In this document: positions 1 to 64,000 of the stretch, piece by piece
Layout of the letters: each line of letters opens with the position of its first letter
Position numbering within the stretch: the first letter of the stretch is position 1
Source: Escherichia phage vB_EcoM_3A1_SA_NWU
Sequence record: OR062524
Length of the DNA stretch: 64,000 bases
Reading direction: 5' to 3' (one strand)
Program-made: the position numbers and the translations under genes
Notes under the pieces: generated by a model
Database searches by the model: none
Told to the model about the DNA's origin: nothing
The model's input: only the letters and a program-made list of their open reading frames with translations

Positions 1-397
1 TGCATTTGTATTCGAAGATAGCATCCATACTCAACACTATAAAACCATGTGCCAAACCAGGTGGAAGCCAGAACTGTGTATGGTGTCGTGCACGAAGAAC
101 AACACCGTCCCAAGCACCGTAAGTAGGACTATCTTTACGTAGGTCTACAGCGAAATCCAATACTTCCCCACTTACACAACGAACAAGCTTACCTTGCGGA
201 TTATTTGTTTGAAAGTGCATTCCTCGCAAAACACCGAAGTTTGATTTAGACATGTTATCTTGAACGAAAGTTTGTCTACCAATGATATCTTCGTATTTTT
301 GTTCATTATATGTTTCTAAAAAGAAACCACGGTCATCTTTATAAACGTCTGGTTTGATAATTACCGCACCTTCAATTTTTGTTTTTTCTACTTTCAT
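1..397 (-). CDS. rmlC: dTDP-4-dehydrorhamnose 3,5-epimerase (RmlC-like); C-terminus cut by window edge
   Basis: Own reverse-strand translation from ATG at 397..395: [32 protein letters not shown]...GMHFQ...[33 protein letters not shown]...[10 protein letters not shown] (cupin RmlC signature). ATG overlaps rmlA stop (ATGA). Confidence 0.75.
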
Positions 398-1272
398 TTT
401 CCCTCCGCTAATTTGAGTAGGTATTGCCCGTACTCTGTTTTCTTCAGTGAGTTTCCATGGTAGACCAAAGTCTCTAAAGAAATCCACCCTTTTTTGAAAG
501 CAATTTCTTCCAGGCACGCAATCTTCAATCCTTGACAGTTCTCAATAGTCTGCACGAATTGACCAGCTTCCATCAGACTGGCGTGTGTTCCTGTGTCAAG
601 CCAAGTAAATCCTCGTCCGAGAACTTCTACTTGTAACTTCCTGTCTTCGAGGTAGCTGCGATTGATATCGGTGATCTCCAGTTCTCCACGCGCGGAAGGG
701 GTTACTTCTAATGCACGTTGAATAACAGAGTTATCATAGAAATACAAACCTGTGACAGCATAATCTGATTTAGGATTTTCAGGTTTCTCTTCAATAGAAA
801 TAACTTGACGATTACTCCCAAATTCAACCACACCGAATCGTTCAGGATCTTTCACCAAACACCCGAAGATACAAGCTCCGCCCCAAACATCTACCATCTC
901 ACTAGCGTTAATCAGTAGTTTACCAAAGCTTTGTCCGAAGAATAGGTTGTCACCTAAAATAAGAGCAACAGAGTCTTCTCCGATAAAATCTTTACCGATG
1001 ATGAAAGCGTCCGCAAGACCTCGTGGCTCGGATTGGATTGCGTAAGTGAGTTTTATCCCAAACATAGACCCATCTCCAAGAAGATGCTCAAAGTCTTCCT
1101 GATCGCCTGGTGTGGTGATGATTAAGATATCCTTAATGTCAGCCAACATCAATACCGATAAGGGGTAGTAGATCATGGGTTTGTCATACACAGGGAGCAA
1201 TTGCTTGCTCACACTGCGTGTTACCGGATGAAGGCGGGTTCCACTTCCTCCCGCCAAAATAATACCTTTCAT
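394..1272 (-). CDS. rmlA: glucose-1-phosphate thymidylyltransferase (RmlA)
   Basis: 292 aa; N-terminal [18 protein letters not shown]...[18 protein letters not shown] is the classic RmlA nucleotidyltransferase signature. Confidence 0.9.
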
Positions 1273-1280
1273 AACCCTCC

Positions 1281-2273
1281 TTAAATCTTCTTACTCCACC
1301 ATTGAGGGTTGTTTAAGTACCATTCAATCGTTGAGTAGAGATCTTGTTCAAATGTAGAGTTTGCACTCCAACCCAGTTCAGACTCTATTTTAGAAGGATT
1401 GATTTCATAACGCAAGTCATGTCCTTTACGATCTTCAACAAAAGTTATCAAGTTGGAAGAAGGGTAGGTTCCTGCTTCTGGATGTACAGCATCCATGTAG
1501 TCACAAACCATATAGATGATCTCCATATTGGTTTTGGGATTACGTGTTCCAACATTATACGTTTGACCTGGTTCTCCACCTGTTGCCACTTGAAGAATAG
1601 CTCGCGCATGATCCTCAACAAAAAGCCAGTCTCGCACCTGATCGCCTTTACCATACACCGGAATCTCTTTATTCGTCAAGATACTTGTGATGATTTTTGG
1701 GATCAGCTTTTCTGGATGTTGATAAGGTCCAAAGTTATTGGAGCAGTTGGTTATCACAACAGGTAAACCGTAGGTACGGTACCAAGCTTTCACAAGATGG
1801 TCAGATGCTGCCTTAGACGCACTGTACGGGCTTGAAGGGGCATAAGCTGTCTCTTCGGTAAAGGGAACGCCAGAGTCTGCCATATCGCCGTACACTTCGT
1901 CTGTGGAGACATGTACGAACATCTTAAGTTTATTTTTTGGGAGGAGCCTTGCAGCTTCCAATAAATTGTATGTACCAATAATATTGGAGTCGATGAAAAC
2001 TCGTGGATTCTTGATAGAATTATCCACATGACTCTCTGCCGCTAAGTGAATGATGAAATCGGGATTGCACTCTACTACTAAACTTTTGACCTGGGTTTCG
2101 TTTGCCAAATCTGTTATGCTTAGTTTAACGTGAGTGATATCGCCTACATTCTCAATATCTGCTGCATAGCCCATCTTATCAACGACAAAAACTTCGTTAT
2201 TGGGATCTTGACAAAGAGAGCGCACCACGGCACTCCCAATAAAACCAAGACCACCTGTTACCAGATAGCGCAT
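1281..2273 (-). CDS. rmlB: dTDP-glucose 4,6-dehydratase (RmlB)
   Basis: 330 aa; Rossmann GGLGFIGS, catalytic YSASK motif, short-chain dehydratase length. Confidence 0.9.
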
Positions 2274-2282
2274 CAGTTCTCC

Positions 2283-2609
2283 TTACCAGACATGTTGAGA
2301 AATAATAGTTTCCGTTTTAATGTTATATTTTTCAAGTAGCTTTGCATAGGCTTCTTTTGCATTCTCATTCAATTGCTCAAGATCTACAGCTATGCTTCCT
2401 TCTCCGCCTTCTAAATCAAGGCCATATATGCAATAAGACTCATCCGCATCGTAGAAAGGAGAGATGCGGCTTAAGTCAAGACCTTCTTGTAAGAACCAGT
2501 TAAAATCTCCGTCAAATTCTTCTTCAATTCTAGGATCTTCTCCTACAGCCTCTTCCCACTTATTAAAAGGTGCACCCTGTAACATACGCCATTCGATATC
2601 AATACCCAT
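2283..2609 (-). CDS. hypothetical protein (108 aa)
   Basis: ORF track; same strand as neighbours, tight spacing. Confidence 0.5.
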   Translation of the reverse strand: MGIDIEWRMLQGAPFNKWEEAVGEDPRIEEEFDGDFNWFLQEGLDLSRISPFYDADESYCIYGLDLEGGEGSIAVDLEQLNENAKEAYAKLLEKYNIKTETIISQHVW

Positions 2610-2763
2610 TTTTCATCTCCTCCTCTTCTTGCGCAGCTTTAATAATTGCTTCATAAATATCGTAAGCAATGCCTCCACAACATCTAGCTTCGAAAGCTAT
2701 TGCTTCTGCAATGTGATCTGTTAATTCTCGTGGAATGCGAACATACTCTTTTTCACTCTCCAT
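2599..2763 (-). CDS. small hypothetical protein (54 aa, below ORF-track cutoff)
   Basis: Own translation MESEKEYVRIPRELTDHIAEAIAFEARCCGGIAYDIYEAIIKAAQEEEEMKNGY; start overlaps stop of upstream small ORF. Confidence 0.3.
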   Translation of the reverse strand: MESEKEYVRIPRELTDHIAEAIAFEARCCGGIAYDIYEAIIKAAQEEEEMKNGY

Positions 2764-2905
2764 CTTCTACCTCCAACCCTTCTTTTTCAAAGACTACTAC
2801 TCGTCCCTCACCATGACAATTCAGGCAAGGAAATGTTACCATAATTTCCACTTCCATCTGTCCCGTCCCACCGCACACAGGACAAAAAATAAGTTTTTCA
2901 GCCAC
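2753..2905 (-). CDS. small zinc-ribbon protein (50 aa), GTG start
   Basis: Own translation VAEKLIFCPVCGGTGQMEVEIMVTFPCLNCHGEGRVVVFEKEGLEVEDGE; two CxxC pairs; AAGGAGG just upstream; TAGTG stop/start overlap with upstream gene. Confidence 0.35.
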   Translation of the reverse strand: MAEKLIFCPVCGGTGQMEVEIMVTFPCLNCHGEGRVVVFEKEGLEVEDGE

Positions 2906-3114
2906 TATTCCTCCTTAATTATTTCAAATTTGGCAACACCATTTACAATAATATGACCACAAGACATAACTCCTAGCCAAGGATCGCCGTTTTTCTTCAG
3001 GCGTTTACCGAATACATCACAAAAACCATTCTTCATTTCAGAGGCTTCATAAGAAGCCCCTTTATCAAAAACGTCTTTGAATGTGTCGATTATACCAACA
3101 CATTTCAAAATCAT
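2905..3114 (-). CDS. hypothetical protein (69 aa)
   Basis: ORF track; overlaps nrdB stop by 4 nt. Confidence 0.45.
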   Translation of the reverse strand: MILKCVGIIDTFKDVFDKGASYEASEMKNGFCDVFGKRLKKNGDPWLGVMSCGHIIVNGVAKFEIIKEE

Positions 3115-4199
3115 TCGAAGTCAAGCTCCTCATCATCAGAGAGATCTTTGTTAGCTGAATTCAATTTGTAGTTAGTTAACTGAATCTCTTGGGCTGCTGA
3201 CTGAATCAAATCAGGATTCAACCATTTTTCCATCCAAGCTAAAGGGCTATGTTTAGGTGCTTTAAACTTGGCTTTCATTTTCAATCGACGATAAATAGGA
3301 GCAGCATTGAAATAAACCCACTGTTTAGACAATTCGGCGTTAAGACCTACAATAAAACGACCTTCACTAAACAGGTAGTCACACCACTGTTCCTCTTGTT
3401 CAACAACAGTGTCGAGGATCAAAGTCAACTCTTCAATATTGTCTTCGTAAATTTTACGCCAAATTGGGTCATGCATCAATGCATCAATTACAGCATAATC
3501 CATCTTAACATGCAAGATTTCATCTAGCATAATTTTCTGGATCAGTTTACAAGCCCCAACAAACAGTTGTTGTTCTGCCATAGCAAAAGTAGCAGAGAAG
3601 GAAGATATAAACTGAATACCTTCTAATCCAATCAGGGCTACCATCCCTTTAAGAATCAGCAGTCGAAGTTCATCGTTAGCTTCAATCAATCCTAGAGCAT
3701 ACTTATGACCAGCTTCTTCCAACTGACCCATGATATCAGCAATGATACCCATACGATTGAAAATTTTATCATTAATCATAATCTGATTGATGACTTCGAT
3801 TGGATCTGGAGTACATTGACGGATTATTTCAGAATACGTTAACGCATGGAGAACTTCCATTTCACTCTGCTTCATCATCATAGCACAGGCTTCATTGTTA
3901 CTCAAGAATGGAGAGAACAAAGTGATGATTGATTTTGCAAGAGAATCATTTTCCCATTGGAACGATAAGTTTTTAATCATAACATCATAATTGTTTTTAG
4001 AACAAGCTACGAAATCTTTACGTGTCTGATCCAGATTGACTTCATTCTCATCCCAATCTTGTGCTTTTTGAAGTTTGTAGAGTTTGTGCATCTCTGGATA
4101 AGTTACGTTAACAGAATCAAAAATCCCTAATTGTTCCCCTAAAAATACTGGATATTTTCCTGTTTTGTAAACTTCATTGTGTAAATTAATTGCTGCCAT
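3111..4199 (-). CDS. nrdB: ribonucleotide reductase class Ia small (beta) subunit
   Basis: 362 aa; ferritin-like R2 length and acidic C-terminal tail (DDEELDFE); immediately follows nrdA. Confidence 0.85.
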   Translation of the reverse strand: MAAINLHNEVYKTGKYPVFLGEQLGIFDSVNVTYPEMHKLYKLQKAQDWDENEVNLDQTRKDFVACSKNNYDVMIKNLSFQWENDSLAKSIITLFSPFLSNNEACAMMMKQSEMEVLHALTYSEIIRQCTPDPIEVINQIMINDKIFNRMGIIADIMGQLEEAGHKYALGLIEANDELRLLILKGMVALIGLEGIQFISSFSATFAMAEQQLFVGACKLIQKIMLDEILHVKMDYAVIDALMHDPIWRKIYEDNIEELTLILDTVVEQEEQWCDYLFSEGRFIVGLNAELSKQWVYFNAAPIYRRLKMKAKFKAPKHSPLAWMEKWLNPDLIQSAAQEIQLTNYKLNSANKDLSDDEELDFE

Positions 4200-4213
4200 T
4201 TAAAATTCTCCTC

Positions 4214-4235
4214 AATAAAAAGGGGCCGAAGCCCC
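4214..4235 (-). terminator. hairpin GGGGCUUCGGCCCC plus U5 between nrdA stop and nrdB RBS
   Basis: Plus-strand text aataaaaaggggccgaagcccc; on minus strand a GC stem with UUCG loop followed by TTTTT, then GAGGAG RBS and nrdB ATG. Confidence 0.55.
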
Positions 4236-4243
4236 TAGTTTCA

Positions 4244-6484
4244 TCACATCTTGCAAGCTTCACAACCACCATCAGAATCTTCTTGTGCTAAAGAATCTGC
4301 TGATTTTGTTCTACTATTAAGGTAATACAATGACTTGCCACCCAATCTAGCAAAATTCAGAATAAACTGCATCTCGGCTTTCACTGATAAACGTCCACCT
4401 ACCAATTTAGAATAATCTAGCCAAGAATCACAAGAAATTCCTTGGTCCGTAAACTTGGTAAAGATACCATACATTTCTGCAAGATCTTTAGCCGGAGTAT
4501 CCCAGGCGGATTGGTAGAACATTTTCAGTTTTTCGTAGTCTGGAACAATAAATAATACACTACCTTTCTGACTTTGTTTATACATAATAGTATCACGAAC
4601 AGGGTACAGAGAGTTAGTAGTATTGCTTACCAAACTGCTGGACTCATTAGGTGCAATAGCAGCCAAGACACTATTACGGATACCACCTTGTTCAATGATT
4701 TCAGCACGTAAACCTTCCCAGTCCATTTTAAGATCAAAGTTACCGACACTATCTACTGCTTTAGCATAGGTGTCAATTGGTAGCCAACCTTGAGGCCATT
4801 TGGTCTTATCGATCCATTCTGCATTACCTTTTTCCTTAGCCAGACGCAAAGAGGCTTTTGCCAACCAAAAGTAATGACGTTCTGCAAGTTCATGCATTAA
4901 TTTTTTAGCATAATCATCTGAATAATTTACAAAATTACTTGCCAAGTAATGTGCTAAGTTTGTAATGCCTACACCAATAGATCTACGTGCTTTAGCAGTT
5001 ATTTCGTTATGTTTAAATGGATAATCCATTGTTTCAATAACGTTGTCAATTGTCAATACAGTGTAGTATGCAACATCCTCATATTCTTCAGGTAATACAC
5101 GACCAGCAACAATAGAAGATAAGAAACATAAAGCCAATTCTTGATCTTCTGTATTTTCACCAGTAAAGAGATCCGGCATACTGTGGAAAGCTTTAGTTGG
5201 TAAGAAGATCTCTTGACACAGGTTTGATTGATACACCGTATCCAAGAAAGGTGTATGGTTGTTAACGTTGTCAGCAAAGAACATGTAAATACGTCCTGTT
5301 TCTGCACGTTGAACAATAATCTCTGTAAGAAGATCACGAGCCTTGACGAATTTTTTCTTAATGCGACGTCGGCTTACTTTGTCATAAACTGCATCAAACT
5401 CTTCTTCACTTTTATACAAAGCTTCATAAAGTTCAGGAGCATCATCACAACTAACTAACATCCAGTCTTCGTTTTTAGCTGCTCGACGCAAGAACGAACG
5501 GTTAACAACAATAGAATAATCCAGTTTGTCTACTCGTTTATCTATAGGTGTTGTTGGATTCTTCAGTCGAATCAGATCGTCGAAGTCTGGTTCAAGTATG
5601 GTAAAGGTAACTGTAGCACTACCTCCACGACTTGCTTGCTTTGAAGCTCCAACACTATCTTCCATCCATTTCAGATACGGAAGAAGACCACCATGAATAA
5701 TACGATTATTCTTAACACCTTGACCTGTGGCACGAGTTTGAAGATTAACACCAATACCTGCGTTATTCAACGTATACTCATGAGCTAAGTAATTAGCAAT
5801 GGCTAAAGACTCTGCCGTATCGTCTGCACGGAATAAACAACAAGACGCACTTCCTTTGATTGGAGTTCGTAGAGTTGTCAGATACGGCGATGGCAGATTA
5901 ATCTTAAGATCGCTAACATAAGTATAAAGTTTTTTAATATCTTCTATACGGCGTTCTTTTGGTTGGATCTCCATAACCTTCATTGCGATACCAATGAAAA
6001 GAAACTGTGGAGACTCATGCACCACATCGTTTACTGCATCTCGAATAAGATATTTATCTACCATCTGACGTAAAACAGAATAACCATAAGTTAGATTTTT
6101 ATTATGCTTTACAATCTTACCGATTTCTTTGATCTCTTCATCGGTATAATCCATTTTAGCCCAATGTCCACGTTCTACCATATCATGATAAAAGGTATTC
6201 AGTGAAGGGATACTGTGGTATCCCCCATGAGCCTGTTTGTAAATCATACCCAGAAGAAGTCTTCCTGCCATATCACTGTAAGCTTGTGTTTTCTTGTCAA
6301 TACACGCTGCAATCATTGCTTTATGCAGATCACGTGTAGACACACCGTCATAACACCGCTTCACAGCTTCTAATTCAATTTCAGACCAGTTTAGTTTACC
6401 TGCTGCAAATTCAGACCACTTACGAAGTTTTTCTGGATTAAACTCCTCTGTCTTACCATTAGATTTAGTTACAAAACGAATCAA
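4244..6484 (-). CDS. nrdA: ribonucleotide reductase class Ia large (alpha) subunit
   Basis: 746 aa; N-terminal ATP-cone-like region, C-terminal redox Cys pair (GGCEACKM). Confidence 0.9.
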   Translation of the reverse strand: MIRFVTKSNGKTEEFNPEKLRKWSEFAAGKLNWSEIELEAVKRCYDGVSTRDLHKAMIAACIDKKTQAYSDMAGRLLLGMIYKQAHGGYHSIPSLNTFYHDMVERGHWAKMDYTDEEIKEIGKIVKHNKNLTYGYSVLRQMVDKYLIRDAVNDVVHESPQFLFIGIAMKVMEIQPKERRIEDIKKLYTYVSDLKINLPSPYLTTLRTPIKGSASCCLFRADDTAESLAIANYLAHEYTLNNAGIGVNLQTRATGQGVKNNRIIHGGLLPYLKWMEDSVGASKQASRGGSATVTFTILEPDFDDLIRLKNPTTPIDKRVDKLDYSIVVNRSFLRRAAKNEDWMLVSCDDAPELYEALYKSEEEFDAVYDKVSRRRIKKKFVKARDLLTEIIVQRAETGRIYMFFADNVNNHTPFLDTVYQSNLCQEIFLPTKAFHSMPDLFTGENTEDQELALCFLSSIVAGRVLPEEYEDVAYYTVLTIDNVIETMDYPFKHNEITAKARRSIGVGITNLAHYLASNFVNYSDDYAKKLMHELAERHYFWLAKASLRLAKEKGNAEWIDKTKWPQGWLPIDTYAKAVDSVGNFDLKMDWEGLRAEIIEQGGIRNSVLAAIAPNESSSLVSNTTNSLYPVRDTIMYKQSQKGSVLFIVPDYEKLKMFYQSAWDTPAKDLAEMYGIFTKFTDQGISCDSWLDYSKLVGGRLSVKAEMQFILNFARLGGKSLYYLNSRTKSADSLAQEDSDGGCEACKM

Positions 6485-6500
6485 CTTCTCCTCCCTATTA

Positions 6501-6755
6501 TTAATGCATATTCAAAACATCTACATCATAACCGAACTTCATTTCATTAAAAAGTCCATTAGCATATAGAAAACCTTCAAAATGAGTTATGTCATCAAAC
6601 CCTTTTGCTTTTGCTCGACGGTCTGCTTCTTGTCTTTTAGGAGATAAACGTTTTGAAGTGTCTAGAATTACAGTTACATTACAACCAACAGTTTCATCAA
6701 AATAGACTTCGATTTCACAGCCTTCATATTTATTATCAGTCATTGTCCCTCTCAT
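6501..6755 (-). CDS. hypothetical protein (start more likely second ATG at 6743)
   Basis: ORF track; GAGGG RBS precedes the internal ATG. Confidence 0.45.
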   Translation of the reverse strand: MRGTMTDNKYEGCEIEVYFDETVGCNVTVILDTSKRLSPKRQEADRRAKAKGFDDITHFEGFLYANGLFNEMKFGYDVDVLNMH

Positions 6756-7195
6756 TGATTAGTATCATCTGCTTTCGCAGGATCATAAGAGTTACCGAAA
6801 TCATCCATCTTAATATGTGACGCACCCCAACCTGTAAATTCTTCATCACCAAAATGAAAAATATCATTTTCTTGATAGATTCGTTTAAAACCACAATTAG
6901 GTGAAACAGGGAAAGTGAAAAGCGTTGTATTTGCAAACACTACTCGCTTATCGTTATTGCTTCGGATATTCACATTACGCTCAACAGAATAGTGTGAATC
7001 TTCAGCCATACCCAGCATTACAAGCGACGCTCTAATAACAGCATTTTGTTTCTCGTGTGGGATATTGCCATTGTGTTTATTTGATTCTAGTTTCCAGATA
7101 GGGGTAGACATTACAGTAGACATGCTTACGGTAGCCCAAGTTGTAGTATTTACTAATGACATATTTTCTCCTTCATTTTGAATGGGAGGACTCAC
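6752..7195 (-). CDS. hypothetical protein (likely start ATG at 7162; track start is GTG)
   Basis: ORF track; GAAGGAG RBS 5 nt before internal ATG; promoter at 7217..7244 upstream. Confidence 0.5.
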   Translation of the reverse strand: MSPPIQNEGENMSLVNTTTWATVSMSTVMSTPIWKLESNKHNGNIPHEKQNAVIRASLVMLGMAEDSHYSVERNVNIRSNNDKRVVFANTTLFTFPVSPNCGFKRIYQENDIFHFGDEEFTGWGASHIKMDDFGNSYDPAKADDTNQ

Positions 7196-7216
7196 CTCCT
7201 CCCAGTATTGTGCTAT

Positions 7217-7244
7217 ATTATACTAAAACTAATACTAAAGTCAA
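7217..7244 (-). promoter_or_regulatory. sigma70-like promoter TTGACT-N16-TATAAT
   Basis: Reverse complement reads TTGACTttagtattagttttagTATAAT. Confidence 0.55.
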
Positions 7245-7260
7245 TAACTATTTAAACAGA

Positions 7261-8259
7261 TCACCATTTAGTATGATTTGTTAAAAGTTGACGATGTTGA
7301 ATCCAGCCTTTGAAATTGCCAGACCAAAACTTACCATTACGATCTACATGGGTAATACCTGGTTCCCAAGAGTTAAAATCCCAAGGAGCATTGATAAACA
7401 AATCTTCAAAACAGTTCTCTCCATATTGTTCGCATGTTTCTTGCATTGGAGTGGCTTGATGTTCAAACGGAGAAGCATGAACCTTGCGCCCAGTCAGCAA
7501 GCGACCATAGATATCTAAAGCTTTATCTTTAGTTGCATTTAAACGACGATAGCTAACCTGTGCACAACACGAAGCTGAAATAGCTTTGGCTTCTTCCAAA
7601 GTAAGCACAACGACTTCTCCAGATTCATTTTGAACGTAGTATCCACCAAAAACAAAATGATCGTCACCTTCTGTGCCAATAGTATCATAGAAATGGTCTA
7701 CATAAGGTGTGTGCCATTGCCCTGGTTTCAGCACTTCTGGTGTAGATCCTTCATACTCTTTGTGCATCTCTTTAGCCAAAGCTTCGATAGTAGGATCGGC
7801 TTCTTTGTCATCACGTAGCCACCAGAAATTTTCATATTCTGTTGCTGTCAGAACTGTTTTAATTCGTTGGAAAGGTTCCAGAAGACGGTTTGCAACTTGT
7901 TTGTGGTACCCTGCCAAAGAAAATTCTTCTGCAAAACGTGCTGCACTAAGCGCGGCAAGATCCCACCACTCTTGAGCAGTATAACCTGCATCAATAAGAG
8001 CGTCATGATCAACACCTTTATCCTGCATACCAGGTTGGTTAGCCCCAAAACGATAAGGACGAGCAGGTTGATTTCGCACCATTTCAATCAGTGTTTTAAC
8101 AGGTATAGCACGGCTAGAAGCAGCATTACGACTGAACAGGCGGTGAGTCATCAATTCTGAATGAATAATACGTGGATATTCTAGTTCAAAAGTTACAATC
8201 TCTTTTCCGTCTTCAGTGATGGAATGCGCAATAATACTAGCCGAAATCTGTTTTGTCAT
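7261..8259 (-). CDS. ThyX-like protein (flavin-dependent thymidylate synthase family, variant motif)
   Basis: 332 aa; THRLFSRNAASSR matches ThyX RHRxxSxxxxSxR spacing with R->T at first position; HASPFEH element. Confidence 0.5.
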   Translation of the reverse strand: MTKQISASIIAHSITEDGKEIVTFELEYPRIIHSELMTHRLFSRNAASSRAIPVKTLIEMVRNQPARPYRFGANQPGMQDKGVDHDALIDAGYTAQEWWDLAALSAARFAEEFSLAGYHKQVANRLLEPFQRIKTVLTATEYENFWWLRDDKEADPTIEALAKEMHKEYEGSTPEVLKPGQWHTPYVDHFYDTIGTEGDDHFVFGGYYVQNESGEVVVLTLEEAKAISASCCAQVSYRRLNATKDKALDIYGRLLTGRKVHASPFEHQATPMQETCEQYGENCFEDLFINAPWDFNSWEPGITHVDRNGKFWSGNFKGWIQHRQLLTNHTKW

Positions 8260-8268
8260 TTTTTCTCC

Positions 8269-8877
8269 TTAGTTTTTAAAATTGTTCAAAGTGTTAAAAA
8301 CATCCAAACATGTTAGCCACTGATCTTCTAAACCTGTGATCACAACATTTGGTTTTTTCTTTAGTTCTTCTAGATGGTTATCTTTATAAGGCGTATTAAA
8401 ATATATTTTAACCACTTCATCTGGAAAATATAGTAGGTTATCAGCCCTGTCATCTATTGCTATATCACAAGGCAATAAGTATTTTTCTTTCGTAGCAAAA
8501 AAGCCGTTGCCAGATCCTTTGCTAAAATCAATCGTATCTAATGTTCTTAAAACATGCTTATGTTTAGAACTTAAGTGACCACCTTTTGTCACACTCGCGA
8601 TCAAAAGATTGCTACCTTTCCTTGAAACATACTTTAAGAAATCTGGCATACCTGGAACAAAACCCATTGTATCGTAGAGATGAGGATTATCCAGAAATCC
8701 GTAAGGATCTATGTTGAACTCTTCCCTGAAACCAGGAAAATAGTTGGTAAGATCATAATCTGCATTTTTTGTGAATGTGTCGATTTTAACACCAAGGCCA
8801 CTAATCTTATTCAACCATTCTAACCAAGCAACATCTAACGGAGCCACAACTAAATCCCAATCACATACTATCTGCAT
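8269..8877 (-). CDS. HAD-superfamily hydrolase, putative 5'-deoxyribonucleotidase
   Basis: 202 aa; N-terminal VCDWDLVV resembles HAD motif I DxDxV. Confidence 0.45.
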   Translation of the reverse strand: MQIVCDWDLVVAPLDVAWLEWLNKISGLGVKIDTFTKNADYDLTNYFPGFREEFNIDPYGFLDNPHLYDTMGFVPGMPDFLKYVSRKGSNLLIASVTKGGHLSSKHKHVLRTLDTIDFSKGSGNGFFATKEKYLLPCDIAIDDRADNLLYFPDEVVKIYFNTPYKDNHLEELKKKPNVVITGLEDQWLTCLDVFNTLNNFKN

Positions 8878-8896
8878 AAAACCTCCTCTCTCTTTT

Positions 8897-8924
8897 AGTA
8901 TAGTTATCTTATACTAACTTTCAA
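8897..8924 (-). promoter_or_regulatory. sigma70-like promoter TTGAAA-N16-TATACT
   Basis: Reverse complement TTGAAAgttagtataagataacTATACT, followed by GAGAGGAGG RBS and the ATG of the 8269..8877 gene. Confidence 0.45.
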
Positions 8925-9489
8925 TTTCCTGCAATAGGATTTTGACTATTTGTTTACGGCGTTTTGCTACTGTGCTTTCAGGTTCTATTTTACGCTTCTT
9001 CAGCCATGCTTTATCTTTCTTAGCTCTACACAAAGCTATCGCTTCTTTTTCAGCTTTTGCTTCTTCAAAAGATATGCCTTGCTTGTCTGCATAAGCAAGA
9101 ATAGAGTTGCACAATTTACAAACCATTCGCAAATCTTCTTCTTTCACATAGATCAAACGGAAAACAAAAAGAGGAATATCATCAAAACATTGAAGTTGTT
9201 TTGCTGCGTGAATATGATCCACTTGGAAGTCTTTCATTCCTCCTCTATGTCCACATATTTCGCACTCACAATTCCAAACTTGTTTTGGTTTTCCAGTTTT
9301 CTTATCTAGTATTACATTGCCGTCTTTATCTACGCGATCAACTTTAAAACGCCTTGCATTGATAACCTTAATTTTATTAGGGTGTCTCATCCATGCTTTT
9401 CTAAAACATCCCCTAAGATAAGTATAAAATTCCGCTTGTGTTTTCCAGGGTGTTCCTTCACCCCACATTATTTTTGGTTCACCTGCCAA
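8914..9489 (-). CDS. HNH endonuclease-like protein (TTG start in track)
   Basis: 191 aa; CECEICGH...VDHIH...CKLCN fits a zinc-bound HNH core. Confidence 0.45.
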   Translation of the reverse strand: MAGEPKIMWGEGTPWKTQAEFYTYLRGCFRKAWMRHPNKIKVINARRFKVDRVDKDGNVILDKKTGKPKQVWNCECEICGHRGGMKDFQVDHIHAAKQLQCFDDIPLFVFRLIYVKEEDLRMVCKLCNSILAYADKQGISFEEAKAEKEAIALCRAKKDKAWLKKRKIEPESTVAKRRKQIVKILLQEIES

Positions 9490-9537
9490 TATTGCTCACC
9501 TTTTTAGCTGTATATTCCCCTGGTGGGATATTGTGTT

Positions 9538-9567
9538 TAAAAAACAAAAGGCGGTCTAACCCCGCCT
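9538..9567 (-). terminator. intrinsic terminator (hairpin AAGGCGG..CCGCCTT plus T-run)
   Basis: Reverse complement aaggcggggttagaccgccttttgtttttt between the 9657 and 9489 genes. Confidence 0.6.
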
Positions 9568-9656
9568 TGCACATTGTTTCTGGAATAGTCAAAGTTAGTA
9601 AAAGTTTATCACCTTTTCGGTTGAATATTTTATAAACTTCTCCTGCTCCATATTGT

Positions 9657-10058
9657 TTAGTATTGCTCGCCACTAATACGTTCCTTAAGTTGTTTAATAG
9701 CTTCGATTGCATCTACATAAGAAGAGTTATACATGTGTTTCAGTGCCACTCGGATTAAAGGATCTTTTGTGAAGAAATCAATAAGAAGCATAGCTTGATC
9801 ATGTTTAGCTGCATTTGTCATAGATGGATAATTTTCACGAACCATATACGTGTTATTTTGCATAAGGGTTCTTTCTAGTTCGATACAATGAATAGCTTTA
9901 TCTAGGTTAATCTGACGTTCACCTTTAATACGTGTTGCGTATTTTGCCAATTTGCAAAAACAAGGTGTGCCACCAACCAAATAAGCTAGTTCAATAGGTT
10001 GCATTGCCATTTTTGTGTAGTGATCACCGTCAACCTGATTATCAAAAGCATTAGACAT
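9657..10058 (-). CDS. hypothetical protein (133 aa)
   Basis: ORF track. Confidence 0.5.
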   Translation of the reverse strand: MSNAFDNQVDGDHYTKMAMQPIELAYLVGGTPCFCKLAKYATRIKGERQINLDKAIHCIELERTLMQNNTYMVRENYPSMTNAAKHDQAMLLIDFFTKDPLIRVALKHMYNSSYVDAIEAIKQLKERISGEQY

Positions 10059-10314
10059 AATTTTCCTCCTGAATTCCTACTGCGCCTTCTTCTGGGTAAT
10101 CTGTGTAATAAGCTACCCTACCTTGATAGATAACATCACCATCATCATTGTAGATTGCTGTATCTTCTTGAATTGTTATTTTAACGTCAAGTAAATCTGG
10201 GTCTTTCTCGATGGTATAGTTTAAACCTAACATTTCAAACAGTTCGAAAATTTCGTTACCTGTTAATGTAATGCTCATATTTCCTCCTTTTATTGTGGTT
10301 AGCAGAGTATACAC
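10051..10314 (-). CDS. hypothetical protein (true start probably ATG at 10278)
   Basis: Track start at 10314 lies upstream of the -10 element; internal ATG at 10278 has AAGGAGG RBS. Confidence 0.5.
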   Translation of the reverse strand: MYTLLTTIKGGNMSITLTGNEIFELFEMLGLNYTIEKDPDLLDVKITIQEDTAIYNDDGDVIYQGRVAYYTDYPEEGAVGIQEENYV

Positions 10315-10334
10315 TAATATAAAATTTTTGTCAA
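10306..10334 (-). promoter_or_regulatory. sigma70-like promoter TTGACA-N17-TATACT
   Basis: Reverse complement ATTGACAaaaattttatattagtgTATACT directly after a terminator hairpin. Confidence 0.6.
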
Positions 10335-10358
10335 TAAAAAAGGGAGCAATAAGCTCCC
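10333..10358 (-). terminator. intrinsic terminator (GGGAGC-loop-GCTCCC plus T6)
   Basis: Reverse complement cagggagcttattgctcccttttttattg just after the stop of the 10365..11324 gene. Confidence 0.65.
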
Positions 10359-10364
10359 TGATTA

Positions 10365-11324
10365 TTAGATTCCAATAATAGTTGCTGCTCGTTTATCTTT
10401 GGATCTGGTGTTTGCTCTACTACGTGACAAACCTCCACAAGATTCACAACGAATGATATCGAAAGAACTTACCGCAGTGTGGTATTGCTTACCAGTAACA
10501 ACGTGAACATGATCACTGCCGCAACGAGAACAACGGACTTTCTCATCTGGGTAATAAGCGGATAAGTTAGGATGCTGTGGAATCCACGGAAGGATTTTCA
10601 TATACAAATCACGGAGTGAAACAACATCACCGTCATTGTAAATCTGCATACGTTCAAAAGCATCACGATCACCTTCACAACATGCTTTCCATAAAGGGAA
10701 CCCCTCGTTATCCAGTTTTTCACTTTCTGTTTCGAAATATGCTCCCATTTCTTTAAGGGAGTTGGAAGGAAGTGCAAATTGTTTCTTAGCTGCCTTCAAT
10801 GTATCAACAACTACATAATTAGAAGGAGGAGCCATATCGTGATATGCAAATCGTTGGTTAATGTATGCACGGTCAAACTTATATCCGTTGTGTGCCACAA
10901 CTACATCTGCCTCATTCAGAAGGTTCCAAAGATCTTGGCAAAGCTCCCAATCATCTGTATGATCAATATCAAAAAGAGGATAAGAAGACAAGTTCTTACC
11001 TTCCACTTCACCAGTATACAGGTCGGCAGAAGAGTAAGATAACAAATAACCCCTACGAATTACTTGATCTGGAGAAATGAAGGCTTTGAATCGACGGAAA
11101 GTATATGCAATCTCTGGTGCAGTTTCAACATCAATAATTTTAATAACTGGTTGTTTCTTTTTAACTGGCTCTTGTTTACTTGCTCCGAATCGTGCAAGGA
11201 AATCGTTCACTGTGCTTTTTCTTGTTGGACTACCTAAAACAATTGCTGCAATATTGCGAGAAGACATACCCTCTGCACTCATACTAAGGATATCTGCTTT
11301 CTGCTCTTCTGTTAATCTGCTCAC
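10365..11324 (-). CDS. DEDD-type 3'-5' exonuclease with N-terminal HTH and C-terminal zinc finger
   Basis: 319 aa; IDVETAP...HNGYKFD exonuclease motifs; N-terminal helix-turn-helix-like segment; C-terminal CSRCG...CESCGG. Confidence 0.5.
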   Translation of the reverse strand: MSRLTEEQKADILSMSAEGMSSRNIAAIVLGSPTRKSTVNDFLARFGASKQEPVKKKQPVIKIIDVETAPEIAYTFRRFKAFISPDQVIRRGYLLSYSSADLYTGEVEGKNLSSYPLFDIDHTDDWELCQDLWNLLNEADVVVAHNGYKFDRAYINQRFAYHDMAPPSNYVVVDTLKAAKKQFALPSNSLKEMGAYFETESEKLDNEGFPLWKACCEGDRDAFERMQIYNDGDVVSLRDLYMKILPWIPQHPNLSAYYPDEKVRCSRCGSDHVHVVTGKQYHTAVSSFDIIRCESCGGLSRSRANTRSKDKRAATIIGI

Positions 11325-12010
11325 TCTGCCTCCTGTTGCGAGATGTATGACTGAAGCATACTCTCAAATGTTGTATCGTCATTATCCCAGCGTTTCATGT
11401 ATACCAACTGGAAAATTGTTTCTATCCATTCATCTGTTGTCATATGGACTTCTTCTCCATCCCAAGAAGTAAAATTAACACCATCTGGGAACCATGAGTA
11501 GTAAGTATCTTTAACTGTTTGGAAAAGTTCTGCTTGAGTTTTACAAGCTGAAAGAAGATTAAAACAAGTAATATCTCCGAACTTAATATCAAAATCTTGA
11601 TAAGGTCGGATACTATCTGTTTTATCTCCCATTAGCATCTGATATGCTAACCAGTAACTGCCCCAACCTTTAACTTCTTTCTTTTTACCTTTATCTACGA
11701 TCCATATGTCGCCAATAGACTCGTCAATAAGAATTATATCTGGATTTTTAAATACTCCATCCTCTTTGTAGAAATTAAAAAGGATACTAGGAGTATGTAA
11801 ACTATCTTTATCTATAGATACAACGATATAAGAAAATTTACCCGTCCTTTTATAATCTTTATAACCTTGGAAACCATACTTCTCTAACTCATCATCAGCT
11901 TCTATTACAGTAACAACATCACCATTGTGGAACTCCACAAGATAATCTTTGGTTTCTGAAAGCTGGAGTGGTTTGATATCTAATCGTTCAGATTTATATT
12001 CTACAGGCAT
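11321..12010 (-). CDS. hypothetical protein (229 aa from first ATG; frame stays open 147 codons further upstream)
   Basis: ORF track; own translation of upstream in-frame region shows protein-like sequence including GVIGVGKT (P-loop-like) and no ATG/GTG/TTG. Confidence 0.5.
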   Translation of the reverse strand: MPVEYKSERLDIKPLQLSETKDYLVEFHNGDVVTVIEADDELEKYGFQGYKDYKRTGKFSYIVVSIDKDSLHTPSILFNFYKEDGVFKNPDIILIDESIGDIWIVDKGKKKEVKGWGSYWLAYQMLMGDKTDSIRPYQDFDIKFGDITCFNLLSACKTQAELFQTVKDTYYSWFPDGVNFTSWDGEEVHMTTDEWIETIFQLVYMKRWDNDDTTFESMLQSYISQQEAE

Positions 12011-12451
12011 TTTGAAGGCGTGTCTGAAAGTTTTTCCTACGCCAATAACTCCGCAATATTTTTCTAAACGTAGATGTTTTAGAATACCTAAGACTTTTGT
12101 TTTAGCTGCTTGGAAGGTGTGTCCGATATCTTCTGGCGGATATTGCTTATCAATGATTTCGAACTCTTCCTTTGTGAAGGGACGTTTGTTTTTGGAGGCT
12201 CTTTCTGCATTTGTATCTCCTAGCCAACCTCCAATTTTAGTCTTGCTTTTACCCCAAAACTCTGTCTTATTTTTAAATTCCTTTTGAGCACCTGAAGGGA
12301 TGTGCTTCGCAATGATTGTTCTTTTCTCTAATGCAGACGCTGCTTGGAAAGCGATCTGATCATAATCAATTGCAGCTATTGTTTCTTCGTTGACATATAA
12401 ATGAAGATCTTCAGGTTTAATTAAAATATAACCGCTAATATTTCCCCCTAA

Positions 12452-12661
12452 TTATTCATCGTCATCCTCTGTTGAGAATGTTTTAGTATACGGACATTGA
12501 CGACTTTTCGGGATTGCTATAACTTCATCTTGGTTAGCGTTAGAATAGTAGCAATATTTTGTGTTGCCATTAACTTCAGAATCAGACAAGATTAAAGTAA
12601 TTTGACCTGCTGCTACTGTGAAACTAAAAGCTAAAAGAACGACTGTCAGAATCTTTTTCAT
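12452..12661 (-). CDS. small secreted or lipoprotein-like protein (69 aa)
   Basis: N-terminal MKKILTVVLLAFSFTVAAGQ signal-peptide-like; AGGAGG RBS. Confidence 0.5.
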   Translation of the reverse strand: MKKILTVVLLAFSFTVAAGQITLILSDSEVNGNTKYCYYSNANQDEVIAIPKSRQCPYTKTFSTEDDDE

Positions 12662-12670
12662 AACGCCTCC

Positions 12671-12700
12671 TAAAAAGCCTACCTCATTAAGTAGGTAGGC
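12671..12700 (-). terminator. hairpin (GCCTACCTAC..GGTAGGC) plus U5 in leader, overlapping the promoter start region
   Basis: Reverse complement gcctacctacttaatgaggtaggcttttt followed by AGGAGG RBS. Confidence 0.45.
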
Positions 12701-12729
12701 ATAATATCATAACTAATCCCGCAAGTCAA
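12701..12729 (-). promoter_or_regulatory. sigma70-like promoter TTGACT-N17-TATTAT
   Basis: Reverse complement TTGACTtgcgggattagttatgaTATTAT. Confidence 0.5.
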
Positions 12730-12733
12730 GAAC

Positions 12734-13612
12734 TTATTTAAGGATTGTTGCTTTGGTTAAATCTTCCATCAGACCTCGAATCTCATTGAAGCACAGAAGG
12801 ACTGAAGCTTCAATACTACCTTCTTCGTCTGCAAAATATTTCGGAAAACGTAGTTTAGAAAGTTTAAACTCTTTATCCACTACAAAATCTACAACACCGT
12901 CATATTCAAGACCGATTGCAACAACATCTTTACCATCTTCTTTTAGTTCGACAGCTTTAGACTCGTATAGAGATTCTTTACTCCAAACAACAACGCCCTC
13001 GCTATCCTCCATTTTGATATAATTTCCGAGAGTAATACGATCTGCTTCGTGATTCTCCAGCAATTCACCAAAACCTTTTACAATAGCTTCTTCGTGCACA
13101 CTAAAACCTACCGAAGGGAAAGTCCCCAGGACGGAACGGAGGAAAGAAGTAATCTCTTCTGCAACCTTTTTACTTCCATTAAGAACATAAAGAAGATTCG
13201 TAGTTTTATCCAAGACAACATAGTTAAAGAAATCTTCAGGTTCTGTTTCAGGCAATAGTGCAAATTCAATATCTTCTTTCATTGCTTTGACTACTTCTTT
13301 ATCGACATAAAACTCTTTACCTTCGCTCTCCATGTCCTGACGCATTTCTTCTAGACGTTCATTCAGAATACGTTTAACTTTCTTTTTATCTACCTTCTTC
13401 ACAGATTGACCTACATTAAGCAGTTCAAGATCTGAAAACTCTTTTACAAATTTAGAGTCATCTTCGAAACGAACAAGACCGATAGTGTGTGACTGGGAGC
13501 CTTCTGCTGTTACAAATTCCAGAGGAATATCTGTAATGCTGTTAAGGGATGCTACAGAAGCATTGTCACCAACAACCATAGGCAGAGCGGATTTAAAAGA
13601 TTTTACAAACAT
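12734..13612 (-). CDS. RdgC-like recombination-associated protein
   Basis: 292 aa; segment LLPETEPEDFFNYVVLDKTTNLLYVLNGSKKVAEEITSFLRSVLGTFPSV parallels the E. coli RdgC core as recalled from memory. Confidence 0.5.
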   Translation of the reverse strand: MFVKSFKSALPMVVGDNASVASLNSITDIPLEFVTAEGSQSHTIGLVRFEDDSKFVKEFSDLELLNVGQSVKKVDKKKVKRILNERLEEMRQDMESEGKEFYVDKEVVKAMKEDIEFALLPETEPEDFFNYVVLDKTTNLLYVLNGSKKVAEEITSFLRSVLGTFPSVGFSVHEEAIVKGFGELLENHEADRITLGNYIKMEDSEGVVVWSKESLYESKAVELKEDGKDVVAIGLEYDGVVDFVVDKEFKLSKLRFPKYFADEEGSIEASVLLCFNEIRGLMEDLTKATILK

Positions 13613-13668
13613 GTTTCCTCCTATTTAATACATCTCACATTACCGCCCATAAAGGGCGGCTTACAACA

Positions 13669-14394
13669 TTACTTATTAATAATACCTGCAATATTAGGTT
13701 TGACAAAGGTCGATGGTTTCATGATCTTACCTTTATCATCAAAGAACACATACACTTTCTGTTTTTCATTATAAACAGCATGAACACCAGTGTATGCCCC
13801 TTCTGGACGATTGGCATTTCGTTCTTCAATTGCAGCGCATTCTTGTGCAATGGCTGAATCGATATCCGAAGTTTTCCAAGTTTTCAGCAACTGTTGTTTA
13901 GTTGGATACTTGGAATCATTACTTTTCAATACCTCTTTAATAACTTTCTTTTCTGGATATTTTGAACGGATTAGAGTGTCACGAGACATACGCATAATAC
14001 CAGCAGCCATTAGTGCCATTTGAACTGGCTCTGTAAATGTTTGTTCCAAAGCATCAAAATCAGTATACACAGTTGGAGTAAAAACATCGCCTACAGCATA
14101 GTCCAAGAAATTCATCGTATGTTCTTCACCAAAGAACATGTAGGTCAGATAACTGGATACTACAAAAATATCCGCTGCTGCATCCAAGAGTTCTACATGA
14201 TCGTTTACTTTCGCGGCTGTTTCATACTCTTTAAGCTCTTCACGAACGAATCCGATTTGGGACATAAATAGCTCTTGAGTGAATTCAGGTTGTTCACCAC
14301 CTCGTGCTTTAGCATTCCAATCAATCACGTGCTTCGCTGCATTTTTGAAAAATTCAGTATCGAACTTAATATCTTTAAAAAAATTCTCGATCAT
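13669..14394 (-). CDS. putative MazG-like nucleoside triphosphate pyrophosphohydrolase
   Basis: 241 aa; REELKEYETAAKVNDHVELLDAAADI resembles the EExxE...D metal-binding helix of all-alpha NTP pyrophosphatases. Confidence 0.35.
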   Translation of the reverse strand: MIENFFKDIKFDTEFFKNAAKHVIDWNAKARGGEQPEFTQELFMSQIGFVREELKEYETAAKVNDHVELLDAAADIFVVSSYLTYMFFGEEHTMNFLDYAVGDVFTPTVYTDFDALEQTFTEPVQMALMAAGIMRMSRDTLIRSKYPEKKVIKEVLKSNDSKYPTKQQLLKTWKTSDIDSAIAQECAAIEERNANRPEGAYTGVHAVYNEKQKVYVFFDDKGKIMKPSTFVKPNIAGIINK

Positions 14395-14403
14395 TATAAC
14401 TCC

Positions 14404-14586
14404 TTATTTAAAATAGCTTTCTAGAAAGTTGCTAATATTTACTACAGTCTCACCCATGTAAATTCCTGCGAAACCGAAAACAAGCATACGTGGAATATTG
14501 AAATACCATTTATCCGCTGGAAAAGATGCCAGAATTACAATAGCAATTGCTATCAGCATCATAAGAATTGTTGCTAAAATTATCAT
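14404..14586 (-). CDS. small membrane protein (60 aa from internal ATG; track gives 14404..14664)
   Basis: Hydrophobic MIILATILMMLIAIAIVILASF; GGAGG RBS; ATG overlaps stop of upstream ORF (ATGA). Confidence 0.45.
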   Translation of the reverse strand: MIILATILMMLIAIAIVILASFPADKWYFNIPRMLVFGFAGIYMGETVVNISNFLESYFK

Positions 14587-14777
14587 AAAAATGCCTCCAA
14601 GTATTTTGAACAATGATAAGCTAAGAAACAAGAAACTACCGCATACCCAACTCCAGACATACATGAATCAATCACAACACATACGGTTCTTTTCTTTGAA
14701 TTCTTAGGAAAGTTTTCCGAAGCATTCATACAATAAAAAGAAAGTACACTGAAAACGATTAAAATGGCTAAGAACAT
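14583..14777 (-). CDS. small membrane protein (64 aa)
   Basis: Hydrophobic N-terminus MFLAILIVFSVLSF; AAGGAGG RBS directly after ligase stop. Confidence 0.45.
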   Translation of the reverse strand: MFLAILIVFSVLSFYCMNASENFPKNSKKRTVCVVIDSCMSGVGYAVVSCFLAYHCSKYLEAFL

Positions 14778-14786
14778 TTTTCCTCC

Positions 14787-15914
14787 TTACTCTGCTGGTT
14801 CCCAAGTGCCTGGGATCATTTCTCGAATACGAACACCAACAGGTTTTGTTGGAATACCTTCATCTGAAAATTCTTCATACTCTATTTCAACGAACTGATT
14901 AATCAAGGTAGAAGCATTCTCTGCTTTACGATAATTGATAGTCTCATGAGCATCTTTACGCATTAAGAATTCGACTACTTTACCATTTTCCATCTCACCT
15001 GTCAACACTCCATCGCCATTTTTATCGCTTTTTGAATTTGTTACTTTAACTTCAAGGGTGTGGCGAGGCTTACGTTTAATAACGTCATAAGAACGTTTAT
15101 CAAATTCGTAAACTCCGTGAGCATTACGATATACTACACCTTCAGCTTTCTCAAGTAAAGCTTTTTCATAGAAAGCGTCAAACTGCTCTTGGTTTTCAAT
15201 ATACTCTGTATGAACTACACAAATAAGCTCGTCAAGACCATAATCTTCAACTACTGCCTTAAGAGCAGCAAGAGCATCAACACGTTTTTCAAACGGTAGA
15301 CCTGGAACTGGAATATCGTATACGTAATAATTCAGCAAAGGTGTATTTGCATTATGCTTCTTCCAGGCACTGTTAATTTGTTGCAGACTAAGGACACCTA
15401 ACCCAGCAAACACTTCACCATCAAGAGGATGACCAACAACTTCACTAATAAAGTTTGGAATACCTTTCCAATGAGGTGGCAGGTTATACACTTCCCCAGC
15501 TTTTGATAAACACTCCCCTTTCATGTTAATCATAGAACGTAACCCGTTCAATTTGTATTGTGCATAACCAGGGAACACAACCCTTTCAGGATAATCTTTA
15601 TAATCCTGGCATTTCATTGGTGTAGAAGGAACATGGTTTTCAGCTTCTTCTTTTGTTTTATAATAGCCATTCTTTAACTGTTTTGTCCATTTGGCAAAAG
15701 CTTCAAGTTCAGCTTGTTCTTCCGGTGTTGTTTCATTGGAACGACCAATGTTTTTTGCTTCTGCTGTATAAGATTTTTCTGTGATTTTTCCACCTACCCT
15801 TCCATGAGCTACAGTAACAACTGCACCATCTGTATACACTGTCCACTGTTTAAGTTTTCCTTTTGAATCTTTACCATACAGCGTTTGATTTGTTTGTTGC
15901 ATTAGTCCTCCCAT
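14787..15914 (-). CDS. ATP-dependent polynucleotide ligase (probable DNA ligase) with KxNGxR motif I
   Basis: 375 aa; motif I KLNGLR, III LDGEVF, IV EGVVYR, V VIKRK; C-terminal OB-like region. Confidence 0.6.
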   Translation of the reverse strand: MGGLMQQTNQTLYGKDSKGKLKQWTVYTDGAVVTVAHGRVGGKITEKSYTAEAKNIGRSNETTPEEQAELEAFAKWTKQLKNGYYKTKEEAENHVPSTPMKCQDYKDYPERVVFPGYAQYKLNGLRSMINMKGECLSKAGEVYNLPPHWKGIPNFISEVVGHPLDGEVFAGLGVLSLQQINSAWKKHNANTPLLNYYVYDIPVPGLPFEKRVDALAALKAVVEDYGLDELICVVHTEYIENQEQFDAFYEKALLEKAEGVVYRNAHGVYEFDKRSYDVIKRKPRHTLEVKVTNSKSDKNGDGVLTGEMENGKVVEFLMRKDAHETINYRKAENASTLINQFVEIEYEEFSDEGIPTKPVGVRIREMIPGTWEPAE

Positions 15915-16123
15915 TTAAAAACTGAAATTTTCAATCTGTTACACACTTCATCCAAATCTGCGTCGAGTAACGTTGTAGATGTTGCCAACATGTAATCAAT
16001 GCTTGTGAAACCTTGCCCTTTGGCATAGTCAAGCATATCGTCATACATATCTTCAATATCACTGTCATCAAAAGTAGCTATAAAATCCTCATCTCCGCTA
16101 CGAACATAAAATGCAGTACTCAT
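15902..16123 (-). CDS. small acidic protein (73 aa)
   Basis: ORF track; D/E-rich sequence. Confidence 0.45.
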   Translation of the reverse strand: MSTAFYVRSGDEDFIATFDDSDIEDMYDDMLDYAKGQGFTSIDYMLATSTTLLDADLDEVCNRLKISVFKWED

Positions 16124-16311
16124 TCTTCTTCATCCCAAGATTCAAAAGCACAACAATCATCGGTTTCTATAATACCAACACGTCCGCAGGTATTGCAAGT
16201 GATTTTATCTCCGTAGAATAAATAATTTTTATCACCCTCTGTGTTTACAGTTATGTCATTACTACCACAAGGGCAAGTCAGCCAACCAACAACAACGATA
16301 TCTTTTTTCAT
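16120..16311 (-). CDS. small zinc-ribbon protein (63 aa)
   Basis: CPCG...CNTCG motifs. Confidence 0.45.
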   Translation of the reverse strand: MKKDIVVVGWLTCPCGSNDITVNTEGDKNYLFYGDKITCNTCGRVGIIETDDCCAFESWDEEE

Positions 16312-16320
16312 AATCCCTCC

Positions 16321-16647
16321 TTAAGCGTTCAGTTCGTTGTTGAGTTCGTAAATCTCTTCTTGAAGAGCATCAATCTCTTCCTCCAAACGGGAGATCTCTT
16401 CTTTTAGATATACCATTTCGGATTCTTTCTCTTCTAATTCATTTTCAAATTTTACTTTATTAGCCTCATTTTCATAATGCAGTTCAGCGTAATCATCACG
16501 CATTTGTTCAATAAGATGAATCAGAGACAAGATATAATTGTCTCCCGTTTCATCACGCCACTCTTCACCGTGACGGAGAACGGTAATTCGTCCAGTATCT
16601 TCATCTAAAATTGTCTCATATTTACGATCATCTGTATAAATCTGCAT
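16321..16647 (-). CDS. coiled-coil protein (108 aa)
   Basis: Heptad-rich C-terminal half (EISRLEEEIDALQEEIYELNNEL). Confidence 0.45.
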   Translation of the reverse strand: MQIYTDDRKYETILDEDTGRITVLRHGEEWRDETGDNYILSLIHLIEQMRDDYAELHYENEANKVKFENELEEKESEMVYLKEEISRLEEEIDALQEEIYELNNELNA

Positions 16648-16656
16648 TATTTCTCC

Positions 16657-17061
16657 TTATTGAAGTTTAAGTGAACCACGAAGACGTTTCTCTTGCTGAT
16701 CACGGATATATTGTGGAACCTCGTGAATTGAATCATTACCGTGCCTATTTTCAACAATTAAAGAGATAACTTGATAACCAAACTCTTCAGCAAGAGCTAG
16801 ATAAGGTTTAAGTTCTTTCTCTGTGGTTGAAGTATTAGAAACAATAATCTTGTTAAGATTAGATGCCATAGCATCACGAACAATACCCTGACACCATGCG
16901 TGTGCTTTACCTACATTTTCTGGCTTCCAATCGTAAACACCACTCTCTGTGTAATGATATTGATCTGCCTCACAGATAGGCCAATAACCTTCAGAAATAA
17001 TTTCTGCTACTGTAGATTTACCAGCACCTGAAACGCCACGTAAAATGATAAGTTGTTTCAT
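16657..17061 (-). CDS. polynucleotide 5'-kinase (T4 Pnk kinase-domain-like P-loop protein)
   Basis: 134 aa; ILRGVSGAGKST P-loop, EADQYH and SNTS segments align with T4 Pnk kinase motifs as recalled. Confidence 0.6.
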   Translation of the reverse strand: MKQLIILRGVSGAGKSTVAEIISEGYWPICEADQYHYTESGVYDWKPENVGKAHAWCQGIVRDAMASNLNKIIVSNTSTTEKELKPYLALAEEFGYQVISLIVENRHGNDSIHEVPQYIRDQQEKRLRGSLKLQ

Positions 17062-17994
17062 TTATCCTCCAAAAAAGTTTTCGATTTTTTCACGTCGCTC
17101 TTGCTGATTTAAAGCAGCCCATTGAGTCTTCGTAAAATTATTTCGAATCCATTCTAATAAAGCGTAATATTCTTCGTCAACAATTTGTTTGGCATTTTTC
17201 GGATTATCCCAAATCAGATCCCACTTTTTATCTCCACCGCGCATAAGAAACTTCTTAGTAAGATAGTGTGGTGATTTAATTTTTAAAAGTAAGTTGAACG
17301 GATAGTTTGTTTCACGAACTACAAACCCTTCGTGTTTACAATGTTTAGACATTTCAACAACATCTGAAAACTTAACCATTGGATAAACTTCAGGACGCTT
17401 AAATTTGGTGACAGAAGCAATTCCATCAAGAGCACCTTCAGGTAACATAAAACTTGTCCCATCAGGGTTTTGAATTCTGGCACCAATTAAGTATGCACCT
17501 GGTTCTTCTTCGACAATATGCGGATCAGAAGGATCACAGATTTCAAAAAGGAAAGTTGCTTTTGCACTCTCTGTCCATTTGATGAAATGTTCTATGTCAT
17601 CACACTCTGAAACAATATGATTCTTTGCAATACTTGCAAAATCTGATTCAAGGCTTCCTGTTGTCGATACAATAAGTTGACCTTTATATACACCTACAGA
17701 GGCCATAAAACCATTTACTTTACGAACCACATCTACAAGTTCATCCGCTGGTAGATCTGTGCCATTCTCAAAATGATTAAAAATCTTAGTGAAAGGCCAA
17801 ATAACAACATTGTCATCAGCGTCAACAACGATTCCGCGACATTCCAGAAGACGAGAATCAATGCCCCATAAGTTATCCCAGAAAACTTTGTTCTTATACT
17901 TAAGAACAGATAGACCAGAATACTCTCCTTCTTTATATGTTTTCTTATGAACTAAACCTTTTTCAACCAAATCGTCGCAGTTAAATTTAGCCAC
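17062..17994 (-). CDS. RNA ligase-like nucleotidyltransferase
   Basis: 310 aa; motif I KVNGF, IV EGFVVR, V LLKIK; sits between kinase and phosphoesterase with 1-nt gaps. Confidence 0.6.
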   Translation of the reverse strand: MAKFNCDDLVEKGLVHKKTYKEGEYSGLSVLKYKNKVFWDNLWGIDSRLLECRGIVVDADDNVVIWPFTKIFNHFENGTDLPADELVDVVRKVNGFMASVGVYKGQLIVSTTGSLESDFASIAKNHIVSECDDIEHFIKWTESAKATFLFEICDPSDPHIVEEEPGAYLIGARIQNPDGTSFMLPEGALDGIASVTKFKRPEVYPMVKFSDVVEMSKHCKHEGFVVRETNYPFNLLLKIKSPHYLTKKFLMRGGDKKWDLIWDNPKNAKQIVDEEYYALLEWIRNNFTKTQWAALNQQERREKIENFFGG

Positions 17995-17995
17995 A

Positions 17996-18547
17996 TTACT
18001 CTCCTTTGATTATTTTGTGATGGTCTACAGTCACGATATCTCGTTTACTCATCATAGAAATTATCTCATCAAAATGCAAGATTTTTCCATGTGCATCCCA
18101 ACCCACATCTAACATTTTACCATAAGCTTCATCAGGGAAAGATCCGTGGGAATGCCCGTGTAGCATGATTGATCCACGACCTTGTTTATTCCAGGAGGCC
18201 ATAGGGTAATGGCTTAAGACGAAGAACAGCTTCTGATATTTCACTTCGTCATAATACACCACTTCTCCATACTCTGCAAGCACTTCTCGGTGTTTGCTGT
18301 AATCATGGTTCCCAACACAGTAGGTGATATCTCCTTGAAGACGAGAAGCAATTTTACGGGTATCTTCTTCAGTTCCGAAACAGAAGTCGCCCAAATGCCA
18401 CATCTTAACACCAGGAGTAGTAGCACATTTGTTCCATGCTTCGATCAAGGCTTCTGTCATGTGGTCCATATCTTCCCACGGACGATATTCAGGAGCAAAC
18501 TCTCGAATACGTTTATGCATAAAATGCAAATCGCTTGTAATAAACAT
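17996..18547 (-). CDS. calcineurin-like metallophosphoesterase
   Basis: 183 aa; DLHF, GDFCFG, GNHD, HGHSH motifs. Confidence 0.8.
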   Translation of the reverse strand: MFITSDLHFMHKRIREFAPEYRPWEDMDHMTEALIEAWNKCATTPGVKMWHLGDFCFGTEEDTRKIASRLQGDITYCVGNHDYSKHREVLAEYGEVVYYDEVKYQKLFFVLSHYPMASWNKQGRGSIMLHGHSHGSFPDEAYGKMLDVGWDAHGKILHFDEIISMMSKRDIVTVDHHKIIKGE

Positions 18548-18903
18548 TAGTATAATCCCTCGCTAAATAATTCATGGTCGTGACCATTACGCTCATGGTC
18601 GATCTGGTCAGCATTTTCCGCGATGATGTAAGCATCCGCACGACTCCACCAATTGTAATACTGATCGATAAAGCCTTGATTATCTGGTGTGCACAAAGTT
18701 TTGTTGATTACACCTGCTTCTTTCAACACGTTTAACTGTGCATATAGTACAGGATTTGCATGTCGAACACAAGGAATAATTAACTCTTCACCATTATTCA
18801 AAATATACTTATTTGCAGCACAGACGATAACACGTTGCGCATAATGACCCTCACCCATCCAGGTAAGAGGTTGGTAACAAATATTGTTTTCAATACCACT
18901 CAT
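18547..18903 (-). CDS. hypothetical protein, first gene of the RNA-repair operon
   Basis: 118 aa; stop overlaps phosphoesterase start (TAATG). Confidence 0.5.
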   Translation of the reverse strand: MSGIENNICYQPLTWMGEGHYAQRVIVCAANKYILNNGEELIIPCVRHANPVLYAQLNVLKEAGVINKTLCTPDNQGFIDQYYNWWSRADAYIIAENADQIDHERNGHDHELFSEGLY

Positions 18904-18909
18904 TGTTTC

Positions 18910-19053
18910 CTAATCCTCCTCTCTTAAGTTATCCTCGAAAAAACTAGTGTCTGGAAGTAAAAGATCATTACTTGTGTCGGGCCAATCCTCTTCTTCTCGG
19001 TAGATAAAGTAACCTTCGTCCTCTTCTTGTTCCGACCAAACCGAATGATGCAT
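18910..19053 (-). CDS. small highly acidic protein (47 aa, unannotated)
   Basis: Own translation MHHSVWSEQEEDEGYFIYREEEDWPDTSNDLLLPDTSFFEDNLREED; AAGGAG RBS. Confidence 0.35.
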   Translation of the reverse strand: MHHSVWSEQEEDEGYFIYREEEDWPDTSNDLLLPDTSFFEDNLREED

Positions 19054-19062
19054 GTTCTCTCC

Positions 19063-19407
19063 TTAGTAGTGCACACGAATCATTTTAATACCATAACGCA
19101 GCATGGATTCTTTTGCAAGCATGAATTTATCCCCAGCGGCGGGATTAGAAGTATGCACGAAAATGGTAGGTGAACCAAAGCAAGGTTTACCAAACGCCAG
19201 AAGTTCTTCCAGGTACAGGAAAACATCATACCCATCTTGGTCTGACTCCATACCTAAATCATTGTCAAAAGACCACTCGGTTACTCTTCGATACAGTTTA
19301 GCAGGATCGTTGAGAAAGGCCATAGCTTCTTGTGACGTTTTAAACCAAATTGCATCCTCCTGTCCATAGTCGGCTGGGTTCCGCATATCATCTATCCAAA
19401 CTTTCAT
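19063..19407 (-). CDS. hypothetical protein (114 aa)
   Basis: ORF track. Confidence 0.45.
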   Translation of the reverse strand: MKVWIDDMRNPADYGQEDAIWFKTSQEAMAFLNDPAKLYRRVTEWSFDNDLGMESDQDGYDVFLYLEELLAFGKPCFGSPTIFVHTSNPAAGDKFMLAKESMLRYGIKMIRVHY

Positions 19408-19417
19408 ATAACCTCCT

Positions 19418-19888
19418 TTAAGCTGGCATGATTAAAAAAGAACTTTCCACTTCAAAATGCCAATCATCAACAAGCCCTGGTTCCCAATCCTTCTCTTCAT
19501 GGAAAGAGCAAATCCAACGGTACATACCTGGCGGTGTATTCTCAACATCTTCTGGCAACCCATAATCCAAAGCTGTCTTACCGTTCTCTGTAAAACTAGG
19601 ATGGAGATTAGGAGCCTTCAGTACAGAAACCATACCTCCAACATCCACAGCTACGATCCACTCTGTCATGTATGGGCTGTCATATTGAGGCTCATCAGAA
19701 CCTACCTCAACAGCCTCTGTGCGTAAGATGATAATAGCCTGCTCTGTGATTGGGGCTTTGACAATATAACCGTGGTCCTCAAAAAGATCGATAACCTCGA
19801 ACTCATCGCCGTTTTCGACACCATAACTCTTATTCAAAGAGATAAACTTCGGGTTATCATCGTAAGCTTTAGTTACTTTAATTCTCAT
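19418..19888 (-). CDS. hypothetical protein (156 aa)
   Basis: ORF track. Confidence 0.5.
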   Translation of the reverse strand: MRIKVTKAYDDNPKFISLNKSYGVENGDEFEVIDLFEDHGYIVKAPITEQAIIILRTEAVEVGSDEPQYDSPYMTEWIVAVDVGGMVSVLKAPNLHPSFTENGKTALDYGLPEDVENTPPGMYRWICSFHEEKDWEPGLVDDWHFEVESSFLIMPA

Positions 19889-20109
19889 TTTTCCTCCTTC
19901 ACTTTAACCTCAAATTCTACAGGATTACCCTCAATGTAAAAACACTGATACTCTGCCTTATCATCATCATCACGAGGCCAAGTTACCAAGGAGTTATAGC
20001 AATCTTCTGGTGCTTTGAAGATGGTTTTAGTCTCCACAGTAACATTCCCATTAAGTGTTGCCAATACCACCCACCCAGCTACAGGGATCATAGTGCCTCC
20101 ACTTTCCAC
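19885..20109 (-). CDS. hypothetical protein (74 aa)
   Basis: ORF track; 4-nt overlap with neighbour. Confidence 0.45.
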   Translation of the reverse strand: MESGGTMIPVAGWVVLATLNGNVTVETKTIFKAPEDCYNSLVTWPRDDDDKAEYQCFYIEGNPVEFEVKVKEEK

Positions 20110-20270
20110 GTTTTACCATTATCAACCAAGGTTTTTGCTACAGCATACTCCTTCCCATTAATAATGAAATAATAAACTATAAAAGATTTTCCGATTGTTA
20201 CTGTCTTAGTAACCTCTACACGTTTAACACCTTGCATGTATTTCGCCTTACCGGAATAAAGTAAAATCAT
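20088..20270 (-). CDS. hypothetical protein (60 aa)
   Basis: ORF track. Confidence 0.4.
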   Translation of the reverse strand: MILLYSGKAKYMQGVKRVEVTKTVTIGKSFIVYYFIINGKEYAVAKTLVDNGKTWKVEAL

Positions 20271-20548
20271 TTTGCATTCCTCTTATTGTTGATAACATCC
20301 ATAGTAGTATATGGTTTATTAGTGCCATGATATTCCAGAATCATTGGAGAGCCTTCTTGCACTACTTCAAAAATACCATAAACAGAACTTTCAGCAAATA
20401 CCATTTGCTTCGTGCCTTCATCGTTTACAACGAGAGAAAACTTCTTGCCTGTCCCGTTGAGGATCTCGTATTTCTTGCCAGCAGTGAATAATCCAGAGTA
20501 CCACTCGTTATCTGTTGCTTTTACACACTTCAGGAAAGTCTTGATCAT
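20267..20548 (-). CDS. hypothetical protein (93 aa)
   Basis: ORF track. Confidence 0.45.
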   Translation of the reverse strand: MIKTFLKCVKATDNEWYSGLFTAGKKYEILNGTGKKFSLVVNDEGTKQMVFAESSVYGIFEVVQEGSPMILEYHGTNKPYTTMDVINNKRNAK

Positions 20549-20898
20549 TTCTTTTTGCTCCTCTTTTTAGATTTCTCATACAAACCTAACACAGCCGCTT
20601 CTTTTGCACAAGTAGGAACCGAAGTCATTCCCCTTCTTTTTGCTTCTGGTAGTTGCAAAGTCCATATTCCCCACCAATAAATTTGGTCTGCCGTGAGTGG
20701 TTCAGCCATTGGATCTGCCTCCTGCTCCTCAAGACGTTGCAACGCTTCTTCAATCTTCTCGATTGGTGTGTCAAAGACGAATGCCTCCGTATCAAATTTA
20801 TCTTTCTTAGGAACTGATTTGGCTACTTTGAGAACCTCGTTTTTCGGTTTCTTAGTAACGTTCTTTGGCTTTGATAACTTCTTCGGTGTTTTCGCCAC
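20545..20898 (-). CDS. lysine-rich putative DNA-binding protein (117 aa)
   Basis: K-rich N- and C-termini. Confidence 0.45.
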   Translation of the reverse strand: MAKTPKKLSKPKNVTKKPKNEVLKVAKSVPKKDKFDTEAFVFDTPIEKIEEALQRLEEQEADPMAEPLTADQIYWWGIWTLQLPEAKRRGMTSVPTCAKEAAVLGLYEKSKKRSKKK

Positions 20899-21091
20899 TT
20901 ACTACCTCCATACGATCTAAAAAGTCATTCACAAATCTCCAGTAACGTTGACCTGTTCTAAGATCTTCATAGATAACCACAGGATCAAACACTTTAGATA
21001 TTCCGGCAGGTTTTGGAAATTCCACTACCGTATATAAACCACCTTTTGCTACACAAGAATAGGTTACGCCTGTAATTGGATAGTTGCTCAT
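20852..21091 (-). CDS. hypothetical protein (79 aa)
   Basis: ORF track. Confidence 0.4.
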   Translation of the reverse strand: MSNYPITGVTYSCVAKGGLYTVVEFPKPAGISKVFDPVVIYEDLRTGQRYWRFVNDFLDRMEVVSGENTEEVIKAKERY

Positions 21092-21282
21092 TTCTTTACG
21101 TACTCCATGATTGGGGTATGGTCGCCAGTAAGCGTAACACGGCTGTAGGACACATCTTGTGTCTTCAGTGTATCAATCCACTCTAAGAAGTGTTCTTTCG
21201 CTTCTGTGTAGTTCTGTGTGCCTTTAACAACGTGTATACCATCTAGAGTTACACGGAATACCATTTGAATAACGTCTTTCAT
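21088..21282 (-). CDS. hypothetical protein (64 aa)
   Basis: ORF track. Confidence 0.4.
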   Translation of the reverse strand: MKDVIQMVFRVTLDGIHVVKGTQNYTEAKEHFLEWIDTLKTQDVSYSRVTLTGDHTPIMEYVKK

Positions 21283-21395
21283 TTCTTACCTCCTTTGTTG
21301 TCAAAATAACTTACCAGAACATCGTGAACCACACACATGGCAAAAATCAGAACAATTGTTGTCAGGACTGGATTCTCACTAATTAGTGCTATCAT
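21279..21395 (-). CDS. tiny membrane protein (38 aa from internal ATG; track gives 21279..21476)
   Basis: GGAGGTGG RBS before internal ATG; hydrophobic core LTTIVLIFAMCVV. Confidence 0.35.
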   Translation of the reverse strand: MIALISENPVLTTIVLIFAMCVVHDVLVSYFDNKGGKK

Positions 21396-21702
21396 CTTTA
21401 ACCACCTCCAATTGCCTTTCGAGTTTGACTTTGTTTGAGAACTGATAATGACACAACTTACATTGCATGTCAACAATCTGATCGTGATTTAACCCTACAA
21501 TTTTAACTTCCTTTGCACCATCCCATTCCAAATACTCAAAGCCATCCAAATGAGTACTCTTGTCCAACAAAAATGCTATCTGCTGCCATTCGATCTGAAT
21601 GTCATTTAAATGATATGCTGCACAGAAGATATCCTCGTAGTAAAAGACGATCATTGTCATTGCTTCGTCCAGCACAACTACCTCTTGTCTTGTAAATCTC
21701 AT
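21379..21702 (-). CDS. hypothetical protein (107 aa), first gene of the leftward unit
   Basis: ORF track. Confidence 0.5.
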   Translation of the reverse strand: MRFTRQEVVVLDEAMTMIVFYYEDIFCAAYHLNDIQIEWQQIAFLLDKSTHLDGFEYLEWDGAKEVKIVGLNHDQIVDMQCKLCHYQFSNKVKLERQLEVVKDDSTN

Positions 21703-21956
21703 TCTAGCCTCCTAAACGCGTCTCTGACGCACTTTTTATATATAAGATGATAAATCACCTTACCTAGTAAGTGAACTTGCTCTACGAGCCTCTTATGAAG
21801 CTTATGTTATAGGCTATACTATTGCTACCTGTTTAAGCAAGGTTTTTGCACACAGAAAATAATTTTAATAAAACTTTTGACTTTTGTGTTCGAAGTATGC
21901 TACCCTAGAAATCTATTAACGAGCGCAGCGAGTTAAGGTTTTAGGTTGTTGATGTA

Positions 21957-21988
21957 GTACTCTGTACTCAAGTACTGTACTCCGTACT
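21957..21988. repeat. five GTACT repeats within 32 bp
   Basis: gtactctgtactcaagtactgtactccgtact. Confidence 0.8.
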
Positions 21989-21994
21989 AGATTA

Positions 21995-22028
21995 ATAATT
22001 ATTAAATATTAATAATAAATAATTATTA
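21995..22028. repeat. AT-rich block with two copies of the 10-bp palindrome AATAATTATT
   Basis: aataattattaaatattaataataaataattatt. Confidence 0.8.
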
Positions 22029-22122
22029 GATCTAACAAACAGGTACAGTGTATCAGAACTGGTACGTACAGATCAACTTCTATCAATTAAAAATAAAATA
22101 ATAAATTATTATAAATAATACT

Positions 22123-22136
22123 TGATCTATAGATCA
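22123..22136. repeat. perfect 14-bp palindrome TGATCTATAGATCA
   Basis: Directly visible, 45 bp upstream of the first rightward gene. Confidence 0.85.
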
Positions 22137-22182
22137 GTATGAAGTACAGTACGGAACATCTTAACAAGAATGGAGGTGTGCA

Positions 22183-22368
22183 ATGATTAGCGAGAATCCG
22201 TGCAAATGGCATCATGTACCTATTAAAGATTGTATGTCTTGTAATCCACGTTCTATTTATAACATTGCATCTTATGACGATGACAATGTGTTAGACGATG
22301 ATGAAGGCTGGGAGGATTTAGATTGGACTGGTTATGAAACCAAAAAGGATAAAATTATTCCTAGTTGA
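22183..22368 (+). CDS. hypothetical protein (61 aa)
   Basis: GGAGGTG RBS. Confidence 0.5.
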   Translation: MISENPCKWHHVPIKDCMSCNPRSIYNIASYDDDNVLDDDEGWEDLDWTGYETKKDKIIPS

Positions 22369-22405
22369 CTTAAGATATCCTTCGTGCTAAACTAGAAGTG
22401 AGGAG

Positions 22406-22657
22406 ATGCCGATCACTCCCCATTTGGGGTTCGAAGGATATATGCAAAATAGTTTTTATTTTAGGTGCCGTGCTTGTAATAGGCATTTGACAAACCACTC
22501 CAGACGTGATAAAAATGGAGTCATCAAGGAATCAGACCTCTGTTCTATTTGCACAGGTTTGGCTTTTGATGATAGTCCCGAAAGGGTTTATCAGCATCAA
22601 TGTATAACAGACGTTCTCGTGTCAAACTTGGTAGAGGACGAACAACTAACAGATTAG
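22406..22657 (+). CDS. small zinc-finger protein (83 aa)
   Basis: GAGGAG RBS; CRACNRH...CSICTG. Confidence 0.5.
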   Translation: MPITPHLGFEGYMQNSFYFRCRACNRHLTNHSRRDKNGVIKESDLCSICTGLAFDDSPERVYQHQCITDVLVSNLVEDEQLTD

Positions 22658-22665
22658 GAGGAACA

Positions 22666-22914
22666 ATGTCTCTATTAGAAAAACACGTGTTTGAAGATGG
22701 TAACGGCAATGCAGTTTTTCTTTTCCATCCAGAAAAATACACATCTGAAAACAATGGTACAACTTCTATTGTAATCACTAAAGATGTTAAAGTTATTGAT
22801 TTCTTGGCTCTGATGCGAGGGATGGATCTTGAAATTAACACTTTTAACGCAGAAGCTTTGGTTGTTGCTCTTCTGGAAAAGAAAGATAGTGAAGAAGTAG
22901 CAGAATATGCTTAA
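22666..22914 (+). CDS. hypothetical protein (82 aa from ATG with AGGAGG RBS; track gives 22600..22914)
   Basis: Internal start MSLLEKHVFEDGNGN preceded by ttAGGAGGaacaATG. Confidence 0.45.
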   Translation: MSLLEKHVFEDGNGNAVFLFHPEKYTSENNGTTSIVITKDVKVIDFLALMRGMDLEINTFNAEALVVALLEKKDSEEVAEYA

Positions 22915-22921
22915 ATAACTA

Positions 22922-22951
22922 TTGACAAACGTATCCTTCATATGTTAGGAT
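22922..22951 (+). promoter_or_regulatory. possible sigma70-like promoter TTGACA-N18-TAGGAT ahead of tRNA cluster
   Basis: attgacaaacgtatccttcatatgttaggat; weak -10. Confidence 0.3.
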
Positions 22952-22964
22952 ACGTTCATCAAGT

Positions 22965-23154
22965 GTGGTAACAGGGTCGTTGACTTTTGTTAAGAGGGGC
23001 TTGCACTGCGGTAGTGTTAGAGACTACTTCTTCAGAGGTTAGCTACCAAAGAGGAAAAGGAATAGTCTCGGCTCAAGAACTTTTACGCTGAAAGTTGGGC
23101 TTGGTCTTAGAGAATGTAGCGGTTCTCTACAATCGTCAGCGTCTCTGTTACCAC
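22965..23154 (+). ncRNA. candidate structured RNA or processing leader immediately 5' of first tRNA
   Basis: 10-nt terminal pairing gtggtaacag (22965..22974) with ctgttaccac (23145..23154) encloses about 170 nt with internal hairpins; no ORF. Confidence 0.3.
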
Positions 23155-23160
23155 ATTTAT

Positions 23161-23235
23161 GGCCCTGTAGCTCAATGGGAGAGCTGTCGGCTCATAACCG
23201 ATAGGTAGCTGGATCGAAACCAGCCAGGGCCACCA
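23161..23235 (+). tRNA. tRNA-Met (anticodon CAU), CCA encoded
   Basis: Manual fold: acceptor GGCCCTG/CAGGGCC, anticodon loop CTCATAA, T-arm GCTGG-ATCGAAA-CCAGC. Confidence 0.8.
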
Positions 23236-23237
23236 AA

Positions 23238-23312
23238 GTCTTTATGGTGTAATGGATAGCACAGGAGTCTTCTAAACTCTTAGTCAAGGTTCGATTCCTT
23301 GTAAAGACACCA
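23238..23312 (+). tRNA. tRNA-Arg (anticodon UCU), CCA encoded
   Basis: Manual fold: acceptor GTCTTTA/TAAAGAC, anticodon loop CTTCTAA, T-loop TTCGATT. Confidence 0.75.
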
Positions 23313-23508
23313 GAACATTTTAACATGAATTAGCTCAAGTGATTTGAACCCACTACTGATCATGGTGGCAGAGAATGAGGCAAGTATGTCAGACATTATA
23401 AACAAAGGCCACGGTTATATTAGAAGACATAAATGCTCGAAGAGCACCGTTCGTGGAGAACGGGGGTTGGTGGAGTCACCATTCATGGTAAAATGTTTTA
23501 AAAAACTA

Positions 23509-23538
23509 TTGACAACAAACATTATTTTATGTTAGATT
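23509..23538 (+). promoter_or_regulatory. possible internal promoter TTGACA-N18-TAGATT before tRNA-Ser
   Basis: ttgacaacaaacattattttatgttagatt, about 10 nt before tRNA start. Confidence 0.35.
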
Positions 23539-23546
23539 ATAAGTAT

Positions 23547-23637
23547 GGAAGGGCAAATCGATGTGGCGACGAAAACGGTCTTGAAAACCGCCGAGCTTGA
23601 AAGAGCCTTGGGAGTTCGACTCTCCCTCCTTCCGCCA
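23547..23637 (+). tRNA. tRNA-Ser (anticodon UGA), long variable arm, CCA encoded
   Basis: Manual fold: acceptor GGAAGGG/TCCTTCC, anticodon loop CTTGAAA, T-arm GGGAG-TTCGACT-CTCCC. Confidence 0.75.
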
Positions 23638-23642
23638 GATTA

Positions 23643-23728
23643 GGTAGATTGGTGAAATGGTAGCCACGACAGTTTGCTAAACTGTAGTCGGAAACGGCGT
23701 GTAGGTTCGAGTCCTACATCTACCGCCA
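23643..23728 (+). tRNA. tRNA-Ser (anticodon GCU), long variable arm, CCA encoded
   Basis: Manual fold: acceptor GGTAGAT/ATCTACC, anticodon loop TTGCTAA, variable-arm hairpin with GAAA loop. Confidence 0.75.
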
Positions 23729-23858
23729 AGTTCTTTTTAATGTAGCTTACTTTAGCAGAGTAAATCTTCGGCAAGTGGCGGTAACCACTTTACCGATACC
23801 TCATAGTTAGTGGTGTGAACACTGGCTATTTTAAAAAGAATTTAAATATTAGTATTTA

Positions 23859-23946
23859 GGTGAGTTAATTCCGTAGGGGTAGCGGGGCAGACTGTAAATC
23901 TGTTATCATTGCGATTCGGGTGGTTCGACTCCATCACTCACCACCA
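23859..23946 (+). tRNA. tRNA-Tyr (anticodon GUA), class II, atypical 5-nt connector before D-stem
   Basis: Acceptor GGTGAGT/ACTCACC 7/7, anticodon loop CTGTAAA, T-loop TTCGACT, CCA encoded. Confidence 0.6.
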
Positions 23947-23952
23947 AATTAA

Positions 23953-24038
23953 GATGAGTTGGCTGAATGGTTTAAGCGGCGGACTGTTAATCCGTGTTCG
24001 AAAGAACAATATAGGTTCGAATCCTATACTCATCGCCA
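23953..24038 (+). tRNA. class II tRNA (long variable arm) with anticodon GUU (nominally Asn); identity uncertain
   Basis: Acceptor GATGAGT/ACTCATC, 3-bp D-stem, anticodon loop CTGTTAA, variable hairpin GTTC-GAAA-GAAC, T-arm ATAGG-TTCGAAT-CCTAT, CCA encoded. Confidence 0.55.
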
Positions 24039-24045
24039 GAATTAT

Positions 24046-24122
24046 GGACTTGTAGAGTTAAGGTAAACCCCCAGTCGCCAATAGGCTTCTGGAATTGCAG
24101 GTATCGAATCCTGCCGAGTCCC
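24046..24122 (+). ncRNA. tRNA-like element with intact acceptor pairing but no canonical anticodon arm
   Basis: GGACTTG...CGAGTCC acceptor pairing and T-arm-like GCAGG-tatcgaat-CCTGC (8-nt loop); no 5-bp/7-nt anticodon hairpin found by hand. Confidence 0.3.
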
Positions 24123-24128
24123 AGCATT

Positions 24129-24203
24129 GCTCCTATAGTATAATGGCTATTACAACGGTTTTGTAATCCGTGGATCTCTGTTCGATTCAGTGTGGGAGCA
24201 CCA
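24129..24203 (+). tRNA. tRNA-Thr (anticodon UGU), CCA encoded
   Basis: Acceptor GCTCCTA/TGGGAGC, anticodon loop TTTGTAA, T-loop TTCGATT. Confidence 0.65.
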
Positions 24204-24519
24204 ACACAACATTAAGAGCACTGTGATTGATCGTCGTATCCTGTGCACAAGGTCTGCTCGAAAGACAGTGTTCTTAGTATTGTGTTGATCACAAAAAGAG
24301 TCACCCGAAACTTGACCGGAGTAGGGTTGGATGGGGCAAAATGAGAAGCGGCTCTCCCATCGACAGCAACGAAGAATAATATTTGACTTTGGTTTTGTAT
24401 TATTTTAAGTTAGCTTACCGAACGTAGGGCTAGTCACCCAACGGGATACTCGTCACTGTCCCAATCAATAAAAGTCTTGACAACAAATAGTAAAATGTAG
24501 TATAGTAAATATATATGGC
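24204..24519 (+). ncRNA. 315-nt non-coding spacer with long-range pairing; candidate stable RNA
   Basis: aagagcactgtg ... acagtgttctt pairing, repeated agtcaccc(g/a)aac motif; no ORF or tRNA fold. Confidence 0.25.
24477..24506 (+). promoter_or_regulatory. sigma70-like promoter TTGACA-N18-TATAGT before tRNA-Gly
   Basis: cttgacaacaaatagtaaaatgtagtatagt. Confidence 0.4.
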
Positions 24520-24593
24520 GTTCTTGGTGTAGCGGTAGCATTCCGTCCTTCCAAGTCGGCGGCACGAGTTCGATCCTCGTAGAACGCTCCAAA
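24520..24593 (+). tRNA. tRNA-Gly (anticodon UCC), CCA encoded
   Basis: Acceptor GCGTTCT/AGAACGC, anticodon loop CTTCCAA, T-arm ACGAG-TTCGATC-CTCGT, discriminator U. Confidence 0.75.
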
Positions 24594-24689
24594 TTATTTA
24601 ATAAAGGGTTGCCAGAAAACTTTCTCTTTTACTCATGGTTTTCTCCTTCTCTCACACTTCTTCTGGTTGCCCTTCATTAAATGATTTAT

Positions 24690-24765
24690 TGGTTTGTAGT
24701 GTAGTCCGGTAGCACACGACACTTTGACTGTCGTAGGTTTGGTTCAAATCCAGACAGACCAGCCA
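24690..24765 (+). tRNA. tRNA-Gln (anticodon UUG), U1-A72, CCA encoded
   Basis: Acceptor TGGTTTG/CAGACCA, anticodon stem CGACA/TGTCG with loop CTTTGAC. Confidence 0.75.
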
Positions 24766-24858
24766 TATAACAAAGGTGAGTCACTACCTTAAGTGTGAAG
24801 TTAAAAACGAGGAGCCGCCGAACACTTTCTTTTGCGGTGTACCTTTAGAATGTTATCA

Positions 24859-24935
24859 CGGGACGTAGCACAGCTTGGTAGTGCGCTCGCTTTGGGAGCG
24901 AGAGGTCGAGTGTTCGAATCACTCCGTCCCGACCA
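24859..24935 (+). tRNA. tRNA-Pro (anticodon UGG), CCA encoded
   Basis: Acceptor CGGGACG/CGTCCCG, anticodon stem CTCGC/GCGAG loop TTTGGGA. Confidence 0.8.
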
Positions 24936-24941
24936 ATTAAA

Positions 24942-25015
24942 TGTTTCGTAGTTCAATGGTAGAACCCACGACTGATAATCGTGAGACACAAGTTCGATTC
25001 TTGTCGAAACAACCA
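24942..25015 (+). tRNA. tRNA-Ile (anticodon GAU), CCA encoded
   Basis: Acceptor TGTTTCG/CGAAACA, anticodon stem CACGA/TCGTG loop CTGATAA. Confidence 0.75.
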
Positions 25016-25017
25016 GT

Positions 25018-25077
25018 TTCCCGTTAGACTTACAGGATAAGAGTTCCACAGCTTATTGTGATGCTGGTTCGAATCCA
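25018..25077 (+). ncRNA. tRNA-like element (good acceptor and T-arm, degenerate anticodon arm)
   Basis: TTCCCGT...ACGGGAT pairing, T-arm GCTGG-TTCGAAT-CCAGC, no canonical anticodon hairpin. Confidence 0.3.
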
Positions 25078-25094
25078 GCACGGGATACATAATA

Positions 25095-25173
25095 GCGGGA
25101 TAGAGGAGTCTGGTCGTCCTCGCCAGTTTCATATGCTGGAGATCATCGGTTCAAATCCGATTCCCGCCTCCAA
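25095..25173 (+). tRNA. tRNA with CAU anticodon (second Met-type or lysidine-Ile), A1/C72 mismatch, CCA encoded
   Basis: Acceptor AGCGGGA/TCCCGCC, anticodon stem CCAGT/GCTGG loop TTCATAT. Confidence 0.65.
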
Positions 25174-25287
25174 ATATCGCTTGCCAGCGGTATCTTTGAA
25201 GACCTTGCCTGGTTCCTTCTAAGATGGAGGGGTGCGACTCCTTAACGCACAATTATAATAAAGCATTTCAACTTAACAGTATTTACT

Positions 25288-25312
25288 AGCCTCCTTATTG
25301 GAGGCTTTTTGC
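25288..25312 (+). terminator. intrinsic terminator closing the tRNA cluster
   Basis: agcctccttattggaggcttttt. Confidence 0.7.
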
Positions 25313-25329
25313 TATCTATTGAATAAAAC

Positions 25330-25358
25330 TTGACTTATTATTTTTTATATGTTAAGAT
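25330..25358 (+). promoter_or_regulatory. sigma70-like promoter TTGACT-N17-TAAGAT
   Basis: cttgacttattattttttatatgttaagat, followed by AGGAGG RBS. Confidence 0.5.
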
Positions 25359-25379
25359 AAAGTTTAGGAGGATTTTATT

Positions 25380-25676
25380 ATGCCTAAACTAAAACGTGGT
25401 CGTGGAAGACCAACAGCCGAAATGCAACAGATCTACGCAATGGATGCGGCGCAAGCAAGTGTAAAAGAATTATTTGCAGAGCATTATTTAGAAGCTATGC
25501 GATATATTGTTGAACTTGTTAATGATAAGGATGCAGCAAAACCTCTCCGCTTCCAAGCAGCTAAAGCTATTAAAGAGCAAGTAGAAGAATGGTTAGAAGA
25601 ACATTATGAAGCTATGGAAGAAGAAACTCCTGCCGTGCAGAATACAGATGACGTTCCTAAAAAGATCGTAATCTAA
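25380..25676 (+). CDS. small DNA-binding-like protein (98 aa), possible small terminase or regulator
   Basis: N-terminal KRGRGRP AT-hook-like motif; two hairpins downstream. Confidence 0.5.
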   Translation: MPKLKRGRGRPTAEMQQIYAMDAAQASVKELFAEHYLEAMRYIVELVNDKDAAKPLRFQAAKAIKEQVEEWLEEHYEAMEEETPAVQNTDDVPKKIVI

Positions 25677-25726
25677 TCCCTCTCCTCTCTTGGGGCTTTG
25701 CCCCCTCCTCCTTGTTATTTTTAACA

Positions 25727-25760
25727 CCCCTCTCCGAAAGGTTAGGGGCTTTTTTATTTT
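25727..25760 (+). terminator. terminator-like hairpin plus T-run after the 25380 gene
   Basis: cccctctccgaaaggttaggggcttttttatttt; preceded by a second hairpin ggggctttgcccc at 25692..25704. Confidence 0.45.
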
Positions 25761-25766
25761 TAATGC

Positions 25767-25796
25767 TTGCAATTGTATATACTTTTGTGATAAGAT
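25767..25796 (+). promoter_or_regulatory. possible promoter TTGCAA-N18-TAAGAT
   Basis: cttgcaattgtatatacttttgtgataagat. Confidence 0.35.
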
Positions 25797-25817
25797 CAGA
25801 TATGAGGAGGATAAAAT

Positions 25818-25988
25818 ATGCGCAATTTTGTAGTTAAAAATGATTTTAACCGTTCTTCTTATCATAAAGATAAAAAGAATGATTACACACGGGCTTGGAA
25901 CTTGGAGGAAGAACTTTATGATGACAGAGAAGACGTGGGAAGAGATCCTAGCGGAGGCTCAACCGATGGAAGTGAAGAAGATAGTTAA
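25818..25988 (+). CDS. small charged protein (56 aa, below ORF-track cutoff)
   Basis: GAGGAGG RBS 7 nt upstream; own translation MRNFVVKNDFNRSSYHKDKKNDYTRAWNLEEELYDDRED... Confidence 0.3.
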   Translation: MRNFVVKNDFNRSSYHKDKKNDYTRAWNLEEELYDDREDVGRDPSGGSTDGSEEDS

Positions 25989-26055
25989 CAACGCCCCTTC
26001 TCTTCCTAAAATAAAATTTTATGAGGAAGTAGAAGATAATGAATCTAAAGACTAA
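25918..26055 (+). CDS. alternative small ORF (45 aa) overlapping the previous in another frame
   Basis: GGAGGAAG RBS then ATGATG; translation MMTEKTWEEILAEAQPMEVKK... Only one of the two overlapping frames is likely real. Confidence 0.25.
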   Translation: MMTEKTWEEILAEAQPMEVKKIVNNAPSLPKIKFYEEVEDNESKD

Positions 26056-26431
26056 AACTGTATTAGGTTTTGTTTTAATTGTTGTTCTTATTCTTGCCGG
26101 AATGTTTGCTTATAACAAGATACATGAGTCTGGCTACAAAGATGGTGTTGCCTATCAAGCGCAATTATATCAAGCAGCCCAAGCAAAAGCAAAACAGGAT
26201 TTTGATGTTCTTCAAAAAAGAGCAGATGAAGAAAGAGCATTATTAAATACCCAAATAAACAACTTGTCTAAAAACAATGCACAATTAAAAGCAGATTTAG
26301 AGAAGAAGAAACAAACGATCAATGAGGATACAACGAATTATGCAAAAACTAATTCTGGCAGTATGTCTTGCTTTGCCCCTAATGATGACGGGTTGTTCAT
26401 CATCAACAAAAGTTTCCCCAGTTCTTATTGA
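26039..26431 (+). CDS. i-spanin (Rz-like inner-membrane spanin)
   Basis: 130 aa; N-terminal TM helix VLGFVLIVVLILAGMF then long coiled-coil periplasmic domain. Confidence 0.6.
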   Translation: MNLKTKTVLGFVLIVVLILAGMFAYNKIHESGYKDGVAYQAQLYQAAQAKAKQDFDVLQKRADEERALLNTQINNLSKNNAQLKADLEKKKQTINEDTTNYAKTNSGSMSCFAPNDDGLFIINKSFPSSY

Positions 26432-26666
26432 TGAGTGTAAGGCTGTAGCCATAGAAAAGGTTAAAGGTCCAGATTCGGATTTGATGGATAAAGTATCGAC
26501 ACCTGTGCCATACACTAAAAATCAAATTGCAAAAGGGGTTAGTAGATCTGAAGTTGTTAACAACCAAACTCAAAACAACGCTCTTTGGGAGCAAGATAGA
26601 CGAAAGGTTTTAGGTTTACAAACATATATTAAAACACTGCAAGAAAAAGGTATTATTGCTGAATAA
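26322..26666 (+). CDS. o-spanin (Rz1-like outer-membrane lipoprotein), overlaps i-spanin in another frame
   Basis: Lipobox LMMTGC after hydrophobic signal; probable start at ATG 26340. Confidence 0.55.
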   Translation: MRIQRIMQKLILAVCLALPLMMTGCSSSTKVSPVLIDECKAVAIEKVKGPDSDLMDKVSTPVPYTKNQIAKGVSRSEVVNNQTQNNALWEQDRRKVLGLQTYIKTLQEKGIIAE

Positions 26667-26675
26667 GGAGGGAAT

Positions 26676-28751
26676 GTGGCAAAGAAAAAGGCAGCAGGTA
26701 GTTTAGCTGGAGTAGATATTGAAGTAAAGGCTCAACCAGGTAAACAGACTCTTGCAATGGATTTAATGCCAGAAGTTATGATTTATGGTGGTGCCGCTGG
26801 ATGTGTTTCTGCTGAAACGGAATATCTTACAAAAGATGGTTGGAAACAGATTAGTGAATATTCGGGAGAGGATATTTACCAATACAACCCTAAGAATAAG
26901 CGTTTAGAATTGGTAACACCTTACTTTGTAGAATACGATTTAAATGGAGATAATCTATACAGAATAACAAATGGTGTAGGATTGTTCCAAGAACTTAGTA
27001 TGGAACACCGTTTTGTATTCTATAAGAAAAAGAAATCAAAGAAACATTTCGAGATTCTTGTAGGAGATCTTATTGCATTACAGCAAATAGGAAAACCCCT
27101 GCAAGGTTATGTAGAAAATCCATTCGGTAAACGTGTTCCTTTTAACATACCTGGTAAAAAGAGCACTTACTTAAAAATACACGAGGTTATTTCAACAGAT
27201 GATAAGAAATATTGTTTTGAGACTCCAAGCAGCTATATTGTCTTTAGACGTGGCGATCACTGCTTCGTTACTGGGAATAGCGGCAAGTCTCGTCTGCTAT
27301 TGCTGAAAGCTTTAAAATACGCCTACAAAGACCCTTTGTTTGGTGGAATACTTTTCCGTAAGAACACCACTGCTCACCGTAAACCAGGTGGTCTGTTTAC
27401 AGAAGCAAAACGTTTGTATCTTCCTTTACAACCGCACGTAAAAGAAAGTACAATGGATATCATTTTTGAAGCCACTGGCGGCGGAACCCTCAAATTTGAC
27501 CATTTGGAAAACGATAACGTAACCGCAGAAACAAACCATCAGGGTACACAGTATTCAATGGTAGGTTTTGACGAGTTAACCCACTTCACACAGTATGAAA
27601 TGCTCTATCTTCTGGGACGTATGCGTTCAGAATCAGAAACAAGCTTCATGTTGTGCACATGTAACCCCGATGCAGATAGTTGGGTTTTGAATTGGGTACT
27701 ACCTTATCTCGATGAGGGCGGTTATCCTAGAGAAGATATGTGTGGTAAACAAAAATATTTCATCATTGTTAACGATGAACCTGTTTTTGCTGACACACCT
27801 GAAGAACTGAAAGAAAAATATCCAGAAAACTGTTTCATGGAAAACCCTAATACAGGGGAGACAGTTGTTATTGAACCACAAACTTTCGTATTTATCGGTG
27901 GGACAATATTTGATAACCCAGAATTGATTAGGCTTAACCCTAATTATTTAGCACAGCTTAAATCACAAACAGCAATCAAAAGAGCACAACTCTTGGACGG
28001 CTGTTGGTTTGCACGTATACAGAAAGAGTCTTTCTTCCAACGTGAATGGTTGCATAAGATATCTTATAAAGATGTTCCTAATAATCTTAAACTAATGCGA
28101 GCATGGGATAAAGCTGTTTCAGTTCCTACAGAAACTTATCGTTATCCAGACTATACAACATCTGTCAAAATGGGTAAAGACCAAGATGGTAATATCTACA
28201 TCTTTGGTGACTATGATTATGATGCTGTGGATGAGAAAAGTAAAATTTTCGGAAGGTTTCGAAGATTACCTGGGGAAAGGGATAACCTGATTCTAAATCA
28301 ATGTAAGATTGATGGACCAGAAGTTACAGTAGTTCTTCCTAAAGACCCATCTGGTGCTGGGACAATAGAATATACAGAGTCTGCAAAGAAACTTATTCTA
28401 GAGGGTTTTGTTGTTAAACCAGATGCTATGCCAGGCAACAAGAAAAAGCTTCAGCGTTTTATGCCTTTTAGTAGTGCGTGTCAAAACGGTTTTGTTTATA
28501 TTGTTGAAGATTCTTTCCCTAATGTGGAAACTTTAACCCACTTTTATAAAGAATTGGAATCTTTCAATGGTGAAAGATCTACAGCCACTATTAAAGATGA
28601 CATTCCCGATGCTGCTGCTTCTTGTTTCAATACTCTGTCAAAAGAGAATACTTTCAAAGCAGTAGCTATCCCTGCAACAACAAATGCTCCTACAGGATAC
28701 AGTAGAATGAACAGCGGATTTCACCAACCGTATAGTGTCCGTAAAAGATAA
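26676..28751 (+). CDS. terminase large subunit containing a mini-intein in the Walker A loop
   Basis: 691 aa; GTG start with AAGGAGGG RBS; YGGAAG | C...(159 aa)...TGN | SGKS; removing the insert gives GAAGSGKS (GxxxxGKS). Confidence 0.6.
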   Translation: MAKKKAAGSLAGVDIEVKAQPGKQTLAMDLMPEVMIYGGAAGCVSAETEYLTKDGWKQISEYSGEDIYQYNPKNKRLELVTPYFVEYDLNGDNLYRITNGVGLFQELSMEHRFVFYKKKKSKKHFEILVGDLIALQQIGKPLQGYVENPFGKRVPFNIPGKKSTYLKIHEVISTDDKKYCFETPSSYIVFRRGDHCFVTGNSGKSRLLLLKALKYAYKDPLFGGILFRKNTTAHRKPGGLFTEAKRLYLPLQPHVKESTMDIIFEATGGGTLKFDHLENDNVTAETNHQGTQYSMVGFDELTHFTQYEMLYLLGRMRSESETSFMLCTCNPDADSWVLNWVLPYLDEGGYPREDMCGKQKYFIIVNDEPVFADTPEELKEKYPENCFMENPNTGETVVIEPQTFVFIGGTIFDNPELIRLNPNYLAQLKSQTAIKRAQLLDGCWFARIQKESFFQREWLHKISYKDVPNNLKLMRAWDKAVSVPTETYRYPDYTTSVKMGKDQDGNIYIFGDYDYDAVDEKSKIFGRFRRLPGERDNLILNQCKIDGPEVTVVLPKDPSGAGTIEYTESAKKLILEGFVVKPDAMPGNKKKLQRFMPFSSACQNGFVYIVEDSFPNVETLTHFYKELESFNGERSTATIKDDIPDAAASCFNTLSKENTFKAVAIPATTNAPTGYSRMNSGFHQPYSVRKR
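26802..27278 (+). other. putative mini-intein (159 aa, Cys1 ... Asn159, +1 Ser)
   Basis: Starts CVSAETEYLT, internal SMEH (block-B-like), ends ...GDHCFVTGN followed by SGKS. Confidence 0.5.
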
Positions 28752-28753
28752 TT

Positions 28754-28782
28754 GTTGACAAAAGTCACTTTAAAGTGTATTA
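28754..28782 (+). promoter_or_regulatory. sigma70-like promoter TTGACA-N17-TATTAT
   Basis: ttgacaaaagtcactttaaagtgtattat, 70 nt before portal GTG start. Confidence 0.55.
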
Positions 28783-28852
28783 TAACTAGATAGGTGAGGT
28801 TGTATATAATACAGCCTTGCCTTAACGATTTTATACCTGACTGGAGGAACAA

Positions 28853-30418
28853 GTGTCAACAGGAAAAAGAACGTACACTAAAAAGTCAGAATACTGGGAC
28901 AAAGGTGCTGCAAATAAAGCTGCTCTCTCTCCAACAAAAGAGGCAGAGAAAGAGAAAACGTTACTCCTGTCACCTGAAATAGGAACGATCGGATTAAACT
29001 CAATCAAAGCATTTACGAATTTCATGCAACCTTATGAGACTCGTTTCCCAGAATGTATTCGAACTTTTAAAGAGATGGGTGAAGACCCTGATGTAGCTAC
29101 TGCTCTTGATGCTACGTATATCTTTGTAGATAGAGCATTCTTTGATTTTAAGATAAAATACAATGTAAGCTCGGCAAAGTCAAGAAAAGCTGCTAAGTTT
29201 ATCGATTATATGTTACGTAATATGCAAGCACCTCTACGTCAATATGTTAGATCACTTTTGACATATAAGCAATACGGGTTTGCATTCGCAGAAAAAGTTT
29301 ATGAGTTGGATGAAGATCCTAAGAGTCCTTACTTTGGGTATTGGCGATTAACTAAGCTGGCTTTTAGACCACAAGATACTCTTCACATGGCTCAACCTTT
29401 TACATATTCGGCAGACGGACGTTCTATCTTGTCTGTTAACCAGAATATCACCAATACAATGTTAGCCCCAGGTAATACAACTTTAGAAACTGGTATTAAA
29501 GAAATTCCTTTCAGTAAAGTTTTATTTGTTGGTAGCAACATTACAGAGAATAACCCACTAGGAGTTAGTCCGCTTTTAGCTGTATATCGTAGCTGGCGTG
29601 AAAAATCTCTTATTCAGGAATTTGAGGTTATTGGGGTATCTAAAGATTTAGGCGGTATGCCAGTTCTTAAGGTTCCAAGTGACATTCTAAACAGGGCATC
29701 TTTAGATCCTGCTGGGGATGAAGCACAATCTCTTCGAGTTCTCCAAGCCAACATCGCTAACCTGCACTCTGGTGAGCAAGCCTACATGGTATTGCCTTCA
29801 GACGTTTATGAAGGTACAGTGATGCGTCAATACGATCTTGTATTCCAAGGTGTTGATGGCACGGGTAAACAGTTTGACACTCAAGCACTAATCAAACAAC
29901 GCAAACTGGATATTTATAACCGCTTTGGTGCGGGTGTGTTGATTATGGGTGATGGTGATGCAGGAAGTTTTGCGCTTTCTGACAACAAACAAACACTATT
30001 GTCTCATTTTATTGAGCGAGATGTAGATATTGTTGTAGAAGCTATAAACTCTCAACTGATCCCTCAAACACTACGACTAAACAATATCTTCCTTTCTGAT
30101 GAAGATATGCCTAAGTTTGTCAGTGGTGAAATGGGTGATCCTGATATTGAAGTAAATGCTAAAGCTATTCAGCAGTTGGTAGCCTCTGGTGCAATACCTT
30201 TAACCCCAGAAGTTATTAACGAGTTCCTTGAAAAAATTGGTTTTGAATATCGCATCCCTGACGATATTGTTGCCAATAAAGAGAAATTCTTTGAATTCAT
30301 GGATAACTATATGCCTGACAAAACTTCACGATCAGGAGATGGTTTAGCTACAGCAGGGACTGGAACATCTGATACTGTTTCTGCTTTAGATCCTTCAGCA
30401 CAAAACCTGTCGAATTAA
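28853..30418 (+). CDS. portal protein (putative)
   Basis: 521 aa; GTG start with GGAGG RBS; position directly after terminase; size typical. Confidence 0.55.
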   Translation: MSTGKRTYTKKSEYWDKGAANKAALSPTKEAEKEKTLLLSPEIGTIGLNSIKAFTNFMQPYETRFPECIRTFKEMGEDPDVATALDATYIFVDRAFFDFKIKYNVSSAKSRKAAKFIDYMLRNMQAPLRQYVRSLLTYKQYGFAFAEKVYELDEDPKSPYFGYWRLTKLAFRPQDTLHMAQPFTYSADGRSILSVNQNITNTMLAPGNTTLETGIKEIPFSKVLFVGSNITENNPLGVSPLLAVYRSWREKSLIQEFEVIGVSKDLGGMPVLKVPSDILNRASLDPAGDEAQSLRVLQANIANLHSGEQAYMVLPSDVYEGTVMRQYDLVFQGVDGTGKQFDTQALIKQRKLDIYNRFGAGVLIMGDGDAGSFALSDNKQTLLSHFIERDVDIVVEAINSQLIPQTLRLNNIFLSDEDMPKFVSGEMGDPDIEVNAKAIQQLVASGAIPLTPEVINEFLEKIGFEYRIPDDIVANKEKFFEFMDNYMPDKTSRSGDGLATAGTGTSDTVSALDPSAQNLSN

Positions 30419-30446
30419 AAATATTTAATATTTTTTAATTTTTCTA

Positions 30447-30475
30447 TTGACAAAACAACAAATATCCTGTAGACT
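30447..30475 (+). promoter_or_regulatory. sigma70-like promoter TTGACA-N17-TAGACT
   Basis: attgacaaaacaacaaatatcctgtagact. Confidence 0.5.
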
Positions 30476-30511
30476 AAGATTTATGGGATATCTGTTTTTA
30501 AGAGGTTTCAA

Positions 30512-30991
30512 ATGGAACTCAATAAAGATACACTGTGGGAACTCTTCAAAACCTTCGCTGGTTTTAAAGAGAATTCTGAATCCCAACAAGATTCTATACC
30601 ATCTCAAAAACCTGAAACTTTAGTCAAACAAAATAAATTTGATGAAGAAAAGATGCAGGTTATTGAGGTCTTGTATTGTCCACCTGAAGAAGACGATCTC
30701 CACGGAGAGCGCATGTCTGATTTGGAAATCAGGAAGATGGTTGACAACTTCAATGAGAATATTACCAACATTAGTGGTAATCTTGGTCACATGAAGAACA
30801 CCGATAAATTTTCTCCAATTAAAGCTTGGGTAAATGAAGTCGATTGTTACATTGGTGACGAACTCGTTGTGGAAGGAACTCCCCTCGTTAAAATCCAATT
30901 CAACGACCCTGAATTATATCAAGCTCGTAAAGACGGCGTTCTTAAAGGTTTGAGTATAGGCGCAATGGGCGTTAAAGTCAAGAAGGACTAA
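30512..30991 (+). CDS. putative prohead protease
   Basis: 159 aa; C-terminal LKGLSIGAMG resembles the GxSIGF segment of HK97-family prohead proteases as recalled; sits between portal and scaffold. Confidence 0.4.
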   Translation: MELNKDTLWELFKTFAGFKENSESQQDSIPSQKPETLVKQNKFDEEKMQVIEVLYCPPEEDDLHGERMSDLEIRKMVDNFNENITNISGNLGHMKNTDKFSPIKAWVNEVDCYIGDELVVEGTPLVKIQFNDPELYQARKDGVLKGLSIGAMGVKVKKD

Positions 30992-30993
30992 TC

Positions 30994-32109
30994 GTGGCAA
31001 ATACATATTTAACTAACGTAGACTTTTCAGGAAAAGCTACGGAAGAGTCACTAGGTGCTCATATTGCTTACACTTTTGATTTTCAAGGTGGAGCGGCATC
31101 TGGTTATAATACCCCCCTTTTATTTAAGTCAGACGGATCTCCAGACATAACTTTTGAAAAGTTAGAAGCTCTCACTAAAATGGGAGAAGATGTTACAGAG
31201 TTACGTAAAAGCTATATTCAACAAGTGATGGATCGCATCTCTGAAAAAGTGCGTGAAAAATTTGAAGCTGGTTGGGATTGGGTTTACGTTATTGATGCTG
31301 ACTTCGATGCGAACGTTGCAATTTTCTGTTCAGATAACGGTATGTTCTCTGTTGGCTTTAAAGTTGACGGACTGAATGTTGAAGTTGAAGAGGTTGCTAA
31401 ACCTGTTGTTCGTGTTACTGATTATCAAGTTGTTGATGGTGATGTAATGATCTCCATTGATTTCTTTGAGGACGTTTTAGACGATGCTTTGAGTAATCTC
31501 GTTAAGAGTTCCTTGAAACAAAGTCAAGTTAAAGATTATTTAGTGAAAGCTCACGCTAAAGCTAATACAAACTCTGTGGATGCAGAGGCTAACCCCGCAG
31601 GTGATAAATCTGCAAACACAACTGGAATCAATAAAGGAGAAACCCCTTTGGAAAATATCAACAAAGAAGAATTCCTGAAATCTGCTGAATTCCAAGAACT
31701 GATGAAAGCACAGATCGCTGAAGCTGTAGAAAAAGCAGCCGCAGATGCACGTGCAGCCGCAGAACTTGAAGCACAGGAAAAAATTGCTAAGGCAGAACAG
31801 GAAGCAGAAGAACTTCGTAAAGCTGAACAAGCTCGTATCGAAGAAGAATATACAACTGTTGTTAAATCCTATTCTTTCGTAGAAGAAGACAAAGTTGAAG
31901 CTCTCGTTAAATATCTGGTAGACAATAAAGATATCGCTGAAACTATCGTCAAAGCATTCGAAAAAGCACGTGCAGAAGTGGACGCAGTTAAGAAAGAATT
32001 TGGAACAGAACGTGGTGTTGATGTGATCAATACTCAACCTGTAGCTAAATCTTCTTCTGAACTGATTAGTCAGAAAGCTGCTGAACTTAAAAAAGCCCAG
32101 AAACAATAA
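30994..32109 (+). CDS. scaffolding protein (putative)
   Basis: 371 aa; GTG start; C-terminal Ala/Glu/Lys-rich coiled coil. Confidence 0.55.
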   Translation: MANTYLTNVDFSGKATEESLGAHIAYTFDFQGGAASGYNTPLLFKSDGSPDITFEKLEALTKMGEDVTELRKSYIQQVMDRISEKVREKFEAGWDWVYVIDADFDANVAIFCSDNGMFSVGFKVDGLNVEVEEVAKPVVRVTDYQVVDGDVMISIDFFEDVLDDALSNLVKSSLKQSQVKDYLVKAHAKANTNSVDAEANPAGDKSANTTGINKGETPLENINKEEFLKSAEFQELMKAQIAEAVEKAAADARAAAELEAQEKIAKAEQEAEELRKAEQARIEEEYTTVVKSYSFVEEDKVEALVKYLVDNKDIAETIVKAFEKARAEVDAVKKEFGTERGVDVINTQPVAKSSSELISQKAAELKKAQKQ

Positions 32110-32128
32110 TCTTAGGAGATTAAATTAA

Positions 32129-32527
32129 ATGGCTAAAGGAATTACTTTATCTAACTCTCGCCAGGAATTCGGACACCTGGTTCTGGGTGGAGTGTTTAGC
32201 TCTGACCTTGGACACTGTGTACGTGAAGTTAACCTGGTTAAAACAGCAACCATGAAAATTGGTTCTATCCTGAAAGCTGACAACACTGAAGCTGCTAAAG
32301 CTGAAGCTGCCGATGCTGCTAAAGTTCTGATTTGGACTGATGCTCTGTTCGGTATTGATGATGTAGCAGTAGGTGACACTTTCACCGCAGTTGTTGGCGT
32401 ACGTGATCTTACTCTGAACCGCTTTGCAGTATACTACAAAGATGGCTCCCTGGTAGATGACGCTGGCGTAGCAGCACTGGAAACACATGATCTGAAACTG
32501 ACCGAAAAAGTCGTTTTCACTTCTTAA
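32129..32527 (+). CDS. head decoration protein (putative, lambda gpD-like position)
   Basis: 132 aa; immediately upstream of capsid gene; shares its distinct codon usage. Confidence 0.45.
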   Translation: MAKGITLSNSRQEFGHLVLGGVFSSDLGHCVREVNLVKTATMKIGSILKADNTEAAKAEAADAAKVLIWTDALFGIDDVAVGDTFTAVVGVRDLTLNRFAVYYKDGSLVDDAGVAALETHDLKLTEKVVFTS

Positions 32528-32548
32528 TTTTAATAGGAGATTAATATA

Positions 32549-33550
32549 ATGCCAGCAGTAATTTTAGATCAGGTTGTAGATTTCAGCCCTATGATCGAAC
32601 TTCAGGATTCCCCTGATACACTGATTGCCAGCCTGAATCTGTTCAGTGTTGACTATCATTCAACTACCGCTATTGAAATCGGTAAAGAAAAAGCTGAAGA
32701 TGCTCTGATCTCCGCTCGTGAGCGTGGTGGTGAGCGTAACTTCCTGACCATGAAAAATCCAGAACTGAAAGCGTTCCGCATTCCGTTCTTCCCTCTGGAT
32801 AAAAACATCAAAGCTCAAGATATTCAATCTTTCCGTAGTTTTGCAATGGCAGGAATCAATGACTCTCTGCGCACAGACGCTGAAGTTGTTAACCGCTATA
32901 TGTCCCAGATTCTGCGTGACGTAGCAAAAACCAAAGAAAAAATCTTTGCAGAAGCAGTTATGGGTCGTGCCTATAACGGCGTAGGTGGTGCAGCTAACTC
33001 TGCATACAACTGGTATACCGAATGGGGTGCTACCCAGAAATCTGTTGCTGTAGACTTTGCTTCTACCACTGTTTCTCCAGCAGCCACTATCGAACAAGAA
33101 GCTCGTGCTTACATCATCGATACTAAACAAGATGGCTCTACCGCTACCCGTATCGTAGCTCTGTGTTCTCGTGAGTTTTTCGCATCTCTGGTTAACTCTC
33201 CATTTGTTCGCCAGGCATATCAGTATTTCCAGGGAACTCCTAACCTTCTGCGTGACCGCCTTAGCGGTAACATGGATGTTCAGGTGTTCGAATGGAACGG
33301 TGTAACTTACATTGAAGATATCCACGGTAACATCCCTGCTGGTGAAGCATATGTTCTGCCTATGGGTATCGAAGGTATGTTCCAGGCGCACTACGCTCCT
33401 GCGGATACTCCAGAACTGGCTAACACCCAGGCTCGTGAACTGTATACCTTCATGATCAGCCAGCACCGCACTATTCAGCTTCAGTCTGAATTCTCGCTGC
33501 TCGCAGTTAACACCCGTCCAGAACTGGTAGTTAAACTGACTACGGCTTAA
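32549..33550 (+). CDS. major capsid protein
   Basis: 333 aa; highly expressed-type codon usage; C-terminal region (..NTQAR..) recalls lambda gpE-type capsid proteins; followed by terminator. Confidence 0.65.
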   Translation: MPAVILDQVVDFSPMIELQDSPDTLIASLNLFSVDYHSTTAIEIGKEKAEDALISARERGGERNFLTMKNPELKAFRIPFFPLDKNIKAQDIQSFRSFAMAGINDSLRTDAEVVNRYMSQILRDVAKTKEKIFAEAVMGRAYNGVGGAANSAYNWYTEWGATQKSVAVDFASTTVSPAATIEQEARAYIIDTKQDGSTATRIVALCSREFFASLVNSPFVRQAYQYFQGTPNLLRDRLSGNMDVQVFEWNGVTYIEDIHGNIPAGEAYVLPMGIEGMFQAHYAPADTPELANTQARELYTFMISQHRTIQLQSEFSLLAVNTRPELVVKLTTA

Positions 33551-33570
33551 TAGAACTCTGTTAATATTAG

Positions 33571-33604
33571 AGGCTCGTCCGTGATGGGCGAGCCTTTTCT
33601 GTTT
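33571..33604 (+). terminator. terminator-like hairpin plus T-rich tract after capsid gene
   Basis: aggctcgtccgtgatgggcgagccttttctgttt. Confidence 0.5.
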
Positions 33605-33634
33605 ACAATAAGAGTTTACAACGAGGAGATTGAT

Positions 33635-33979
33635 ATGTCAAACCCAGAATTGAAACGTTACTTTAGTTATCACGAAATGATTCGTGATTTCGAATCGCTT
33701 TCACCACTGATCGATGCTGATAAAACATTAGTATCTGCGCCACCAATGTCTTTCTATCTGAAAGATGGTCGTATTGCATTAGGTGGAAACTTCATTCACT
33801 TCCTCACGCGTTTGAGAGAAGAAACAGGTATTCTTGTGCATCCTTTTGCAAGTGAAGAACACATGGGTTACTATCTTGTAAGTTACGAAGACTATGCACC
33901 TGTAAAAATCAAAGAAGAAGTTTTAAAAGTAGAAGCGGTAGACACTCCAGCTAAAAAACGTTCCCTTCGTAAAAAATAA
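33635..33979 (+). CDS. hypothetical head/neck protein (start at third Met of track ORF 33581..33979)
   Basis: GGAG RBS before ATG 33635; track start lies inside the terminator. Confidence 0.45.
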   Translation: MSNPELKRYFSYHEMIRDFESLSPLIDADKTLVSAPPMSFYLKDGRIALGGNFIHFLTRLREETGILVHPFASEEHMGYYLVSYEDYAPVKIKEEVLKVEAVDTPAKKRSLRKK

Positions 33980-33988
33980 GGTGGGCTT

Positions 33989-34537
33989 ATGCTGAATGCG
34001 GTAGAGTTGGCACCACTGATCCGAATTCTTGTTTATAACCCTTCTCAAGAAGTATTGCCAGATGCAATGCTGATTCAGATCGTCCAAACTTGGATTGATA
34101 TTATAGGGAATGAAGATAAGGATAAGTGTGCAGTATTGTGGAACAGCTTGATTTCTGTTTTAGAGTATTTATGGAACAACGATGTTCTTAACAACAGTAC
34201 TCAAACAGGAGGAGCTATGTCCCGCAGAGAAAAGATGGGTGAAGTCGAAGTTGAAGTTAAATTTAACAACGGTCAAGTCACTTATAAATCTCCGTGGGAA
34301 GATATTTATCATAACTATTTAAATGGTCTTATGGTGATCCCTGGGTGCACGGCAGGACGAGGAGCAACCAGCAAAGTTCTTATTGGCGGTGTGGATGCTC
34401 GTGAGATTGATCGAGTAAACAGCGATCCTAACTCTGTAAATGGTCTTGGTAATGTTGCAAGTGTTGATCGTAATACACGCAACGTTAATTATTTGCGAAA
34501 TTACGGACCTGTTTCTTTTTATCGTAGGGACAAATAA
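33989..34537 (+). CDS. putative head-tail connector protein
   Basis: 182 aa; position between capsid and sheath. Confidence 0.4.
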   Translation: MLNAVELAPLIRILVYNPSQEVLPDAMLIQIVQTWIDIIGNEDKDKCAVLWNSLISVLEYLWNNDVLNNSTQTGGAMSRREKMGEVEVEVKFNNGQVTYKSPWEDIYHNYLNGLMVIPGCTAGRGATSKVLIGGVDAREIDRVNSDPNSVNGLGNVASVDRNTRNVNYLRNYGPVSFYRRDK

Positions 34538-35025
34538 TGGAAAGTGAGATCTTACCAGGTGACGATACAGATTGGGAAACCATTATCAAAAAGATGATGG
34601 ACCTTGAACAAGTTCAAATCGAAGCTGGTTTTTTAACAAACAAAAGGCATCCTGAATCAGATCTCACTATTCCTGCAATAGCAGCTATTCAACAATATGG
34701 TAATGAAACAAATAACATACCTGCTCGCCCTTTTATAACAGATGGTGCTGTTATCTCACAGAACGATATCGCTAAAAAGATGAAGCAGGTGTTTGCAAAT
34801 TACTTAATGAATAATGTCGGGTTAGCTGTTTTTGAGCCTATAGCGAGAGCCTCTAGAGAAGGAATAGCTCAAGCGATTGCAATGCAACGTTATCGTCCTT
34901 TATCTCCTGTGACAATTAAGATACGACAAGATAAAGGCAACTATTCTAATCATATCTTAATAGATACGGCACACATGATAAATGCAATCGAAACAAAAAT
35001 CACAAAAAGCAAGTCTAAAAAATAA
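34537..35025 (+). CDS. putative head-tail joining protein
   Basis: 162 aa; TAATG coupling with upstream gene. Confidence 0.4.
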   Translation: MESEILPGDDTDWETIIKKMMDLEQVQIEAGFLTNKRHPESDLTIPAIAAIQQYGNETNNIPARPFITDGAVISQNDIAKKMKQVFANYLMNNVGLAVFEPIARASREGIAQAIAMQRYRPLSPVTIKIRQDKGNYSNHILIDTAHMINAIETKITKSKSKK

Positions 35026-35037
35026 CTTGCATAAACT

Positions 35038-35487
35038 TTGTTTTTGATGTATACTAAAAAGGAGATACAAGTGTTACTAGATCAATTTACTCTCCTTGAT
35101 CTAACTGAATATCAAGGTCGTAGACGAGTCTACAAAGAGGCTGTTGGTTCAGTTATTGCTAACTTAGAAAGTAGTGTAGAATATGAACCATTTACTATTG
35201 AAGCTGCAAGCTTACAACCGATATCTGGTAAAACACTGAATGCACTACCTGAAGGTTACAGATCTAAGGCTCAATATAGTTTCTGGACTAAAACAGAAAT
35301 GAGGGGGTTACAACAAGGAACAGAACAGTTATCAGATCAGATATTGATAGATGGTAAATGGTATTCTGTTTATTCCCTTAAAGATTGGACCAGAACATCT
35401 TTCTTAGTCCATCATCACTGTGTTGCAATATTAGACGATCAAAACAACTCCTGGTCTTATGGAACAGAAGGAGGAAACTTTGGCTAA
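35038..35487 (+). CDS. putative neck/tail completion protein (alternative GTG start at 35071)
   Basis: AAGGAGA RBS before in-frame GTG. Confidence 0.4.
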   Translation: MFLMYTKKEIQVLLDQFTLLDLTEYQGRRRVYKEAVGSVIANLESSVEYEPFTIEAASLQPISGKTLNALPEGYRSKAQYSFWTKTEMRGLQQGTEQLSDQILIDGKWYSVYSLKDWTRTSFLVHHHCVAILDDQNNSWSYGTEGGNFG

Positions 35488-36118
35488 TATTTACCAACAA
35501 ATAGAAGCATACGAAAATGCCATCTACTTAAATATAGGTGGCTTCCTTCAAGAATTAGTGGGGTTGCCAGTCTATGTTATGGATAAGCCATTCATTAAAC
35601 CGGATACTCCTTACCTAGCACTACGTATTATCACTTCCAGCGATTCTGGAGGTTGGTCTTACCGAAGTTCTATTCAAAATGATATGTATTCCTACGAGAT
35701 GGATAATACCTACGAGATTGAACTTGTAGCCTATCGTGGAAGACCTACCACTTTGATGAGCTATGTTCTGGCTGCTCTCCGTGGTGCAGAGGAATTAAAA
35801 TACAAACATCTCTATTCTAAAGGTCTTGGTTTTTTAGGAGCCTCTAATATAGCTCAAGCCAATACAATTGTAGACGGAGATAAGACTGAATTAAGAGCGC
35901 GTATGGTTATGACGTTCAACACTCGTATGAGTATTGAAGATATTGCTACTACACCAATAGAAGCAATCAACATGCACATCCGTTCATTCAGAGATAGTTA
36001 CAATGATCCTATCCCTTTAGATTTAATTCTAAACAGGGTTTATGCAATTACTTTGGTTCCAGGCGAATACTCGTCAGTCAATCAAAATGGATCATTATTT
36101 AACAACCCTACCGAATAA
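35459..36118 (+). CDS. putative neck/tail terminator protein
   Basis: 219 aa; overlaps upstream gene by 29 nt. Confidence 0.4.
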   Translation: MEQKEETLANIYQQIEAYENAIYLNIGGFLQELVGLPVYVMDKPFIKPDTPYLALRIITSSDSGGWSYRSSIQNDMYSYEMDNTYEIELVAYRGRPTTLMSYVLAALRGAEELKYKHLYSKGLGFLGASNIAQANTIVDGDKTELRARMVMTFNTRMSIEDIATTPIEAINMHIRSFRDSYNDPIPLDLILNRVYAITLVPGEYSSVNQNGSLFNNPTE

Positions 36119-36152
36119 ACTCATTGGAATTAAGTTTCTAACAGGAGCATAA

Positions 36153-37526
36153 ATGGCAACTTTTCGTGAAAAGGTAGCAACCGTAACTTTACTGTATGGT
36201 GCTACATCAATTCGTGAAACCCAGTTCGATATTCCCCTGATCCTTACAGGTCAGAACGTAACTGGCGAAGCGATTCAATATTACTCTTCTTCCGATGCAC
36301 TTTTGGAAGCAGGTTATGGATTAAATGATCCAGCGTATATTATGGCAGTCAAACTGTTTAATGGTTTGTTCCCACCAGATCAAGTCATGGTTGGTAAGCG
36401 TGAAGTTACAAACTTTACTCTAACTCCAATCGTAGAAGATAGTGCAACTTACACAATTACCATCAAAAATGGTACCAAGAAAAAAGAATTTAAATTCATT
36501 GCTGATGACACTGCAACTGCACAAGAGATTGTAGTTGGTCTGACTGAAATGATCAATGCAGATCTTGTTTATGGCCCACTGTTTACAGTGGCTAACAACG
36601 GCGCTGCAATGACTTTCACTCCAGTAGAAGGTAAGTTTGGTTCTATTGACAGCACAGGTTTCACTCAAGAAACTGTCTATGCTAATGCTATTACGGAAGA
36701 TATTGCTGCTCTGCATGATATTGATAGTAGCTGGTTCTGGACCCTTTCAGATTCCCATGAAACAGAAGATGTTCTAGCTTTGGCTGCATGGGTAGAAGAG
36801 AATGATAAAGTTTACTTCTTCTCTAGCTCTGAACCTGGAATTAAAACGAAAGCAGAAGACAACGTTCTGGAACGACTGAATGACCTCGGTTATAATAACA
36901 CTTGCTTTGCTTTGTGGATGACAGATGCAGATTCTGTATTCCCAGAAGCAGCAGTTGTTGGTGCAATCTGTTCTCGTCAACCTGGTTTGACTACTCTTCA
37001 CGGTAAAACACTGGTAGGTGTAGAGATCGAGAAACTGGATCAGACTTCGGAAAACAATATTGTTCAACAGAACGGTAACATCTATCGTAAAGAGCATGGA
37101 ACTCTGTTCTATCGTGACGGATTGATGGTTAGCGGTTTCTTTGTTGACTATGTTGTTCATGCTTTGTGGTTTAAAGCTCGCACAGAAGAATCACTGTTTA
37201 CACTGTTTAAACAACAGTCTATGCTGGGTGGTGGTGTTCGTGCTACTTCAAACGGTCTGGCTTTGATTCGACAAGCTGTTCTGGCTAACCCGATCCAAGT
37301 AGGTATCCTCAACGGTTCCATCGCTAATGAAGTTGTTACTTCTGAAGAGACTGGTTTGCGTGTCGATCTGAAACCTATAGTTTATATTCCTTCTCGTGCT
37401 GATATGACCGATGCGCAAATCAATGCTCGTCTGGTTGATGGGATGAAGATTGAATATGTTTACGCTGGCTTCTTCCATTACGTTAAAGTTCAGGTCAACG
37501 TCCTGACTAACCGTACTGCAAACTAA
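36153..37526 (+). CDS. tail sheath protein (putative)
   Basis: 457 aa; position before tube gene; followed by hairpin. Confidence 0.55.
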   Translation: MATFREKVATVTLLYGATSIRETQFDIPLILTGQNVTGEAIQYYSSSDALLEAGYGLNDPAYIMAVKLFNGLFPPDQVMVGKREVTNFTLTPIVEDSATYTITIKNGTKKKEFKFIADDTATAQEIVVGLTEMINADLVYGPLFTVANNGAAMTFTPVEGKFGSIDSTGFTQETVYANAITEDIAALHDIDSSWFWTLSDSHETEDVLALAAWVEENDKVYFFSSSEPGIKTKAEDNVLERLNDLGYNNTCFALWMTDADSVFPEAAVVGAICSRQPGLTTLHGKTLVGVEIEKLDQTSENNIVQQNGNIYRKEHGTLFYRDGLMVSGFFVDYVVHALWFKARTEESLFTLFKQQSMLGGGVRATSNGLALIRQAVLANPIQVGILNGSIANEVVTSEETGLRVDLKPIVYIPSRADMTDAQINARLVDGMKIEYVYAGFFHYVKVQVNVLTNRTAN

Positions 37527-37531
37527 TACGG

Positions 37532-37555
37532 CGGGGGGTTAAGCCCCCGTTATCA
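37532..37555 (+). terminator. GC hairpin (CGGGGG-loop-CCCCCG) with weak U tract after sheath gene
   Basis: cggggggttaagcccccgttatc. Confidence 0.4.
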
Positions 37556-37573
37556 AAATAAAGAGGATCTATA

Positions 37574-38053
37574 ATGGATAAAATGCTTACTGGCGTAATG
37601 GCCTACGACCCATCTCAAGTTATCCTTTCATTAGGTGGTTGGGAACCGTGGGGTTTTGCGGCTGATACTAAAATCGTTATTGCTAAATCTAACGATATTA
37701 TCAACCCTTACTCAGGGACTGATGGGGACGTTTCATTAGCTTTGAGTCGTAACCGTTTGGGAACACTCACAATGTCTTTGCAACGCACATCTCCAGCTAA
37801 CGAAGTACTTGCAACATATGCACAAACAATGTATTCTACTCGTCAAGTAGCATTCAGTGTTTACTTGGAAGACCCACGTGGCTATTACATTAGCACGATT
37901 GGATGGATTCAAAGTCAGCCTGAAGATACTATTGGCGAAATGATTACAGAGAACCAATGGGTTATTGGTCTTAAAGATGCAAGCCTTCTGCGTAATGAAG
38001 TTGGTGTAGGTTTGAGCACCCTTAACTCAATCTCTGCTCTGACAATTCAATAA
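37574..38053 (+). CDS. tail tube protein (putative)
   Basis: 159 aa; between sheath and chaperone; followed by terminator. Confidence 0.55.
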   Translation: MDKMLTGVMAYDPSQVILSLGGWEPWGFAADTKIVIAKSNDIINPYSGTDGDVSLALSRNRLGTLTMSLQRTSPANEVLATYAQTMYSTRQVAFSVYLEDPRGYYISTIGWIQSQPEDTIGEMITENQWVIGLKDASLLRNEVGVGLSTLNSISALTIQ

Positions 38054-38061
38054 TAAATAAA

Positions 38062-38082
38062 GGGCAGAAATGCCCTTTTTAT
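38062..38082 (+). terminator. intrinsic terminator after tube gene
   Basis: gggcagaaatgcccttttt. Confidence 0.65.
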
Positions 38083-38098
38083 CATTAGAGAGGAAAAT

Positions 38099-38581
38099 AT
38101 GTCACAAGAACAAGATAACACAATTCAAAAATATGCTCGACCAGAAGAAGTAGTTGAGATTCCGTTAGATGGAAACAGATCTGTTACTTTCCGTATTATG
38201 AAGTGGAGTCCATCTAAAGTGTTTGACAGGATTCCAGAATTAGGTAGTGTTCTGGTTGTTCCTATGACTATGTATAGCACAGCAACAATGTCCGCAGACG
38301 AAGACCTTGAGTCACGTATTGCTATGGCACTGATCCAACTTTTTGCAGGTTTGGAAGAAAAGAATTTAACTGTCTTTTTGCGTAAAATTTTAGATGAGGT
38401 TTATACTCAAGACGGTTATAACGTTGCAGAAAATTTTGATGAATTATTTATGGCTCACCCAGAACTAGTGTTAGATCTTACGGCTAAAGTTCTGGAGGTA
38501 AACTACGGCCCTTTTTTCAAACGAGGTTTCGGAAAACTGTTCACACAGCTTCAGGCGATGACGAGTTTAGCAGCAAATTAA
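38099..38581 (+). CDS. tail assembly chaperone (short, in-frame product)
   Basis: 160 aa; between tube and tape measure; contains slippery heptamer near 3' end. Confidence 0.55.
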   Translation: MSQEQDNTIQKYARPEEVVEIPLDGNRSVTFRIMKWSPSKVFDRIPELGSVLVVPMTMYSTATMSADEDLESRIAMALIQLFAGLEEKNLTVFLRKILDEVYTQDGYNVAENFDELFMAHPELVLDLTAKVLEVNYGPFFKRGFGKLFTQLQAMTSLAAN

Positions 38582-38847
38582 CACCTGCGATTGAACATGC
38601 TATCGACACAGCAACGAAAACCCTTACTTTGAAGTGGTATGAGGTTATTCTTTGCAAAGTCGTTAAAGATACCTCGGAAACACTGAAAACATTGGATAAC
38701 TACGGTGTAGATTATCTTTTAAAACTATATGAGTATTTAACATACGAAGAGTATGTTGAAGCCATGTATGTTAAAGACACTTCAATAAAGAGAAAACATC
38801 AAAACCAGACAAATAAAATGTCAGATTTGTTTAAGAAACTTGTTTAA
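38099..38847 (+). CDS. tail assembly chaperone, predicted -1 frameshift fusion product
   Basis: Zero frame 38099..38517 joined to -1 frame 38518..38847; the track ORF 38629..38847 would otherwise need a TTG start with no RBS. Confidence 0.5.
38512..38518 (+). other. -1 programmed ribosomal frameshift slippery site T_TTT_TTC
   Basis: Heptamer in correct register with the zero frame; the -1 frame is open from 38518 to 38847. Confidence 0.55.
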
Positions 38848-38867
38848 TCCAACACGAGGAACATACT

Positions 38868-40856
38868 TTGTTAGAAATTAACGCCTCCAAAATTAGTAAC
38901 GTGGTTACGTTTAAGGTGGACAAGAACAGTCTCAAGGAAGCAAAAGATGCCGTGTTGAGTGTTCAGAAGTTTGCAAATAAAATGCAACCCACTATGAACA
39001 TGACCAAGTTTAGACAACAAATGAAAGAGATTGAGCGTGAACTTAAGAAAGCTCAAACTCAAAGTCAAAAACCTATGCGAGCACCTACTCCCGCTGGAGC
39101 GGGTGCTCCTGTAGGAGGATCTGGTAGACCTAGAACTCCTAAAACCCCGCAAGGAAGAGAAGAAGAAAAAGCTCGTAAAGCTGCTGAACGCGAAGCTAAA
39201 GCAGCAGCACGTAGGGAAGATTTAGGTAATCTTCGTTTGCAGAACTTTAACTACAGAGCAAGAGCATTTAGTAAAGCCAGTCCTGGCGCTATGCAAGAAG
39301 CTAGAGATGTTATGGGTAAAGCTGTAGAGCAATACAAAAAGGGTGAAATAACTCTTCAACGTATGAACCAAGCTCTTGCTCACCAGTTGGATGCTTTACG
39401 CAGATCGCATCGTGAAAAGAATGCTGAAATAGAAGACGAGGTTCGCGGTCGTCGCCGTATTCGTAGAGAGTTAGAAGCAGAAGCTAAAATGCGTATACGT
39501 ATGCGAAATCGTGAACTTAGAGATATAGAACGCAACCGTAAGCGTGAATTAGCTCAACAAAAACGTGATCGTGATCGTAGATATGGACAATTAAAAGAAG
39601 GTGCAGCAGGTCTTAATCCACGTATGATTGCATCCTCTTTGATAGGTGCTGGGCTGTTTGCAGGTGGTTCTGTAGTTGGTAACACGTTGATGAATACTAA
39701 CGAAAGAATTAAACTTGTAAGCCGTGGTGCTGAAAACGTTCAGACAAACGCCAACGCTATTTTGGCAATGACAGCTTGGGGTGAACAGAACGGTGTAGAC
39801 TCTGCAAATATTATTAAATCAATAGATAATATTAAAGACGTTCGTGAACGTCTTGGTAATACAGTTTTAGCTGCAAAGTGGAATGAGAAAGAAGGGAAGT
39901 GGAAAGGCGGTGATAATGGCATAACTGACATTATGAACTTGTTTGGATGGAATCCAGAACAGCTTAAACCTTTACAGAACGATCCTTTAGCTTTTATTCA
40001 GGCTACTGTTAATGAAGGTGAGCGTCGAGGTATGAACTCTGCTCAAATCGGGCGACTTCTTGAAAACCTTGGTGATGACCTTATGCACTACCAACGTATG
40101 TTTAGTAAAAACGGCGAAGGGTATAATGAAGTATTGAAAATGCTTCAAAGAACAGGTGCAACATTAACTCAAGAACAAATAGATGCTTCTAAAGAGTTTA
40201 CTCGTTTTGCTGCAACAGTTCAGCTTGTAGGTCAAGGTATGCAGAACCATTTCTTAGAAGGTTTTGTAAAAGCATTACCTAAAGATGATTCTTGGTTGGA
40301 TAACGTTAAAGTGCTAGATCAGTTCGCCAAAGATTTAGGTGAAGAACTCGGTAAGACAACAGTTCAATTAGGAGGTTTTGCTAAAGAATTGGGAGATGGT
40401 TTCGGATCTTTTACCAATTGGCTTAAAGAAACATTCCCAGATACATTCGGAGACAACACAGATCCTAATAAATCTATGGCACAAAAAGCATACGAGGCAA
40501 CGCAAAGTGGAGACAGCAATCCTGTAGCAGATTGGTTGTACAATTTAACAGGTATTGATACACAAGATATTGGTCGTATGTGGAGAGGAGAACAAACAAG
40601 GACACGTGCTTTTGGATTTGGTAATCCTCTTGAAGATTTACGTGAATCAGCCTATACACCTAACGTAAGTTTGGCTCGTAATCAACCTGTTGTTGAGAAT
40701 ACGGTAGCAATACCAAGTGATCTTATCAAAGTTACGATCAGCCCTTCTTCAGAGTTTGGAAATATTCTTGATGCAAGAATTCAAAATAGCGGAAATAGCA
40801 TTTTCCAACGTTTGTCTCTTTCAACTCTAAGTGGACAATCTAACACTGGTGGTTAA
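38868..40856 (+). CDS. tape measure protein (putative), TTG start
   Basis: 662 aa; N-terminal charged coiled coil, Gly-rich hydrophobic segment; position after chaperone. Confidence 0.55.
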   Translation: MLEINASKISNVVTFKVDKNSLKEAKDAVLSVQKFANKMQPTMNMTKFRQQMKEIERELKKAQTQSQKPMRAPTPAGAGAPVGGSGRPRTPKTPQGREEEKARKAAEREAKAAARREDLGNLRLQNFNYRARAFSKASPGAMQEARDVMGKAVEQYKKGEITLQRMNQALAHQLDALRRSHREKNAEIEDEVRGRRRIRRELEAEAKMRIRMRNRELRDIERNRKRELAQQKRDRDRRYGQLKEGAAGLNPRMIASSLIGAGLFAGGSVVGNTLMNTNERIKLVSRGAENVQTNANAILAMTAWGEQNGVDSANIIKSIDNIKDVRERLGNTVLAAKWNEKEGKWKGGDNGITDIMNLFGWNPEQLKPLQNDPLAFIQATVNEGERRGMNSAQIGRLLENLGDDLMHYQRMFSKNGEGYNEVLKMLQRTGATLTQEQIDASKEFTRFAATVQLVGQGMQNHFLEGFVKALPKDDSWLDNVKVLDQFAKDLGEELGKTTVQLGGFAKELGDGFGSFTNWLKETFPDTFGDNTDPNKSMAQKAYEATQSGDSNPVADWLYNLTGIDTQDIGRMWRGEQTRTRAFGFGNPLEDLRESAYTPNVSLARNQPVVENTVAIPSDLIKVTISPSSEFGNILDARIQNSGNSIFQRLSLSTLSGQSNTGG

Positions 40857-40863
40857 TAAAATA

Positions 40864-40886
40864 CCTCGCTTCGGCGGGGTTTTTTC
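40864..40886 (+). terminator. intrinsic terminator (UUCG-loop hairpin plus T6)
   Basis: cctcgcttcggcggggtttttt. Confidence 0.65.
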
Positions 40887-40893
40887 GTTTCCC

Positions 40894-40923
40894 TTGACAC
40901 GAAGTTTCTATATGTGTTACAAT
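40894..40923 (+). promoter_or_regulatory. sigma70-like promoter TTGACA-N18-TACAAT
   Basis: cttgacacgaagtttctatatgtgttacaat. Confidence 0.5.
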
Positions 40924-40982
40924 AATCAATATGGGAAGATCTTGCATCTTCCTTTTGGCATTATCATTACTACGAGGTTATC

Positions 40983-41684
40983 ATGGCAGCAATGACTCCA
41001 CAACAGTCGGTGAGAGCCGTCTATAAGGCAGAACAGGAAATCAACTCTACCGAGAATAAAAATACCTCGGCATCTACTGTAAAGGGTGATAATGGTTTCT
41101 GCATTTTAGCAAGTGTTTATAATAGTTCAAGTGATCAATACATTCAAAACTTTAAAGCAATTACTTTCGATTCGGTCCCTGAAGTAGGTGTAACTCGTGA
41201 GGCAGATGTTACAAGTTTTCCAGTAGAATCAGGATCGGATGTAAGTGACCACGTTCAAATAAAAAACAACAGATTTAAACTTTCAGGTATAATTACCGAA
41301 ACACCAATTCGGCTTATGCGAGATCAATTATACAGTGCAGGTGTAAATGGGGCAAGGATTTCTCAAGCAATAGAATATCTAGATCAAATATTTGAGTCAA
41401 GACAACCAATAGTTCTTTTGACAGAACATAGGACTTTTGAAAATGTTATTCTCAAAGGCTACTCTTATGATTATAAATCTGAATTTGCTATGCAATTTGA
41501 TTTAGAGTTCGAACAAATCCGTCTAGTCTCTAAAGCCACTACTAACGCTATTGCTGTAAAAACAGCACCAAATAAATCGACGGGTGGTGATGTGAAAGGT
41601 CAAGTTGCTTCGAATGGTCCTAAGTCAGATATTACAGTAAGAACTGCTGAAGCTACTAATACCCCAACAAACAACGGAGGTTAA
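40983..41684 (+). CDS. baseplate/tail protein (putative)
   Basis: 233 aa. Confidence 0.4.
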   Translation: MAAMTPQQSVRAVYKAEQEINSTENKNTSASTVKGDNGFCILASVYNSSSDQYIQNFKAITFDSVPEVGVTREADVTSFPVESGSDVSDHVQIKNNRFKLSGIITETPIRLMRDQLYSAGVNGARISQAIEYLDQIFESRQPIVLLTEHRTFENVILKGYSYDYKSEFAMQFDLEFEQIRLVSKATTNAIAVKTAPNKSTGGDVKGQVASNGPKSDITVRTAEATNTPTNNGG

Positions 41685-41686
41685 TA

Positions 41687-42100
41687 GTGACAACTTATTC
41701 TAAAACAACAAGATCTACAAGTAATACAGGCTACAGTGCAGTTTATCTAGAGGACCATTCTACTTATTTTGCATGGTATCTGAAAACTGAAGAGTATCCT
41801 GATCAAACATATACAGTTACATTGGATGGAGTTGATTATGACATTCGTTTAAGGTGGAACACTAGGGACGAGTCTTGGCAATGTCAGATTGGATTATCTG
41901 GAGATGATCCAAGTATAAGTTTCAAAGTTACAAATGGTTTAGATCTTCTTAAACCTTATAAATATCTTGAAAGTGTGCCAGATGGTCAATTGTATATAGT
42001 AGATACAGTTAAGATTAATGGTCGTCCTGGGTATACAACTACAGGTCGAGATAAACGTTTTGTATTGGTTTATATTGATAACAAACCTAATCAGGCGTAA
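41687..42100 (+). CDS. baseplate/tail protein (putative), GTG start
   Basis: 137 aa; GGAGG RBS. Confidence 0.4.
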   Translation: MTTYSKTTRSTSNTGYSAVYLEDHSTYFAWYLKTEEYPDQTYTVTLDGVDYDIRLRWNTRDESWQCQIGLSGDDPSISFKVTNGLDLLKPYKYLESVPDGQLYIVDTVKINGRPGYTTTGRDKRFVLVYIDNKPNQA

Positions 42101-42109
42101 GGAGATAAT

Positions 42110-43120
42110 ATGGCAGAAAGAGAGTATACAAAAGCTCCTGCCCCTAATTTAAACAGGGCATACAAATTATTAATTGGTTCTGCCACAAACACAATACAGA
42201 AGAGAACTAAGAACTCGGCATTTAAATCTACAGTAGATTTGGATACCAAGTTAGGAACAACAGAAAAATCCTCTTCTAATTTGTATTTGTTGCAAGACCA
42301 TCAAATAACCTTCAGTATTAAGAAAGATAATAACAAAGATCCTAACCAAGCAGAGATTGTAGTTTATAACCTTTCGGATGATACTGTTAACTATATAAAC
42401 CGTGGTATCCGAAATAACTTGGCTGTTGCTTTAGCGGTAGGATACGAAGGTGAAGAGTTGGTTATGGTCTTCAAAGGAACTATCCAGTGGGTTAGTGATA
42501 CTTTTGACTCGGTAGACAGGAAAACCACTTTACACTGTTTGGATGGCGGTATTAACATTGCAGAAGCAAGAACAAGCCGCAGTTATCCAAAAGGAACTAA
42601 AATCAAACGTGTTGTGACAGATTTGGTAAAGGATTTAGGAACTACAGAAGGTAATATACACGTAGATAATGATCAAACCTTATCCTCAGCAACAGCTATG
42701 TGTGGAAACACTTCACATTACCTAGAACATATTTGTAAAAGTATTGATCACAATGTGTCAATACAAGATGGATCTGTTTATGTCACTCCTCGTTCACAAA
42801 TGTCTAGTGCACGTAGCGCCTACATTAGCCCTGAAACTGGTCTGATAGGAAGTCCAGAACCATTCCACAACGATATAAAACCTACTAAAAAAGTTACCAA
42901 GTCATCTAAGAAGGCAAAGAAACCTACAGATGGTGTTAAATTCAAATGCCAAATGAATGGTGCAATATTACCAGAAAAAACAATCTGGTTAAAAAGCCGA
43001 GATTATGATGGTCCATTTAAAGTTGTTTCTGTTTCTCACAATGGTGATAAAGAGGGTAAAGAGTGGGTTACTGAAGTGGAGTGTGTATCCGTGTCTGAAA
43101 TAATGACTAAGGAGAAATAA
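42110..43120 (+). CDS. baseplate hub-type protein (putative)
   Basis: 336 aa; precedes spike gene. Confidence 0.4.
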   Translation: MAEREYTKAPAPNLNRAYKLLIGSATNTIQKRTKNSAFKSTVDLDTKLGTTEKSSSNLYLLQDHQITFSIKKDNNKDPNQAEIVVYNLSDDTVNYINRGIRNNLAVALAVGYEGEELVMVFKGTIQWVSDTFDSVDRKTTLHCLDGGINIAEARTSRSYPKGTKIKRVVTDLVKDLGTTEGNIHVDNDQTLSSATAMCGNTSHYLEHICKSIDHNVSIQDGSVYVTPRSQMSSARSAYISPETGLIGSPEPFHNDIKPTKKVTKSSKKAKKPTDGVKFKCQMNGAILPEKTIWLKSRDYDGPFKVVSVSHNGDKEGKEWVTEVECVSVSEIMTKEK

Positions 43121-43854
43121 TGGATGCATTAAATTTTGTCACAGCAATGCGTGGCTTAATGACAGAACAATTAGCAGAAGTCCATACAGCCCTGCCAGTC
43201 CGTGTGACTGGCGTTAATTATGGTGCTAAAACTGTCACTTTAGAATCTATTGTTAAAAACACACGATCTAGTGAAGATGAAATAGATTACCCTACTTTTG
43301 AAGATGTTCCTTTTATGGTTAATGGGGGTGGGACAGGAAGAATCTCATTCCCTATTAAAGCTGGCGATTTAGGAACTGTTATATTTTCTGAAAGAGATCC
43401 TTCTAATGCACTGCAAACTAGTGGAGAAACCTCTTCATCATCCACTTTTATGCAGCCTTGTGGATTATACCCTATTTGTTTTATTCCCAAAATAGCTACA
43501 GGAACAGATTCAACAGAAGCTGTAGATTCTGAAAAGGTAGTTATTTCTAATAACAAAAACACGTACGCTTCTTTCGACCCTACAGGTAATATTTCAATAT
43601 GGAATAGTCAAGGGATGAAAATAGATATTACTACCTCTGGTATTACTATTACAGATGGCACAGGGACTTTGGATCTAAAAGGTGGTAATTTAACTTTCAA
43701 AGGCGGCGTGGCAGATATCAATGGTCTTAAAATAGATCAGAACGGTTTGATGACAGATGGTAATGGCATCGGATTCCATACTCACACGCACACGGTTCGT
43801 AACATTCAGAGCGGTAGCTCAAGTGCCGAGTCCTTAAAACCAACAGGAGCCTAA
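43120..43854 (+). CDS. baseplate central spike protein with His-rich tip (HTHTH)
   Basis: 244 aa; C-terminal GIGFHTHTHTVRNI resembles metal-binding HxH apex motifs. Confidence 0.45.
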   Translation: MDALNFVTAMRGLMTEQLAEVHTALPVRVTGVNYGAKTVTLESIVKNTRSSEDEIDYPTFEDVPFMVNGGGTGRISFPIKAGDLGTVIFSERDPSNALQTSGETSSSSTFMQPCGLYPICFIPKIATGTDSTEAVDSEKVVISNNKNTYASFDPTGNISIWNSQGMKIDITTSGITITDGTGTLDLKGGNLTFKGGVADINGLKIDQNGLMTDGNGIGFHTHTHTVRNIQSGSSSAESLKPTGA

Positions 43855-43855
43855 C

Positions 43856-44482
43856 ATGGGAATCCCTTTTGACTTAAAACTTGGACCAAACAACGACCTC
43901 ATCATGGATGATGGGGATTTGGTCCTCACTACAACCAGAACAGAAATTGCAGCACAAACTCTTGGGATAACTCTGAACACGTATCGTGGGGAGTGGTTTT
44001 TAAATACTAACTTCGGTGTTCCTTACTTACAAGAGATTATTGGTGTTGCTAGAAAGAAAGATATTGTAGACAGAATATTTTTAGCAGAGATTGCCAAAAA
44101 CGTTTACATAGATACAATAAACAGTTATAAATCTGCTTATGACATGGATCAACGTTATTACTCAATGACAGTTATGGTCACAGTTGGAGCAGATACAGTA
44201 ACATCTATATTCAATACTCAACCTTCTGAAGAGTTTATTTACCCTGAAGCTGGTGAAGACAATGCAGCGATCATTTGTGAAGCTTACAGTATTGTTGAGA
44301 ATTCGAATAGACTTTATCGCTTTATCAACTTTGTTGGTTTGCCACGTGATACCTACTCTACTTGGTGGAATGAATGGTCTACAGAGTCAGCAGTGGAAAG
44401 AATCATGGTTAACGAAAAAGGTGATGCATTAGCTACAAACAATAATTTCGGTATAACAGCTATGACAGGAGTAGAAGAGTAA
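43856..44482 (+). CDS. baseplate protein (putative)
   Basis: 208 aa; position. Confidence 0.4.
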   Translation: MGIPFDLKLGPNNDLIMDDGDLVLTTTRTEIAAQTLGITLNTYRGEWFLNTNFGVPYLQEIIGVARKKDIVDRIFLAEIAKNVYIDTINSYKSAYDMDQRYYSMTVMVTVGADTVTSIFNTQPSEEFIYPEAGEDNAAIICEAYSIVENSNRLYRFINFVGLPRDTYSTWWNEWSTESAVERIMVNEKGDALATNNNFGITAMTGVEE

Positions 44483-44955
44483 TGGCAGATTTAACTACGA
44501 TCAAAATTTCTGATCTTACACAAACAACCTCTGTGTCTGATACAGATTTCTTTGTAACAGATCAGGCTGGAATAACAAAGAAAACTTCTTTGAAAGTGCT
44601 GTTGAGTGGTGCAGGGGTAACTAGAAACCGTCTGAATGCACGGGGAACAGTAACTAGCACCTTGGCATTAGATATTAGTTCGGCAGAATATTTTTCAGCA
44701 ACTTTATCTTCTGCAACGTGCACAATTAGTTTTACTAATATTCCAGTAGCAACAAATGCAGTTTTAAACTTTACTTTAGCTTTGCGTCAAGGAAGTGGTG
44801 CAAATAAAGTCGTATGGCCTTCTTCTGTAAAATGGAGTTTTGGTCGTTCCCCAGTTTTGAGTTATCGTCAAGGTGCAACAGACACTTTTGAGTTTATCAG
44901 TTATGATAATGGAGCAACTTGGACAGGTAGCTTAGTTTTAGCAGGAGTTATTTAA
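44482..44955 (+). CDS. small tail-fibre-like protein with conserved N-terminal anchor motif
   Basis: 157 aa; N-terminus ISDLTQTTSVSDTDFFVTDQ resembles that of the 50002 gene. Confidence 0.4.
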   Translation: MADLTTIKISDLTQTTSVSDTDFFVTDQAGITKKTSLKVLLSGAGVTRNRLNARGTVTSTLALDISSAEYFSATLSSATCTISFTNIPVATNAVLNFTLALRQGSGANKVVWPSSVKWSFGRSPVLSYRQGATDTFEFISYDNGATWTGSLVLAGVI

Positions 44956-47831
44956 TGTCAAGAGTTAAGCACAATATTGACAACACGTTTCAGTTGATTG
45001 AAGGGTTGGTTCAGTTTTTGGAAAGAAATACTGGGCTTACCATAGATCCTACGGTTCAGCATTACATTATCAACCCACAAAACGTATTGGCGAACAACAG
45101 ACACTTTATTAACTGGACAGCGCAGGAAGGGCAACCAAACGGTGACGCTACTACCGAAGGTCAATCTGTGCTTATCACTGGTTTTGCTTATGCATATTTG
45201 GCTACAGGGGATAAAAAATATCTTGAATCTGCCGAGAAGTATTGGCAAGCCTATATAGATCACTTCTTCGGGGGCCAACCTATTCCTGATCCTCCGGCTA
45301 AATATCGTCCCAACTGGATCATCAATGGTAAAGAACCACGTTTAGCACATTACCCTCTCACAGATGATGGGTATCCTACGCACGGTGGGTTCAAAGGTAG
45401 CATGATGACTTGGATTAACGGAAGGACTGTTATTCCTAAAGGTGCGCCACACTGGGGAGAATACTTAGATAAAGCTTGGTTTGCTTTCAATGGTAATCTT
45501 GGTTGGAACTCTGTTAACGCAACAGTGTATGCAACTAACCCAGATGGTTCAACCAACTGGAAAGAATATGGAGATCAGTGGGACGTTGAATGGATTATAG
45601 ACCGTCTAGGACGTAAAGTTGATTGGGATGGTAACATTTTATCTACTGGTCATAGCTTTGCAGAATATGGAACAGTGCAACTTAAAAACGCTTCTGTGAA
45701 CGGTGACTATAAATTCAACTACGCTACATGCAACCCTGTAGAACACGGTGGGTATCTACTTAAACGTAATGAGATGTGGCATAACCGTCCTGTAAACGTT
45801 CCGGTAGAGTTAGGTTATCAAGATAATGCTTCCGATGCTGAAACGTGGTGGTGTGATGCAAACTACTTGATGTATCAGATCACAGGAGAGAGAAAATACT
45901 GGCTTTGCTGGCAATCTTCTTTATTGTTGTGTCAAGACTACTCAAACATCGATATGTTTGATAAATTCTTCCGTAGATCTACGACAGCAATAATTCCTTT
46001 TACAGATGGTATCTCGTATGATTACTCATACCCATCTACAGCAATACCTAAATATTCTCGTGACGAATTAGGATACACAGTAATTCGCCAAGATGTTTCA
46101 GCACAAACAACTCTAGAACAACAGGCAGTTTGGTTCAGAGTAGATCAGAATTCAAAACTGTGTATTGAGTTTCAAGGTGTAGATGATGCAGGGGAAGGTG
46201 TTCTTTTCCGTCCAGAGCTAGAATTAAGCAAAACTAAGAGTGAAACAGACACAGTGACATATCGTTGTGGCTTACCTCTTGGTGCAGCTAATATGACTAA
46301 GATGGATATACCTTTATCTAGTTTTATGCGCACCGAACCTCCTGGAGGTGGTGTATATATTATTGCTGAACCCAGAATTATTGTTGACTGGGGAAGCAAT
46401 ACTGTGATACAATATAAATATGCAACTGGTATTGCTGGGACAAATAGTGATCAGATAGTTTCTGCTAATATGGATTCAGATGGTGGTTTTACTGTTGGGT
46501 TTTGGTTAACACCAACTAAAACAGCCAATTTAAAATCTATTACGTATCGTTCATACACAGATGATTTTAACATCACTATTACGGATTCCGCAGGTTGGAG
46601 ATGGTGGGCCATGTTAGAAAAAACAAATTCTGCATGGGTTACTAAAGCTTTAAGTCCTGCCGATTTCAAATTAAGTACTTGGCAACCTAATCACGAAGAC
46701 ACAGAGGCAAAACCTTCGTCAATAAACCTGACTGCTGTTGATCAGATCAATATTGCATTGGATTCTGAACCTGCAAATGGCTTAACAGGGGCAATCGATT
46801 TTTATTGCGTTAACGATATCCCATCTTTGTATTCTTCAGCCACTGGTGATGATTACACAATGTATTTCAGGGTTACAGTTTCATCTGAAAATCCTTATAC
46901 AGCAAAACTTGGAGATTGTACAATACTGGACTACAAACTTAACAGTTTGAATTATACTCCAGGAATCATTCCATTTTCCAATATCAGTGATCCTAACACA
47001 GCCTTATATGACGGTTGGCGTGGTATTCCTTACCCAGGTTATCAATACCCATCCTTATATTGTTTTAAAGGGAGAGATATTGATTGGGTTCGTATGAACA
47101 ACAGTATAGACTTTTTATATGATTCACAAATGTGGTTTTATAATAAGTTTGCTCCTGTGATGCCTGGACCAATGGCACAAGCTTATGTTTGGGATCGTTG
47201 GGATGCTCATAAATATGGAAACAAAAATGAGTTCACAATGTATCATTGGAACGATAAAGCTTGGGATGGTTATGAAGCACGAGCATTCTTCTGTGCGTGT
47301 CATACGGTATACGAACTAAAGCGACGAGGAGCCGAAGTTCCTGAAAAACTTTTAACAGTTTGTAAAAACTGGATCAACTACCTGAAGTGGTTCCAAGATA
47401 ACAACGAAGGAAGAACACCAACAATATTTTATCCCAACGGAGAAGTGGCTGCGCCTGTAGATGACTTTACAAGTCACATGTCTGCGCTCTTTATGGCGGG
47501 ATGTGCTATAATGGGGATGGCTGGATATGATTCAGAAATCCCTAACATTAAAATAGTAGCAGACCGCTGTTTTGAACTTATTCAGGAAAACTATATTGTT
47601 CTTGGTCCTAATCACGTTATGAATGGTTGTTGGAGTGCTGCTCCTAGACCAGACAGTGATAACGGAGTCTTCTTTGGCTTCCACGCTGGAGAGTTGTTAC
47701 GTGGTTTTGGGTTGTATGCTTTATACAAAAAACTTAATCCCCAAAATGCATTACCTGTTTTGGATTCGAGCAATATTCCTGCACTTACTGTTTTGACAAT
47801 GGCAAACATTAGTGTGGACGTTACCGAGTAA
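44955..47831 (+). CDS. large tail-associated protein with glycosidase-like region
   Basis: 958 aa; segment GFAYAYLATGDKKYLESAEKYWQAY has the flavour of alpha/alpha-toroid glycosidases or epimerases. Confidence 0.35.
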   Translation: MSRVKHNIDNTFQLIEGLVQFLERNTGLTIDPTVQHYIINPQNVLANNRHFINWTAQEGQPNGDATTEGQSVLITGFAYAYLATGDKKYLESAEKYWQAYIDHFFGGQPIPDPPAKYRPNWIINGKEPRLAHYPLTDDGYPTHGGFKGSMMTWINGRTVIPKGAPHWGEYLDKAWFAFNGNLGWNSVNATVYATNPDGSTNWKEYGDQWDVEWIIDRLGRKVDWDGNILSTGHSFAEYGTVQLKNASVNGDYKFNYATCNPVEHGGYLLKRNEMWHNRPVNVPVELGYQDNASDAETWWCDANYLMYQITGERKYWLCWQSSLLLCQDYSNIDMFDKFFRRSTTAIIPFTDGISYDYSYPSTAIPKYSRDELGYTVIRQDVSAQTTLEQQAVWFRVDQNSKLCIEFQGVDDAGEGVLFRPELELSKTKSETDTVTYRCGLPLGAANMTKMDIPLSSFMRTEPPGGGVYIIAEPRIIVDWGSNTVIQYKYATGIAGTNSDQIVSANMDSDGGFTVGFWLTPTKTANLKSITYRSYTDDFNITITDSAGWRWWAMLEKTNSAWVTKALSPADFKLSTWQPNHEDTEAKPSSINLTAVDQINIALDSEPANGLTGAIDFYCVNDIPSLYSSATGDDYTMYFRVTVSSENPYTAKLGDCTILDYKLNSLNYTPGIIPFSNISDPNTALYDGWRGIPYPGYQYPSLYCFKGRDIDWVRMNNSIDFLYDSQMWFYNKFAPVMPGPMAQAYVWDRWDAHKYGNKNEFTMYHWNDKAWDGYEARAFFCACHTVYELKRRGAEVPEKLLTVCKNWINYLKWFQDNNEGRTPTIFYPNGEVAAPVDDFTSHMSALFMAGCAIMGMAGYDSEIPNIKIVADRCFELIQENYIVLGPNHVMNGCWSAAPRPDSDNGVFFGFHAGELLRGFGLYALYKKLNPQNALPVLDSSNIPALTVLTMANISVDVTE

Positions 47832-47839
47832 GGGGTAAA

Positions 47840-49993
47840 ATGAAACAAGCTATATTTACTGTCACGCGAGACAAGAGAGTAAATGCGAGTTCATTTAACT
47901 ACACGACTGTTGACGGAACAGCAGTCGCTGGTAGAGATTATATTGCAAAATCGGGAACACTTGTGTTCCCTGATGATGCTGATTCTGCTACTATTGTGGT
48001 TGAAGTATTTGAACGACCAAAGAACTCAATAGATCTTAACTTCTCCCTCCAAGTTTCAGGGATTAGTCAAAATAACATGATGGTTGAAACAACCATCAAT
48101 TGTATTATAACTACTATCCAAGAAAATACTACTCCAATAACTTGGACTACAAAAGACGTTAAAATGTTCTCTCCTATGTATTGGACAATAGATTCTCAAG
48201 CAACGGAAAGTTGTTCTATTGTATCTCATGGAGACTCTTTTACTGCAAGATTTGTAAACAGAACAACAGCAGGTTTGGCAGGGGTTATCTGGAGTACAGT
48301 TGACAAATATGACCATAAAGGTGTTGGGTATTTGCCTCACACAGATTTAAGTTCAGAGAAACTTTGGTTTAAAATGGAAATTAGTCAAAACATGCCAGGT
48401 TTTAAAGAAGAACCTTTGGTGCCGACTTTGACTGTAACTCTCCTGGATAAAAGTGTTCATTATGTCAGTTTAGGATTCTACGCTTCAGATATTTCAGAAG
48501 ATGGTAAAACAGCCACAATAAAGTTAGATTTTGGTAATATCTTTTCTGGCCCTAATAATGATATTCCTTTGGATATGAGTGCTGTAGATAATATTTTCTT
48601 CTCTTTGATTACAGCAAGGTATGAAGAAATAGAAGAGGTTGTACCTATTGGCAGTCAAGAGGCTTGGTTTACTTTCACTCTTCTTGAACCTACCTCTGGT
48701 TATAGTATGATGAAAGTCAGCAACCTTGTCCAGCCTGAACATGATATTCGCATGTGCACATCTTATGATGATATGTATAACCTGACTCCAGAGAGAGTTA
48801 TTTATAATACATATGCACTAGGTTATCGTGGAATGATTAACCATTACAACGGAATGTCTCACTATTATGAGTTCTCATGGAACGGAACATCTTGGGCTTT
48901 AAATAGATCTGTCTTCCTGAATCCAGCTACAGAAGCTTGGCTAAATAGTTTCCATTCTATAGCGAACGAGAAGGGTTACACAATAATGAACTCTTTAAGT
49001 TTTGAGTTGATGAGCACAGTTTGTCCTGTTGAATGGGTCCAGCATGATTGGAACGATGCTCTTGCAGCAACAGGGTATAAGCCTCCTAGTTACGTGTTGT
49101 CTCCAACTATTGACGAAGGCATGGAATATTTGCAAAATGTTATTAACAAAATAGCATCTATTTCTCAAGCTAACAATATTCCAGTCGTCATTCAAATTGG
49201 TGAACCTTGGTGGTGGTATAATACAGCAAGTAAAATGCCTTGTATATATGATTACACTACCAAACTAGCATTCAATACAGAAACAGGCTTATTTGCACAA
49301 GATGCAGGAACAATAGATAATTATAAAACAGGAACACCGTTTGACGAATACTATGCATTTTTGTCTCGTAAACTAGGATTAAGAGTTACAAAGTTTGCAA
49401 TAGACACTAGAGCAACTTATCCAGGAGCTAAAGTAACATTGCTTCCGTTCTTACCGTCAATTATTGGCAACGGTTTGATGGAGAAAGTTAACTTTCCGTC
49501 TGATTACTACATTCCTGAAACTTTTGATTTTTACTGTTCAGAGTGTTACGACTGGCTTCTGGAAGGTAAAATGATGAAAGCATTCGATGCAATTACCATA
49601 CCACATGAAAAATTAGGTTTTGAGTATTCTGATATTCACTATCTTTCGGGTTTTGTTCCAGATGCTACTCTTGCACCTTTGTATGGCTTCGATCCTGAAT
49701 CAAACTACCGTACGTATCTTTGGAAAATGATTATAGGTAATATAGTGTTGAACGCCAATAAGTTCAATGGGCTTACACAATATATATGGGCCTATCCTCA
49801 AATAATGCATGATTCCATCACGGTAGTTAATTCTCAATCCCAAGTTTTCTATATGGGTAATGTGCCTTTGAATTGTTATTTGCAAGATATCACTCTTAAA
49901 CAAGCAAATGTTGAGATTGCTACCATAAGTGGAATTACATTAGCTACTAAATCTGGAGAAGATTTAGTAACAACACAAAAATTTTATATATAG
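47840..49993 (+). CDS. tail-associated protein with N-terminal Calx-beta-like domain
   Basis: 717 aa; N-terminal FTVTRDKRVNASSFNYTTVDGTAVAGRDYIAKSGTLVFPDDADSATIVVEVFE fits the Calx-beta pattern. Confidence 0.4.
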   Translation: MKQAIFTVTRDKRVNASSFNYTTVDGTAVAGRDYIAKSGTLVFPDDADSATIVVEVFERPKNSIDLNFSLQVSGISQNNMMVETTINCIITTIQENTTPITWTTKDVKMFSPMYWTIDSQATESCSIVSHGDSFTARFVNRTTAGLAGVIWSTVDKYDHKGVGYLPHTDLSSEKLWFKMEISQNMPGFKEEPLVPTLTVTLLDKSVHYVSLGFYASDISEDGKTATIKLDFGNIFSGPNNDIPLDMSAVDNIFFSLITARYEEIEEVVPIGSQEAWFTFTLLEPTSGYSMMKVSNLVQPEHDIRMCTSYDDMYNLTPERVIYNTYALGYRGMINHYNGMSHYYEFSWNGTSWALNRSVFLNPATEAWLNSFHSIANEKGYTIMNSLSFELMSTVCPVEWVQHDWNDALAATGYKPPSYVLSPTIDEGMEYLQNVINKIASISQANNIPVVIQIGEPWWWYNTASKMPCIYDYTTKLAFNTETGLFAQDAGTIDNYKTGTPFDEYYAFLSRKLGLRVTKFAIDTRATYPGAKVTLLPFLPSIIGNGLMEKVNFPSDYYIPETFDFYCSECYDWLLEGKMMKAFDAITIPHEKLGFEYSDIHYLSGFVPDATLAPLYGFDPESNYRTYLWKMIIGNIVLNANKFNGLTQYIWAYPQIMHDSITVVNSQSQVFYMGNVPLNCYLQDITLKQANVEIATISGITLATKSGEDLVTTQKFYI

Positions 49994-50001
49994 GAGTAAA
50001 A

Positions 50002-51858
50002 ATGTCAACTACAATTACTAATTTACCCGAAACATCAAAAGTTAATGATTCTGATTACCTGGTTTTAGACCAACCTGATAAGACTGTTAAAAGCACAGTT
50101 TCCAACTTTCTTACTGACACTGGGGTGGTTTTAGCCACCCAGTTGAAAGATACAGATGGAGCAGATTTAATAGGACATAGAAACGCTACGGTTGGCACTA
50201 CTCTGGATTCAATTGCAGTCCACTCAGATCAATTTTCTACTATTCAGGAATGGGCATCATACCCAGCAAAGCACAAAACTTTAGCAGGCGGAACATATAC
50301 TCTGGACTCTACTCTTAGTGTGGAATGTGAATCACTGACCACTGAGGGTGTAGTCACTATAAATGCTTCTGGTTCATTCATCGCTATGTACTTTGGTACA
50401 AATCAGCGAGATTTACTAACCACTATTAGCTCTAATATTTCAAAAGGAATAACCAGTCTCTCTGTTGATGGTGTTCAGGAAGGAGATACTCTATGCTTTT
50501 ATAATCCTTCGGATTTTTCATGGTCTGGATACCGTAATTATTATCGTAGTGGAGAGTTTGTTAAGGTTGTTAGGTATTCGAATGGGATTGCATACTTCAA
50601 TGGGGGAACTAAAGCCGAATACCCATCAGGAACTCAAGTTTATAAACTAAAAACAAAAAAAGTTTCTGTCAGTGGGACTTTTATATTTAATTTTCCTTCA
50701 TATGATAAAACCGCCATGGGCATGCAATTCGAGCAGATAGCTGATAGTAACTTTGACAATCTCGTTGTCACATCTCACACTGCACCTTATGCTGCTCAGT
50801 TTAAACGTTGTTTCAATCTTACTGGCAAGGGAATGCGTCTTACACAGGAGTCTCCTTCTGTAAGTTTTGGCTTAGAATATGGCTGCTATATCTGCAATAG
50901 CCAGAATATTGATTTTGAAGGTATATTCTGTGCGGAGCGACACGCAGTAACTGTGACTGGTAATAATGAAATTTGCGGTATTGTTAACCGATCTATTAGT
51001 GTTAACGCCAGTGGTGGAGGTGCAATCATGACTACTGGACAGGGTGGGGTAGCGGCAGCAGACTGGCACGGAAACACCGAGAAGTGTAGGTATGGTGGAT
51101 ATATTCAGGGTCTTGCTTGTGGGGGTTCTAAAAACAGTGCATCTGGTGCCCATATTGACCACATACCTAATACTCCGGCATGGCCTAACATACTTGCTAC
51201 GGAACTGAAATCAATAGAGTTTGATTTAAGTGATATCCATGTTACCGGGGTGGGTGATCCATCTTCAGTGAACAGAGGTTGTATTGACTTTGGTGGTAAC
51301 TCTACCGCATTCGGAACTAATACCGTAGATCCTGGAACGCTGAACCTTTCGGGGGCCGTTATTGATTCTCCTGCAAGCGTATTGATTGAGATAAGAAACA
51401 GGGGTTCAGTAGCTGCTCACACCATAAATCTTAATGGAGTTACCGCCAATGCAGAGAGCGGTAAGCACACAGTCAGGATTGCGCCGGTTGGGGATGGTAT
51501 TTCTCCTTCAGATGTTTACATGGCAGGGTTTAAGATGCCTGCTGGTAGTATCTCACAGATAAACAATTTAGCATCAGTAAACGTACATGGGGTGTCCAAA
51601 AAAGGTAGATCTTCTATAACCATACCAAGTGGGTCCAGTTCTGCGGAGTTAACTATTCCTCTCGATTCTACTGTACTTGGTGCACCGAAATCGGTTCAAT
51701 TCAACCAGTCTGGTCTTGTTCCAGCATCGCAAGCAAGGGTTGTATTCTCTGAACGGACTTCGTCATCAACCGAGTTACGGGTTATCGTGGCGACAGCTAA
51801 CGGCAATACACTCTCAGCGGACCTTACTATACCGTTCTCATGGCGTGCAGATTGGTAA
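50002..51858 (+). CDS. tailspike-like protein (beta-helix) with fibre anchor N-terminus
   Basis: 618 aa; N-terminal anchor motif, Gly/Asn-rich repetitive beta-strand segments. Confidence 0.45.
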   Translation: MSTTITNLPETSKVNDSDYLVLDQPDKTVKSTVSNFLTDTGVVLATQLKDTDGADLIGHRNATVGTTLDSIAVHSDQFSTIQEWASYPAKHKTLAGGTYTLDSTLSVECESLTTEGVVTINASGSFIAMYFGTNQRDLLTTISSNISKGITSLSVDGVQEGDTLCFYNPSDFSWSGYRNYYRSGEFVKVVRYSNGIAYFNGGTKAEYPSGTQVYKLKTKKVSVSGTFIFNFPSYDKTAMGMQFEQIADSNFDNLVVTSHTAPYAAQFKRCFNLTGKGMRLTQESPSVSFGLEYGCYICNSQNIDFEGIFCAERHAVTVTGNNEICGIVNRSISVNASGGGAIMTTGQGGVAAADWHGNTEKCRYGGYIQGLACGGSKNSASGAHIDHIPNTPAWPNILATELKSIEFDLSDIHVTGVGDPSSVNRGCIDFGGNSTAFGTNTVDPGTLNLSGAVIDSPASVLIEIRNRGSVAAHTINLNGVTANAESGKHTVRIAPVGDGISPSDVYMAGFKMPAGSISQINNLASVNVHGVSKKGRSSITIPSGSSSAELTIPLDSTVLGAPKSVQFNQSGLVPASQARVVFSERTSSSTELRVIVATANGNTLSADLTIPFSWRADW

Positions 51859-51877
51859 ATATTTATACTAAAAACTA

Positions 51878-51900
51878 AGGCCTCAAACTGGGCCTTTATT
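51878..51900 (+). terminator. terminator-like hairpin (AGGCC-loop-GGCCT) plus T-rich tract
   Basis: aggcctcaaactgggcctttatt. Confidence 0.4.
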
Positions 51901-51927
51901 TATACATATAAGTAAGGAGAACGCACC

Positions 51928-52170
51928 ATGAGAAAGTTTTTAATCGGAATGTTTTGTACTTATCCAAACAACAAAATCAGTTCTACTAAAGTGTGGAACG
52001 CACTGGGAATGCTAACCATGACAGGCATGTTTATCTTTTTAGGAATAGAAAAAGAAATTCCTGAATGGATGGGTTGGGCTTTTGTTTTCATGATAACCCC
52101 TTCTCGCCTCATGAAAAATCTTATTGATTTACGTTGGGGCAGATCACAATCTACCAAAGAGGATGACTAA
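51928..52170 (+). CDS. small two-TM membrane protein (holin-like topology)
   Basis: 80 aa; two hydrophobic helices, charged C-terminus RSQSTKEDD; AAGGAG RBS. Confidence 0.45.
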   Translation: MRKFLIGMFCTYPNNKISSTKVWNALGMLTMTGMFIFLGIEKEIPEWMGWAFVFMITPSRLMKNLIDLRWGRSQSTKEDD

Positions 52171-53657
52171 TGGACGAATATGGTTTGACAGATGCGGGAT
52201 TTGTAATCCCGACTTTTGACGATGTTCTAAACAATTATATGACAGCAGTAAAAAACACATTTGGTGCAGATGCAGCCACTTCGGAAGATACTGTGATCGG
52301 ACAACTGTTTAGAATAATTGCATACACAGATTATACATTGTGGGAAGGTATGCAAGGTGTTTATAATACTCAAACACTGGATGGTGCAGAAGGTATTTAT
52401 CTTGACGAAATCTTTTCTAAACGCGGTTTCTATCGAGCAGGGGCAGCAGCAAGTACAGGTTATGCCTATGTTAAGAGTAATAACAAAGCAGCTTGGACTT
52501 ATGAGTTAGGCACGGATATTTACTTCAACTCTGATAGTGATATGAACTACTATGTTAGCACACCAACTATGTTGAATGCTAAGATTGCAGCTTATCAAAT
52601 CTCTCGTGCTAATGCAACTGCTACAGGTGTTCCAAATATTACTTTTTATGCACAAAGTGCGGTAGACGGAGGACTAAACAGTAAAACACTTGCACCTGGT
52701 TCTTCTACATTTATAACAGATCTTGAAACTTTTATCAAGGCGAATTTAACAGAAGCTGATCGTAGTCTTGTATTTTCTGATTCGGGTAACTTATCAGTTG
52801 GTTTTACTTCTTTAACCAGTGATACGCCAGTGGGACTGGTAACTCCCATTAAATTTTATGCTAGTGTTCCGGTTGGAACCAAGTGGAGTGAGATTCCGGT
52901 AGTTGCAGCAGAGAAAGGATACAATCCTGTTGGTGTGGAGTCTATTACAGGGATATCTTCTACCTTTACAGGTTATCTTGACAGTGGTAACTTCTATTCA
53001 TTTTCTCCTGGTCGAGATGTTGAGACAGACGCAGAATTCCGCTCTCGTTTCAATGACAACGTTGATGAAGCTAACGCAGGGACACGAGCAGCTATTGTGA
53101 AAGCTCTGCTACTTACAGATGGTGTTACTAAGGTGAAGATTTATGATAACCCTACGTTACATGATCAAGAACATGCTCCAGCTATGACTTTCCAGACTAT
53201 AGTTTATGGAGGGAGTGCTGAAGAAGTTGCTGAAGTTATTTACAAAACTAAACCAATCAACAGTTTGACACATGGAACAACCAACATAACTGTTACAACA
53301 GAAGACGGAGGACAAGAAATTATTCGTTTTTCTCCTGGTGCTTCTGCTACGTATTCCGTAAAACTTGTTTATCAAACTGTCAACGGAACAACTTTAAGTG
53401 GAACAGAAAAACAAAACATCGTAGAAGCTTTACAAAACCTGCAAGCTTACTTTGAGTTAGGTTCTTCAGTAACGAACGATCAAATCAAAGGTGTTATTTA
53501 TGCAGCACTTGCTTTTGGACGCTTGACTTCTCTTCGTGTTTATGTTAAACTTAATACTGAGGATGACAGTAAATATACAGAGAATAATATAGTTCCTGCT
53601 TATAATGTTGTCCCTTCTTTTGACCTTGATAACATTTCTTACGAGTATGGAGTGTAA
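52170..53657 (+). CDS. baseplate J-like protein
   Basis: 495 aa; N-terminal DEYGLTDAGFVIPTFDDVL pattern typical of baseplate J family. Confidence 0.5.
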   Translation: MDEYGLTDAGFVIPTFDDVLNNYMTAVKNTFGADAATSEDTVIGQLFRIIAYTDYTLWEGMQGVYNTQTLDGAEGIYLDEIFSKRGFYRAGAAASTGYAYVKSNNKAAWTYELGTDIYFNSDSDMNYYVSTPTMLNAKIAAYQISRANATATGVPNITFYAQSAVDGGLNSKTLAPGSSTFITDLETFIKANLTEADRSLVFSDSGNLSVGFTSLTSDTPVGLVTPIKFYASVPVGTKWSEIPVVAAEKGYNPVGVESITGISSTFTGYLDSGNFYSFSPGRDVETDAEFRSRFNDNVDEANAGTRAAIVKALLLTDGVTKVKIYDNPTLHDQEHAPAMTFQTIVYGGSAEEVAEVIYKTKPINSLTHGTTNITVTTEDGGQEIIRFSPGASATYSVKLVYQTVNGTTLSGTEKQNIVEALQNLQAYFELGSSVTNDQIKGVIYAALAFGRLTSLRVYVKLNTEDDSKYTENNIVPAYNVVPSFDLDNISYEYGV

Positions 53658-53659
53658 AA

Positions 53660-54289
53660 ATGGCAGTGAGTGTTGACCATGTAACAACTTGGGCCAGTAT
53701 CAATGAAGATGTTAAAAACCTTCTGATTGAAGATTTTAAATCTTCTCCTAACATTGTCAAGCTCCTCTACATCGTATCCAGTGAAAAGCAAAAGATAGAT
53801 CAGGCAATGATCTATCTTGCTAAACACCGCTTGATCTCTACAGCCACAGGCAAATACTTAGATATTCTAGGGGAAGAAATGGGGATCGAACGTAATGGCT
53901 CTGATGATGAAGAGTATAGAACAATATTAAAAATCAGGGCTTACCGCGTAGCCTCATCGGGGACTCGTGGTGACATAATTGATATCTTCGCCCGTTTCAC
54001 AGGAACAGAACGTGAAACGCTTAATACTTACGTAGGTTTGAATAAAACCTTCGATGTGTTTTTCTACAACCTGTGTCTTCAATCTGATCAAGCTTTAGAG
54101 CAGTTGCTAAGTGTTTTCCCTATTATTAGTAGCTACCGTCTTGGAGCAAAAGCAGGATCAGCTTTTGGTTTTAGTTCTTATTATGCTACCAAACCGCCTC
54201 ATGGTATTGGTGGTTTAGGTTCCCTGTACATGGAATCTACTGGGGATGAAACAGGACGCATGTGTACGCTTCTCAAGCAAATAGATTAA
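53660..54289 (+). CDS. baseplate/tail protein (putative)
   Basis: 209 aa. Confidence 0.4.
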   Translation: MAVSVDHVTTWASINEDVKNLLIEDFKSSPNIVKLLYIVSSEKQKIDQAMIYLAKHRLISTATGKYLDILGEEMGIERNGSDDEEYRTILKIRAYRVASSGTRGDIIDIFARFTGTERETLNTYVGLNKTFDVFFYNLCLQSDQALEQLLSVFPIISSYRLGAKAGSAFGFSSYYATKPPHGIGGLGSLYMESTGDETGRMCTLLKQID

Positions 54290-54298
54290 GGAGTTTAA

Positions 54299-55360
54299 AT
54301 GGCGAAGCCAATATATTATCCTGACTGGGCTACACAAACTGTAACGCTCCCAGGAACTTTAAACACAAACAAAATTAGACCTAAAGAAACCATCCGCACA
54401 GTTGGTATGGATTATGGTCAAATCATGACTTGCGAAGAAATGAACTGGATTCTTAATAATATCGGTTTATGGATTCGCTATTTGGTGGATGACTTTCTTC
54501 CAACTTTACCTGATACTTACTTGCCTTTAGTTGGAACTAAGATTACAATGGCAGGTGATGCTACTGGTGAGGCTACTTGGAATGGTAATAAAGAAGTTAC
54601 TTTATCTATCCAAGTTCAAGATAACAGTCATAATCACTTGTCGGCAAACATTACAGATGCCACTAGTTCAACAGTAACACCAAACGTGTTGGTAAAACGT
54701 GATGCGGGTGGTGCTATTTATGGTGGTGATGTTTATGTTAACGGTACTTCCACAACAGATCCTGCGACACTGTTTTTCAAAAACTTTGCAGGACAAACTA
54801 ATGGTGAGATTTCTGCCGAATACCAAAGTGGAGGTCAGCTTTATATTTATCGTAGAAATCCTAGCACAGGTAGTGTATCAGCAGGTGTTCGTTTATATGA
54901 TGCAGGTTATGTTCTAATAGACAGTCCAAGATCAAACAGTGGACAAGATACTTCTAACGGAAATGCTTTAGTTCGCTTAGATTATCTGAATTCTCGTTTG
55001 ACTTCTCTTCAGAACACATTGCAGACGAATATTAATACTGTTCAAAACAACCTGAATAGTGTTAACAGCAACCTCTCTTCCCGTATAAACAATGTAGAAA
55101 GTAATCATCAAAGTCAGATTACAAACAACTACAATTATGCTAACGGAACCTTTGTAAGAGATATTCGTTACACTAGCCAAGGTGTGTATTATCCACCAGG
55201 GAACGAAGTTTCTTGGACTTATATCTGTTCTTCTGGTTATGTTCTTTCTGGTATTATTGTCCAGGAAACAGGGCGTAGTTCTGCGGATAACATCGGTGGG
55301 GTTTATTTCAAACGCCTCCAGCGCAACGTTAACGGAAACTGGTACGATATCGGAGGCTAA
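54299..55360 (+). CDS. tail fibre protein (putative)
   Basis: 353 aa; Asn/Ser-rich coiled-coil segment. Confidence 0.45.
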   Translation: MAKPIYYPDWATQTVTLPGTLNTNKIRPKETIRTVGMDYGQIMTCEEMNWILNNIGLWIRYLVDDFLPTLPDTYLPLVGTKITMAGDATGEATWNGNKEVTLSIQVQDNSHNHLSANITDATSSTVTPNVLVKRDAGGAIYGGDVYVNGTSTTDPATLFFKNFAGQTNGEISAEYQSGGQLYIYRRNPSTGSVSAGVRLYDAGYVLIDSPRSNSGQDTSNGNALVRLDYLNSRLTSLQNTLQTNINTVQNNLNSVNSNLSSRINNVESNHQSQITNNYNYANGTFVRDIRYTSQGVYYPPGNEVSWTYICSSGYVLSGIIVQETGRSSADNIGGVYFKRLQRNVNGNWYDIGG

Positions 55361-55906
55361 ATGATATTTACAAATTTTAAAAGATATATTCCCGAAGATC
55401 CCGAACTAAAAGAATTGGTAGAAGTAGAGAACATTCTTTTTCTTCGTTGCGATCAAGGTTACGATTGGTATGATTTACGTAGCACAGGATTCAATAACGA
55501 TAAAATGAAAGTCGTTTTTGACGATCAAAATCGTATTGTGTTTTGGAACACTGATCCTACATTACTTTGCCCTGAAGATCTTTCTATAGCACAAGTGGAC
55601 TTTAATATAGACACTTTTGAGGATATTAGAAACAAGGTTCTGGATTTAGAAACTTTGACTCTTAAGGATAAAGAGTATTCCCGTGAAGAGTTGATGACAC
55701 AAGCTAGTGCAAAAATTCGCTCTTTACAAGAAACAGCGGTAGCACTTATAACACCTTTACAGTATGCTAAAGATTTAGAAATGGCTACTGAAGATGAATT
55801 AGCTTATCTTAAAAATCTTCAAGTTTATGTGGTTAAACTAAACCGTGTTCCGCTTCAAAAAGACTATCCTTACACTATAGATTGGCCTACATTACCAACG
55901 GAATAA
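55361..55906 (+). CDS. tail fibre assembly/chaperone-like protein (putative)
   Basis: 181 aa; follows fibre gene with 0-nt gap. Confidence 0.35.
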   Translation: MIFTNFKRYIPEDPELKELVEVENILFLRCDQGYDWYDLRSTGFNNDKMKVVFDDQNRIVFWNTDPTLLCPEDLSIAQVDFNIDTFEDIRNKVLDLETLTLKDKEYSREELMTQASAKIRSLQETAVALITPLQYAKDLEMATEDELAYLKNLQVYVVKLNRVPLQKDYPYTIDWPTLPTE

Positions 55907-55915
55907 GGGATCATT

Positions 55916-56251
55916 ATGGAATTTCAAGAAGCATGGGGACTTGCAAAGGATGCAATAATCCCTTTAATCGGAGTCATCTGGTTCTTTTTCAAACAAAAAA
56001 TGGATAAATTCGGCTCTGATCTTGAGGAAATGGAGGAGAAAAGTCGAGAGCTAGAGAAGAAGTTGGTCTTTGTTGAATCAACTTATGCAACTAAAGCCGA
56101 ACTTACCCAGATGCTAAATCAAATTAACTCTACATTAATGGCAAATAATAACACTCTTGAGCAAAAAATTGAAAAGATTATGGACCTCAAGAATGCGACT
56201 ATCCAAATGATGCTAGATGACATAGTTAAACGTACACAGAATAAGGGGTAA
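55916..56251 (+). CDS. hypothetical protein with N-terminal hydrophobic segment
   Basis: 111 aa; IIPLIGVIWFFF. Confidence 0.4.
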   Translation: MEFQEAWGLAKDAIIPLIGVIWFFFKQKMDKFGSDLEEMEEKSRELEKKLVFVESTYATKAELTQMLNQINSTLMANNNTLEQKIEKIMDLKNATIQMMLDDIVKRTQNKG

Positions 56252-56254
56252 TTA

Positions 56255-59200
56255 ATGGCAACATTCCCAACGTATCCAGCAACGTCTCTTGAACAGGGCG
56301 TAGATCTGGTTATTTTCTCGTCCAATCAACTTCATGATGTTATTAATGGAAGTGCGACAGAAAGTATTGAGACAGAATCAGGGTTGATACCAACCCTGAG
56401 AAAAGCCCTTGTTGATAACTTTTTCTTTAAAAGCCCATTGGATTGGGCGCAAGGCACAAATGAAACGGTTTTTAACCAACTACGTTATTTTCAGAATGGG
56501 GTATTGAGCGGTTATTATTATGCTCCTAATGCTACATTGGTAAACCCAATCCCTATGCAAGGTACTCCAGTAGGAGATAACAACTGGGTATTGTGGGGAT
56601 TGAAGACAGAACAATTGGCAACAGAAGTCACACCTTGGGTATATTCTGGTGCAACTGGTTATGAAACAGTAATCAGTCCTCCTTACATCTTTGATAGTGC
56701 TATTGTTACGATCAATGGTGTTATTCAGGTTCTGGGGGAAGCTTTCCGTATAGAAGATAGTAAGATCATCTTATCTGAACCTTTGGGACACGATCCTGCA
56801 ACAGGACTGCCAAACAAGCTTTTCGCTTATATTGGTAAAATCGTAGCTTCAGCAGATACAGATCCTAATCTAGAGAACCGTCTTGTTAGTTTAGAAACAA
56901 AAACGGAAGAACTAACAGAAAGCATGGATAAAGTCCCTCTGCAAACTATTGCTCGTAAATATGGTTTGTTAGATGATGAGGTGGCTTACGCAACAGCAGG
57001 TCAATCGTTAACAGGGATTAAAGCTCTGTATGATCCGGTAGCACAGTCTTCCTACACATTACCTCCTAACATCACAGGAACTTTAACATCTTTGTCTGTT
57101 TCTGGAGTAATGACTTATTCTGGAGGGTCTGTAGATCTTTCTGCACTAGCTGTTGAACGTGGACAGTTTGTCCATTTGCCTACAAGCTTTGGTAATAACG
57201 TAACTCTGACAGCTAAAAATCAGACGATTGGACGTGGTGCTGGTCGTTATCGTTGGGCTGGAAGTTTACCAAAAAGTATTTTGGCCTCCGATACATTGGA
57301 GACAAGCGGTGGATTAGGTCCAAATGCATGGGTTCTGACCAATACAGAAGGACTGTTAACCCCTCGTGGTGGAACATACAACGATTTATTCGATGTTGTC
57401 TACTTATCAGAATTTGCTAACAACACAACAACATATACCACACCAGAAGCAGCTTTCCAGGCGGCACTGTTAGCAGCAAAAGCTTCGAAAAGCAAGATTC
57501 TCGATGCTTACGGTTGCGATATGACTTTCACGACAAGCTCTTTTGATATTCAAGGTATCACTTTGCGTGGGGGTGTGTTCCGTGGTCAACGCGACTATCG
57601 TGTGCAAAATGCTACAGTAGAAGGCACAACTTTCCGTAACTCTCGTGTTATGTATTGGGGTGGTGCTGTGCGCATGTTCGATTGTTTGTGGGACGGTGCT
57701 CCTCGCGCAGGTCAAGTTGGTAGCTTGGTATTCCAAGGCAACCCAATATCAGGTACTTTTGAAATTGATAACTGTACTTTTAAAAATGGGTTGTATGGCA
57801 TCCTTCAACAAGGAACAGGGGAACCAGTAACACGTGGTGTCTTCCGTAACCTTACCTTCATGGACATGCAAGGTGATGCAATAGAACTGAACGTCATCAA
57901 TAAACATTATGACGATGGTTGTGTGATTGAGAATATTTACCTGTCTAATATCGATGGGACTAACGCTCCTATTCCTCTGTCCAACTGGGGTATCGGTATC
58001 GGTGTAGCTGGTAAAGGACCATATGGTTACGGAATCCCTGATGATCAATATTGCAAGAATATTACAATTCGTAACGTTTTTGCAAAACGTTGTCGTCAGA
58101 TTGTCCACGTAGAAGTTGGTCGTAATATCTCTATCGAAAACATTCATGGCGATCCAGACCAGACCGTATCTGTTGGGACAGGTTTGGCAACTGGCGCAGT
58201 TGTAATGTATGGAAGTAAAGATTTTACGATTGACGGTGTTTACGGAGAGCCTAAAACAGACGGTAGCACACTTGCAAGTAATATCCGTATGATTTATTTG
58301 GAGTGGGGAACTAATGCAGTTCTGGACGAAGAGGGTAATCCGGTAGTTCCGGCACAGGGTAGACCTTCAAACCCATGCTTTAACTATTCTGTTCGTAACA
58401 TTCACACCAAAACTGGGCGTGTTTTTGCGGGAGTTTCCGCTGGGCCAGGTTATGAAAACAGAGTTAGCTTTGAAAATATTCGTTGCGCTGCATTGCAGTT
58501 GTTCGGTATAGCTTCTTGGCTTTCAATGTCTAACATCACCTGTAATATCTTCGATTGTGTTGGTCAACCTGAATCTGGTCCAGGAACATTTTATGATGGA
58601 TTCTTCCGTAGAGAAAAATCTGTTCTTGAAATGGTTAACGTAAACTGTTACCCAGATGGCAAGACGATGGTTACTGGTCGTCCACAGTGGAGCCGTTGCC
58701 GTTACTCGGATATTCATCGTGTCAACTGTAATGTTGAAGCTAATATGTATACCAATATCGCAGGTGGTATTGGAGCTATTGTAGGGACAACGGGCAAAGT
58801 TTATTACTTAGAGCCTAATCCTAGTCGAAACATTGACGGAATGCATTTCCCAACAGGGAAAGAGTTTGACAAAGGTGATATGATAGTCAAGGCGGATAAT
58901 ACGTTCTTCCTTGTAACAACAAGTGGGGCATATATTCCAGATATCCCAGCTTTCGGTATTCGAGCTACACAGGCAGGAGATACCTTCCTGACACAGAACT
59001 TGACTCCTAACGGGACAGCAACAAATGCTTCTTGGTTGTATCATTACCCTCTGTCAGCAGGGACACGTATTCGTATTCCTGGTGCTGGCGTAGGTGGAGC
59101 AGATTTGGACACAGTTATTACTCGTGCACCTTATCAAGATAATGATACGTGGACTAACCCAGTTAAAATAGACATTGCAGATCCAATTGTAACGCCTACA

Positions 59201-59308
59201 AGTGCTGGAGTTAGAATTAAAACCATACCTAATGATTCCAGTAATGTTTCTGTAGGTAATACTGCGGTTATTCGCCCAACGCCAGTAGTAGATGTGCCAA
59301 CAACCTAA
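56255..59308 (+). CDS. large tailspike protein (right-handed beta-helix, probable depolymerase)
   Basis: 1017 aa; repeated Asn/Gly/Val-rich rungs (e.g. GTFEIDNCTFKNG, IRNVFAKRC, ISIENIHG). Confidence 0.5.
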   Translation: MATFPTYPATSLEQGVDLVIFSSNQLHDVINGSATESIETESGLIPTLRKALVDNFFFKSPLDWAQGTNETVFNQLRYFQNGVLSGYYYAPNATLVNPIPMQGTPVGDNNWVLWGLKTEQLATEVTPWVYSGATGYETVISPPYIFDSAIVTINGVIQVLGEAFRIEDSKIILSEPLGHDPATGLPNKLFAYIGKIVASADTDPNLENRLVSLETKTEELTESMDKVPLQTIARKYGLLDDEVAYATAGQSLTGIKALYDPVAQSSYTLPPNITGTLTSLSVSGVMTYSGGSVDLSALAVERGQFVHLPTSFGNNVTLTAKNQTIGRGAGRYRWAGSLPKSILASDTLETSGGLGPNAWVLTNTEGLLTPRGGTYNDLFDVVYLSEFANNTTTYTTPEAAFQAALLAAKASKSKILDAYGCDMTFTTSSFDIQGITLRGGVFRGQRDYRVQNATVEGTTFRNSRVMYWGGAVRMFDCLWDGAPRAGQVGSLVFQGNPISGTFEIDNCTFKNGLYGILQQGTGEPVTRGVFRNLTFMDMQGDAIELNVINKHYDDGCVIENIYLSNIDGTNAPIPLSNWGIGIGVAGKGPYGYGIPDDQYCKNITIRNVFAKRCRQIVHVEVGRNISIENIHGDPDQTVSVGTGLATGAVVMYGSKDFTIDGVYGEPKTDGSTLASNIRMIYLEWGTNAVLDEEGNPVVPAQGRPSNPCFNYSVRNIHTKTGRVFAGVSAGPGYENRVSFENIRCAALQLFGIASWLSMSNITCNIFDCVGQPESGPGTFYDGFFRREKSVLEMVNVNCYPDGKTMVTGRPQWSRCRYSDIHRVNCNVEANMYTNIAGGIGAIVGTTGKVYYLEPNPSRNIDGMHFPTGKEFDKGDMIVKADNTFFLVTTSGAYIPDIPAFGIRATQAGDTFLTQNLTPNGTATNASWLYHYPLSAGTRIRIPGAGVGGADLDTVITRAPYQDNDTWTNPVKIDIADPIVTPTSAGVRIKTIPNDSSNVSVGNTAVIRPTPVVDVPTT

Positions 59309-59314
59309 TGGAAT

Positions 59315-59345
59315 AGAGGGGGAATCCCCCCCCCTCTTCTTCCAA
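59315..59345 (+). terminator. GC-rich hairpin after tailspike gene
   Basis: agagggggaatcccccccctct. Confidence 0.35.
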
Positions 59346-59373
59346 TAGAATGGTCTAATGATAGGAGAGATAA

Positions 59374-61398
59374 ATGAATTTAACAAGACCTAATAGTGCG
59401 ATAGCCGATCTGGTAGAAGCTACTTATCGAAAACGTCGCAGCTTTGAGGCAGGTTTTACATTACGTAATTCCCGTGAAGTTTTGCTGTTAGCAGCAGAAG
59501 GGAATTATTACCAATGGAAAGGAACTTTTCCTAAAGTAGTTCCAGCAAACTCTACGCCAGCCACCACAGGTGGTATTTCTTCCCTTGCATGGCAAAGTGT
59601 TGGGACCGCTGATGATATAGCAATTATCAATGCCAAGTTTACGGCAATGCAGCAACAAATTGATGATCTGTCGGAAACAATACCTGAAGCTGGTAAATCG
59701 GCTTATCAGATCGCACTTGATAATGGTTTTGTTGGAACAGAAGCACAATGGCTTGCCTCTTTGAAAGGGGATACTGGTGCTCAACTCAATATTAAAGGAT
59801 CATTAGCAAGCACTAGTGAACTACCATCCACAGGTAACGTTGCAGGGGATGGTTATATCGTAGGCGATGTAATCTACGCTTGGGATGGTTCTGTTTGGAA
59901 ACTTATTTCTTCTCTTGGACCAGAAGGTAAATCAGCTTACGAGGTATGGTTGGCAGATGGTAATACAGGATCTGTTTATGATTTTCTTACCTCTATAAAA
60001 GGTGATAAAGGCGATGTTGGTCCTACAGGGCCACAGGGAGCACCTGGTGTTAACGCCAACGGTTTTGATTATCGTGGAGATTTGCCTTCTACAAGTAACT
60101 TACCACAACCTAACTCTGAAAACGTAAGCCAAGCTTATTCTATCAGTGGTAATCTTTATGTCTCTAATGGGACAGCTTGGGTCAACATGGGTAATATTGT
60201 TGGTCCTCAAGGTCCACAAGGTGAGGCAGGTAAAGACGGTCTAGATGGAACAGATGGAGATGAAGGGAAATCTGCATATCAAAGTTGGCTGGATGCTGGT
60301 AATGAAGGGACAGAAGTAGATTTTATTGCCTCGCTTAAAGGTCCAAAAGGAGACAAGGGTGATCAAGGAGAGCGAGGTCCACAAGGCGAATTAGGTCCAC
60401 AAGGACCAGTAGGCGCAACAGGATCAGGCTTAGAGATTATCGGGGTTCTGAACAGCGAAGCTGAACTTCCTCCGACTGGAGAAGTAGGTGATGCATATAA
60501 AATTAATAATGATTTGTATGTTTGGGTCCAAGATGCTACGGAATGGATGAATGTTGGCAGTCTCGGAGGAACATCAATTACAGCTAAAGGTCATGTTCCG
60601 AACAGTGAAGCTCTCCCTGTTTACAATAACTATGGTGATGCTTACTTAACTGAAGACACTAGTAATCTTTACATCTATACCTACGATCAAGACACCAATT
60701 CCGCATCTTTTGTTGACATGGGAAGTATTAAAGGCGACAAAGGTGAAAAAGGGGATAAAGGAGATAAGGGTGATCCTGGAACAAACGGAACCAACGGTAC
60801 TGATGGGACCAACGGTAAGGACGGCGCACAGTGGTTTGTAGCAACAACTAATCCAGTCGCAGGAGACGGTGTTATCAATGATTACGCCTTCAATACTACC
60901 ACTGGAGCAGTGTTTAAGAAAACAGATTCTTCTACGTGGACACTTATAGGAACTCTTCCTAGTATACCAGAAGCCCCTCAAGACGGCTTGACGTATGGTC
61001 GTTCTGATGGAAACTGGATCGAAATATCAGGATCAGATCCTACGGAAGCTATAACACCAACTAGAGTTACAGCAGGTTTCATGGAACTTGAAACAACTAC
61101 TGCCAACTCTGGAGCATCTTGGACTCCTTCTGGAACTTCCAATATGTATGTTGTTACAGTAACTGACGCTCTGACAGTTGGAGCATGGCCTGGTGTCACT
61201 GGCTCTACAAAACCTAAAGCGTTTTCAGCAATGATTTATTTGATTCAAGATACAACGGGACACACGGTTACACTAGATGCGTCTTATGGAGCACTAAATG
61301 ATACAGAAATAGCAACTACTGCTAACGCAGTAACAATTTTGCAATTAACGTATCCTGGTGTGGGTGATATCGTGGACATGGTTGTTGTAACACGGTAA
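59374..61398 (+). CDS. collagen-like repeat tail fibre protein
   Basis: 674 aa; multiple Gly-X-Y runs (GDKGDVGPTGPQGAPG; GPKGDKGDQGERGPQGELGPQGPVGATG; GDKGEKGDKGDKGDPGTNGTNGTDGTNGKDG). Confidence 0.6.
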   Translation: MNLTRPNSAIADLVEATYRKRRSFEAGFTLRNSREVLLLAAEGNYYQWKGTFPKVVPANSTPATTGGISSLAWQSVGTADDIAIINAKFTAMQQQIDDLSETIPEAGKSAYQIALDNGFVGTEAQWLASLKGDTGAQLNIKGSLASTSELPSTGNVAGDGYIVGDVIYAWDGSVWKLISSLGPEGKSAYEVWLADGNTGSVYDFLTSIKGDKGDVGPTGPQGAPGVNANGFDYRGDLPSTSNLPQPNSENVSQAYSISGNLYVSNGTAWVNMGNIVGPQGPQGEAGKDGLDGTDGDEGKSAYQSWLDAGNEGTEVDFIASLKGPKGDKGDQGERGPQGELGPQGPVGATGSGLEIIGVLNSEAELPPTGEVGDAYKINNDLYVWVQDATEWMNVGSLGGTSITAKGHVPNSEALPVYNNYGDAYLTEDTSNLYIYTYDQDTNSASFVDMGSIKGDKGEKGDKGDKGDPGTNGTNGTDGTNGKDGAQWFVATTNPVAGDGVINDYAFNTTTGAVFKKTDSSTWTLIGTLPSIPEAPQDGLTYGRSDGNWIEISGSDPTEAITPTRVTAGFMELETTTANSGASWTPSGTSNMYVVTVTDALTVGAWPGVTGSTKPKAFSAMIYLIQDTTGHTVTLDASYGALNDTEIATTANAVTILQLTYPGVGDIVDMVVVTR

Positions 61399-61402
61399 CA
61401 GA

Positions 61403-61428
61403 AGCCCCGAAAGGGGCTTTCTTTTTAT
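61403..61428 (+). terminator. intrinsic terminator
   Basis: agccccgaaaggggctttcttttt. Confidence 0.65.
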
Positions 61429-61439
61429 GGAGGGTTTAA

Positions 61440-64000
61440 ATGTTTCCAATTCCAATATTTACTATTATGACCAGCACTGGTGTCGTTCCTCTGCCAGCAG
61501 GTATTGTTAAAAAAGTAATCACTTTAGATTACCCAGATAATGCTGGTAATTCTAACAGCAGTTTAGCAATTTTGCTTAATGATGGTAGATTGTTTACTCA
61601 AGGCGCAAACCTTTTTGGTGAGATTGCAGATGGAACTCGTAGTGCACGATTCAATAATTTCCACTTAGCTTCTACTGTAGTAGCGGACGTGTTTACCGCA
61701 GATCGTTGTTTTGTTATTAAAACTAACAGTGGGGGATGGCAATATTCAGGATTGACAGCAGGATTGGTAGGATCTATAGCAGCAGGTGGTACGGACGCAT
61801 GTGTAACTACTTGGACCAGCTTTCCATCTGTAATAACAGGGACTATCTCTTTAGCTAATCTTAAAGAGGTTAAGGGAGGATATAACAACACTCTCTGGTT
61901 AATGAATAGTGGTGTTCTTTATGGATCAGGTCAAAACACAGTAGGTAGTTTAGGTGCAAGTACTACTAACGAAGTTTCTACTCCTCGTCAGATAACAAGT
62001 GCAGCAGTTGCTTTTGATGCAGGTTACAACCAATGCTCTTATGTCAACAATGTGGGAACCTTGCGTGTTTGTGGAGCTAGTAAAGGTTTAGCAGGTAATA
62101 ATAACACAACAACAGCTTTTGTCAATGCCAAGATATCCGCTACTGAAACAGTGTATGTCAAAGATTACATCAATACAGTTTCCCAGACAATAGTTGTAGG
62201 AGATACCTCCGGTGGCACGGGTGCAGTAAACTACTTATATGTTAGATCTAATACAGAAACAACCTACACTAAACTGGATACCTTTGCAGCAGGTTTCTCA
62301 ACATGGAAATTTCCACCAAGCCGCCACTCTTTTTTCGTTGGGATCAATAATTCCTTGTGGGCGATTGGTAAGAACTACACTGCAAACTTAGGTTTGGGGT
62401 ATGATTCTGCGAGCGGAGATCCACTTCAAGTGGGAAAACCAGTTAAACCTGAAGGAGTGGGTTCCTGGGATATAAACAAGCTCACAAGCGTTCATACGCT
62501 GAATATGGATGTTACTAACCAATTAGGTTATCAAGGAACCTTTTTCGTTTATAATGGAGATATGTATTATTCCGGTATTTGGAAAGATGGAAAAGCCTCG
62601 TATCTGTTCAATAGTGGTCTAAACTATAATAAATTCACACCAATAGCAAGCTCCGTGATTACGGGTGATATTCTGGCAACTGGCTTAACTACGGATTCTT
62701 TAGGAATTTGTATTGTAGGTGGAACTAAACAGTTGACACATTCTGTTAGCCCAGAAGGAGGTAAACTTTTCAATATTAAATATACTTCTTCTGCCCCTGC
62801 AAACATGACAATATCGTCTACTGGTTTAATGACTTTCCATGCAGAAGGTGGTTTTGATGCAGGTATGACAGCCTTAAACGCTGAAGGAACAACTTTATCA
62901 GATACCTCTGGAGGATATGCTTCAACATTGAGTGTTTACACCCCTAGCTTATCTGCGATGGATGTAGGAACAACACAAACAATGGTAGCAGAAATAACGC
63001 CAACAGGAGCAGCAAGCTTACCTGGCATGGTTGTTGAGTATTTCTCTAATGACCCTACGGTAGCAACAGTTGACCCCGTTACAGGCGTTATTACAGCGGT
63101 TGCTGATGGAGGTTGTCGTATCGGTTGTAGAGCAACTTATCAAGGTGTGGTAACTGCCGAAGATAGTTCTTATCTCACAGTGAATGCTGTGGTGATTGTG
63201 ATGGATTATGATTTGACGCAAGAAACTATTCCGGCGGATGTAAAGGTCAACAGGAGTAACCGTTATGCCAGGGCTTCTGGAGATATCCTTGTACCTACAG
63301 AGAGTTCTGCTCCCGTAGCACCTTTAGAATATGTTGGTACAACTCCACAAGGTAGACGTGTTGTAGCAGCCAACCGTACACATATCTTTATCAACAATAA
63401 CTTGACAACAGCTTCCCCGTGGTTGAAGACGAACTTGACAGTCACAGCATCAACAATCAACTCTCCGGTTGGAACTACGGCTAACACTTACAAGTTAACA
63501 CCTTCTACAACTTCAGGACAACATATTTTATCAGCAGTGAATACAGCTTCTGATATTACAGCAGGTAAGCACTGGGCGGCATCCGTATTCTTGAAGCCAG
63601 ATGGGATCACTAAAGTGAAACTCAAATTGACTTCAGGAGATGAGATTAACGAAGGGACTTATGATCTTGTAGCTGGAACATTTACAGGTGCAGATGCAAA
63701 CATAATCGATATGGGGAATGGTTGGTATCGTGTAATTCTACACAAAGTGACAGTTGCCAAACAAGCATCTATAACCTATGAGATTATAGCTTTGAATGCA
63801 AGTGGATCAGACACTTTCGCAGGAGATGGTACGGCAGGTCTTATTGCTTGGGTTCCACAGCTTGAGATGGGTGATATGACAAATCCAGTTTGGGCGGGGA
63901 CACCATTTGTTTGTTCTTATGCACGAGACACTACCAGTGCTGTTACCTTCACTATTCCTAAGAATGGACATACTGGCGTGGACATTTACCACACTGATGG
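61440..64000 (+). CDS. large fibre/adhesin-like protein with RCC1-like repeats and Ig-like (Big_2-type) segment; 3' end beyond window
   Basis: Not in ORF track (no stop within window); ATG 61440 with GGAGGG RBS; translation MFPIPIFTIMTSTGVVPLPAG...NDGRLFTQGANLFGEIADGTR...; later DPVTGVITAVADGGCRIGCRATYQG. Confidence 0.45.
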   Translation, partial: MFPIPIFTIMTSTGVVPLPAGIVKKVITLDYPDNAGNSNSSLAILLNDGRLFTQGANLFGEIADGTRSARFNNFHLASTVVADVFTADRCFVIKTNSGGWQYSGLTAGLVGSIAAGGTDACVTTWTSFPSVITGTISLANLKEVKGGYNNTLWLMNSGVLYGSGQNTVGSLGASTTNEVSTPRQITSAAVAFDAGYNQCSYVNNVGTLRVCGASKGLAGNNNTTTAFVNAKISATETVYVKDYINTVSQTIVVGDTSGGTGAVNYLYVRSNTETTYTKLDTFAAGFSTWKFPPSRHSFFVGINNSLWAIGKNYTANLGLGYDSASGDPLQVGKPVKPEGVGSWDINKLTSVHTLNMDVTNQLGYQGTFFVYNGDMYYSGIWKDGKASYLFNSGLNYNKFTPIASSVITGDILATGLTTDSLGICIVGGTKQLTHSVSPEGGKLFNIKYTSSAPANMTISSTGLMTFHAEGGFDAGMTALNAEGTTLSDTSGGYASTLSVYTPSLSAMDVGTTQTMVAEITPTGAASLPGMVVEYFSNDPTVATVDPVTGVITAVADGGCRIGCRATYQGVVTAEDSSYLTVNAVVIVMDYDLTQETIPADVKVNRSNRYARASGDILVPTESSAPVAPLEYVGTTPQGRRVVAANRTHIFINNNLTTASPWLKTNLTVTASTINSPVGTTANTYKLTPSTTSGQHILSAVNTASDITAGKHWAASVFLKPDGITKVKLKLTSGDEINEGTYDLVAGTFTGADANIIDMGNGWYRVILHKVTVAKQASITYEIIALNASGSDTFAGDGTAGLIAWVPQLEMGDMTNPVWAGTPFVCSYARDTTSAVTFTIPKNGHTGVDIYHTD

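Follow-up and report, generated by a model that had tools for sequence, protein, structure and literature searches.

Why does this phage carry so many tRNA genes, and what lies in the long spacers between them? The question concerns a cluster in Escherichia phage vB_EcoM_3A1_SA_NWU (sequence record OR062524), of which a stretch of 64,000 nucleotides, here called the window, was analysed. A first-pass annotation had folded twelve tRNAs in the cluster by hand. It described tight groups of genes separated by spacers of 100-300 nt that carry TTGACA-type promoter candidates, and it suggested that the set may compensate for codon-usage differences between phage and host.

The cluster, about 2.4 kb on the + strand, is an already annotated tRNA operon with 12 genes, and the phage is a phAPEC8-like (Phapecoctavirus) coliphage. 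The tRNA region is 100% identical to that of Escherichia phages AV125 and ESCO13 (Phapecoctavirus), and the same tRNAs are annotated there; thus the tRNA cluster itself is already known. The twelve hand-folded tRNAs are real, and their anticodons had been listed exactly right. ARAGORN accepted ten of the models rather than rejecting most of them (23161-25172, all on the + strand). Rfam RF00005 found eleven tRNAs above the gathering score, the addition being tRNA-Tyr(GUA) (23859-23943, 39 bits). The remaining gene, tRNA-Ser(UGA), was matched by the tRNA-Sec model with 35.7 bits (E=1e-4) against a gathering score of 47. It is annotated as "tRNA-Ser-TGA; detected by tRNAscan-SE" in ASO2A, a 97.7%-identical phage, and every related lineage has a Ser-UGA at this position.

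The first gene (23161-23235; 64.5 bits in Rfam, as for the scores below) has the anticodon CAU and is probably a tRNA-Ile2, which carries lysidine and reads AUA: tRNAscan-SE calls it Ile-CAT in ASO2A, and it resembles T5 tRNA-Ile2(CAU). It is followed by tRNA-Arg(UCU) (23238-23312; 66.3 bits) and by two class II genes, tRNA-Ser(UGA) (23547-23637) and tRNA-Ser(GCU) (23643-23728; 56 bits). The former has a non-canonical D region (C8, extra bases) and differs in sequence type from the same-position Ser-UGA of other genera. The tRNA-Tyr(GUA) gene (23859-23946) belongs to a type common to T4-like and T5-like coliphages; it aligns with the Tyr genes of RB27 and of T5-like phages. A class II tRNA with the anticodon GUU (23953-24038; 62.1 bits), tRNA-Thr(UGU) (24129-24203; 55.6 bits), tRNA-Gly(UCC) (24518-24591; 56.1 bits), tRNA-Gln(UUG) (24690-24765; 54.9 bits), tRNA-Pro(UGG) (24859-24935; 67.1 bits) and tRNA-Ile(GAU) (24942-25015; 72.2 bits) come next. 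The last gene (25094-25172; 50 bits) is a second CAU tRNA, of the type annotated as initiator tRNA-fMet in T5. Aligned with T5 tRNA-fMet, it shows an A1xC72 mismatch, a GCGGG acceptor and a 5-bp D stem; as read from the sequence, its anticodon stem lacks the three G:C pairs.

CCA is encoded in all twelve genes, not just in most of them as had been stated. The genes do form tight groups, namely four pairs with partners 2-6 nt apart (Ile2-Arg, Ser-Ser, Tyr-Asn and Pro-Ile), while Thr, Gly, Gln and the final CAU tRNA stand alone. The proposed spacer range was less accurate: the internal spacers 1 to 7 measure 234, 130, 90, 314, 98, 93 and 78 nt, i.e., four of seven are shorter than 100 nt. The leader is 208 nt long.

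Promoters are not the main content of these spacers. A sigma-70 scan identified three TTGACA-type candidates here on the + strand, the first two of which were also found by motif count. P1 (22922-22951; TTGACA-18-TAGGAT with a TGn extended -10) lies upstream of the cluster, directly after the stop codon of the upstream ORF, and its -35 and -10 boxes are kept in a divergent relative, L007. P2 (23509-23538; TTGACA-N15-TGT-TAGATT) precedes tRNA-Ser(UGA), and TTGACA with a TGTTAGATT/TGATAGAGT -10 box is kept there in L007, Justusliebigvirus and FKP3. P3 (24477-24506; TTGACA-18-TATAGT) matches 11 of 12 positions; TTGACA and TA(T/G/A)AGT are found at fixed spacing 5' of tRNA-Gly in seven of eight lineages. 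The boxes of P2 and P3 thus keep their position in other genera while the flanks diverge. The generic sigma-70 scan showed no enrichment over shuffles (10 found, 11.2 expected); the pattern TTGACW-N13-16-TGnTAnnnT occurs 11 times in the window and 0.5 times in shuffles. Promoters in the spacers were therefore rightly suspected for two internal spacers (at 23509 and 24477), but the other five have none. An intrinsic terminator (25288-25312, + strand) with a 7-bp stem, five G:C pairs and a U tract ends the operon. It was found by a terminator scan and coincides with a terminator annotated in ASO2A; other + strand matches in the region lie inside tRNA genes, and this is the sole convincing one.

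The class II GUU tRNA raises the question of which amino acid it carries. It has G73 and a long variable arm consisting of a 4-bp stem capped by GAAA. E. coli SerRS uses mainly these two features, G73 and a long variable arm. The arm is built like that of the adjoining phage tRNA-Ser(GCU), and GCU differs from GUU by one base. The gene could thus have arisen from tRNA-Ser(GCU) by C35U and insert serine at AAY codons, as deliberate mistranslation or recoding. We regard this as very unlikely. The anticodon arm with its surrounding bases (21 nt) is identical to E. coli asnT and matches no Ser tRNA, and the A2:U71 pair differs from G2:C71 of E. coli tRNA-Ser. GUU together with G73 makes up the full known identity set of E. 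coli AsnRS (PMC9976931). Homologues of 82-87 nt occur in several other phage groups, and the conservation of the type in hundreds of phages is hard to square with proteome-wide Asn-to-Ser errors. By its sequence, the gene belongs to a widespread phage type of tRNA-Asn, and asparagine would be its amino acid.

Codon usage supports compensation by the tRNA set. The comparison covered 16,446 codons of the phage and 10,533 of E. coli K-12, the host reference being a 50-kb sample, half of which is ribosomal-protein genes. Enrichment in the phage is highest for ATA, AGA, ACA, AGG, GGA, TAT, AGT, CTA, TTA and AAT, and against this E. coli sample eight of these ten codons are read by the twelve tRNAs (hypergeometric P=0.004). 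The most enriched codon, AUA, would be read by the first CAU tRNA; AGA and AGG are enriched for tRNA-Arg(UCU), GGA for tRNA-Gly(UCC) and ACA (3-8 times) for tRNA-Thr(UGU). As Watson-Crick codons, ATA, AGA, ACA and GGA are 2.5-3.4 times as frequent as in ordinary E. coli genes and 6-26 times as frequent as in ribosomal-protein genes. The Watson-Crick codons of Ser-GCU, Ile-GAU and Met are not enriched (ratios 0.5-1.3), but AGT, which Ser-GCU reads by wobble, is. For the enriched Leu codons CTA and TTA there is no phage tRNA here; a sister genus has Leu-UAA and Leu-UAG.

However, E. coli defence nucleases are documented to attack the host counterparts of three of the tRNAs, Tyr, Asn(GUU) and Thr(UGU). 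PARIS AriB cuts host Lys(UUU), Thr(UGU) and Asn(GUU) tRNAs, and the T5 copies rescue infection (10.1101/2025.02.04.636281). Retron-Eco7 and Septu (PtuAB) cut host tRNA-Tyr and are neutralised by T5-type tRNA-Tyr (PMC13096335). Tyr-GUA, Asn-GUU and Thr-UGU, shared with these T5 and T6 examples, are adjacent here, and Lys-Tyr-Asn-Thr is contiguous in Justusliebigvirus. By analogy, an anti-defence role of the Tyr-Asn-Thr block seems as live as codon compensation, and codon usage cannot separate the two for these genes.

The whole cluster might even serve mainly against defence, supplying nuclease-resistant or surplus copies against PARIS AriB, retron-Eco7/Septu PtuAB and anticodon nucleases, with the codon match as a by-product of AT-richness. 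A general model of this kind has been proposed (PMC10264068). The Tyr gene belongs to the T5/T6 sequence type, whose matches are 77-92% identical across unrelated T-even and T5-like phages, suggesting horizontal spread under selection. Phage Thr(UGU) has C41, adjoining the AriB cut site, where the host cleavage site has A41 (10.1101/2025.02.04.636281), and the final CAU tRNA resembles an initiator tRNA whose anticodon stem is altered. However, nine of the twelve tRNAs have no documented nuclease acting on the host counterpart, and the strongest codon enrichments (AUA, AGA, GGA) belong to tRNAs that are not known targets. The anticodon arm of the Asn gene is identical to that of the host, so the cleavage site has no change that could protect it from AriB; any resistance would come via the tRNA body only. 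The T5 tRNA-Asn that helped to rescue cells from PARIS toxicity is a class I variant and therefore says nothing on the class II type. Lys(UUU), the main PARIS target and a member of the T5 anti-PARIS set, is absent from the phage. Septu also cleaves T6 tRNA-Tyr (PMC13096335), so the T6 copy acts by dosage and not by resistance. We consider a mainly anti-defence cluster possible but doubtful, and retain codon supply with a probable second role for the Tyr-Asn-Thr block.

What, then, do the spacers contain? Rather than carrying promoters, most of them are conserved structured RNAs that have gone unannotated. The z-scores of eight of nine non-tRNA segments range from -2.3 to -5.5, and three RNA families (spacer 2, spacer 5 and a 3' element) show covariation. 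All elements described below are on the + strand. The 5' leader (22961-23158) folds with an imperfect closing duplex of about 23 bp (GUGUGGUAACAGGG.../...CUCUGUUACCACA) and a minimum free energy of -76.8 kcal/mol (z=-5.45; 0 of 200 shuffles fold equally well). It is limited to Phapecoctavirus-like genomes, and its fold is preserved with compensatory changes in L007 at 80% identity. Spacer 1 (23313-23498; z=-4.0) is a domain with a 10+7-bp closing stem that begins immediately 3' of the tRNA-Arg CCA; its structure is also preserved in L007.

Spacer 2 (23729-23842; z=-3.9) is a four-way-junction RNA with a 12-bp closing stem and three hairpins. In T5-like and Certrevirus phages it lies immediately 5' of tRNA-Tyr. 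In three phage groups, 15 distinct sequences give 97.5% paired cells and four covarying pairs, and 0 of 500 shuffles match the score. We found it in 177 phage records, where it is almost never annotated. The 3' element (25173-25252) comprises a hairpin, a long bulged hairpin with the conserved loop GCCUR and an H-type pseudoknot (25226-25250; S1 GGAG/CUCC, S2 GUGCG/CGCAC). Both pseudoknot helices are 100% paired in 10 distinct sequences, with three covarying pairs (up to four pair types) and 0 of 500 shuffles matching the score. The element occurs, 80-100% identical, in 133 phage records, again almost never annotated, and has no match in Rfam. Spacer 5 (24592-24686; z=-5.16) is a long hairpin with a stem of about 24-26 bp and the CU-rich loop UUUCUCUUUU(C)GCUCAUGGUUUUCUCCUUC, found in all lineages. 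Six distinct sequences from outside the window give 99.4% paired cells and six covarying pairs, and 0 of 500 shuffles match the score. The structured spacer RNAs had been overlooked in the first-pass annotation.

The other spacers are less uniform. Spacer 3 (24046-24121; z=-2.75) is a tRNA-like RNA homologous to T5 "RNA3" (71% identity over 66 nt, E=5e-5). It has a 7-bp acceptor-like stem, a T arm and a long hairpin; a tetraloop replaces the anticodon loop, and there is no CCA. Spacer 4 begins with a folded hairpin of about 20 bp (24204-24285) immediately 3' of the tRNA-Thr CCA. Its 3' part is a two-hairpin module (24418-24464) just 5' of P3, kept in L007, L008, L012, L013 and L014 with a change from GGGA/UCCC to GAGA/UCUC. 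Spacer 7 (25016-25088; z=-3.2) is a second tRNA-like element with an acceptor-like stem and a canonical T arm (GCUGG-UUCGAAU-CCAGC), and without a D arm, a 7-nt anticodon loop or CCA; no parent was detectable among the tRNAs of relatives. Spacer 6 (24766-24858) shows no significant structure (z=0.0) and is elsewhere found solely in L007. It may be an insertion scar, because at its site VEcB has an HNH endonuclease gene and Gln and Pro are adjacent in L009.

Spacer 6 thus fits a reading of the spacers as debris, in which decayed tRNA genes, homing-endonuclease scars and leftover intergenic DNA are retained as harmless. HNH genes and other insertions are frequent in such clusters. Relatives have 15-19 tRNAs in unchanged order, which implies gene loss in this lineage, and spacers 3 and 7 resemble tRNAs minus the anticodon loop and CCA. 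Where the conserved families are concerned, the debris reading is already disfavoured. Three of them retain pairing via compensatory changes across genera and even phage families, and in spacer 5 the stem is fully variable but the loop invariant. The helices of spacer 3 are preserved between genera, with compensatory changes against Justusliebigvirus in the acceptor, T and central stems, and its T5 homologue is annotated as RNA. No spacer is homologous to the extra tRNAs or spacer ORFs of relatives. An origin of spacer 2 as a tRNA-Lys remnant was ruled out, because both coexist in Justusliebigvirus. Taken over all spacers, debris is an unlikely explanation.

It is extremely improbable that the spacers encode small proteins. 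The records of ETEC-TG and EP57 do place six to eight hypothetical CDSs in the region, and ORFs of 30-63 aa are present. The loop of spacer 5 is exactly antisense to an ideal ribosome-binding site with AUG, and the minus strand there reads a perfect AAGGAG-N7-ATG. But the longest spacer ORF (23344-23535), the only long one at spacer 1, is disrupted by two 1-nt indels in L007. The mini-ORF of spacer 5 varies in frame and length by lineage (MSKRESFLATLY, MSEKRKFSNIPV, MSKKRNFL), and no minus-strand promoter is predicted near it. A tblastn search with the VEcB spacer proteins gave no match, and conservation takes the form of covariation in paired helices rather than third-codon variation.

The structured-RNA reading has precedents. 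By analogy, the T5 tRNA region (NC_005859.1, roughly 28-41.6 kb, RefSeq) is the closest one. It likewise has many co-oriented tRNA genes in small groups, with several annotated internal promoters, and eight intervening RNAs described as "stable RNA with unknown functions" or "tRNA-like" (RNAI, RNAIII, RNAIV, RNA1, RNA2, RNA2H, RNA3 and RNAX). T5 RNA3 adjoins tRNA-Asn, as does spacer 3, and the two phages share the sequence types of their Tyr, Ile2 and fMet-like tRNAs. The differences are that T5 has about 24 tRNAs among many small ORFs and HNH genes, against 12 tRNAs and no convincing ORFs in the window's cluster; that spacer 2, spacer 5 and the 3' element are absent from T5 (nhmmer); and that T5 tRNA-Asn belongs to class I, its anticodon stem being altered. 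Spacer 2 is found in other T5-like phages (Lindwurm, HildyBeyeler, EH7), and at least Lindwurm has the class II Asn. T4-type clusters overlap largely in anticodons (Gln-UUG, Gly-UCC, Pro-UGG, Ser-UGA, Thr-UGU, Arg-UCU and Ile/Met-CAU, for rare codons ending in A), with Tyr and Asn in RB27, where tRNA-Asn is class I (75 nt). At their 3' end are two unexplained stable RNAs, rnaC and rnaD (species 1 and 2 RNAs). The former has a tRNA-like T arm and closing stem, and neither has sequence similarity to any spacer here. Unlike here, T4-type genes are 1-10 nt apart with no annotated internal promoters.

Other Stephanstirmvirinae (Justusliebigvirus VEcB and Klebsiella phages phi1_175008, FKP3 and 05F01) share gene order, P2, P3, the spacer 5 hairpin and the 3' element. 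Spacer 2 occurs in Justusliebigvirus and 05F01 as well, spacer 3 in Justusliebigvirus and the class II Asn in all that were compared. Their extra tRNAs are Lys-UUU, Leu-UAA, Leu-UAG, Phe, Asp, Glu, Arg-ACG, Ala, Val and Cys. At the positions of Tyr and Ser-UGA they have other sequence types, which looks like cassette replacement. The lineage of the window has the smallest tRNA set, together with a lineage-specific leader and spacers 6 and 7.

The explanation that we find probable as a whole combines a tRNA operon, codon supply, a defence role of the block and spacers that act as processing modules. Host sigma-70 RNA polymerase would start at 22922, 23509 and 24477. There is no terminator between the three promoters, so transcripts from the upstream ones would run to the single terminator at 25288, and such read-through would make transcription of the downstream tRNAs additive. 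The precursor would be cut by host enzymes, RNase P at the 5' ends and endo- and exonucleases at the 3' ends; since CCA is encoded in every gene, its addition would be unnecessary. Most spacers are self-contained domains with a terminal duplex of 12-26 bp that begins at the base after the upstream CCA. We infer that they are folding insulators and processing modules, which would prevent misfolding of neighbouring tRNAs and provide duplexes for cleavage. Some of them, at least, probably end up as stable small RNAs, like those of T5 and rnaC/rnaD of RB27. The invariant loops in spacer 5 and in the 3' element point to roles that go beyond passive processing. For the phage, the main function of the tRNAs would be to raise a supply that its 39% G+C genome needs more than a 50% G+C host provides, for AUA, AGA/AGG, ACA, GGA, UCA, CAA and CCA and for the Tyr, Asn and Ser AGY boxes. 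A probable second role of the Tyr-Asn-Thr(UGU) block would be to replace host tRNAs destroyed by the defence nucleases of E. coli.

The tRNA cluster is of an already known kind. The segment 22900-25400 is 100% identical to the Phapecoctavirus phages AV125 and ESCO13 and to several other Escherichia phages. About 150 further records match it at 95-99% identity, and all of them belong to Phapecoctavirus (Stephanstirmvirinae), i.e., to phAPEC8-like coliphages with genomes of about 150 kb. Between 10 and 12 tRNAs are already annotated at this region in the records of identical or nearly identical phages, and published genome notes for Phapecoctavirus report 10-11 tRNAs; thus the tRNA cluster should be regarded as known. 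Two records, “Campylobacter phage” B15 and A135, are labelled as phages of C. jejuni, and their sequences match this coliphage region at 88-99.9% identity, probably owing to host mislabelling or contamination.

The first-pass annotation, which described 12 hand-folded tRNAs, is confirmed as an observation and partly supported in its interpretation. A gene was accepted as a tRNA if its score with the Rfam covariance model RF00005 was at least the gathering score (29 bits) or if its cloverleaf was accepted by a tRNA finder. ARAGORN accepted 10 of the 12 cloverleafs. RF00005 recognized 11 of them at 39-72 bits, all above the gathering score, and added Tyr-GUA to the ARAGORN set. The remaining gene, Ser-UGA (23547-23637), was not called by ARAGORN, and its best Rfam match is tRNA-Sec (35.7 bits versus a gathering score of 47). 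Its counterpart in the record of ASO2A, a 97.7%-identical phage, is called by tRNAscan-SE, and Ser-UGA is present at the same cluster position in every related lineage. The anticodons of all 12 tRNAs are those listed originally, and the encoded CCA, at first ascribed to most of the genes, is found in all 12. The first CAU tRNA is typed as Ile2 by tRNAscan-SE in ASO2A and resembles tRNA-Ile2 of T5.

The second CAU tRNA (25094-25172) has an initiator-like acceptor (GCGGG) and T arm and matches in type the gene designated tRNA-fMet in the T5 annotation. Position 1:72 is unpaired, with A1 opposite C72. The anticodon stem (CCAGU/GCUGG) lacks the three consecutive G:C pairs at its bottom that are diagnostic of initiators: the pairs 29-41, 30-40, and 31-39 are A-U, G-C, and U-G.

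Several observations concern the tRNA genes of related phages. Ser(UGA) at 23547-23637 and Tyr at 23859-23946 were compared with five related loci (L003, the divergent relative L007, L008, L012, and L014); at these fixed positions clearly different sequence types occur in different lineages, which looks like the result of cassette replacement. The tRNA-Tyr of the window is nearer in type to its counterparts in T4-like and T5-like phages than to the one in the sister genus. Some relatives carry a tRNA-Glu(UUC) of 86-89 nt between Gly and Gln (L008 2502-2590, L012 2937-3025, L013 2363-2451, and L006 870-957). This length well exceeds that of an ordinary class I tRNA-Glu, and the gene is possibly a second class II-like tRNA of this phage group outside Ser, Leu, and Tyr. 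In Klebsiella phage 05F01 the spacer from Asn to Gln (L014 1137-1355) includes an acceptor/T-arm minihelix of about 45 nt with a terminal CCA, together with a second tRNA-like element that terminates in GCCA; neither was called by ARAGORN in this spacer. The tRNA cluster of Klebsiella phage ZCKP1 (38482-41696) has an insertion of about 700 bp, for which the annotation gives an antitoxin-like HTH gene of the XRE family. HNH endonuclease genes sit inside the tRNA clusters of the Justusliebigvirus phage VEcB and of the Klebsiella phage FKP3.

Eight of the genes form four tight pairs with 2-6 nt between partners, and the four further genes are solitary. The seven internal spacers are 234, 130, 90, 314, 98, 93, and 78 nt long, and the leader before the first tRNA gene is 208 nt. 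Sigma-70-like sites were found for the operon at 22922 (P1), 23509 (P2), and 24477 (P3); a fourth one, at 25330, was assigned to the next gene. A generic sigma-70 scan gave no enrichment over shuffled sequence. The motif TTGACW-N13-16-TGnTAnnnT occurs 11 times in the window versus 0.5 expected, and five of its eight copies on the + strand fall within the 3.5 kb of 21877-25330. Two of these five copies, at 21877 and 22365, precede small upstream ORFs. For P2 and P3, located before Ser-UGA and Gly, other genera retain both the sequence of the -35 and -10 boxes and the distance between them, whereas the flanks diverge. The spacers had been described as carriers of promoter candidates; this holds for two of the seven internal spacers and fails for the other five. 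The single convincing terminator on the + strand is at 25288, and therefore transcripts from P1 and P2 should run through the whole operon. The predicted arrangement would produce three nested transcripts with one shared terminator. At the sequence level, promoters thus placed inside a co-oriented tRNA cluster resemble those of a T5-type operon.

Most of the non-tRNA segments are predicted to fold more stably than their shuffles. The z-scores are -5.45 for the leader, -4.0, -3.9, -2.75, and -2.5 for spacers 1 to 4, -5.16 for spacer 5, -3.2 for spacer 7, and -2.3 for the element that follows the last tRNA (3' element), with 0 for spacer 6. The leader is enclosed by a duplex of about 23 bp. In spacers 1, 2, 4, and 5 the duplex begins at the base following the upstream CCA and comprises about 17, 12, 20, and 24-26 bp, respectively. 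Covariation was found in three families, namely spacer 2, spacer 5, and the 3' element.

Several other readings of the spacers were considered and rejected. Decay of the extra tRNAs of relatives (Lys, Glu, Leu, Phe, and the 76-nt Met) would leave homology to these genes, and blastn searches and alignments detected none; in particular, spacer 2 is not a remnant of tRNA-Lys, as the two occur together in Justusliebigvirus. A tblastn search for remnants of the ORFs found in the spacers of VEcB (gp248, gp249, and HNH) gave no match. A protein-coding nature was rejected because the reading frames are broken or unconserved. Comparison with rnaC/rnaD of RB27, a T4-like phage, showed no homology, and Rfam, searched with 22700-25500 at E<=10, returned tRNA matches and noise only.

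Spacer 2 (23729-23842) folds into a four-way junction. In an alignment of 15 distinct sequences 97.5% of cells are paired and four pairs covary; one of these takes the forms C-G, A-U, G-C, and U-G. We found this RNA in 177 phage records, where it is almost never annotated. Its counterparts lie, for example, at 1502-1617 of the related locus L005 and at 301-417 of L037-L039 and L044. The RNA is common to Stephanstirmvirinae, T5-like Demerecviridae, and a Certrevirus (Vequintavirinae), and it is always located close upstream of tRNA-Tyr; it is the immediate 5' neighbour of this gene in T5-like phages as well as Cronobacter phage PBES 02. Such a distribution suggests that the RNA and tRNA-Tyr travel as a single module.

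Spacer 5 (24592-24686) is a hairpin with a stem of 24-26 bp, in which 99.4% of cells are paired and six pairs covary. The sequence of the stem differs in each lineage yet stays paired, whereas the CU-rich loop of 30 nt is invariant. The loop is a perfect antisense of GAAGGAGAAAACCAUGAG, which consists of a Shine-Dalgarno sequence and a start codon (AAGGAG-N7-AUG); the frame of a mini-ORF on the minus strand is not conserved. Spacer 5 could be an anti-RBS small RNA or a sponge. A search of the 64-kb window for targets of the loop (an 18-mer with at most 3 mismatches) matched its own antisense only, and a duplex-energy scan of the same window gave no standout (the best non-self value is -27 kcal/mol versus -47 kcal/mol for self).

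Spacers 3 and 7 are tRNA-like, each combining an acceptor-like stem with a T arm but lacking an anticodon loop and CCA. The helices of spacer 3 are kept in Justusliebigvirus by compensatory changes. Spacer 3 is homologous to RNA3 of T5, with 71% identity; the latter is annotated as a “putative tRNA-like RNA” and is located next to the T5 tRNA-Asn. The tRNA region of T5 in RefSeq is the closest precedent for the cluster as a whole. Annotated in it are internal promoters as well as eight RNAs, stable or tRNA-like, to which no function is assigned, and structured or tRNA-like non-tRNA RNAs between tRNA genes, as in T5- and T4-type operons, are also present here. The T4-type cluster, which ends in rnaC/rnaD, is a looser parallel, since these RNAs have no sequence similarity to the spacers of the window.

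These structures allow a tentative scheme of precursor maturation. The structured spacers would fold independently and so keep the neighbouring tRNAs from mispairing. Double-stranded stems could serve as RNase III sites. By the criterion of about two turns (at least 20 bp) of mostly uninterrupted dsRNA, the leader (about 23 bp), spacer 4 (about 20 bp), and spacer 5 (24-26 bp) are long enough, and spacer 1 (17 bp) and spacer 2 (12 bp) are too short. Host RNases would process the precursor, with the tRNA-like elements possibly cut in the same way as tRNAs, and some spacers may be released as stable RNAs. Less probably, the elements that lack anticodons would act as decoys or sponges that capture nucleases or tRNA-binding enzymes.

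The 3' element (25173-25252) occupies 80 nt between the last tRNA and the terminator and includes a covarying H-type pseudoknot at 25226-25250. Across ten distinct sequences, pairing is 100% in both helices of the pseudoknot, and three of the pairs covary. At the top of hairpin 2 (pair 36-46) two groups of sequences pair in different registers, and we claim no covariation there. The element is contained in 133 records, almost never annotated, and has no Rfam match. Pattern scans of IMG/VR and metagenomes for further members of the family returned only Stephanstirmvirinae-like contigs and four false positives. Part of the element (CUCCUUAAC / CUCUUAAC) may resemble a boxA sequence. In 05F01 a protein gene separates the element from the tRNAs, and the element is still upstream of the homologue of the following gene (25380 in the window). 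Its role may therefore concern that junction and not the 3' ends of tRNAs. The invariant loops of the 3' element and of spacer 5 hint at sequence-specific functions.

The tRNA with the GUU anticodon scores 62 bits as a tRNA. We treat a tRNA as class II if its variable region is longer than 10 nt and folds into its own stem-loop; here this region is 15 nt, with a GUUC/GAAC stem and a GAAA loop. In eight phage homologues the variable arm always has a stem of 3-4 bp, for which six different complementary sequences are observed, and a GAAA or GAGA loop. Such homologues, 82-87 nt long, were found in all Stephanstirmvirinae, many T5-like phages, Jiaodavirus (T4-like Klebsiella phages), a Proteus Novosibvirus, and a 278-kb Pseudomonas phage, and a total of 757 phage records match this tRNA. 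A host origin was rejected, as none of 5,426 E. coli genomes carries it. T5 itself has a class I tRNA-Asn with a changed anticodon stem, whereas the tRNA of the window is of class II.

The long variable arm and G73 are features of serine tRNAs too, so that a serine-accepting, mistranslating tRNA has to be weighed. The acceptor pair G2:C71 belongs to the SerRS identity. It is present in the class II copies of T5-like phages, KPV15, and Stubb, and is A2:U71 in those of the window, VEcB, and Klebsiella phages. E. coli asnT has the same 21 nt around the anticodon as the window copy, the discriminator of which is G73, and G34, U35, U36, and G73 are present and invariant among all class II homologues. 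The known identity set of E. coli AsnRS is the anticodon and G73 (PMC9976931). We give the serine reading a low probability and, from these sequence features, interpret the gene as a tRNA-Asn whose body is specific to phages. In the full-text literature searched we found no description of a class II tRNA-Asn in phages; older literature on T5 is outside that scope.

The tRNA set had been proposed to compensate for differences in codon usage. Phage usage was determined from 55 non-overlapping ORFs of the window of at least 100 aa (16,446 codons), and host usage from 49 annotated E. coli K-12 genes (10,533 codons), which were divided into ordinary genes and those of ribosomal proteins and elongation factors. 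The ten codons most enriched in the phage are ATA, AGA, ACA, AGG, GGA, TAT, AGT, CTA, TTA, and AAT. Eight of them are decoded by the 12 tRNAs (hypergeometric P=0.004, with a small host sample), which supports compensation. The other two are Leu codons without a tRNA in the window, and the sister genus has both Leu-UAA and Leu-UAG tRNAs. No enrichment in the phage is seen for the codons that Ser-GCU, Ile-GAU, and Met read by Watson-Crick pairing.

Phage tRNAs can also counteract immunity that targets tRNAs. AriB of the PARIS system attacks three E. coli tRNAs, Lys(UUU), Thr(UGU), and Asn(GUU), with a cut between nucleotides 40 and 41, and the T5 copies of the Lys, Thr, and Asn tRNAs jointly rescue infection (10.1101/2025.02.04.636281). 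The variable loop of host tRNA-Tyr is cut by retron-Eco7 and Septu, and T5 tRNA-Tyr neutralises this (PMC13096335). According to the van den Berg model and the PARIS and retron-Eco7 cases, evasion is indicated by a phage-encoded isoacceptor of a cleaved tRNA and by substitutions near the cleavage site. The phage encodes three such isoacceptors, Tyr-GUA, Asn-GUU, and Thr-UGU; Lys-UUU is absent. Tyr, Asn, and Thr(UGU) adjoin in the window, and the corresponding block of Justusliebigvirus is Lys-Tyr-Asn-Thr. The tRNA-Tyr is of a type common to T4-like and T5-like phages, with a variable arm of the T5 type. The Thr tRNA has C41 versus A41 in the host, the latter taken from the description of PARIS (10.1101/2025.02.04.636281). 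The Asn tRNA has no change near the AriB cleavage site, and its anticodon arm is identical to that of asnT. While it retains this arm together with the AsnRS identity set, its GNRA-capped variable arm beside the 40/41 cut might, with low probability, shield it from nucleases that cleave the stem, AriB among them. Codon supply and defence evasion are not mutually exclusive roles, and codon counts cannot tell them apart because TAT, AAT, and ACA are among the phage-enriched codons as well.

The analysis shows the genes, the regulatory sequences with their conservation, the codon match, and the RNA structures. The cluster is an ordinary one, annotated in dozens of Phapecoctavirus genomes and with an architecture described for T5; in itself it is nothing new. 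As far as these searches show, neither the families of spacer RNAs nor the class II Asn have been described, although they are of known kinds, and the moderate interest of the region is confined to these unannotated structured RNAs and this tRNA. It seems to us unlikely that the spacers make up a horizontally mobile toolkit of small RNAs (spacer 2, the spacer 5 hairpin, the tRNA-like elements, and the 3' element) with functions of their own and that the class II Asn is a new evasion strategy. The window and its relatives have three covarying unannotated RNA families, one of which spans three phage groups, and the phage-specific class II tRNA-Asn occurs in hundreds of genomes. These RNAs bear on the maturation of phage tRNAs and on their protection from tRNA-targeting immunity.

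What the first reader, a model, noticed from the sequence alone, without database searches (positions are those of the whole stretch)
23953..24038. Class II (long variable arm) tRNA carrying a GUU anticodon
By manual folding this tRNA has a 3-bp D-stem and a 13-nt variable hairpin, as in Leu/Ser/Tyr tRNAs, but the only 5-bp/7-nt anticodon hairpin gives GUU, nominally an Asn anticodon. The combination is not standard and may indicate recoding, a Tyr-derived variant, or a fold I have misread.
Basis: seen in the sequence. Interest (0 to 1): 0.55.

Follow-up and report, generated by a model that had tools for sequence, protein, structure and literature searches.

The report
Phage asparagine tRNA with extra arm
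This phage gene encodes an asparagine tRNA built on the long-armed body plan that textbooks reserve for serine, leucine and tyrosine tRNAs; it belongs to a large, almost virus-only family that includes the phage T5 tRNA-Asn used experimentally to help defeat the bacterial PARIS immune system.

Summary
Window 23953-24038 (+) is an 86-nt tRNA with anticodon GUU, a 3-bp D stem, and a 15-nt variable region forming a 4-bp GAAA-capped hairpin. ARAGORN, Rfam, ViennaRNA and tRNAscan-SE (in a public record) agree.

It is not a one-off. The window is a phAPEC8-like E. coli phage. Equivalent long tRNA(GUU) genes occur in T5-like, T4-like, rV5-like, jumbo and Pseudomonas phages and in 108 IMG/VR contigs (110 distinct sequences). 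They are nearly absent from cells: 26 stretches in 185,579 species genomes, 16 confirmed long by ARAGORN, 10 of them in tRNA arrays.

The arm is maintained by compensatory changes. Discriminator G73 is invariant, the anticodon arm equals E. coli asnT, and family-wide the acceptor stem matches ordinary tRNA-Asn, not Ser/Tyr/Leu.

Most likely it is charged by host AsnRS and reads AAC/AAU. Recoding is unlikely. T5's only tRNA-Asn is a member, and with T5 tRNA-Lys and tRNA-Thr it rescues cells from the PARIS nuclease AriB (PMC12409363).

That the arm itself provides nuclease evasion is my inference, not shown. No paper I could search mentions this architecture. Serylation of this gene's product is not excluded.

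The parts
23953..24038 (+). Whole tRNA-Asn(GUU) gene, 86 nt, class II architecture, CCA encoded
   Evidence: ARAGORN; Rfam tRNA 62.1 bits; own model R1 103.7 bits; MFE cloverleaf
23953..23959 (+). Acceptor stem 5' strand GAUGAGU (G1-C72, A2-U71, U3-A70); pairs with 24028-24034
   Evidence: (7/7 pairs covary across lineages)
23962..23977 (+). D arm GCUGAAUGGUUUAAGC: 3-bp stem (G10-C25, C11-G24, U12-A23), G13.A22 mismatch, A15
   Evidence: 13.22 mismatch in 70% of long forms vs 11% of short Asn; A15-U48 Levitt pair
23978..23995 (+). G26 plus anticodon arm GCGGA-CUGUUAA-UCCGU; 18/18 identical to E. coli asnT; contains the AriB site sequence U36AAUC|C41 and the CNG/CNG motif recognised by P2-OLD
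23986..23988 (+). Anticodon GTT (GUU), reads AAC/AAU
23996..24010 (+). Variable region, 15 nt: hairpin GUUC-GAAA-GAAC (23996-24007) plus unpaired AAU (24008-24010; U48 = 24010)
   Evidence: (4/4 pairs with compensatory changes)
24011..24027 (+). T arm AUAGG-UUCGAAU-CCUAU
24028..24038 (+). Acceptor 3' strand ACUCAUC, discriminator G73 (24035), encoded CCA (24036-24038)
   Evidence: (G73 in 103/103 long forms)
23161..25172 (+). The tRNA gene cluster holding it: Met, Arg(UCU), Ser(UGA)-like, Ser(GCU), Tyr, Asn, Thr(UGU), Gly, Gln, Pro, Ile, Met/Ile2. Tyr ends 6 nt before Asn starts, so co-transcription is likely
23509..23538 (+). Promoter-like site (TTGACA-18-TAGATT, TG-extended) upstream of the Ser-Ser-Tyr-Asn-Thr run
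   Evidence: weak evidence, since the number of promoter-like sites is not above shuffles
25288..25306 (+). Terminator-like hairpin plus T-run after the last tRNA of the cluster
   Evidence: a terminator is annotated after the last tRNA of the cluster in the ASO2A record

Best explanation
It is a functional phage-encoded elongator tRNA-Asn. Host AsnRS charges it through the GUU anticodon and G73, and it reads AAC/AAU as asparagine. It is built on a class II body: a 3-bp D stem with G13.A22, and a short 4-bp GNRA-capped variable hairpin. It belongs to a large, old, almost virus-restricted family of long-armed tRNA-Asn genes.

Its job is to supply or back up Asn decoding during infection of an AT-rich phage (about 57 Asn codons per 1000), including when host tRNA-Asn is attacked by tRNA-cleaving immune nucleases such as PARIS AriB or P2 OLD.

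Shown here: the structure; selection on the arm (compensatory changes); Asn-type identity elements; the viral distribution; and, from the literature, that the T5 family member contributes to rescue from AriB.

Inferred: charging of this particular tRNA by AsnRS; and (about 35% confidence) that the extra arm and remodelled core exist to change the tRNA's shape so that enzymes reading the tRNA body no longer bind it, while the anticodon arm needed for AsnRS, Q34 and t6A37 stays untouched.
For: Structure and register.

Selection on the arm: 4/4 variable-arm pairs covary in 12 lineages. In 103 unique members the mean best stem is 3.64 bp vs 2.80 +/- 0.08 in shuffles (maximum 3.02 over 200 shuffles), with 57 distinct stems and about 60% GNRA loops. 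The Levitt pair covaries: G15-C48 in 27, A15-U48 in 26, Fisher p about 1e-7.

Asn identity: GUU plus G73 suffice to transplant Asn identity in E. coli (review). G73 is present in 103/103 and loop CUGUUAA in 103/103. G26 plus the anticodon arm is 18/18 identical to asnT. Family acceptor pairs are U1-A72 71%, C2-G71 47%, C3-G70 45%, against 77/58/52% in short phage Asn. Ser has G-C 92%, G-C 91%, A-U 85%; Tyr and Leu have A73. A body-only classifier votes Asn for 55/103.

Anti-Ser features: the arm stem is 4 bp or shorter in 91/103, vs 32/142 Ser. C2-G71, present in 47%, is an antideterminant for E. coli SerRS.

Function: T5 has one tRNA-Asn, the 83-nt long one. Co-expressing T5 tRNA-Lys, Thr and Asn almost fully rescues growth after PARIS activation, and AriB needs contacts outside the anticodon arm. 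P2-OLD also cleaves host tRNA-Asn.

Distribution: 12 phage lineages; 108 IMG/VR contigs vs 26 stretches in 185,579 species genomes, of which 16 are confirmed long by ARAGORN and 10 of those lie in clusters of 7 or more tRNAs; none in 5,426 E. coli genomes.

Non-redundancy: 16 loci carry long and short Asn side by side. T5 tRNA-Thr(UGU), another AriB-target isoacceptor, also has an ectopic arm.
Against: No aminoacylation or decoding data exist for this tRNA or, directly, for any family member. The T5 rescue could partly reflect competition with or inhibition of AriB rather than decoding, as the authors themselves note.

This gene's acceptor stem (G1-C72, A2-U71, U3-A70) is atypical for Asn, and the body-only classifier votes Ser for it, though for uninformative reasons. 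Its 4-bp arm is the same size as that of the phage's own tRNA-Ser(GCU), so SerRS access is not excluded.

AsnRS is a class II synthetase and approaches from the variable-loop side (textbook knowledge), so an arm could hinder it; this was not testable here.

For the arm-as-camouflage idea: this tRNA keeps the exact AriB and OLD recognition sequences. Many phages use class I Asn tRNAs with the same arm. The published explanation for the T5 tRNAs is substitutions near the cleavage site.

The census pattern required the Asn-type anticodon arm, so the invariance of that arm in the family is partly by construction. Related sequences inflate the statistics.
Confidence: 0.7

Rival explanations
1. Same functional tRNA-Asn, but the long arm has no role of its own. 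It would be a tolerated relic of descent from (or recombination with) a class II tRNA, and the gene is kept only to raise Asn-tRNA supply for an AT-rich, Asn-rich phage.
For: Asn codons are about 57 per 1000 in a 39% GC window. D-arm types are heterogeneous (Ser-, Leu-, Tyr-, Asn-like), as expected from modular shuffling within tRNA clusters. Class I Asn tRNAs with the same anticodon arm are also common in phages (at least 120 contigs).
Against: The hairpin is preserved by compensatory changes across very distant phage groups, with 57 distinct stems. It is coupled to a class II type D arm and a covarying 15-48 pair. It coexists with a class I Asn in 16 loci. It is almost absent from cells. A neutral insertion would be expected to decay or vary in length much more.
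Confidence: 0.25
2. SerRS-charged or dual-identity tRNA. The long arm plus G73 makes it a substrate of seryl-tRNA synthetase, so it inserts Ser at AAC/AAU (deliberate mistranslation or recoding), as in nematode nev-tRNAs or tRNA-Ser anticodon variants.
For: [quoted passage not shown] This gene has G1-C72, C11-G24 and G9, and a 4-bp arm the same size as the phage's own tRNA-Ser(GCU). It is the best non-self hit of that Ser gene (0.69 identity; R1 63.6 bits). The body-only classifier votes Ser. From memory (Himeno et al. 1990, not readable here): lengthening the tRNA-Tyr arm by one base pair plus A73G gave serine acceptance.
Against: G2-C71, 'absolutely conserved' in bacterial tRNA-Ser, is A-U here and C-G (an anti-SerRS element) in 47% of the family. 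Arm geometry (0-1 unpaired nt 5', about 3 unpaired 3', 3-4 bp) is Tyr-like, not Ser-like (1/1, 5-7 bp). The anticodon arm is conserved to identity with host tRNA-Asn, which SerRS does not read but AsnRS does. Asn is 5.7% of codons, so serylation would damage every late protein. The T5 member helps restore growth. The Ser vote comes from G1-C72, G9 and a pair that is rare in both training sets.
Confidence: 0.1
3. A decoy rather than a decoder: a tRNA-shaped RNA that titrates or inhibits host tRNA nucleases or other tRNA-binding defence proteins, with little role in translation.
For: The authors of the PARIS study raise inhibition by competition as a possibility for overexpressed viral tRNAs. 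This tRNA presents the exact host cleavage-site sequence on a different body.
Against: All features needed for translation are conserved: perfect acceptor stem, G73, encoded CCA, canonical T loop, U33, A37, and a 7-nt loop. A pure decoy would not need them all.
Confidence: 0.07
4. Mis-annotation: a pseudogene, or a different anticodon register.
For: None found.
Against: Four independent methods give the same register. The gene is 97-100% conserved in 66 phage records, with covariation in all five helices.
Confidence: 0.01

Closest known systems
Canonical bacterial tRNA-Asn (E. coli asnT/U/V/W)
   Same: Anticodon GUU, loop CUGUUAA, G26 plus the whole anticodon arm (18/18 nt), and G73. Family-wide the same acceptor-stem preferences (U1-A72, C2-G71, C3-G70).
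   Different: 15-nt variable region with a hairpin instead of 5 nt. 3-bp D stem with G13.A22 and G9, instead of a 4-bp stem with A9. This gene has G1-C72/A2-U71 instead of U1-A72/C2-G71.
Phage T5 tRNA-Asn(GUU), a component of the tRNA trio that neutralises PARIS (Belukhina et al. 2025, PMC12409363)
   Same: Same family. 87% identity over positions 24-77. Related D arm, GAAA-capped variable hairpin (3 bp in T5, 4 bp here), G73, and T-loop UUCGAAU.
   Different: T5 has U28-A42 instead of C28-G42 next to the AriB cut site, and C16 instead of U16. The window tRNA keeps the host sequence there. The published work does not mention the arm.
Bacterial class II tRNA-Tyr
   Same: Short 3-4 bp variable stem with 0-1 unpaired nt on the 5' side and about 3 on the 3' side. 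G34-U35 anticodon start (queuosine family). Often the immediate upstream neighbour.
   Different: A73 and GUA in Tyr vs G73 and GUU here. No elevated sequence identity to the window's own Tyr gene (0.65 vs a background of up to 0.68).
Bacterial tRNA-Ser
   Same: Long arm, G73, G9, G13.A22. In this phage the same overall length (86 nt) and arm size as tRNA-Ser(GCU).
   Different: Lacks G2-C71. The family arm is shorter and differently anchored. The anticodon arm is Asn-specific.
Nematode nev-tRNAs (PMC3333845) and bacterial/phage allo-tRNAs (PMC5389517)
   Same: A class II or otherwise irregular body carrying an anticodon that does not belong to Ser or Leu.
   Different: Those keep the identity of the body (Leu, Ser/Ala) and so would mistranslate. 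Here the identity elements follow the anticodon (Asn) and only the shape is borrowed. The acceptor/T configuration is canonical 7/5, not 8/4 or 9/3.

Membership tests
tRNA (Rfam RF00005) | Cloverleaf scoring above the curated gathering threshold | tested here: met
   62.1 bits vs gathering score 29; ARAGORN call
Class II (long variable arm) tRNA | Variable region of 10 nt or more forming a base-paired arm | tested here: met
   15 nt with a 4-bp stem and GAAA loop; 4/4 pairs covary
Class II (long variable arm) tRNA | Class II type core: 3-bp D stem with unpaired 13.22, and a purine15-pyrimidine48 Levitt pair | tested here: met
   G13.A22; A15-U48, and the pair covaries in the family
Bacterial tRNA-Asn (AsnRS substrate) | Anticodon G34 U35 U36 | tested here: met
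   identity rule from the review
Bacterial tRNA-Asn (AsnRS substrate) | Discriminator G73 | tested here: met
   G at 24035; 103/103 in the family
Bacterial tRNA-Asn (AsnRS substrate) | Class I body (4-5 nt variable loop), as in all described tRNA-Asn | tested here: not met
   15-nt variable region; reviews list no class II Asn
Bacterial tRNA-Asn (AsnRS substrate) | Actual aminoacylation with asparagine | not testable with these tools
   Only indirect evidence: the T5 member contributes to growth rescue when host tRNA-Asn is depleted
Bacterial tRNA-Ser (SerRS substrate) | G1-C72 and G2-C71 ('absolutely conserved') | tested here: not met
   G1-C72 is present but 2-71 is A-U; the family has C-G in 47%
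Bacterial tRNA-Ser (SerRS substrate) | Extra arm of Ser-type size and orientation | tested here: inconclusive
   4 bp with 0 unpaired 5' and 3 unpaired 3'. Host Ser arms are 18-21 nt and phage Ser stems mostly 5-7 bp. But the phage's own Ser(GCU) arm is also 4 bp and 15 nt
Bacterial tRNA-Tyr | A73 and U35/A36 (anticodon GUA) | tested here: not met
   G73 and GUU; A73 in 73/74 phage Tyr tRNAs
Bacterial tRNA-Leu | A73 | tested here: not met
Anti-defence phage tRNA (nuclease-resistant replacement of a targeted host tRNA) | The host isoacceptor is a target of a defence nuclease | tested here: met
   From the literature: AriB and P2-OLD cleave E. coli tRNA-Asn(GUU)
Anti-defence phage tRNA (nuclease-resistant replacement of a targeted host tRNA) | Substitutions at or near the cleavage site, as described for T5 tRNAs | tested here: not met
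   The anticodon arm is identical to the host's, including U36AAUC|C41 and the CNG motifs
Anti-defence phage tRNA (nuclease-resistant replacement of a targeted host tRNA) | Resistance to the nuclease and rescue of infection | not testable with these tools
   Shown only for the T5 trio as a set
nev-tRNA / allo-tRNA type mistranslators | Identity elements of the body disagree with the anticodon | tested here: not met
   Discriminator, anticodon arm and (family-wide) acceptor stem agree with Asn; 7/5 acceptor/T configuration

The most novel reading that the evidence does not exclude
Grafting a short class II variable arm (with the matching D-arm core) onto normally class I tRNAs is a general viral counter-defence device. 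It would change the tRNA's silhouette so that immune nucleases reading the tRNA body (PARIS AriB, OLD-family Toprim tRNases and others) no longer dock, while leaving the anticodon arm, and hence synthetase identity and modifications, intact. Supporting hints: long arms in phage clusters also occur on Thr(UGU) (including T5), Lys(UUU) and Ile, and Asn/Thr/Lys are exactly AriB's targets. AriB needs contacts distal to the anticodon arm. Long and short Asn genes coexist.
Probability: 0.3. Interest if true: 0.85.

Novelty: new variant of a known kind. Interest (0 to 1): 0.62.

Why it matters
Textbooks and current reviews restrict long-variable-arm tRNAs to Ser, Leu, bacterial Tyr and Sec. Here there are at least 110 distinct sequences of a fifth kind, tRNA-Asn, hidden in plain sight in hundreds of annotated phage genomes, including the model phage T5.

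It matters for three reasons:

1. tRNA identity. It is a natural test of whether a class IIb synthetase (AsnRS) tolerates an extra arm, and of how a tRNA with G73 plus an arm avoids SerRS.

2. Phage-host conflict. The host tRNA-Asn is a target of PARIS and P2 OLD, and the T5 member is part of the tRNA set that neutralises PARIS. This gives a directly testable hypothesis: shape, not only anticodon-stem substitutions, confers escape.

3. Annotation. Isotype models trained on cellular tRNAs will score these poorly or inconsistently. The long form could also serve as a marker of viral or tRNA-array origin in metagenomes.

Tried and rejected
1. Recent duplication from the neighbouring Tyr or Ser(GCU) gene. 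Global identities of 0.65 and 0.69 are no higher than unrelated tRNA pairs in the cluster (up to 0.68). Rejected as unsupported.

2. A body-only naive-Bayes isotype classifier (leave-one-out accuracy 72%). It is informative for the family (55/103 Asn) but not for this gene. Its 'Ser' vote comes from G1-C72, G9 and the rare A2-U71, and with the acceptor stem alone Asp and Ser tie.

3. Nearest-neighbour typing of D arms. The results are heterogeneous (Ser, Cys, Tyr, Leu, Asn...), so no single origin can be inferred.

4. A denominator for the viral census. A rough proxy from GenBank phages is 233 vs 45 near-full-length hits for one long and one short query.

5. Literature. Eight full-text searches found no description of a class II tRNA-Asn. 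Himeno 1990 could not be read. The 1980s T5 tRNA sequencing papers are not in the library, so prior notice there cannot be excluded.

6. E. coli genomes. There is no homologue in 5,426 complete genomes, so it is not a host or prophage gene.

7. One 'long' cellular hit (Azoarcus, L150) is an 11-nt tandem duplication rather than a hairpin. The scan found 26 cellular stretches. ARAGORN confirmed a long tRNA(GUU) in 16 of them; 10 of these lie in clusters of 7 or more tRNAs and 6 are singletons.

Full report
**What is there.** Window 23953-24038 (+) reads GATGAGT TG GCTGAATGGTTTAAGC G GCGGA CTGTTAA TCCGT GTTCGAAAGAACAAT ATAGG TTCGAAT CCTAT ACTCATC G CCA. ARAGORN calls an 86-nt tRNA-Asn(gtt) at exactly these coordinates. 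Rfam's tRNA model scores it 62.1 bits (gathering 29), with the same anticodon register and a 12-nt insertion in the variable region. ViennaRNA's unconstrained minimum-free-energy structure is a five-arm cloverleaf with a 3-bp D stem and a 4-bp variable hairpin capped by GAAA. A sister-phage GenBank record annotates it 'tRNA-Asn-GTT; detected by tRNAscan-SE'. Neither of its stated refutation criteria (a different register, or a class I fold) is met.

**Where it comes from.** The tRNA cluster is 100% identical to Escherichia phages AV125 and ESCO13 and 95-99% identical to phAPEC8 and relatives (Phapecoctavirus, Stephanstirmvirinae). The gene sits in a + strand cluster of at least 12 tRNAs (23161-25172), 6 nt downstream of tRNA-Tyr. 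A promoter-like site lies at 23509-23538 and a terminator-like hairpin at 25288-25306. No homologue exists in 5,426 complete E. coli genomes.

**It is a family, not an oddity.** A sensitive BLAST against GenBank phages found 757 records, 233 of them covering at least 80% of the query, all annotated tRNA-Asn where annotated. ARAGORN confirmed 83-87-nt tRNA(GUU) genes in Phapecocta-, Justusliebig-, Mydo-, Henuna-, Epseptima-, Tequinta- (T5), Novosib-, Winkler-, Jiaoda-, Marfa- and Alcyoneusvirus and in a Pseudomonas jumbo phage. A Kuttervirus has an ordinary 75-nt one.

A pattern requiring the Asn anticodon arm plus a long spacer before the T arm hit 108 IMG/VR contigs from many environments. 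It hit only 26 stretches in one genome each of 185,579 prokaryotic species. ARAGORN confirmed a long tRNA(GUU) in 16 of those 26. Ten lie inside clusters of 7-36 tRNAs (for example 32-36 tRNAs in 8 kb in Micromonospora/Verrucosispora) and six are singletons, one of which (Azoarcus) is an 11-nt duplication rather than a hairpin.

Lengths of all 279 tRNA(GUU) genes in the fetched loci are bimodal: 72-79 vs 82-94 nt. The 140 long ones make 110 distinct sequences.

**The arm is under selection.** In a 12-lineage alignment, 99.3% of cells pair (shuffles 76.6%; slid registers 33-48%). All four variable-arm pairs show changes on both sides, for example GUUC/GAAC, GAAC/GUUC, GAGC/GCUC, AUCC/GGAU, GUCA/UGAC. 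In 103 well-parsed unique members, the best hairpin in the variable region averages 3.64 bp vs 2.80 +/- 0.08 in shuffles (maximum 3.02 over 200 shuffles). There are 57 distinct stems, and GAAA caps 42 of them (GNRA about 60).

The arm comes with a class II core. A 13.22 mismatch (mostly G.A) occurs in 70% of long forms vs 11% of short phage Asn tRNAs. The 15-48 Levitt pair covaries (27 G-C, 26 A-U; Fisher p about 1e-7; the window has A15-U48). Relatedness among sequences inflates such statistics, but the number of independent stem types is large.

[quoted passage not shown] The window tRNA has both. Its G26 plus anticodon arm is 18/18 identical to E. coli asnT.

Family-wide, G73 is invariant (103/103). 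Acceptor pairs (U1-A72 71%, C2-G71 47%, C3-G70 45%) mirror short phage tRNA-Asn (77/58/52%). They differ sharply from Ser (G1-C72 92%, G2-C71 91%, A3-U70 85%) and from Tyr and Leu (A73). C2-G71 is a known antideterminant for E. coli SerRS, and G2-C71 is 'absolutely conserved' in bacterial tRNA-Ser.

The arm is short (4 bp or less in 91/103, vs 32/142 Ser). It is anchored like tRNA-Tyr arms (0-1 unpaired nt on the 5' side, about 3 on the 3' side) rather than Ser arms (1/1). A classifier that sees only the acceptor stem, N8/9/26, T arm and N73 votes Asn for 55/103.

For the window gene itself the acceptor stem (G1-C72, A2-U71, U3-A70) is uninformative. The classifier's 'Ser' vote rests on G1-C72, G9 and a pair that is rare in both training sets, and with the acceptor stem alone Asp and Ser tie. 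Its arm is also the same size as that of the phage's own tRNA-Ser(GCU). I therefore keep a serylation or dual-identity rival at about 0.1. I regard recoding as unlikely, because Asn codons are 5.7% of the phage's codons and the AsnRS-specific anticodon arm is what is conserved.

**Functional evidence from the literature.** Belukhina et al. [quoted passage not shown] They also show that co-expressing the T5 versions of these three tRNAs almost completely rescues growth and restores infection by several phages. T5 encodes a single tRNA-Asn, the 83-nt long-armed one, so a family member has been tested in vivo.

The paper attributes resistance to substitutions near the cut site. But it also shows, with chimeras, that AriB needs contacts outside the anticodon arm, such as the D loop. 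It never mentions a variable or extra arm. P2 OLD also cleaves host tRNA-Asn via CNG motifs in the anticodon stem. The window tRNA keeps both the AriB site and the CNG motifs, whereas T5 and Stubb have U28-A42. If the window tRNA escapes these nucleases, it must be through its body.

**A broader pattern.** T5's tRNA-Thr(UGU), another AriB-target isoacceptor, is 87 nt with a GGA-GUAA-UCC variable hairpin. In the fetched phage loci, ectopic hairpins also occur on Thr(UGU) (8), Lys(UUU) (3), Trp, Cys, Glu, Ile(GAU) and others. There is also a distinctive tRNA-Ile(UAU) group with a conserved CAGAUUA/CAGAUAA arm loop. Sixteen loci carry a long and a short tRNA-Asn in the same cluster, often adjacent, which argues that the two forms are not redundant. 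These observations motivate, but do not prove, the idea that an added arm is a shape-changing counter-defence device.

**Comparison with known kinds.** The tRNA works like, and by its identity elements is, a tRNA-Asn. It fails the (implicit) class I criterion of every described tRNA-Asn. It is class II by structure but fails the defining identity features of Ser (G2-C71), Tyr (A73, GUA) and Leu (A73). It differs from nev-tRNAs and allo-tRNAs, whose identity follows the body rather than the anticodon. Reviews list only Ser, Leu, bacterial Tyr and Sec as class II. Eight full-text searches found no description of a class II tRNA-Asn, although older T5 sequencing papers are outside the searchable library.

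**Verdict.** The feature is real. It is already annotated as tRNA-Asn, but its architecture, family-wide conservation and virus-restricted distribution appear undescribed. It is a new variant of a known kind. The core explanation (a functional Asn decoder from a viral long-arm family) has confidence about 0.7. The arm-as-camouflage mechanism has about 0.3-0.35.

Noticed in passing
L272:30133-30219 (phage T5_ev212, minus strand of the record): T5 tRNA-Thr(UGU) is 87 nt with a 15-nt variable region (AGGAGUAAUCCCGUU; GGA-GUAA-UCC hairpin). It is a second normally class I isoacceptor with an ectopic arm, and also one of the three T5 tRNAs that neutralise PARIS.
   Followed up: partly
e.g. L050:7444-7538, L169:2693 (91 nt), L237:9324 (94 nt), L253:1032 (92 nt), L134:5454 (93 nt): Seventeen distinct phage tRNA-Ile(UAU) genes of 91-97 nt carry a 21-27-nt variable arm whose loop is conserved (CAGAUUA / CAGAUAA). 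In the least biased subset, 7 of 29 Ile tRNAs are long. The function is unknown.
   Followed up: no
many loci, listed (e.g. Lys L112:9623, L127:1693, L134:4198; Trp L051:4387; Cys L264:6199): GNRA-capped ectopic variable hairpins also occur at low frequency on phage tRNA-Lys(UUU), Trp, Cys, Glu, Gly, Pro, Gln, Met, His, Phe and Val.
   Followed up: partly
window 24046-24122 (+): An uncalled tRNA-like element lies between tRNA-Asn and tRNA-Thr. It has acceptor stem GGACUUG/CGAGUCC and T arm GCAGG-UAUCGAAU-CCUGC, but an aberrant anticodon region and no CCA. MFE is -27.6 kcal/mol (z = -2.9). There is no Rfam tRNA hit at E<1. It may be a decayed tRNA.
   Followed up: partly
window 25018-25090 (+): A weak tRNA-like match to my model R1 (22.6 bits, E about 0.001) lies between tRNA-Ile and the last tRNA-Met. 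ARAGORN and Rfam do not call it.
   Followed up: no
window 23547-23636 (+) and 23859-23946 (+): ARAGORN misses two class II tRNAs. The first is a Ser(UGA)-like gene that only hits Rfam tRNA-Sec below threshold (35.7 vs 47 bits) and has an odd D region; tRNAscan calls it Ser-TGA in the ASO2A record. The second is tRNA-Tyr(GUA) (Rfam 39 bits).
   Followed up: partly
window 24129-24203 (+): The phage tRNA-Thr(UGU) has a U31.U39 mismatch (an effectively 4-bp anticodon stem) and C41 where E. coli tRNA-Thr(UGU) has A41. This is the same A41-to-C change that impairs AriB cleavage of tRNA-Lys.
   Followed up: no
L128, L129, L132, L147 (Verrucosispora/Micromonospora): Actinobacterial genomes (L128 and L132 are complete chromosomes) carry 23-36 tRNA genes within 8 kb (tRNA arrays) that include a 90-nt long-armed tRNA-Asn (89 nt in L147).
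   Followed up: no
16 loci, e.g. L047:3841-3912 (short) and 3921-4009 (long); L077, L064, L125: A class I and a long-armed tRNA-Asn(GUU) sit side by side in the same viral tRNA cluster.
   Followed up: partly
L004:1327-1739 (phage VEcB, Justusliebigvirus): The gene order is Lys(UUU)-Tyr(GUA)-Asn(GUU)-Thr(UGU). That places the three PARIS target isoacceptors and the Retron-Eco7/Septu target next to each other. The window has Tyr-Asn-(tRNA-like)-Thr but no Lys.
   Followed up: no

What the first reader, a model, noticed from the sequence alone, without database searches (positions are those of the whole stretch)
38099..38847. Tail chaperone with a -1 frameshift site T_TTT_TTC in exact register
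The heptamer at 38512..38518 is aligned with the zero frame of the chaperone gene, and the -1 frame is open from there to 38847. The downstream track ORF would otherwise need a TTG start with no RBS. This matches the conserved chaperone frameshift between tube and tape-measure genes.
Basis: partly seen in the sequence, partly recalled or inferred. Interest (0 to 1): 0.45.

Follow-up and report, generated by a model that had tools for sequence, protein, structure and literature searches.

The report
Tail chaperone -1 frameshift, unannotated
This is the well-known programmed -1 ribosomal frameshift that lets a tailed phage make a short and a long tail-assembly chaperone from one gene, found here in a phAPEC8-like E. 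coli phage whose sampled public records annotate it as two separate genes; it is ordinary biology and mainly an annotation correction.

Summary
TTTTTTC at 38512-38518 sits in the T_TTT_TTC register of the ORF 38099-38581. The -1 frame is open from 38488 to the stop at 38847.

The window is a Phapecoctavirus (99.3% identical to phage ESCO13). The gene order is sheath, tube, chaperone (Pfam Phage_TAC_15, 84 bits), -1 ORF, tape measure.

- **Conservation:** all 13 sampled GenBank relatives from Stephanstirmvirinae and Vequintavirinae (protein identity down to about 29%) and all 44 IMG/VR loci keep the same heptamer in register. Each has a -1 ORF of about 100-127 codons ending just before the tape-measure gene.
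- **Synonymous sites:** the slip-site codons are frozen (27/27 TTT, 27/27 TTC). Other conserved Phe codons vary.
- **Selection in the -1 frame:** an R-F-R motif 3-6 codons after the slip is kept by synonymous codon swaps while the overlapping zero-frame residues vary.
- **No own start:** the stretch between the chaperone stop and the first start codon is under purifying selection in the -1 frame. No start codon or Shine-Dalgarno (SD) sequence is conserved.
- **No stimulator found:** no conserved downstream RNA structure exists. An upstream GGAGG is only partly conserved.

Verdict: a -1 frameshift giving an 18 kDa G-like and a 29 kDa GT-like chaperone. It is a new member of a known kind, unannotated in the sampled records, and of low interest.

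The parts
37574..38053 (+). Tail tube (major tail) gene, upstream neighbour of the chaperone
   Evidence: phrog_280 virion structural protein E = 3.1e-35 and NCBIfam NF047581 at 83 bits. Annotated as tail tube, major tail protein or virion structural protein in relatives. Follows the sheath gene 36153-37526 (phrog_205, E = 2.9e-100).
38059..38085 (+). Terminator-like hairpin plus T-run between the tube and chaperone genes
   Evidence: 8-bp stem AAAGGGCAGAAATGCCCTTT followed by T-rich tail. Whether it lowers chaperone expression relative to tube is inferred, not tested.
38099..38581 (+). Zero-frame chaperone ORF (G-like, TAC-N), 160 aa, 18.2 kDa
   Evidence: Pfam PF21822 Phage_TAC_15 E = 1.3e-23; the profile match ends at residue 143, right at the slip site. 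phrog_3840 tail assembly chaperone E = 2.8e-55.
38494..38498 (+). Internal Shine-Dalgarno-like GGAGG, 13 nt before T_TTT_TTC and 10 nt before C_CCT_TTT; possible upstream stimulator
   Evidence: Read from the sequence. Only partly conserved: GGAGG in rV5 and 18-1-2, GAGGTG in Justusliebigvirus, absent in KB57, CB7 and CR9. Also confounded by the conserved residues L-E-V. Its function is inferred only.
38509..38518 (+). Slippery run C_CCT_TTT_TTC, made of two overlapping in-register heptamers (38509-38515 and 38512-38518)
   Evidence: TTTTTTC is in register in 13/13 sampled Stephanstirmvirinae and Vequintavirinae GenBank relatives and 44/44 IMG/VR loci. Slip-site codons are 27/27 TTT and 27/27 TTC, whereas other conserved Phe columns are mixed.
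38518..38847 (+). -1 frame extension (T-like, C-terminal part of TAC-NC), 109 codons plus stop; base 38518 is read twice
   Evidence: phrog_16039 (unknown function) E = 9.5e-45. Conserved at protein level across relatives. pN/pS is 0.2-0.6 in the -1 frame, including upstream of the first start codon. AlphaFold2 predicts a disordered linker of about 11-20 residues, then an all-helical domain, at mean pLDDT 72.8.
38524..38532 (+). AGG TTT CGG = R-F-R in the -1 frame, 3-5 codons after the slip, overlapping zero-frame G-F
   Evidence: R-F is kept in 27/27 distinct relatives and the full R-F-R in 26/27 (Val replaces the second Arg in L038). Arg codons swap synonymously (AGG/CGG; CGG/CGC/AGG/CGA) while the overlapping zero-frame residues vary (D/R/S/G/T/I/K).
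38099..38847 (+). Proposed fused CDS join(38099..38518,38518..38847): GT-like protein, 249 aa, 28.8 kDa
   Evidence: Assembled. Junction ...VLEVNYGPFF|QTRFRK...; not shown experimentally.
38868..40856 (+). Tape measure protein gene (TTG start preceded by SD-like GAGGA at 38855-38859)
   Evidence: phrog_16051 tail length tape measure protein, 1247 bits. Annotated as tape measure protein in relatives. Sequence read.

Best explanation
Genes 38099-38581 and 38518-38847 form one recoded gene pair of the lambda G/GT type in a phAPEC8-like myovirus.

**How the two proteins arise.** Most ribosomes translate the zero frame and stop at 38579-38581. This gives a 160-aa (18 kDa) tail assembly chaperone. 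A minority slip one base backwards on C_CCT_TTT_TTC. With tRNA-Phe in the P and A sites on UUU/UUC, both re-pair to UUU/UUU. With tRNA-Pro/tRNA-Phe on CCU/UUU, they re-pair to CCC/UUU. Either way translation continues in the -1 frame to 38847 and yields a 249-aa (29 kDa) protein with the junction ...NYGPFF-QTRFRK... This protein shares its first 140 residues with the short form and carries a helical C-terminal domain on a variable linker.

**What the proteins do (by analogy with lambda gpG/gpGT; inferred, not shown here).** The shared N-terminal chaperone domain coats the tape measure protein made from the next gene. The rare C-terminal domain recruits the tube protein. Tube and sheath then polymerise around the tape measure at the right length, and neither chaperone stays in the virion.

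It appears to rely on the slippery run alone. The upstream GGAGG may help in this phage. No downstream RNA structure is predicted.
For: **Shown by the sequence**
- Heptamer register, open -1 frame and no usable start.
- Chaperone identity and tube-chaperone-tape-measure gene order.

**Comparative**
- TTTTTTC in register with a -1 ORF of 102-127 codons ending just before the tape-measure gene in 13/13 sampled GenBank relatives from two subfamilies, at 82-29% protein identity.
- The same (101-127 codons; the 101-codon case, L050, runs off its contig end) in 44/44 IMG/VR loci, 35 of them distinct.
- The most distant sampled relative, unclassified Vibrio phage S4-7, has a different in-register heptamer, A_AAT_TTT, at the equivalent place with a 110-codon -1 ORF.
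- The three synonymous positions of the heptamer never vary, although synonymous sites elsewhere are near saturation: pS 0.7-0.9, and other Phe columns are 15:11 and 8:19 TTC:TTT.
- The -1 frame opens only 3-23 codons (mostly 3-8) before the heptamer. The R-F-R motif 3-6 codons after it is under -1-frame protein selection. Together these confine the shift to about 10 codons around the heptamer.
- The 15 codons between the chaperone stop and the TTG have pN/pS 0.24-0.6 in 8 of 10 comparisons, like the rest of the T part.
- The first start codon in the -1 frame wanders from extension codon 29 to 84. In Hena1, KB57 and others it lies inside the conserved domain.
- Gene callers chose 7 different starts among close relatives.

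**Literature**
- Lambda G/GT mechanism and its wide conservation: PMC5009743.
- UUY A-site codons and all-pyrimidine X/Z heptamers are frameshift-prone in E. coli even without stimulators: PMC4066793.
- The same kind of frameshift with a GTTTTT motif has been proposed for the related Vandenendeviridae and Andersonviridae: PMC12846349.
Against: - No protein, ribosome-profiling or reporter data exist for this phage or any relative that I could find.
- No conserved downstream stimulatory structure: the window fold has z = +1.27, RNAalifold gives 0 pairs, and there is no Rfam match. Efficiency may therefore be very low.
- No in-frame natural fusion of the chaperone and T domains turned up to act as a Rosetta stone. 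All T-domain homologues in two very large protein sets are 33-107 aa stand-alone ORFs.
- One of the two peptide patterns used to fetch the IMG/VR loci contained the FF encoded by the slip site. That set is therefore biased towards Phe-Phe, though not towards the codons used.
- Sequence alone cannot separate a ribosomal slip from the RNA polymerase adding one U in the T6 run. Both give the same protein.
Confidence: 0.87

Rival explanations
1. Transcriptional slippage. RNA polymerase occasionally adds one extra U while copying the T6 run (38512-38517). Ordinary in-frame translation of that minority mRNA then gives the same ...GPFFQTR... fusion protein.
For: A +1 U insertion gives exactly the same protein as the -1 ribosomal slip (read from the sequence). 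The absence of any RNA stimulator fits either mechanism. The review PMC5009743 treats both mechanisms as used in phages and bacteria.
Against: The run is only 6 T in every relative and never lengthens to 7-9. From my own knowledge, documented bacterial slippage sites are runs of about 8-9 or more. T6/A6 runs are common in this window, with 20 T6, 28 A6 and 2 A7 on the + strand alone, so they cannot be strongly slippage-prone. The flanking bases that complete a ribosomal heptamer are invariant (the C that makes the UUC A-site codon, and a T-ending preceding codon). Vibrio phage S4-7 replaces the run with A_AAT_TTT, a ribosomal heptamer with no long homopolymer.
Confidence: 0.06
2. Two independent genes. 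The downstream ORF is translated on its own from TTG 38629, or from ATT 38590 as in the RefSeq ESCO13 record, giving a small 72-85 aa protein. On this reading the heptamer is a by-product of a conserved Phe-Phe.
For: This is how every sampled public record annotates it. The protein databases hold only stand-alone small ORFs.
Against: - No SD-like sequence precedes TTG 38629, whereas the next gene has GAGGA before its TTG.
- The start position is not conserved. In several relatives the first start lies at extension codon 59-84, inside the conserved domain.
- Purifying selection in the -1 frame extends upstream of any start and back to the R-F-R motif right after the heptamer.
- The synonymous positions of the Phe-Phe codons and of the codon before them are frozen, which protein conservation alone does not explain.
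Confidence: 0.04
3. No functional recoding in this phage. The arrangement is an evolutionary relic, and the -1 ORF is not expressed at a useful level because no stimulator is present.
For: No downstream structure is predicted. There is no experimental evidence for the fusion protein.
Against: A relic would accumulate stops and lose the heptamer. Instead the -1 ORF is intact in every one of more than 50 loci, at synonymous divergence near saturation, with pN/pS well below 1. Lambda needs only a few percent of GT (PMC5009743). Heptamers of this class shift above background without stimulators (PMC4066793).
Confidence: 0.03

Closest known systems
Bacteriophage lambda gpG/gpGT -1 programmed frameshift and its counterparts in long-tailed phages (Levin 1993; Xu, Hendrix and Duda 2004, 2013, 2014; reviewed in PMC5009743)
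   Same: Two overlapping ORFs lie between the major tail gene and the tape-measure gene. [quoted passage not shown] The -1 ORF has no start signals of its own. The extension is about 100 codons. Lambda also has no strong stimulatory structure.
   Different: The heptamer differs (T_TTT_TTC with C_CCT_TTT, against G_GGA_AAG in lambda, from my own knowledge). The phage is a contractile-tailed virus of about 150 kb. There is no detectable sequence similarity to lambda G or T. The slip lies 21 codons before the zero-frame stop. The function of the two domains is inferred here, not shown.
Phage P2 E/E+E' (and Mu) tail chaperone frameshift in myoviruses
   Same: A contractile-tail phage with the chaperone pair between the tube and tape-measure genes, using a -1 shift (PMC5009743).
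   Different: The protein family is unrelated at sequence level. The heptamers were not compared here. Efficiency is reported as 2-3 fold higher than lambda for P2 and is unknown here.
Proposed TAC-N/TAC-NC -1 frameshift with a conserved GTTTTT motif in Vandenendeviridae (Pakpunavirus Adele) and Andersonviridae (PMC12846349)
   Same: These clades are evolutionarily related, with the same virion architecture. [quoted passage not shown] Vequintavirinae read TG_TTT_TTT_C, which contains GTTTTT.
   Different: That paper analysed Vandenendeviridae and Andersonviridae, not Stephanstirmvirinae or Vequintavirinae. In Stephanstirmvirinae the base before the run is C (CCCTTTTTTC), which creates a second overlapping heptamer. 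That proposal too is computational only.
T7 gene 10A/10B -1 frameshift (G_GUU_UUC)
   Same: The A-site UUC re-pairs to UUU with tRNA-Phe. It produces a minor C-terminally extended structural protein (mentioned in PMC8785237 and PMC12846349).
   Different: It is a capsid gene rather than a chaperone gene, and its P-site codon is not a perfect slip.
E. coli dnaX -1 frameshift (A_AAA_AAG with upstream SD and downstream hairpin)
   Same: An internal SD-like GGAGG lies 10-13 nt upstream of the slippery run in this window, a spacing similar to dnaX (spacing recalled from my own knowledge).
   Different: The SD-like sequence is not conserved in the family, and no downstream hairpin is predicted. The shifted product is longer here, not shorter.

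Membership tests
G/GT-type tail assembly chaperone -1 programmed ribosomal frameshift | Two overlapping ORFs located between the major tail (tube) gene and the tape measure gene | tested here: met
   Sheath 36153-37526, tube 37574-38053, ORF 38099-38581, -1 ORF to 38847, tape measure 38868-40856.
G/GT-type tail assembly chaperone -1 programmed ribosomal frameshift | [quoted passage not shown] | tested here: met
   T_TTT_TTC at 38512-38518 (A-site codon 140 of 160) and C_CCT_TTT at 38509-38515. The -1 frame is open over 38488-38847.
G/GT-type tail assembly chaperone -1 programmed ribosomal frameshift | Downstream ORF lacks its own conserved start codon and ribosome binding site | tested here: met
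   The first start, TTG 38629, has no SD. Across 27 relatives the first start wanders between extension codons 29 and 84, and a weak SD-like tetramer precedes the first start in only 3 of them. Gene callers chose 7 different starts among close relatives.
G/GT-type tail assembly chaperone -1 programmed ribosomal frameshift | Arrangement and slip site conserved among diverged relatives beyond what protein conservation requires | tested here: met
   13/13 sampled Stephanstirmvirinae and Vequintavirinae GenBank relatives and 44/44 IMG/VR loci. Heptamer synonymous sites are frozen. -1-frame selection starts 3-6 codons after the slip. pN/pS is below 1 upstream of any start.
G/GT-type tail assembly chaperone -1 programmed ribosomal frameshift | Two proteins with a common N-terminus made at a fixed low ratio of long to short | not testable with these tools
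   Needs a Western blot, mass spectrometry or a reporter assay. Predicted sizes are 18.2 and 28.8 kDa.
G/GT-type tail assembly chaperone -1 programmed ribosomal frameshift | Both products required for tail assembly, bind tape measure and tube proteins, and are absent from virions | not testable with these tools
   Inferred from lambda (PMC5009743). No genetics or proteomics for this gene was found in the papers searched.
Pfam PF21822 Phage_TAC_15 (tail assembly chaperone domain) | Score above the curated gathering threshold over most of the profile | tested here: met
   84.3 bits against a cut-off of 22. Residues 29-143 match profile positions 3-125 of 127. Also phrog_3840 'tail assembly chaperone', E = 2.8e-55.
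dnaX/IS-type stimulated -1 frameshift signal | Downstream hairpin or pseudoknot 5-9 nt after the heptamer, conserved with covariation | tested here: not met
   Window 38519-38600 folds at -11.2 kcal/mol, z = +1.27 against shuffles. RNAalifold on 12 relatives predicts 0 pairs. No Rfam match.
dnaX/IS-type stimulated -1 frameshift signal | Upstream Shine-Dalgarno-like element at about 10-14 nt | tested here: inconclusive
   GGAGG at 38494-38498 is present at a suitable distance in the window, rV5 and 18-1-2. It is weakened or absent in other relatives and is confounded by the conserved residues L-E-V.
Programmed transcriptional slippage | Long homopolymeric A/T run (about 8-9 or more, from my own knowledge) | tested here: not met
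   The run is T6 in all relatives. T6/A6 runs occur 48 times on the + strand of the window.

The most novel reading that the evidence does not exclude
The slip may not depend on the heptamer alone. The nucleotide block GGTTTCG, 7-10 nt downstream, is invariant or nearly so from Stephanstirmvirinae to Vequintavirinae. It encodes G-F in the zero frame and R-F-R in the -1 frame. It could be a new kind of stimulator that works without RNA secondary structure, either by contacting the ribosome's mRNA entry channel or rRNA, or through the nascent or incoming peptide. That would explain how a structure-less site reaches a useful efficiency.
Probability: 0.07. Interest if true: 0.5.

Novelty: new member of a known kind. 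Interest (0 to 1): 0.2.

Why it matters
The practical gain is better annotation.
- All 18 sampled GenBank/RefSeq records of phAPEC8-like, rV5-like and related phages list the chaperone and a small 'hypothetical protein' as separate genes, with inconsistent and sometimes non-canonical starts.
- tblastn found the chaperone in 358 phage records. Many of these phages are candidates for therapy and biocontrol.
- These should be annotated as one recoded gene, join(38099..38518,38518..38847) in this window.

It also extends the conserved tail-chaperone frameshift to two more subfamilies of large myoviruses. It links them to the poly-T slip site recently proposed for Vandenendeviridae and Andersonviridae. 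It offers a clean example of a stimulator-less U_UUU_UUC site for frameshift-prediction tools. It does not change what is known about phage assembly or recoding.

Tried and rejected
- **Downstream stimulatory structure.** A single-sequence fold gave z = +1.27, less stable than shuffles. RNAalifold on 12 relatives gave no pairs. An Rfam scan at E <= 1 returned only two chance sRNA hits. I rejected this idea. Small local hairpins such as CGAAA...UUUCG in Vequintavirinae start 0-1 nt after the heptamer and are not conserved in the window's clade, so they do not count as evidence.
- **Rosetta-stone fusion.** I searched the T part against 5.8 billion proteins and a T-domain profile against 1.84 billion representatives. 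All hits are 33-107 aa, and none carries the chaperone domain in frame. This is neutral, not supportive.
- **Solved structure.** The chaperone profile against PDB gave only a marginal, near full-length hit to 5ir0_A 'Uncharacterized protein ORF19' (E = 0.061). A paper search for '5IR0' returned only chemistry papers.
- **Structure of the T part.** AlphaFold2 gave a helical model of moderate confidence: pLDDT 72.8, with only one of five models above 60. I ran no fold search, because a long helical hairpin would give meaningless matches.
- **Other frameshift sites.** A window-wide scan found one other long -1 extension, at position 403 on the minus strand. It is an ordinary RBS plus ATGA gene overlap.
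- **Literature.** Searches for a described frameshift in phAPEC8, rV5, Phapecoctavirus, Stephanstirmvirinae, Vequintavirinae or phiTE found none. The only related proposal concerns the neighbouring families.
- **NCBIfam.** There is no model for either part.
Full report

Yes. Bases 38512-38518 read TTTTTTC. The ORF starts at ATG 38099 and ends with TAA at 38579-38581, giving 160 aa. Its codons across the site are CCT (38510-12), TTT (38513-15) and TTC (38516-18). The heptamer therefore sits in the X_XXY_YYZ register as T_TTT_TTC, with the A-site codon being codon 140.

A second in-register heptamer, C_CCT_TTT at 38509-38515, overlaps it. Slipping on either gives the same protein...NYGPFF-QTRFRK....

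The -1 frame opens at 38488, only 8 codons before the heptamer. It stays open for 109 codons from 38518 to the stop ending at 38847.

The first canonical start in that frame is TTG 38629, with no Shine-Dalgarno-like sequence in front of it. By contrast, the tape-measure gene's TTG at 38868 is preceded by GAGGA.

*Chance.* In a crude set of 67 ORFs (about 18,000 codons) from the window there are 66 in-register heptamers. The -1 run after an arbitrary codon has a median of 6 and a 95th percentile of 27 codons. Only this site is followed by a long extension past the zero-frame stop. The single other case, at 403 on the minus strand, is an RBS plus ATGA start/stop overlap with the next gene.

**2. 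What is it?**

The window is a Phapecoctavirus. Positions 36100-41000 are 99.3% identical to Escherichia phage ESCO13 and to many other phAPEC8-like phages.

The gene order is:
- sheath, 36153-37526 (phrog_205, E = 2.9e-100);
- tube, 37574-38053 (phrog_280; NCBIfam NF047581);
- the ORF in question;
- the -1 ORF;
- tape measure, 38868-40856 (phrog_16051).

The ORF is a tail assembly chaperone. It matches Pfam PF21822 Phage_TAC_15 at 84.3 bits against a cut-off of 22, and phrog_3840 at E = 2.8e-55. The Pfam match ends at residue 143, that is, at the slip site. The -1 part matches only PHROGs of unknown function.

None of the 18 public records I opened joins the two ORFs. They list a chaperone or hypothetical protein plus a separate small hypothetical protein, or nothing at all. 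RefSeq ESCO13 starts the small ORF at the equivalent of 38590, which is ATT. phAPEC8_ev052 starts it at the TTG.

**3. Comparative tests**

tblastn with the chaperone found 358 phage records. I opened 14 spread across the ranking, from 82% down to about 29% protein identity. They were Phapecoctavirus, Justusliebigvirus and other Stephanstirmvirinae; Vequintavirus, Seunavirus, Avunavirus, Henunavirus, Mydovirus and Certrevirus; and a Vibrio phage.

[quoted passage not shown] In each, the -1 ORF runs 102-127 codons and ends just before the tape-measure gene.
- The Vibrio phage instead has A_AAT_TTT in register with a 110-codon -1 ORF.

A scan of IMG/VR gave 44 loci, 35 of them distinct. All 44 carry TTTTTTC in register with a -1 ORF of 101-127 codons; the 101-codon case (L050) is cut by its contig end. 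One caveat applies: one of the two peptide patterns used for that scan contained the Phe-Phe. The set is therefore biased towards those residues, though not towards their codons.

*Codon-level evidence, from 27 distinct sequences.*
- The two slip-site Phe codons are TTT in 27/27 and TTC in 27/27, and the preceding codon always ends in T.
- Other conserved Phe columns in the same gene are mixed, 15:11 and 8:19 TTC:TTT.
- Synonymous divergence elsewhere is near saturation, with pS 0.7-0.9.

*Evidence that the -1 frame is translated from the slip site onward.*
- Three to six codons after the heptamer, the -1 frame encodes R-F-R. R-F is kept in 27/27 and the full motif in 26/27.
- It is maintained through synonymous swaps: AGG/CGG for the first Arg, and CGG/CGC/AGG/CGA for the second.
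- Meanwhile the overlapping zero-frame residue varies (D, R, S, G, T, I, K). In rV5 the zero-frame Phe even becomes Leu while the -1 Arg is kept.
- The -1 frame is open only 3-23 codons (mostly 3-8) upstream of the heptamer. The frame change must therefore occur within about ten codons that contain the slippery run.

*Evidence against independent initiation.*
- The 15 codons between the chaperone's stop and TTG 38629 show pN/pS of 0.24-0.6 in the -1 frame in 8 of 10 comparisons. This is the same as in the rest of the T part.
- The first available start codon in the -1 frame moves between extension codons 29 and 84. In Hena1 and KB57 it lies at codon 80-84, deep inside the conserved helical domain.
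- Gene callers picked 7 different starts among close homologues.

**4. Stimulators**

None is supported.
- Positions 38519-38600 fold no better than shuffles (z = +1.27).
- RNAalifold on 12 relatives predicts no pairs.
- Rfam has nothing relevant.

An SD-like GGAGG at 38494-38498 lies 13 nt before T_TTT_TTC and 10 nt before C_CCT_TTT. From my own knowledge, this spacing resembles the dnaX upstream stimulator. However, it is only partly conserved and overlaps the conserved residues L-E-V, so I treat it as a possible, untested enhancer.

Sharma et al. (PMC4066793) report that UUN A-site codons and heptamers with X and Z both pyrimidines are among the more frameshift-prone in E. coli. They also report that 61% of heptamers shift above background without any stimulator. 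This fits a low-level, stimulator-less event like lambda's.

**5. Mechanism and function**

*Shown:* the sequence signals and their evolutionary conservation.

*Inferred:* a few percent of ribosomes slip -1 on C_CCT_TTT_TTC and make a 249-aa, 28.8 kDa protein. It shares residues 1-140 with the 160-aa, 18.2 kDa chaperone.

AlphaFold2 on the T part, with 18 homologues, predicts a disordered start (residues 1-11, low confidence to about 20). Long helices follow at 13-51, 56-62 and 64-108, with mean pLDDT 72.8. This matches the pattern in the alignment: a variable linker followed by a conserved domain.

By analogy with lambda gpG/gpGT (PMC5009743), the shared domain would bind the tape measure protein. 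The rare C-terminal domain would recruit the tube protein, and neither would remain in the virion. None of this is tested here.

**6. Rivals**

- *Transcriptional slippage.* Adding one U in the T6 run would give the identical protein. It is disfavoured for four reasons. The run never exceeds six in any relative. T6/A6 runs are common in the window, 48 on the + strand. The bases that complete a ribosomal heptamer are frozen. The Vibrio relative uses a non-homopolymeric heptamer.
- *Independent initiation and non-functional relic.* Both are contradicted by the selection patterns described above.

**7. Comparison with what is known, and novelty**

This is the conserved tail-chaperone frameshift of long-tailed phages (Xu, Hendrix and Duda 2004, as cited in PMC5009743 and PMC8785237). 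The closest published statement is the 2025 analysis of Pseudomonas phage Adele (PMC12846349). It proposes a -1 frameshift at a conserved GTTTTT in the chaperone genes of Vandenendeviridae and Andersonviridae, and it shows these families are related to Vequintavirinae and Stephanstirmvirinae. It does not analyse the latter two for the frameshift.

I found no paper describing the frameshift in phAPEC8-like or rV5-like phages. The rV5 genome paper mentions neither 'frameshift' nor 'chaperone'.

The finding is therefore a new, unannotated member of a known kind. It has value for annotation but is not surprising to a specialist.

**8. Verdict**

Confidence that a -1 ribosomal frameshift yields a G/GT-like pair is about 0.87. 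Interest is low (0.2).

Noticed in passing
window 38059-38085 (+): A strong terminator-like hairpin (AAAGGGCAGAAATGCCCTTT followed by a T-rich tail) lies between the tube gene and the chaperone gene. It may lower chaperone and tape-measure expression relative to sheath and tube. The rV5 record annotates a promoter before its chaperone gene and a terminator after the -1 ORF.
   Followed up: partly
window 23161-25172 (+): A cluster of 10 tRNA genes (Met, Arg-TCT, Ser-GCT, Asn, Thr-TGT, Gly-TCC, Gln-TTG, Pro-TGG, Ile-GAT, Met). The phage supplies a tRNA-Pro(UGG) able to read the CCU of the C_CCT_TTT heptamer, but no tRNA-Phe.
   Followed up: no
window 394-403 (- strand): An in-register G_GGA_AAA heptamer lies one codon before the stop of the ORF 1272..394, followed by a long -1 ORF. 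It is the GGAGGG RBS plus ATGA start/stop overlap of the next gene (product starts [26 protein letters not shown]...), not a frameshift site.
   Followed up: yes
window 38590 and 38629; L001 3990-4247; alignment A3: Public annotation of the -1 ORF is inconsistent. RefSeq ESCO13 starts it at an ATT codon, phAPEC8_ev052 at TTG, and SKA64 and muut omit it. Gene callers used 7 different starts among close homologues.
   Followed up: yes
GenBank MG065650, MG065653, MG065658, MG065644, MG065677 and others: 23 records named 'Campylobacter phage' with host Campylobacter jejuni carry chaperone genes identical to those of E. coli phAPEC8-like or rV5-like phages (100% and 35% classes). This suggests mislabelled or contaminated deposits.
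   Followed up: no
L018 (PV659873.1 Escherichia phage WPEC1) 1080-1680: In this 161-kb record the sequence right after the chaperone gene is annotated with opposite-strand hypothetical genes instead of the -1 ORF and tape measure. This could be a rearrangement or a chimeric assembly.
   Followed up: no
window 38524-38532; relatives: The R-F-R motif at the start of the otherwise variable linker of the long chaperone form is conserved across two subfamilies (R-F in 27/27, full R-F-R in 26/27). Its role is unknown: it could be a protein contact or part of the frameshift signal.
   Followed up: partly
PDB 5ir0_A against alignment A1: There is a marginal but nearly full-length profile match (E = 0.061; profile 34-147 to chain 26-138) to a solved 'Uncharacterized protein ORF19' of 161 aa. 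It may be a structural homologue of this chaperone family.
   Followed up: no
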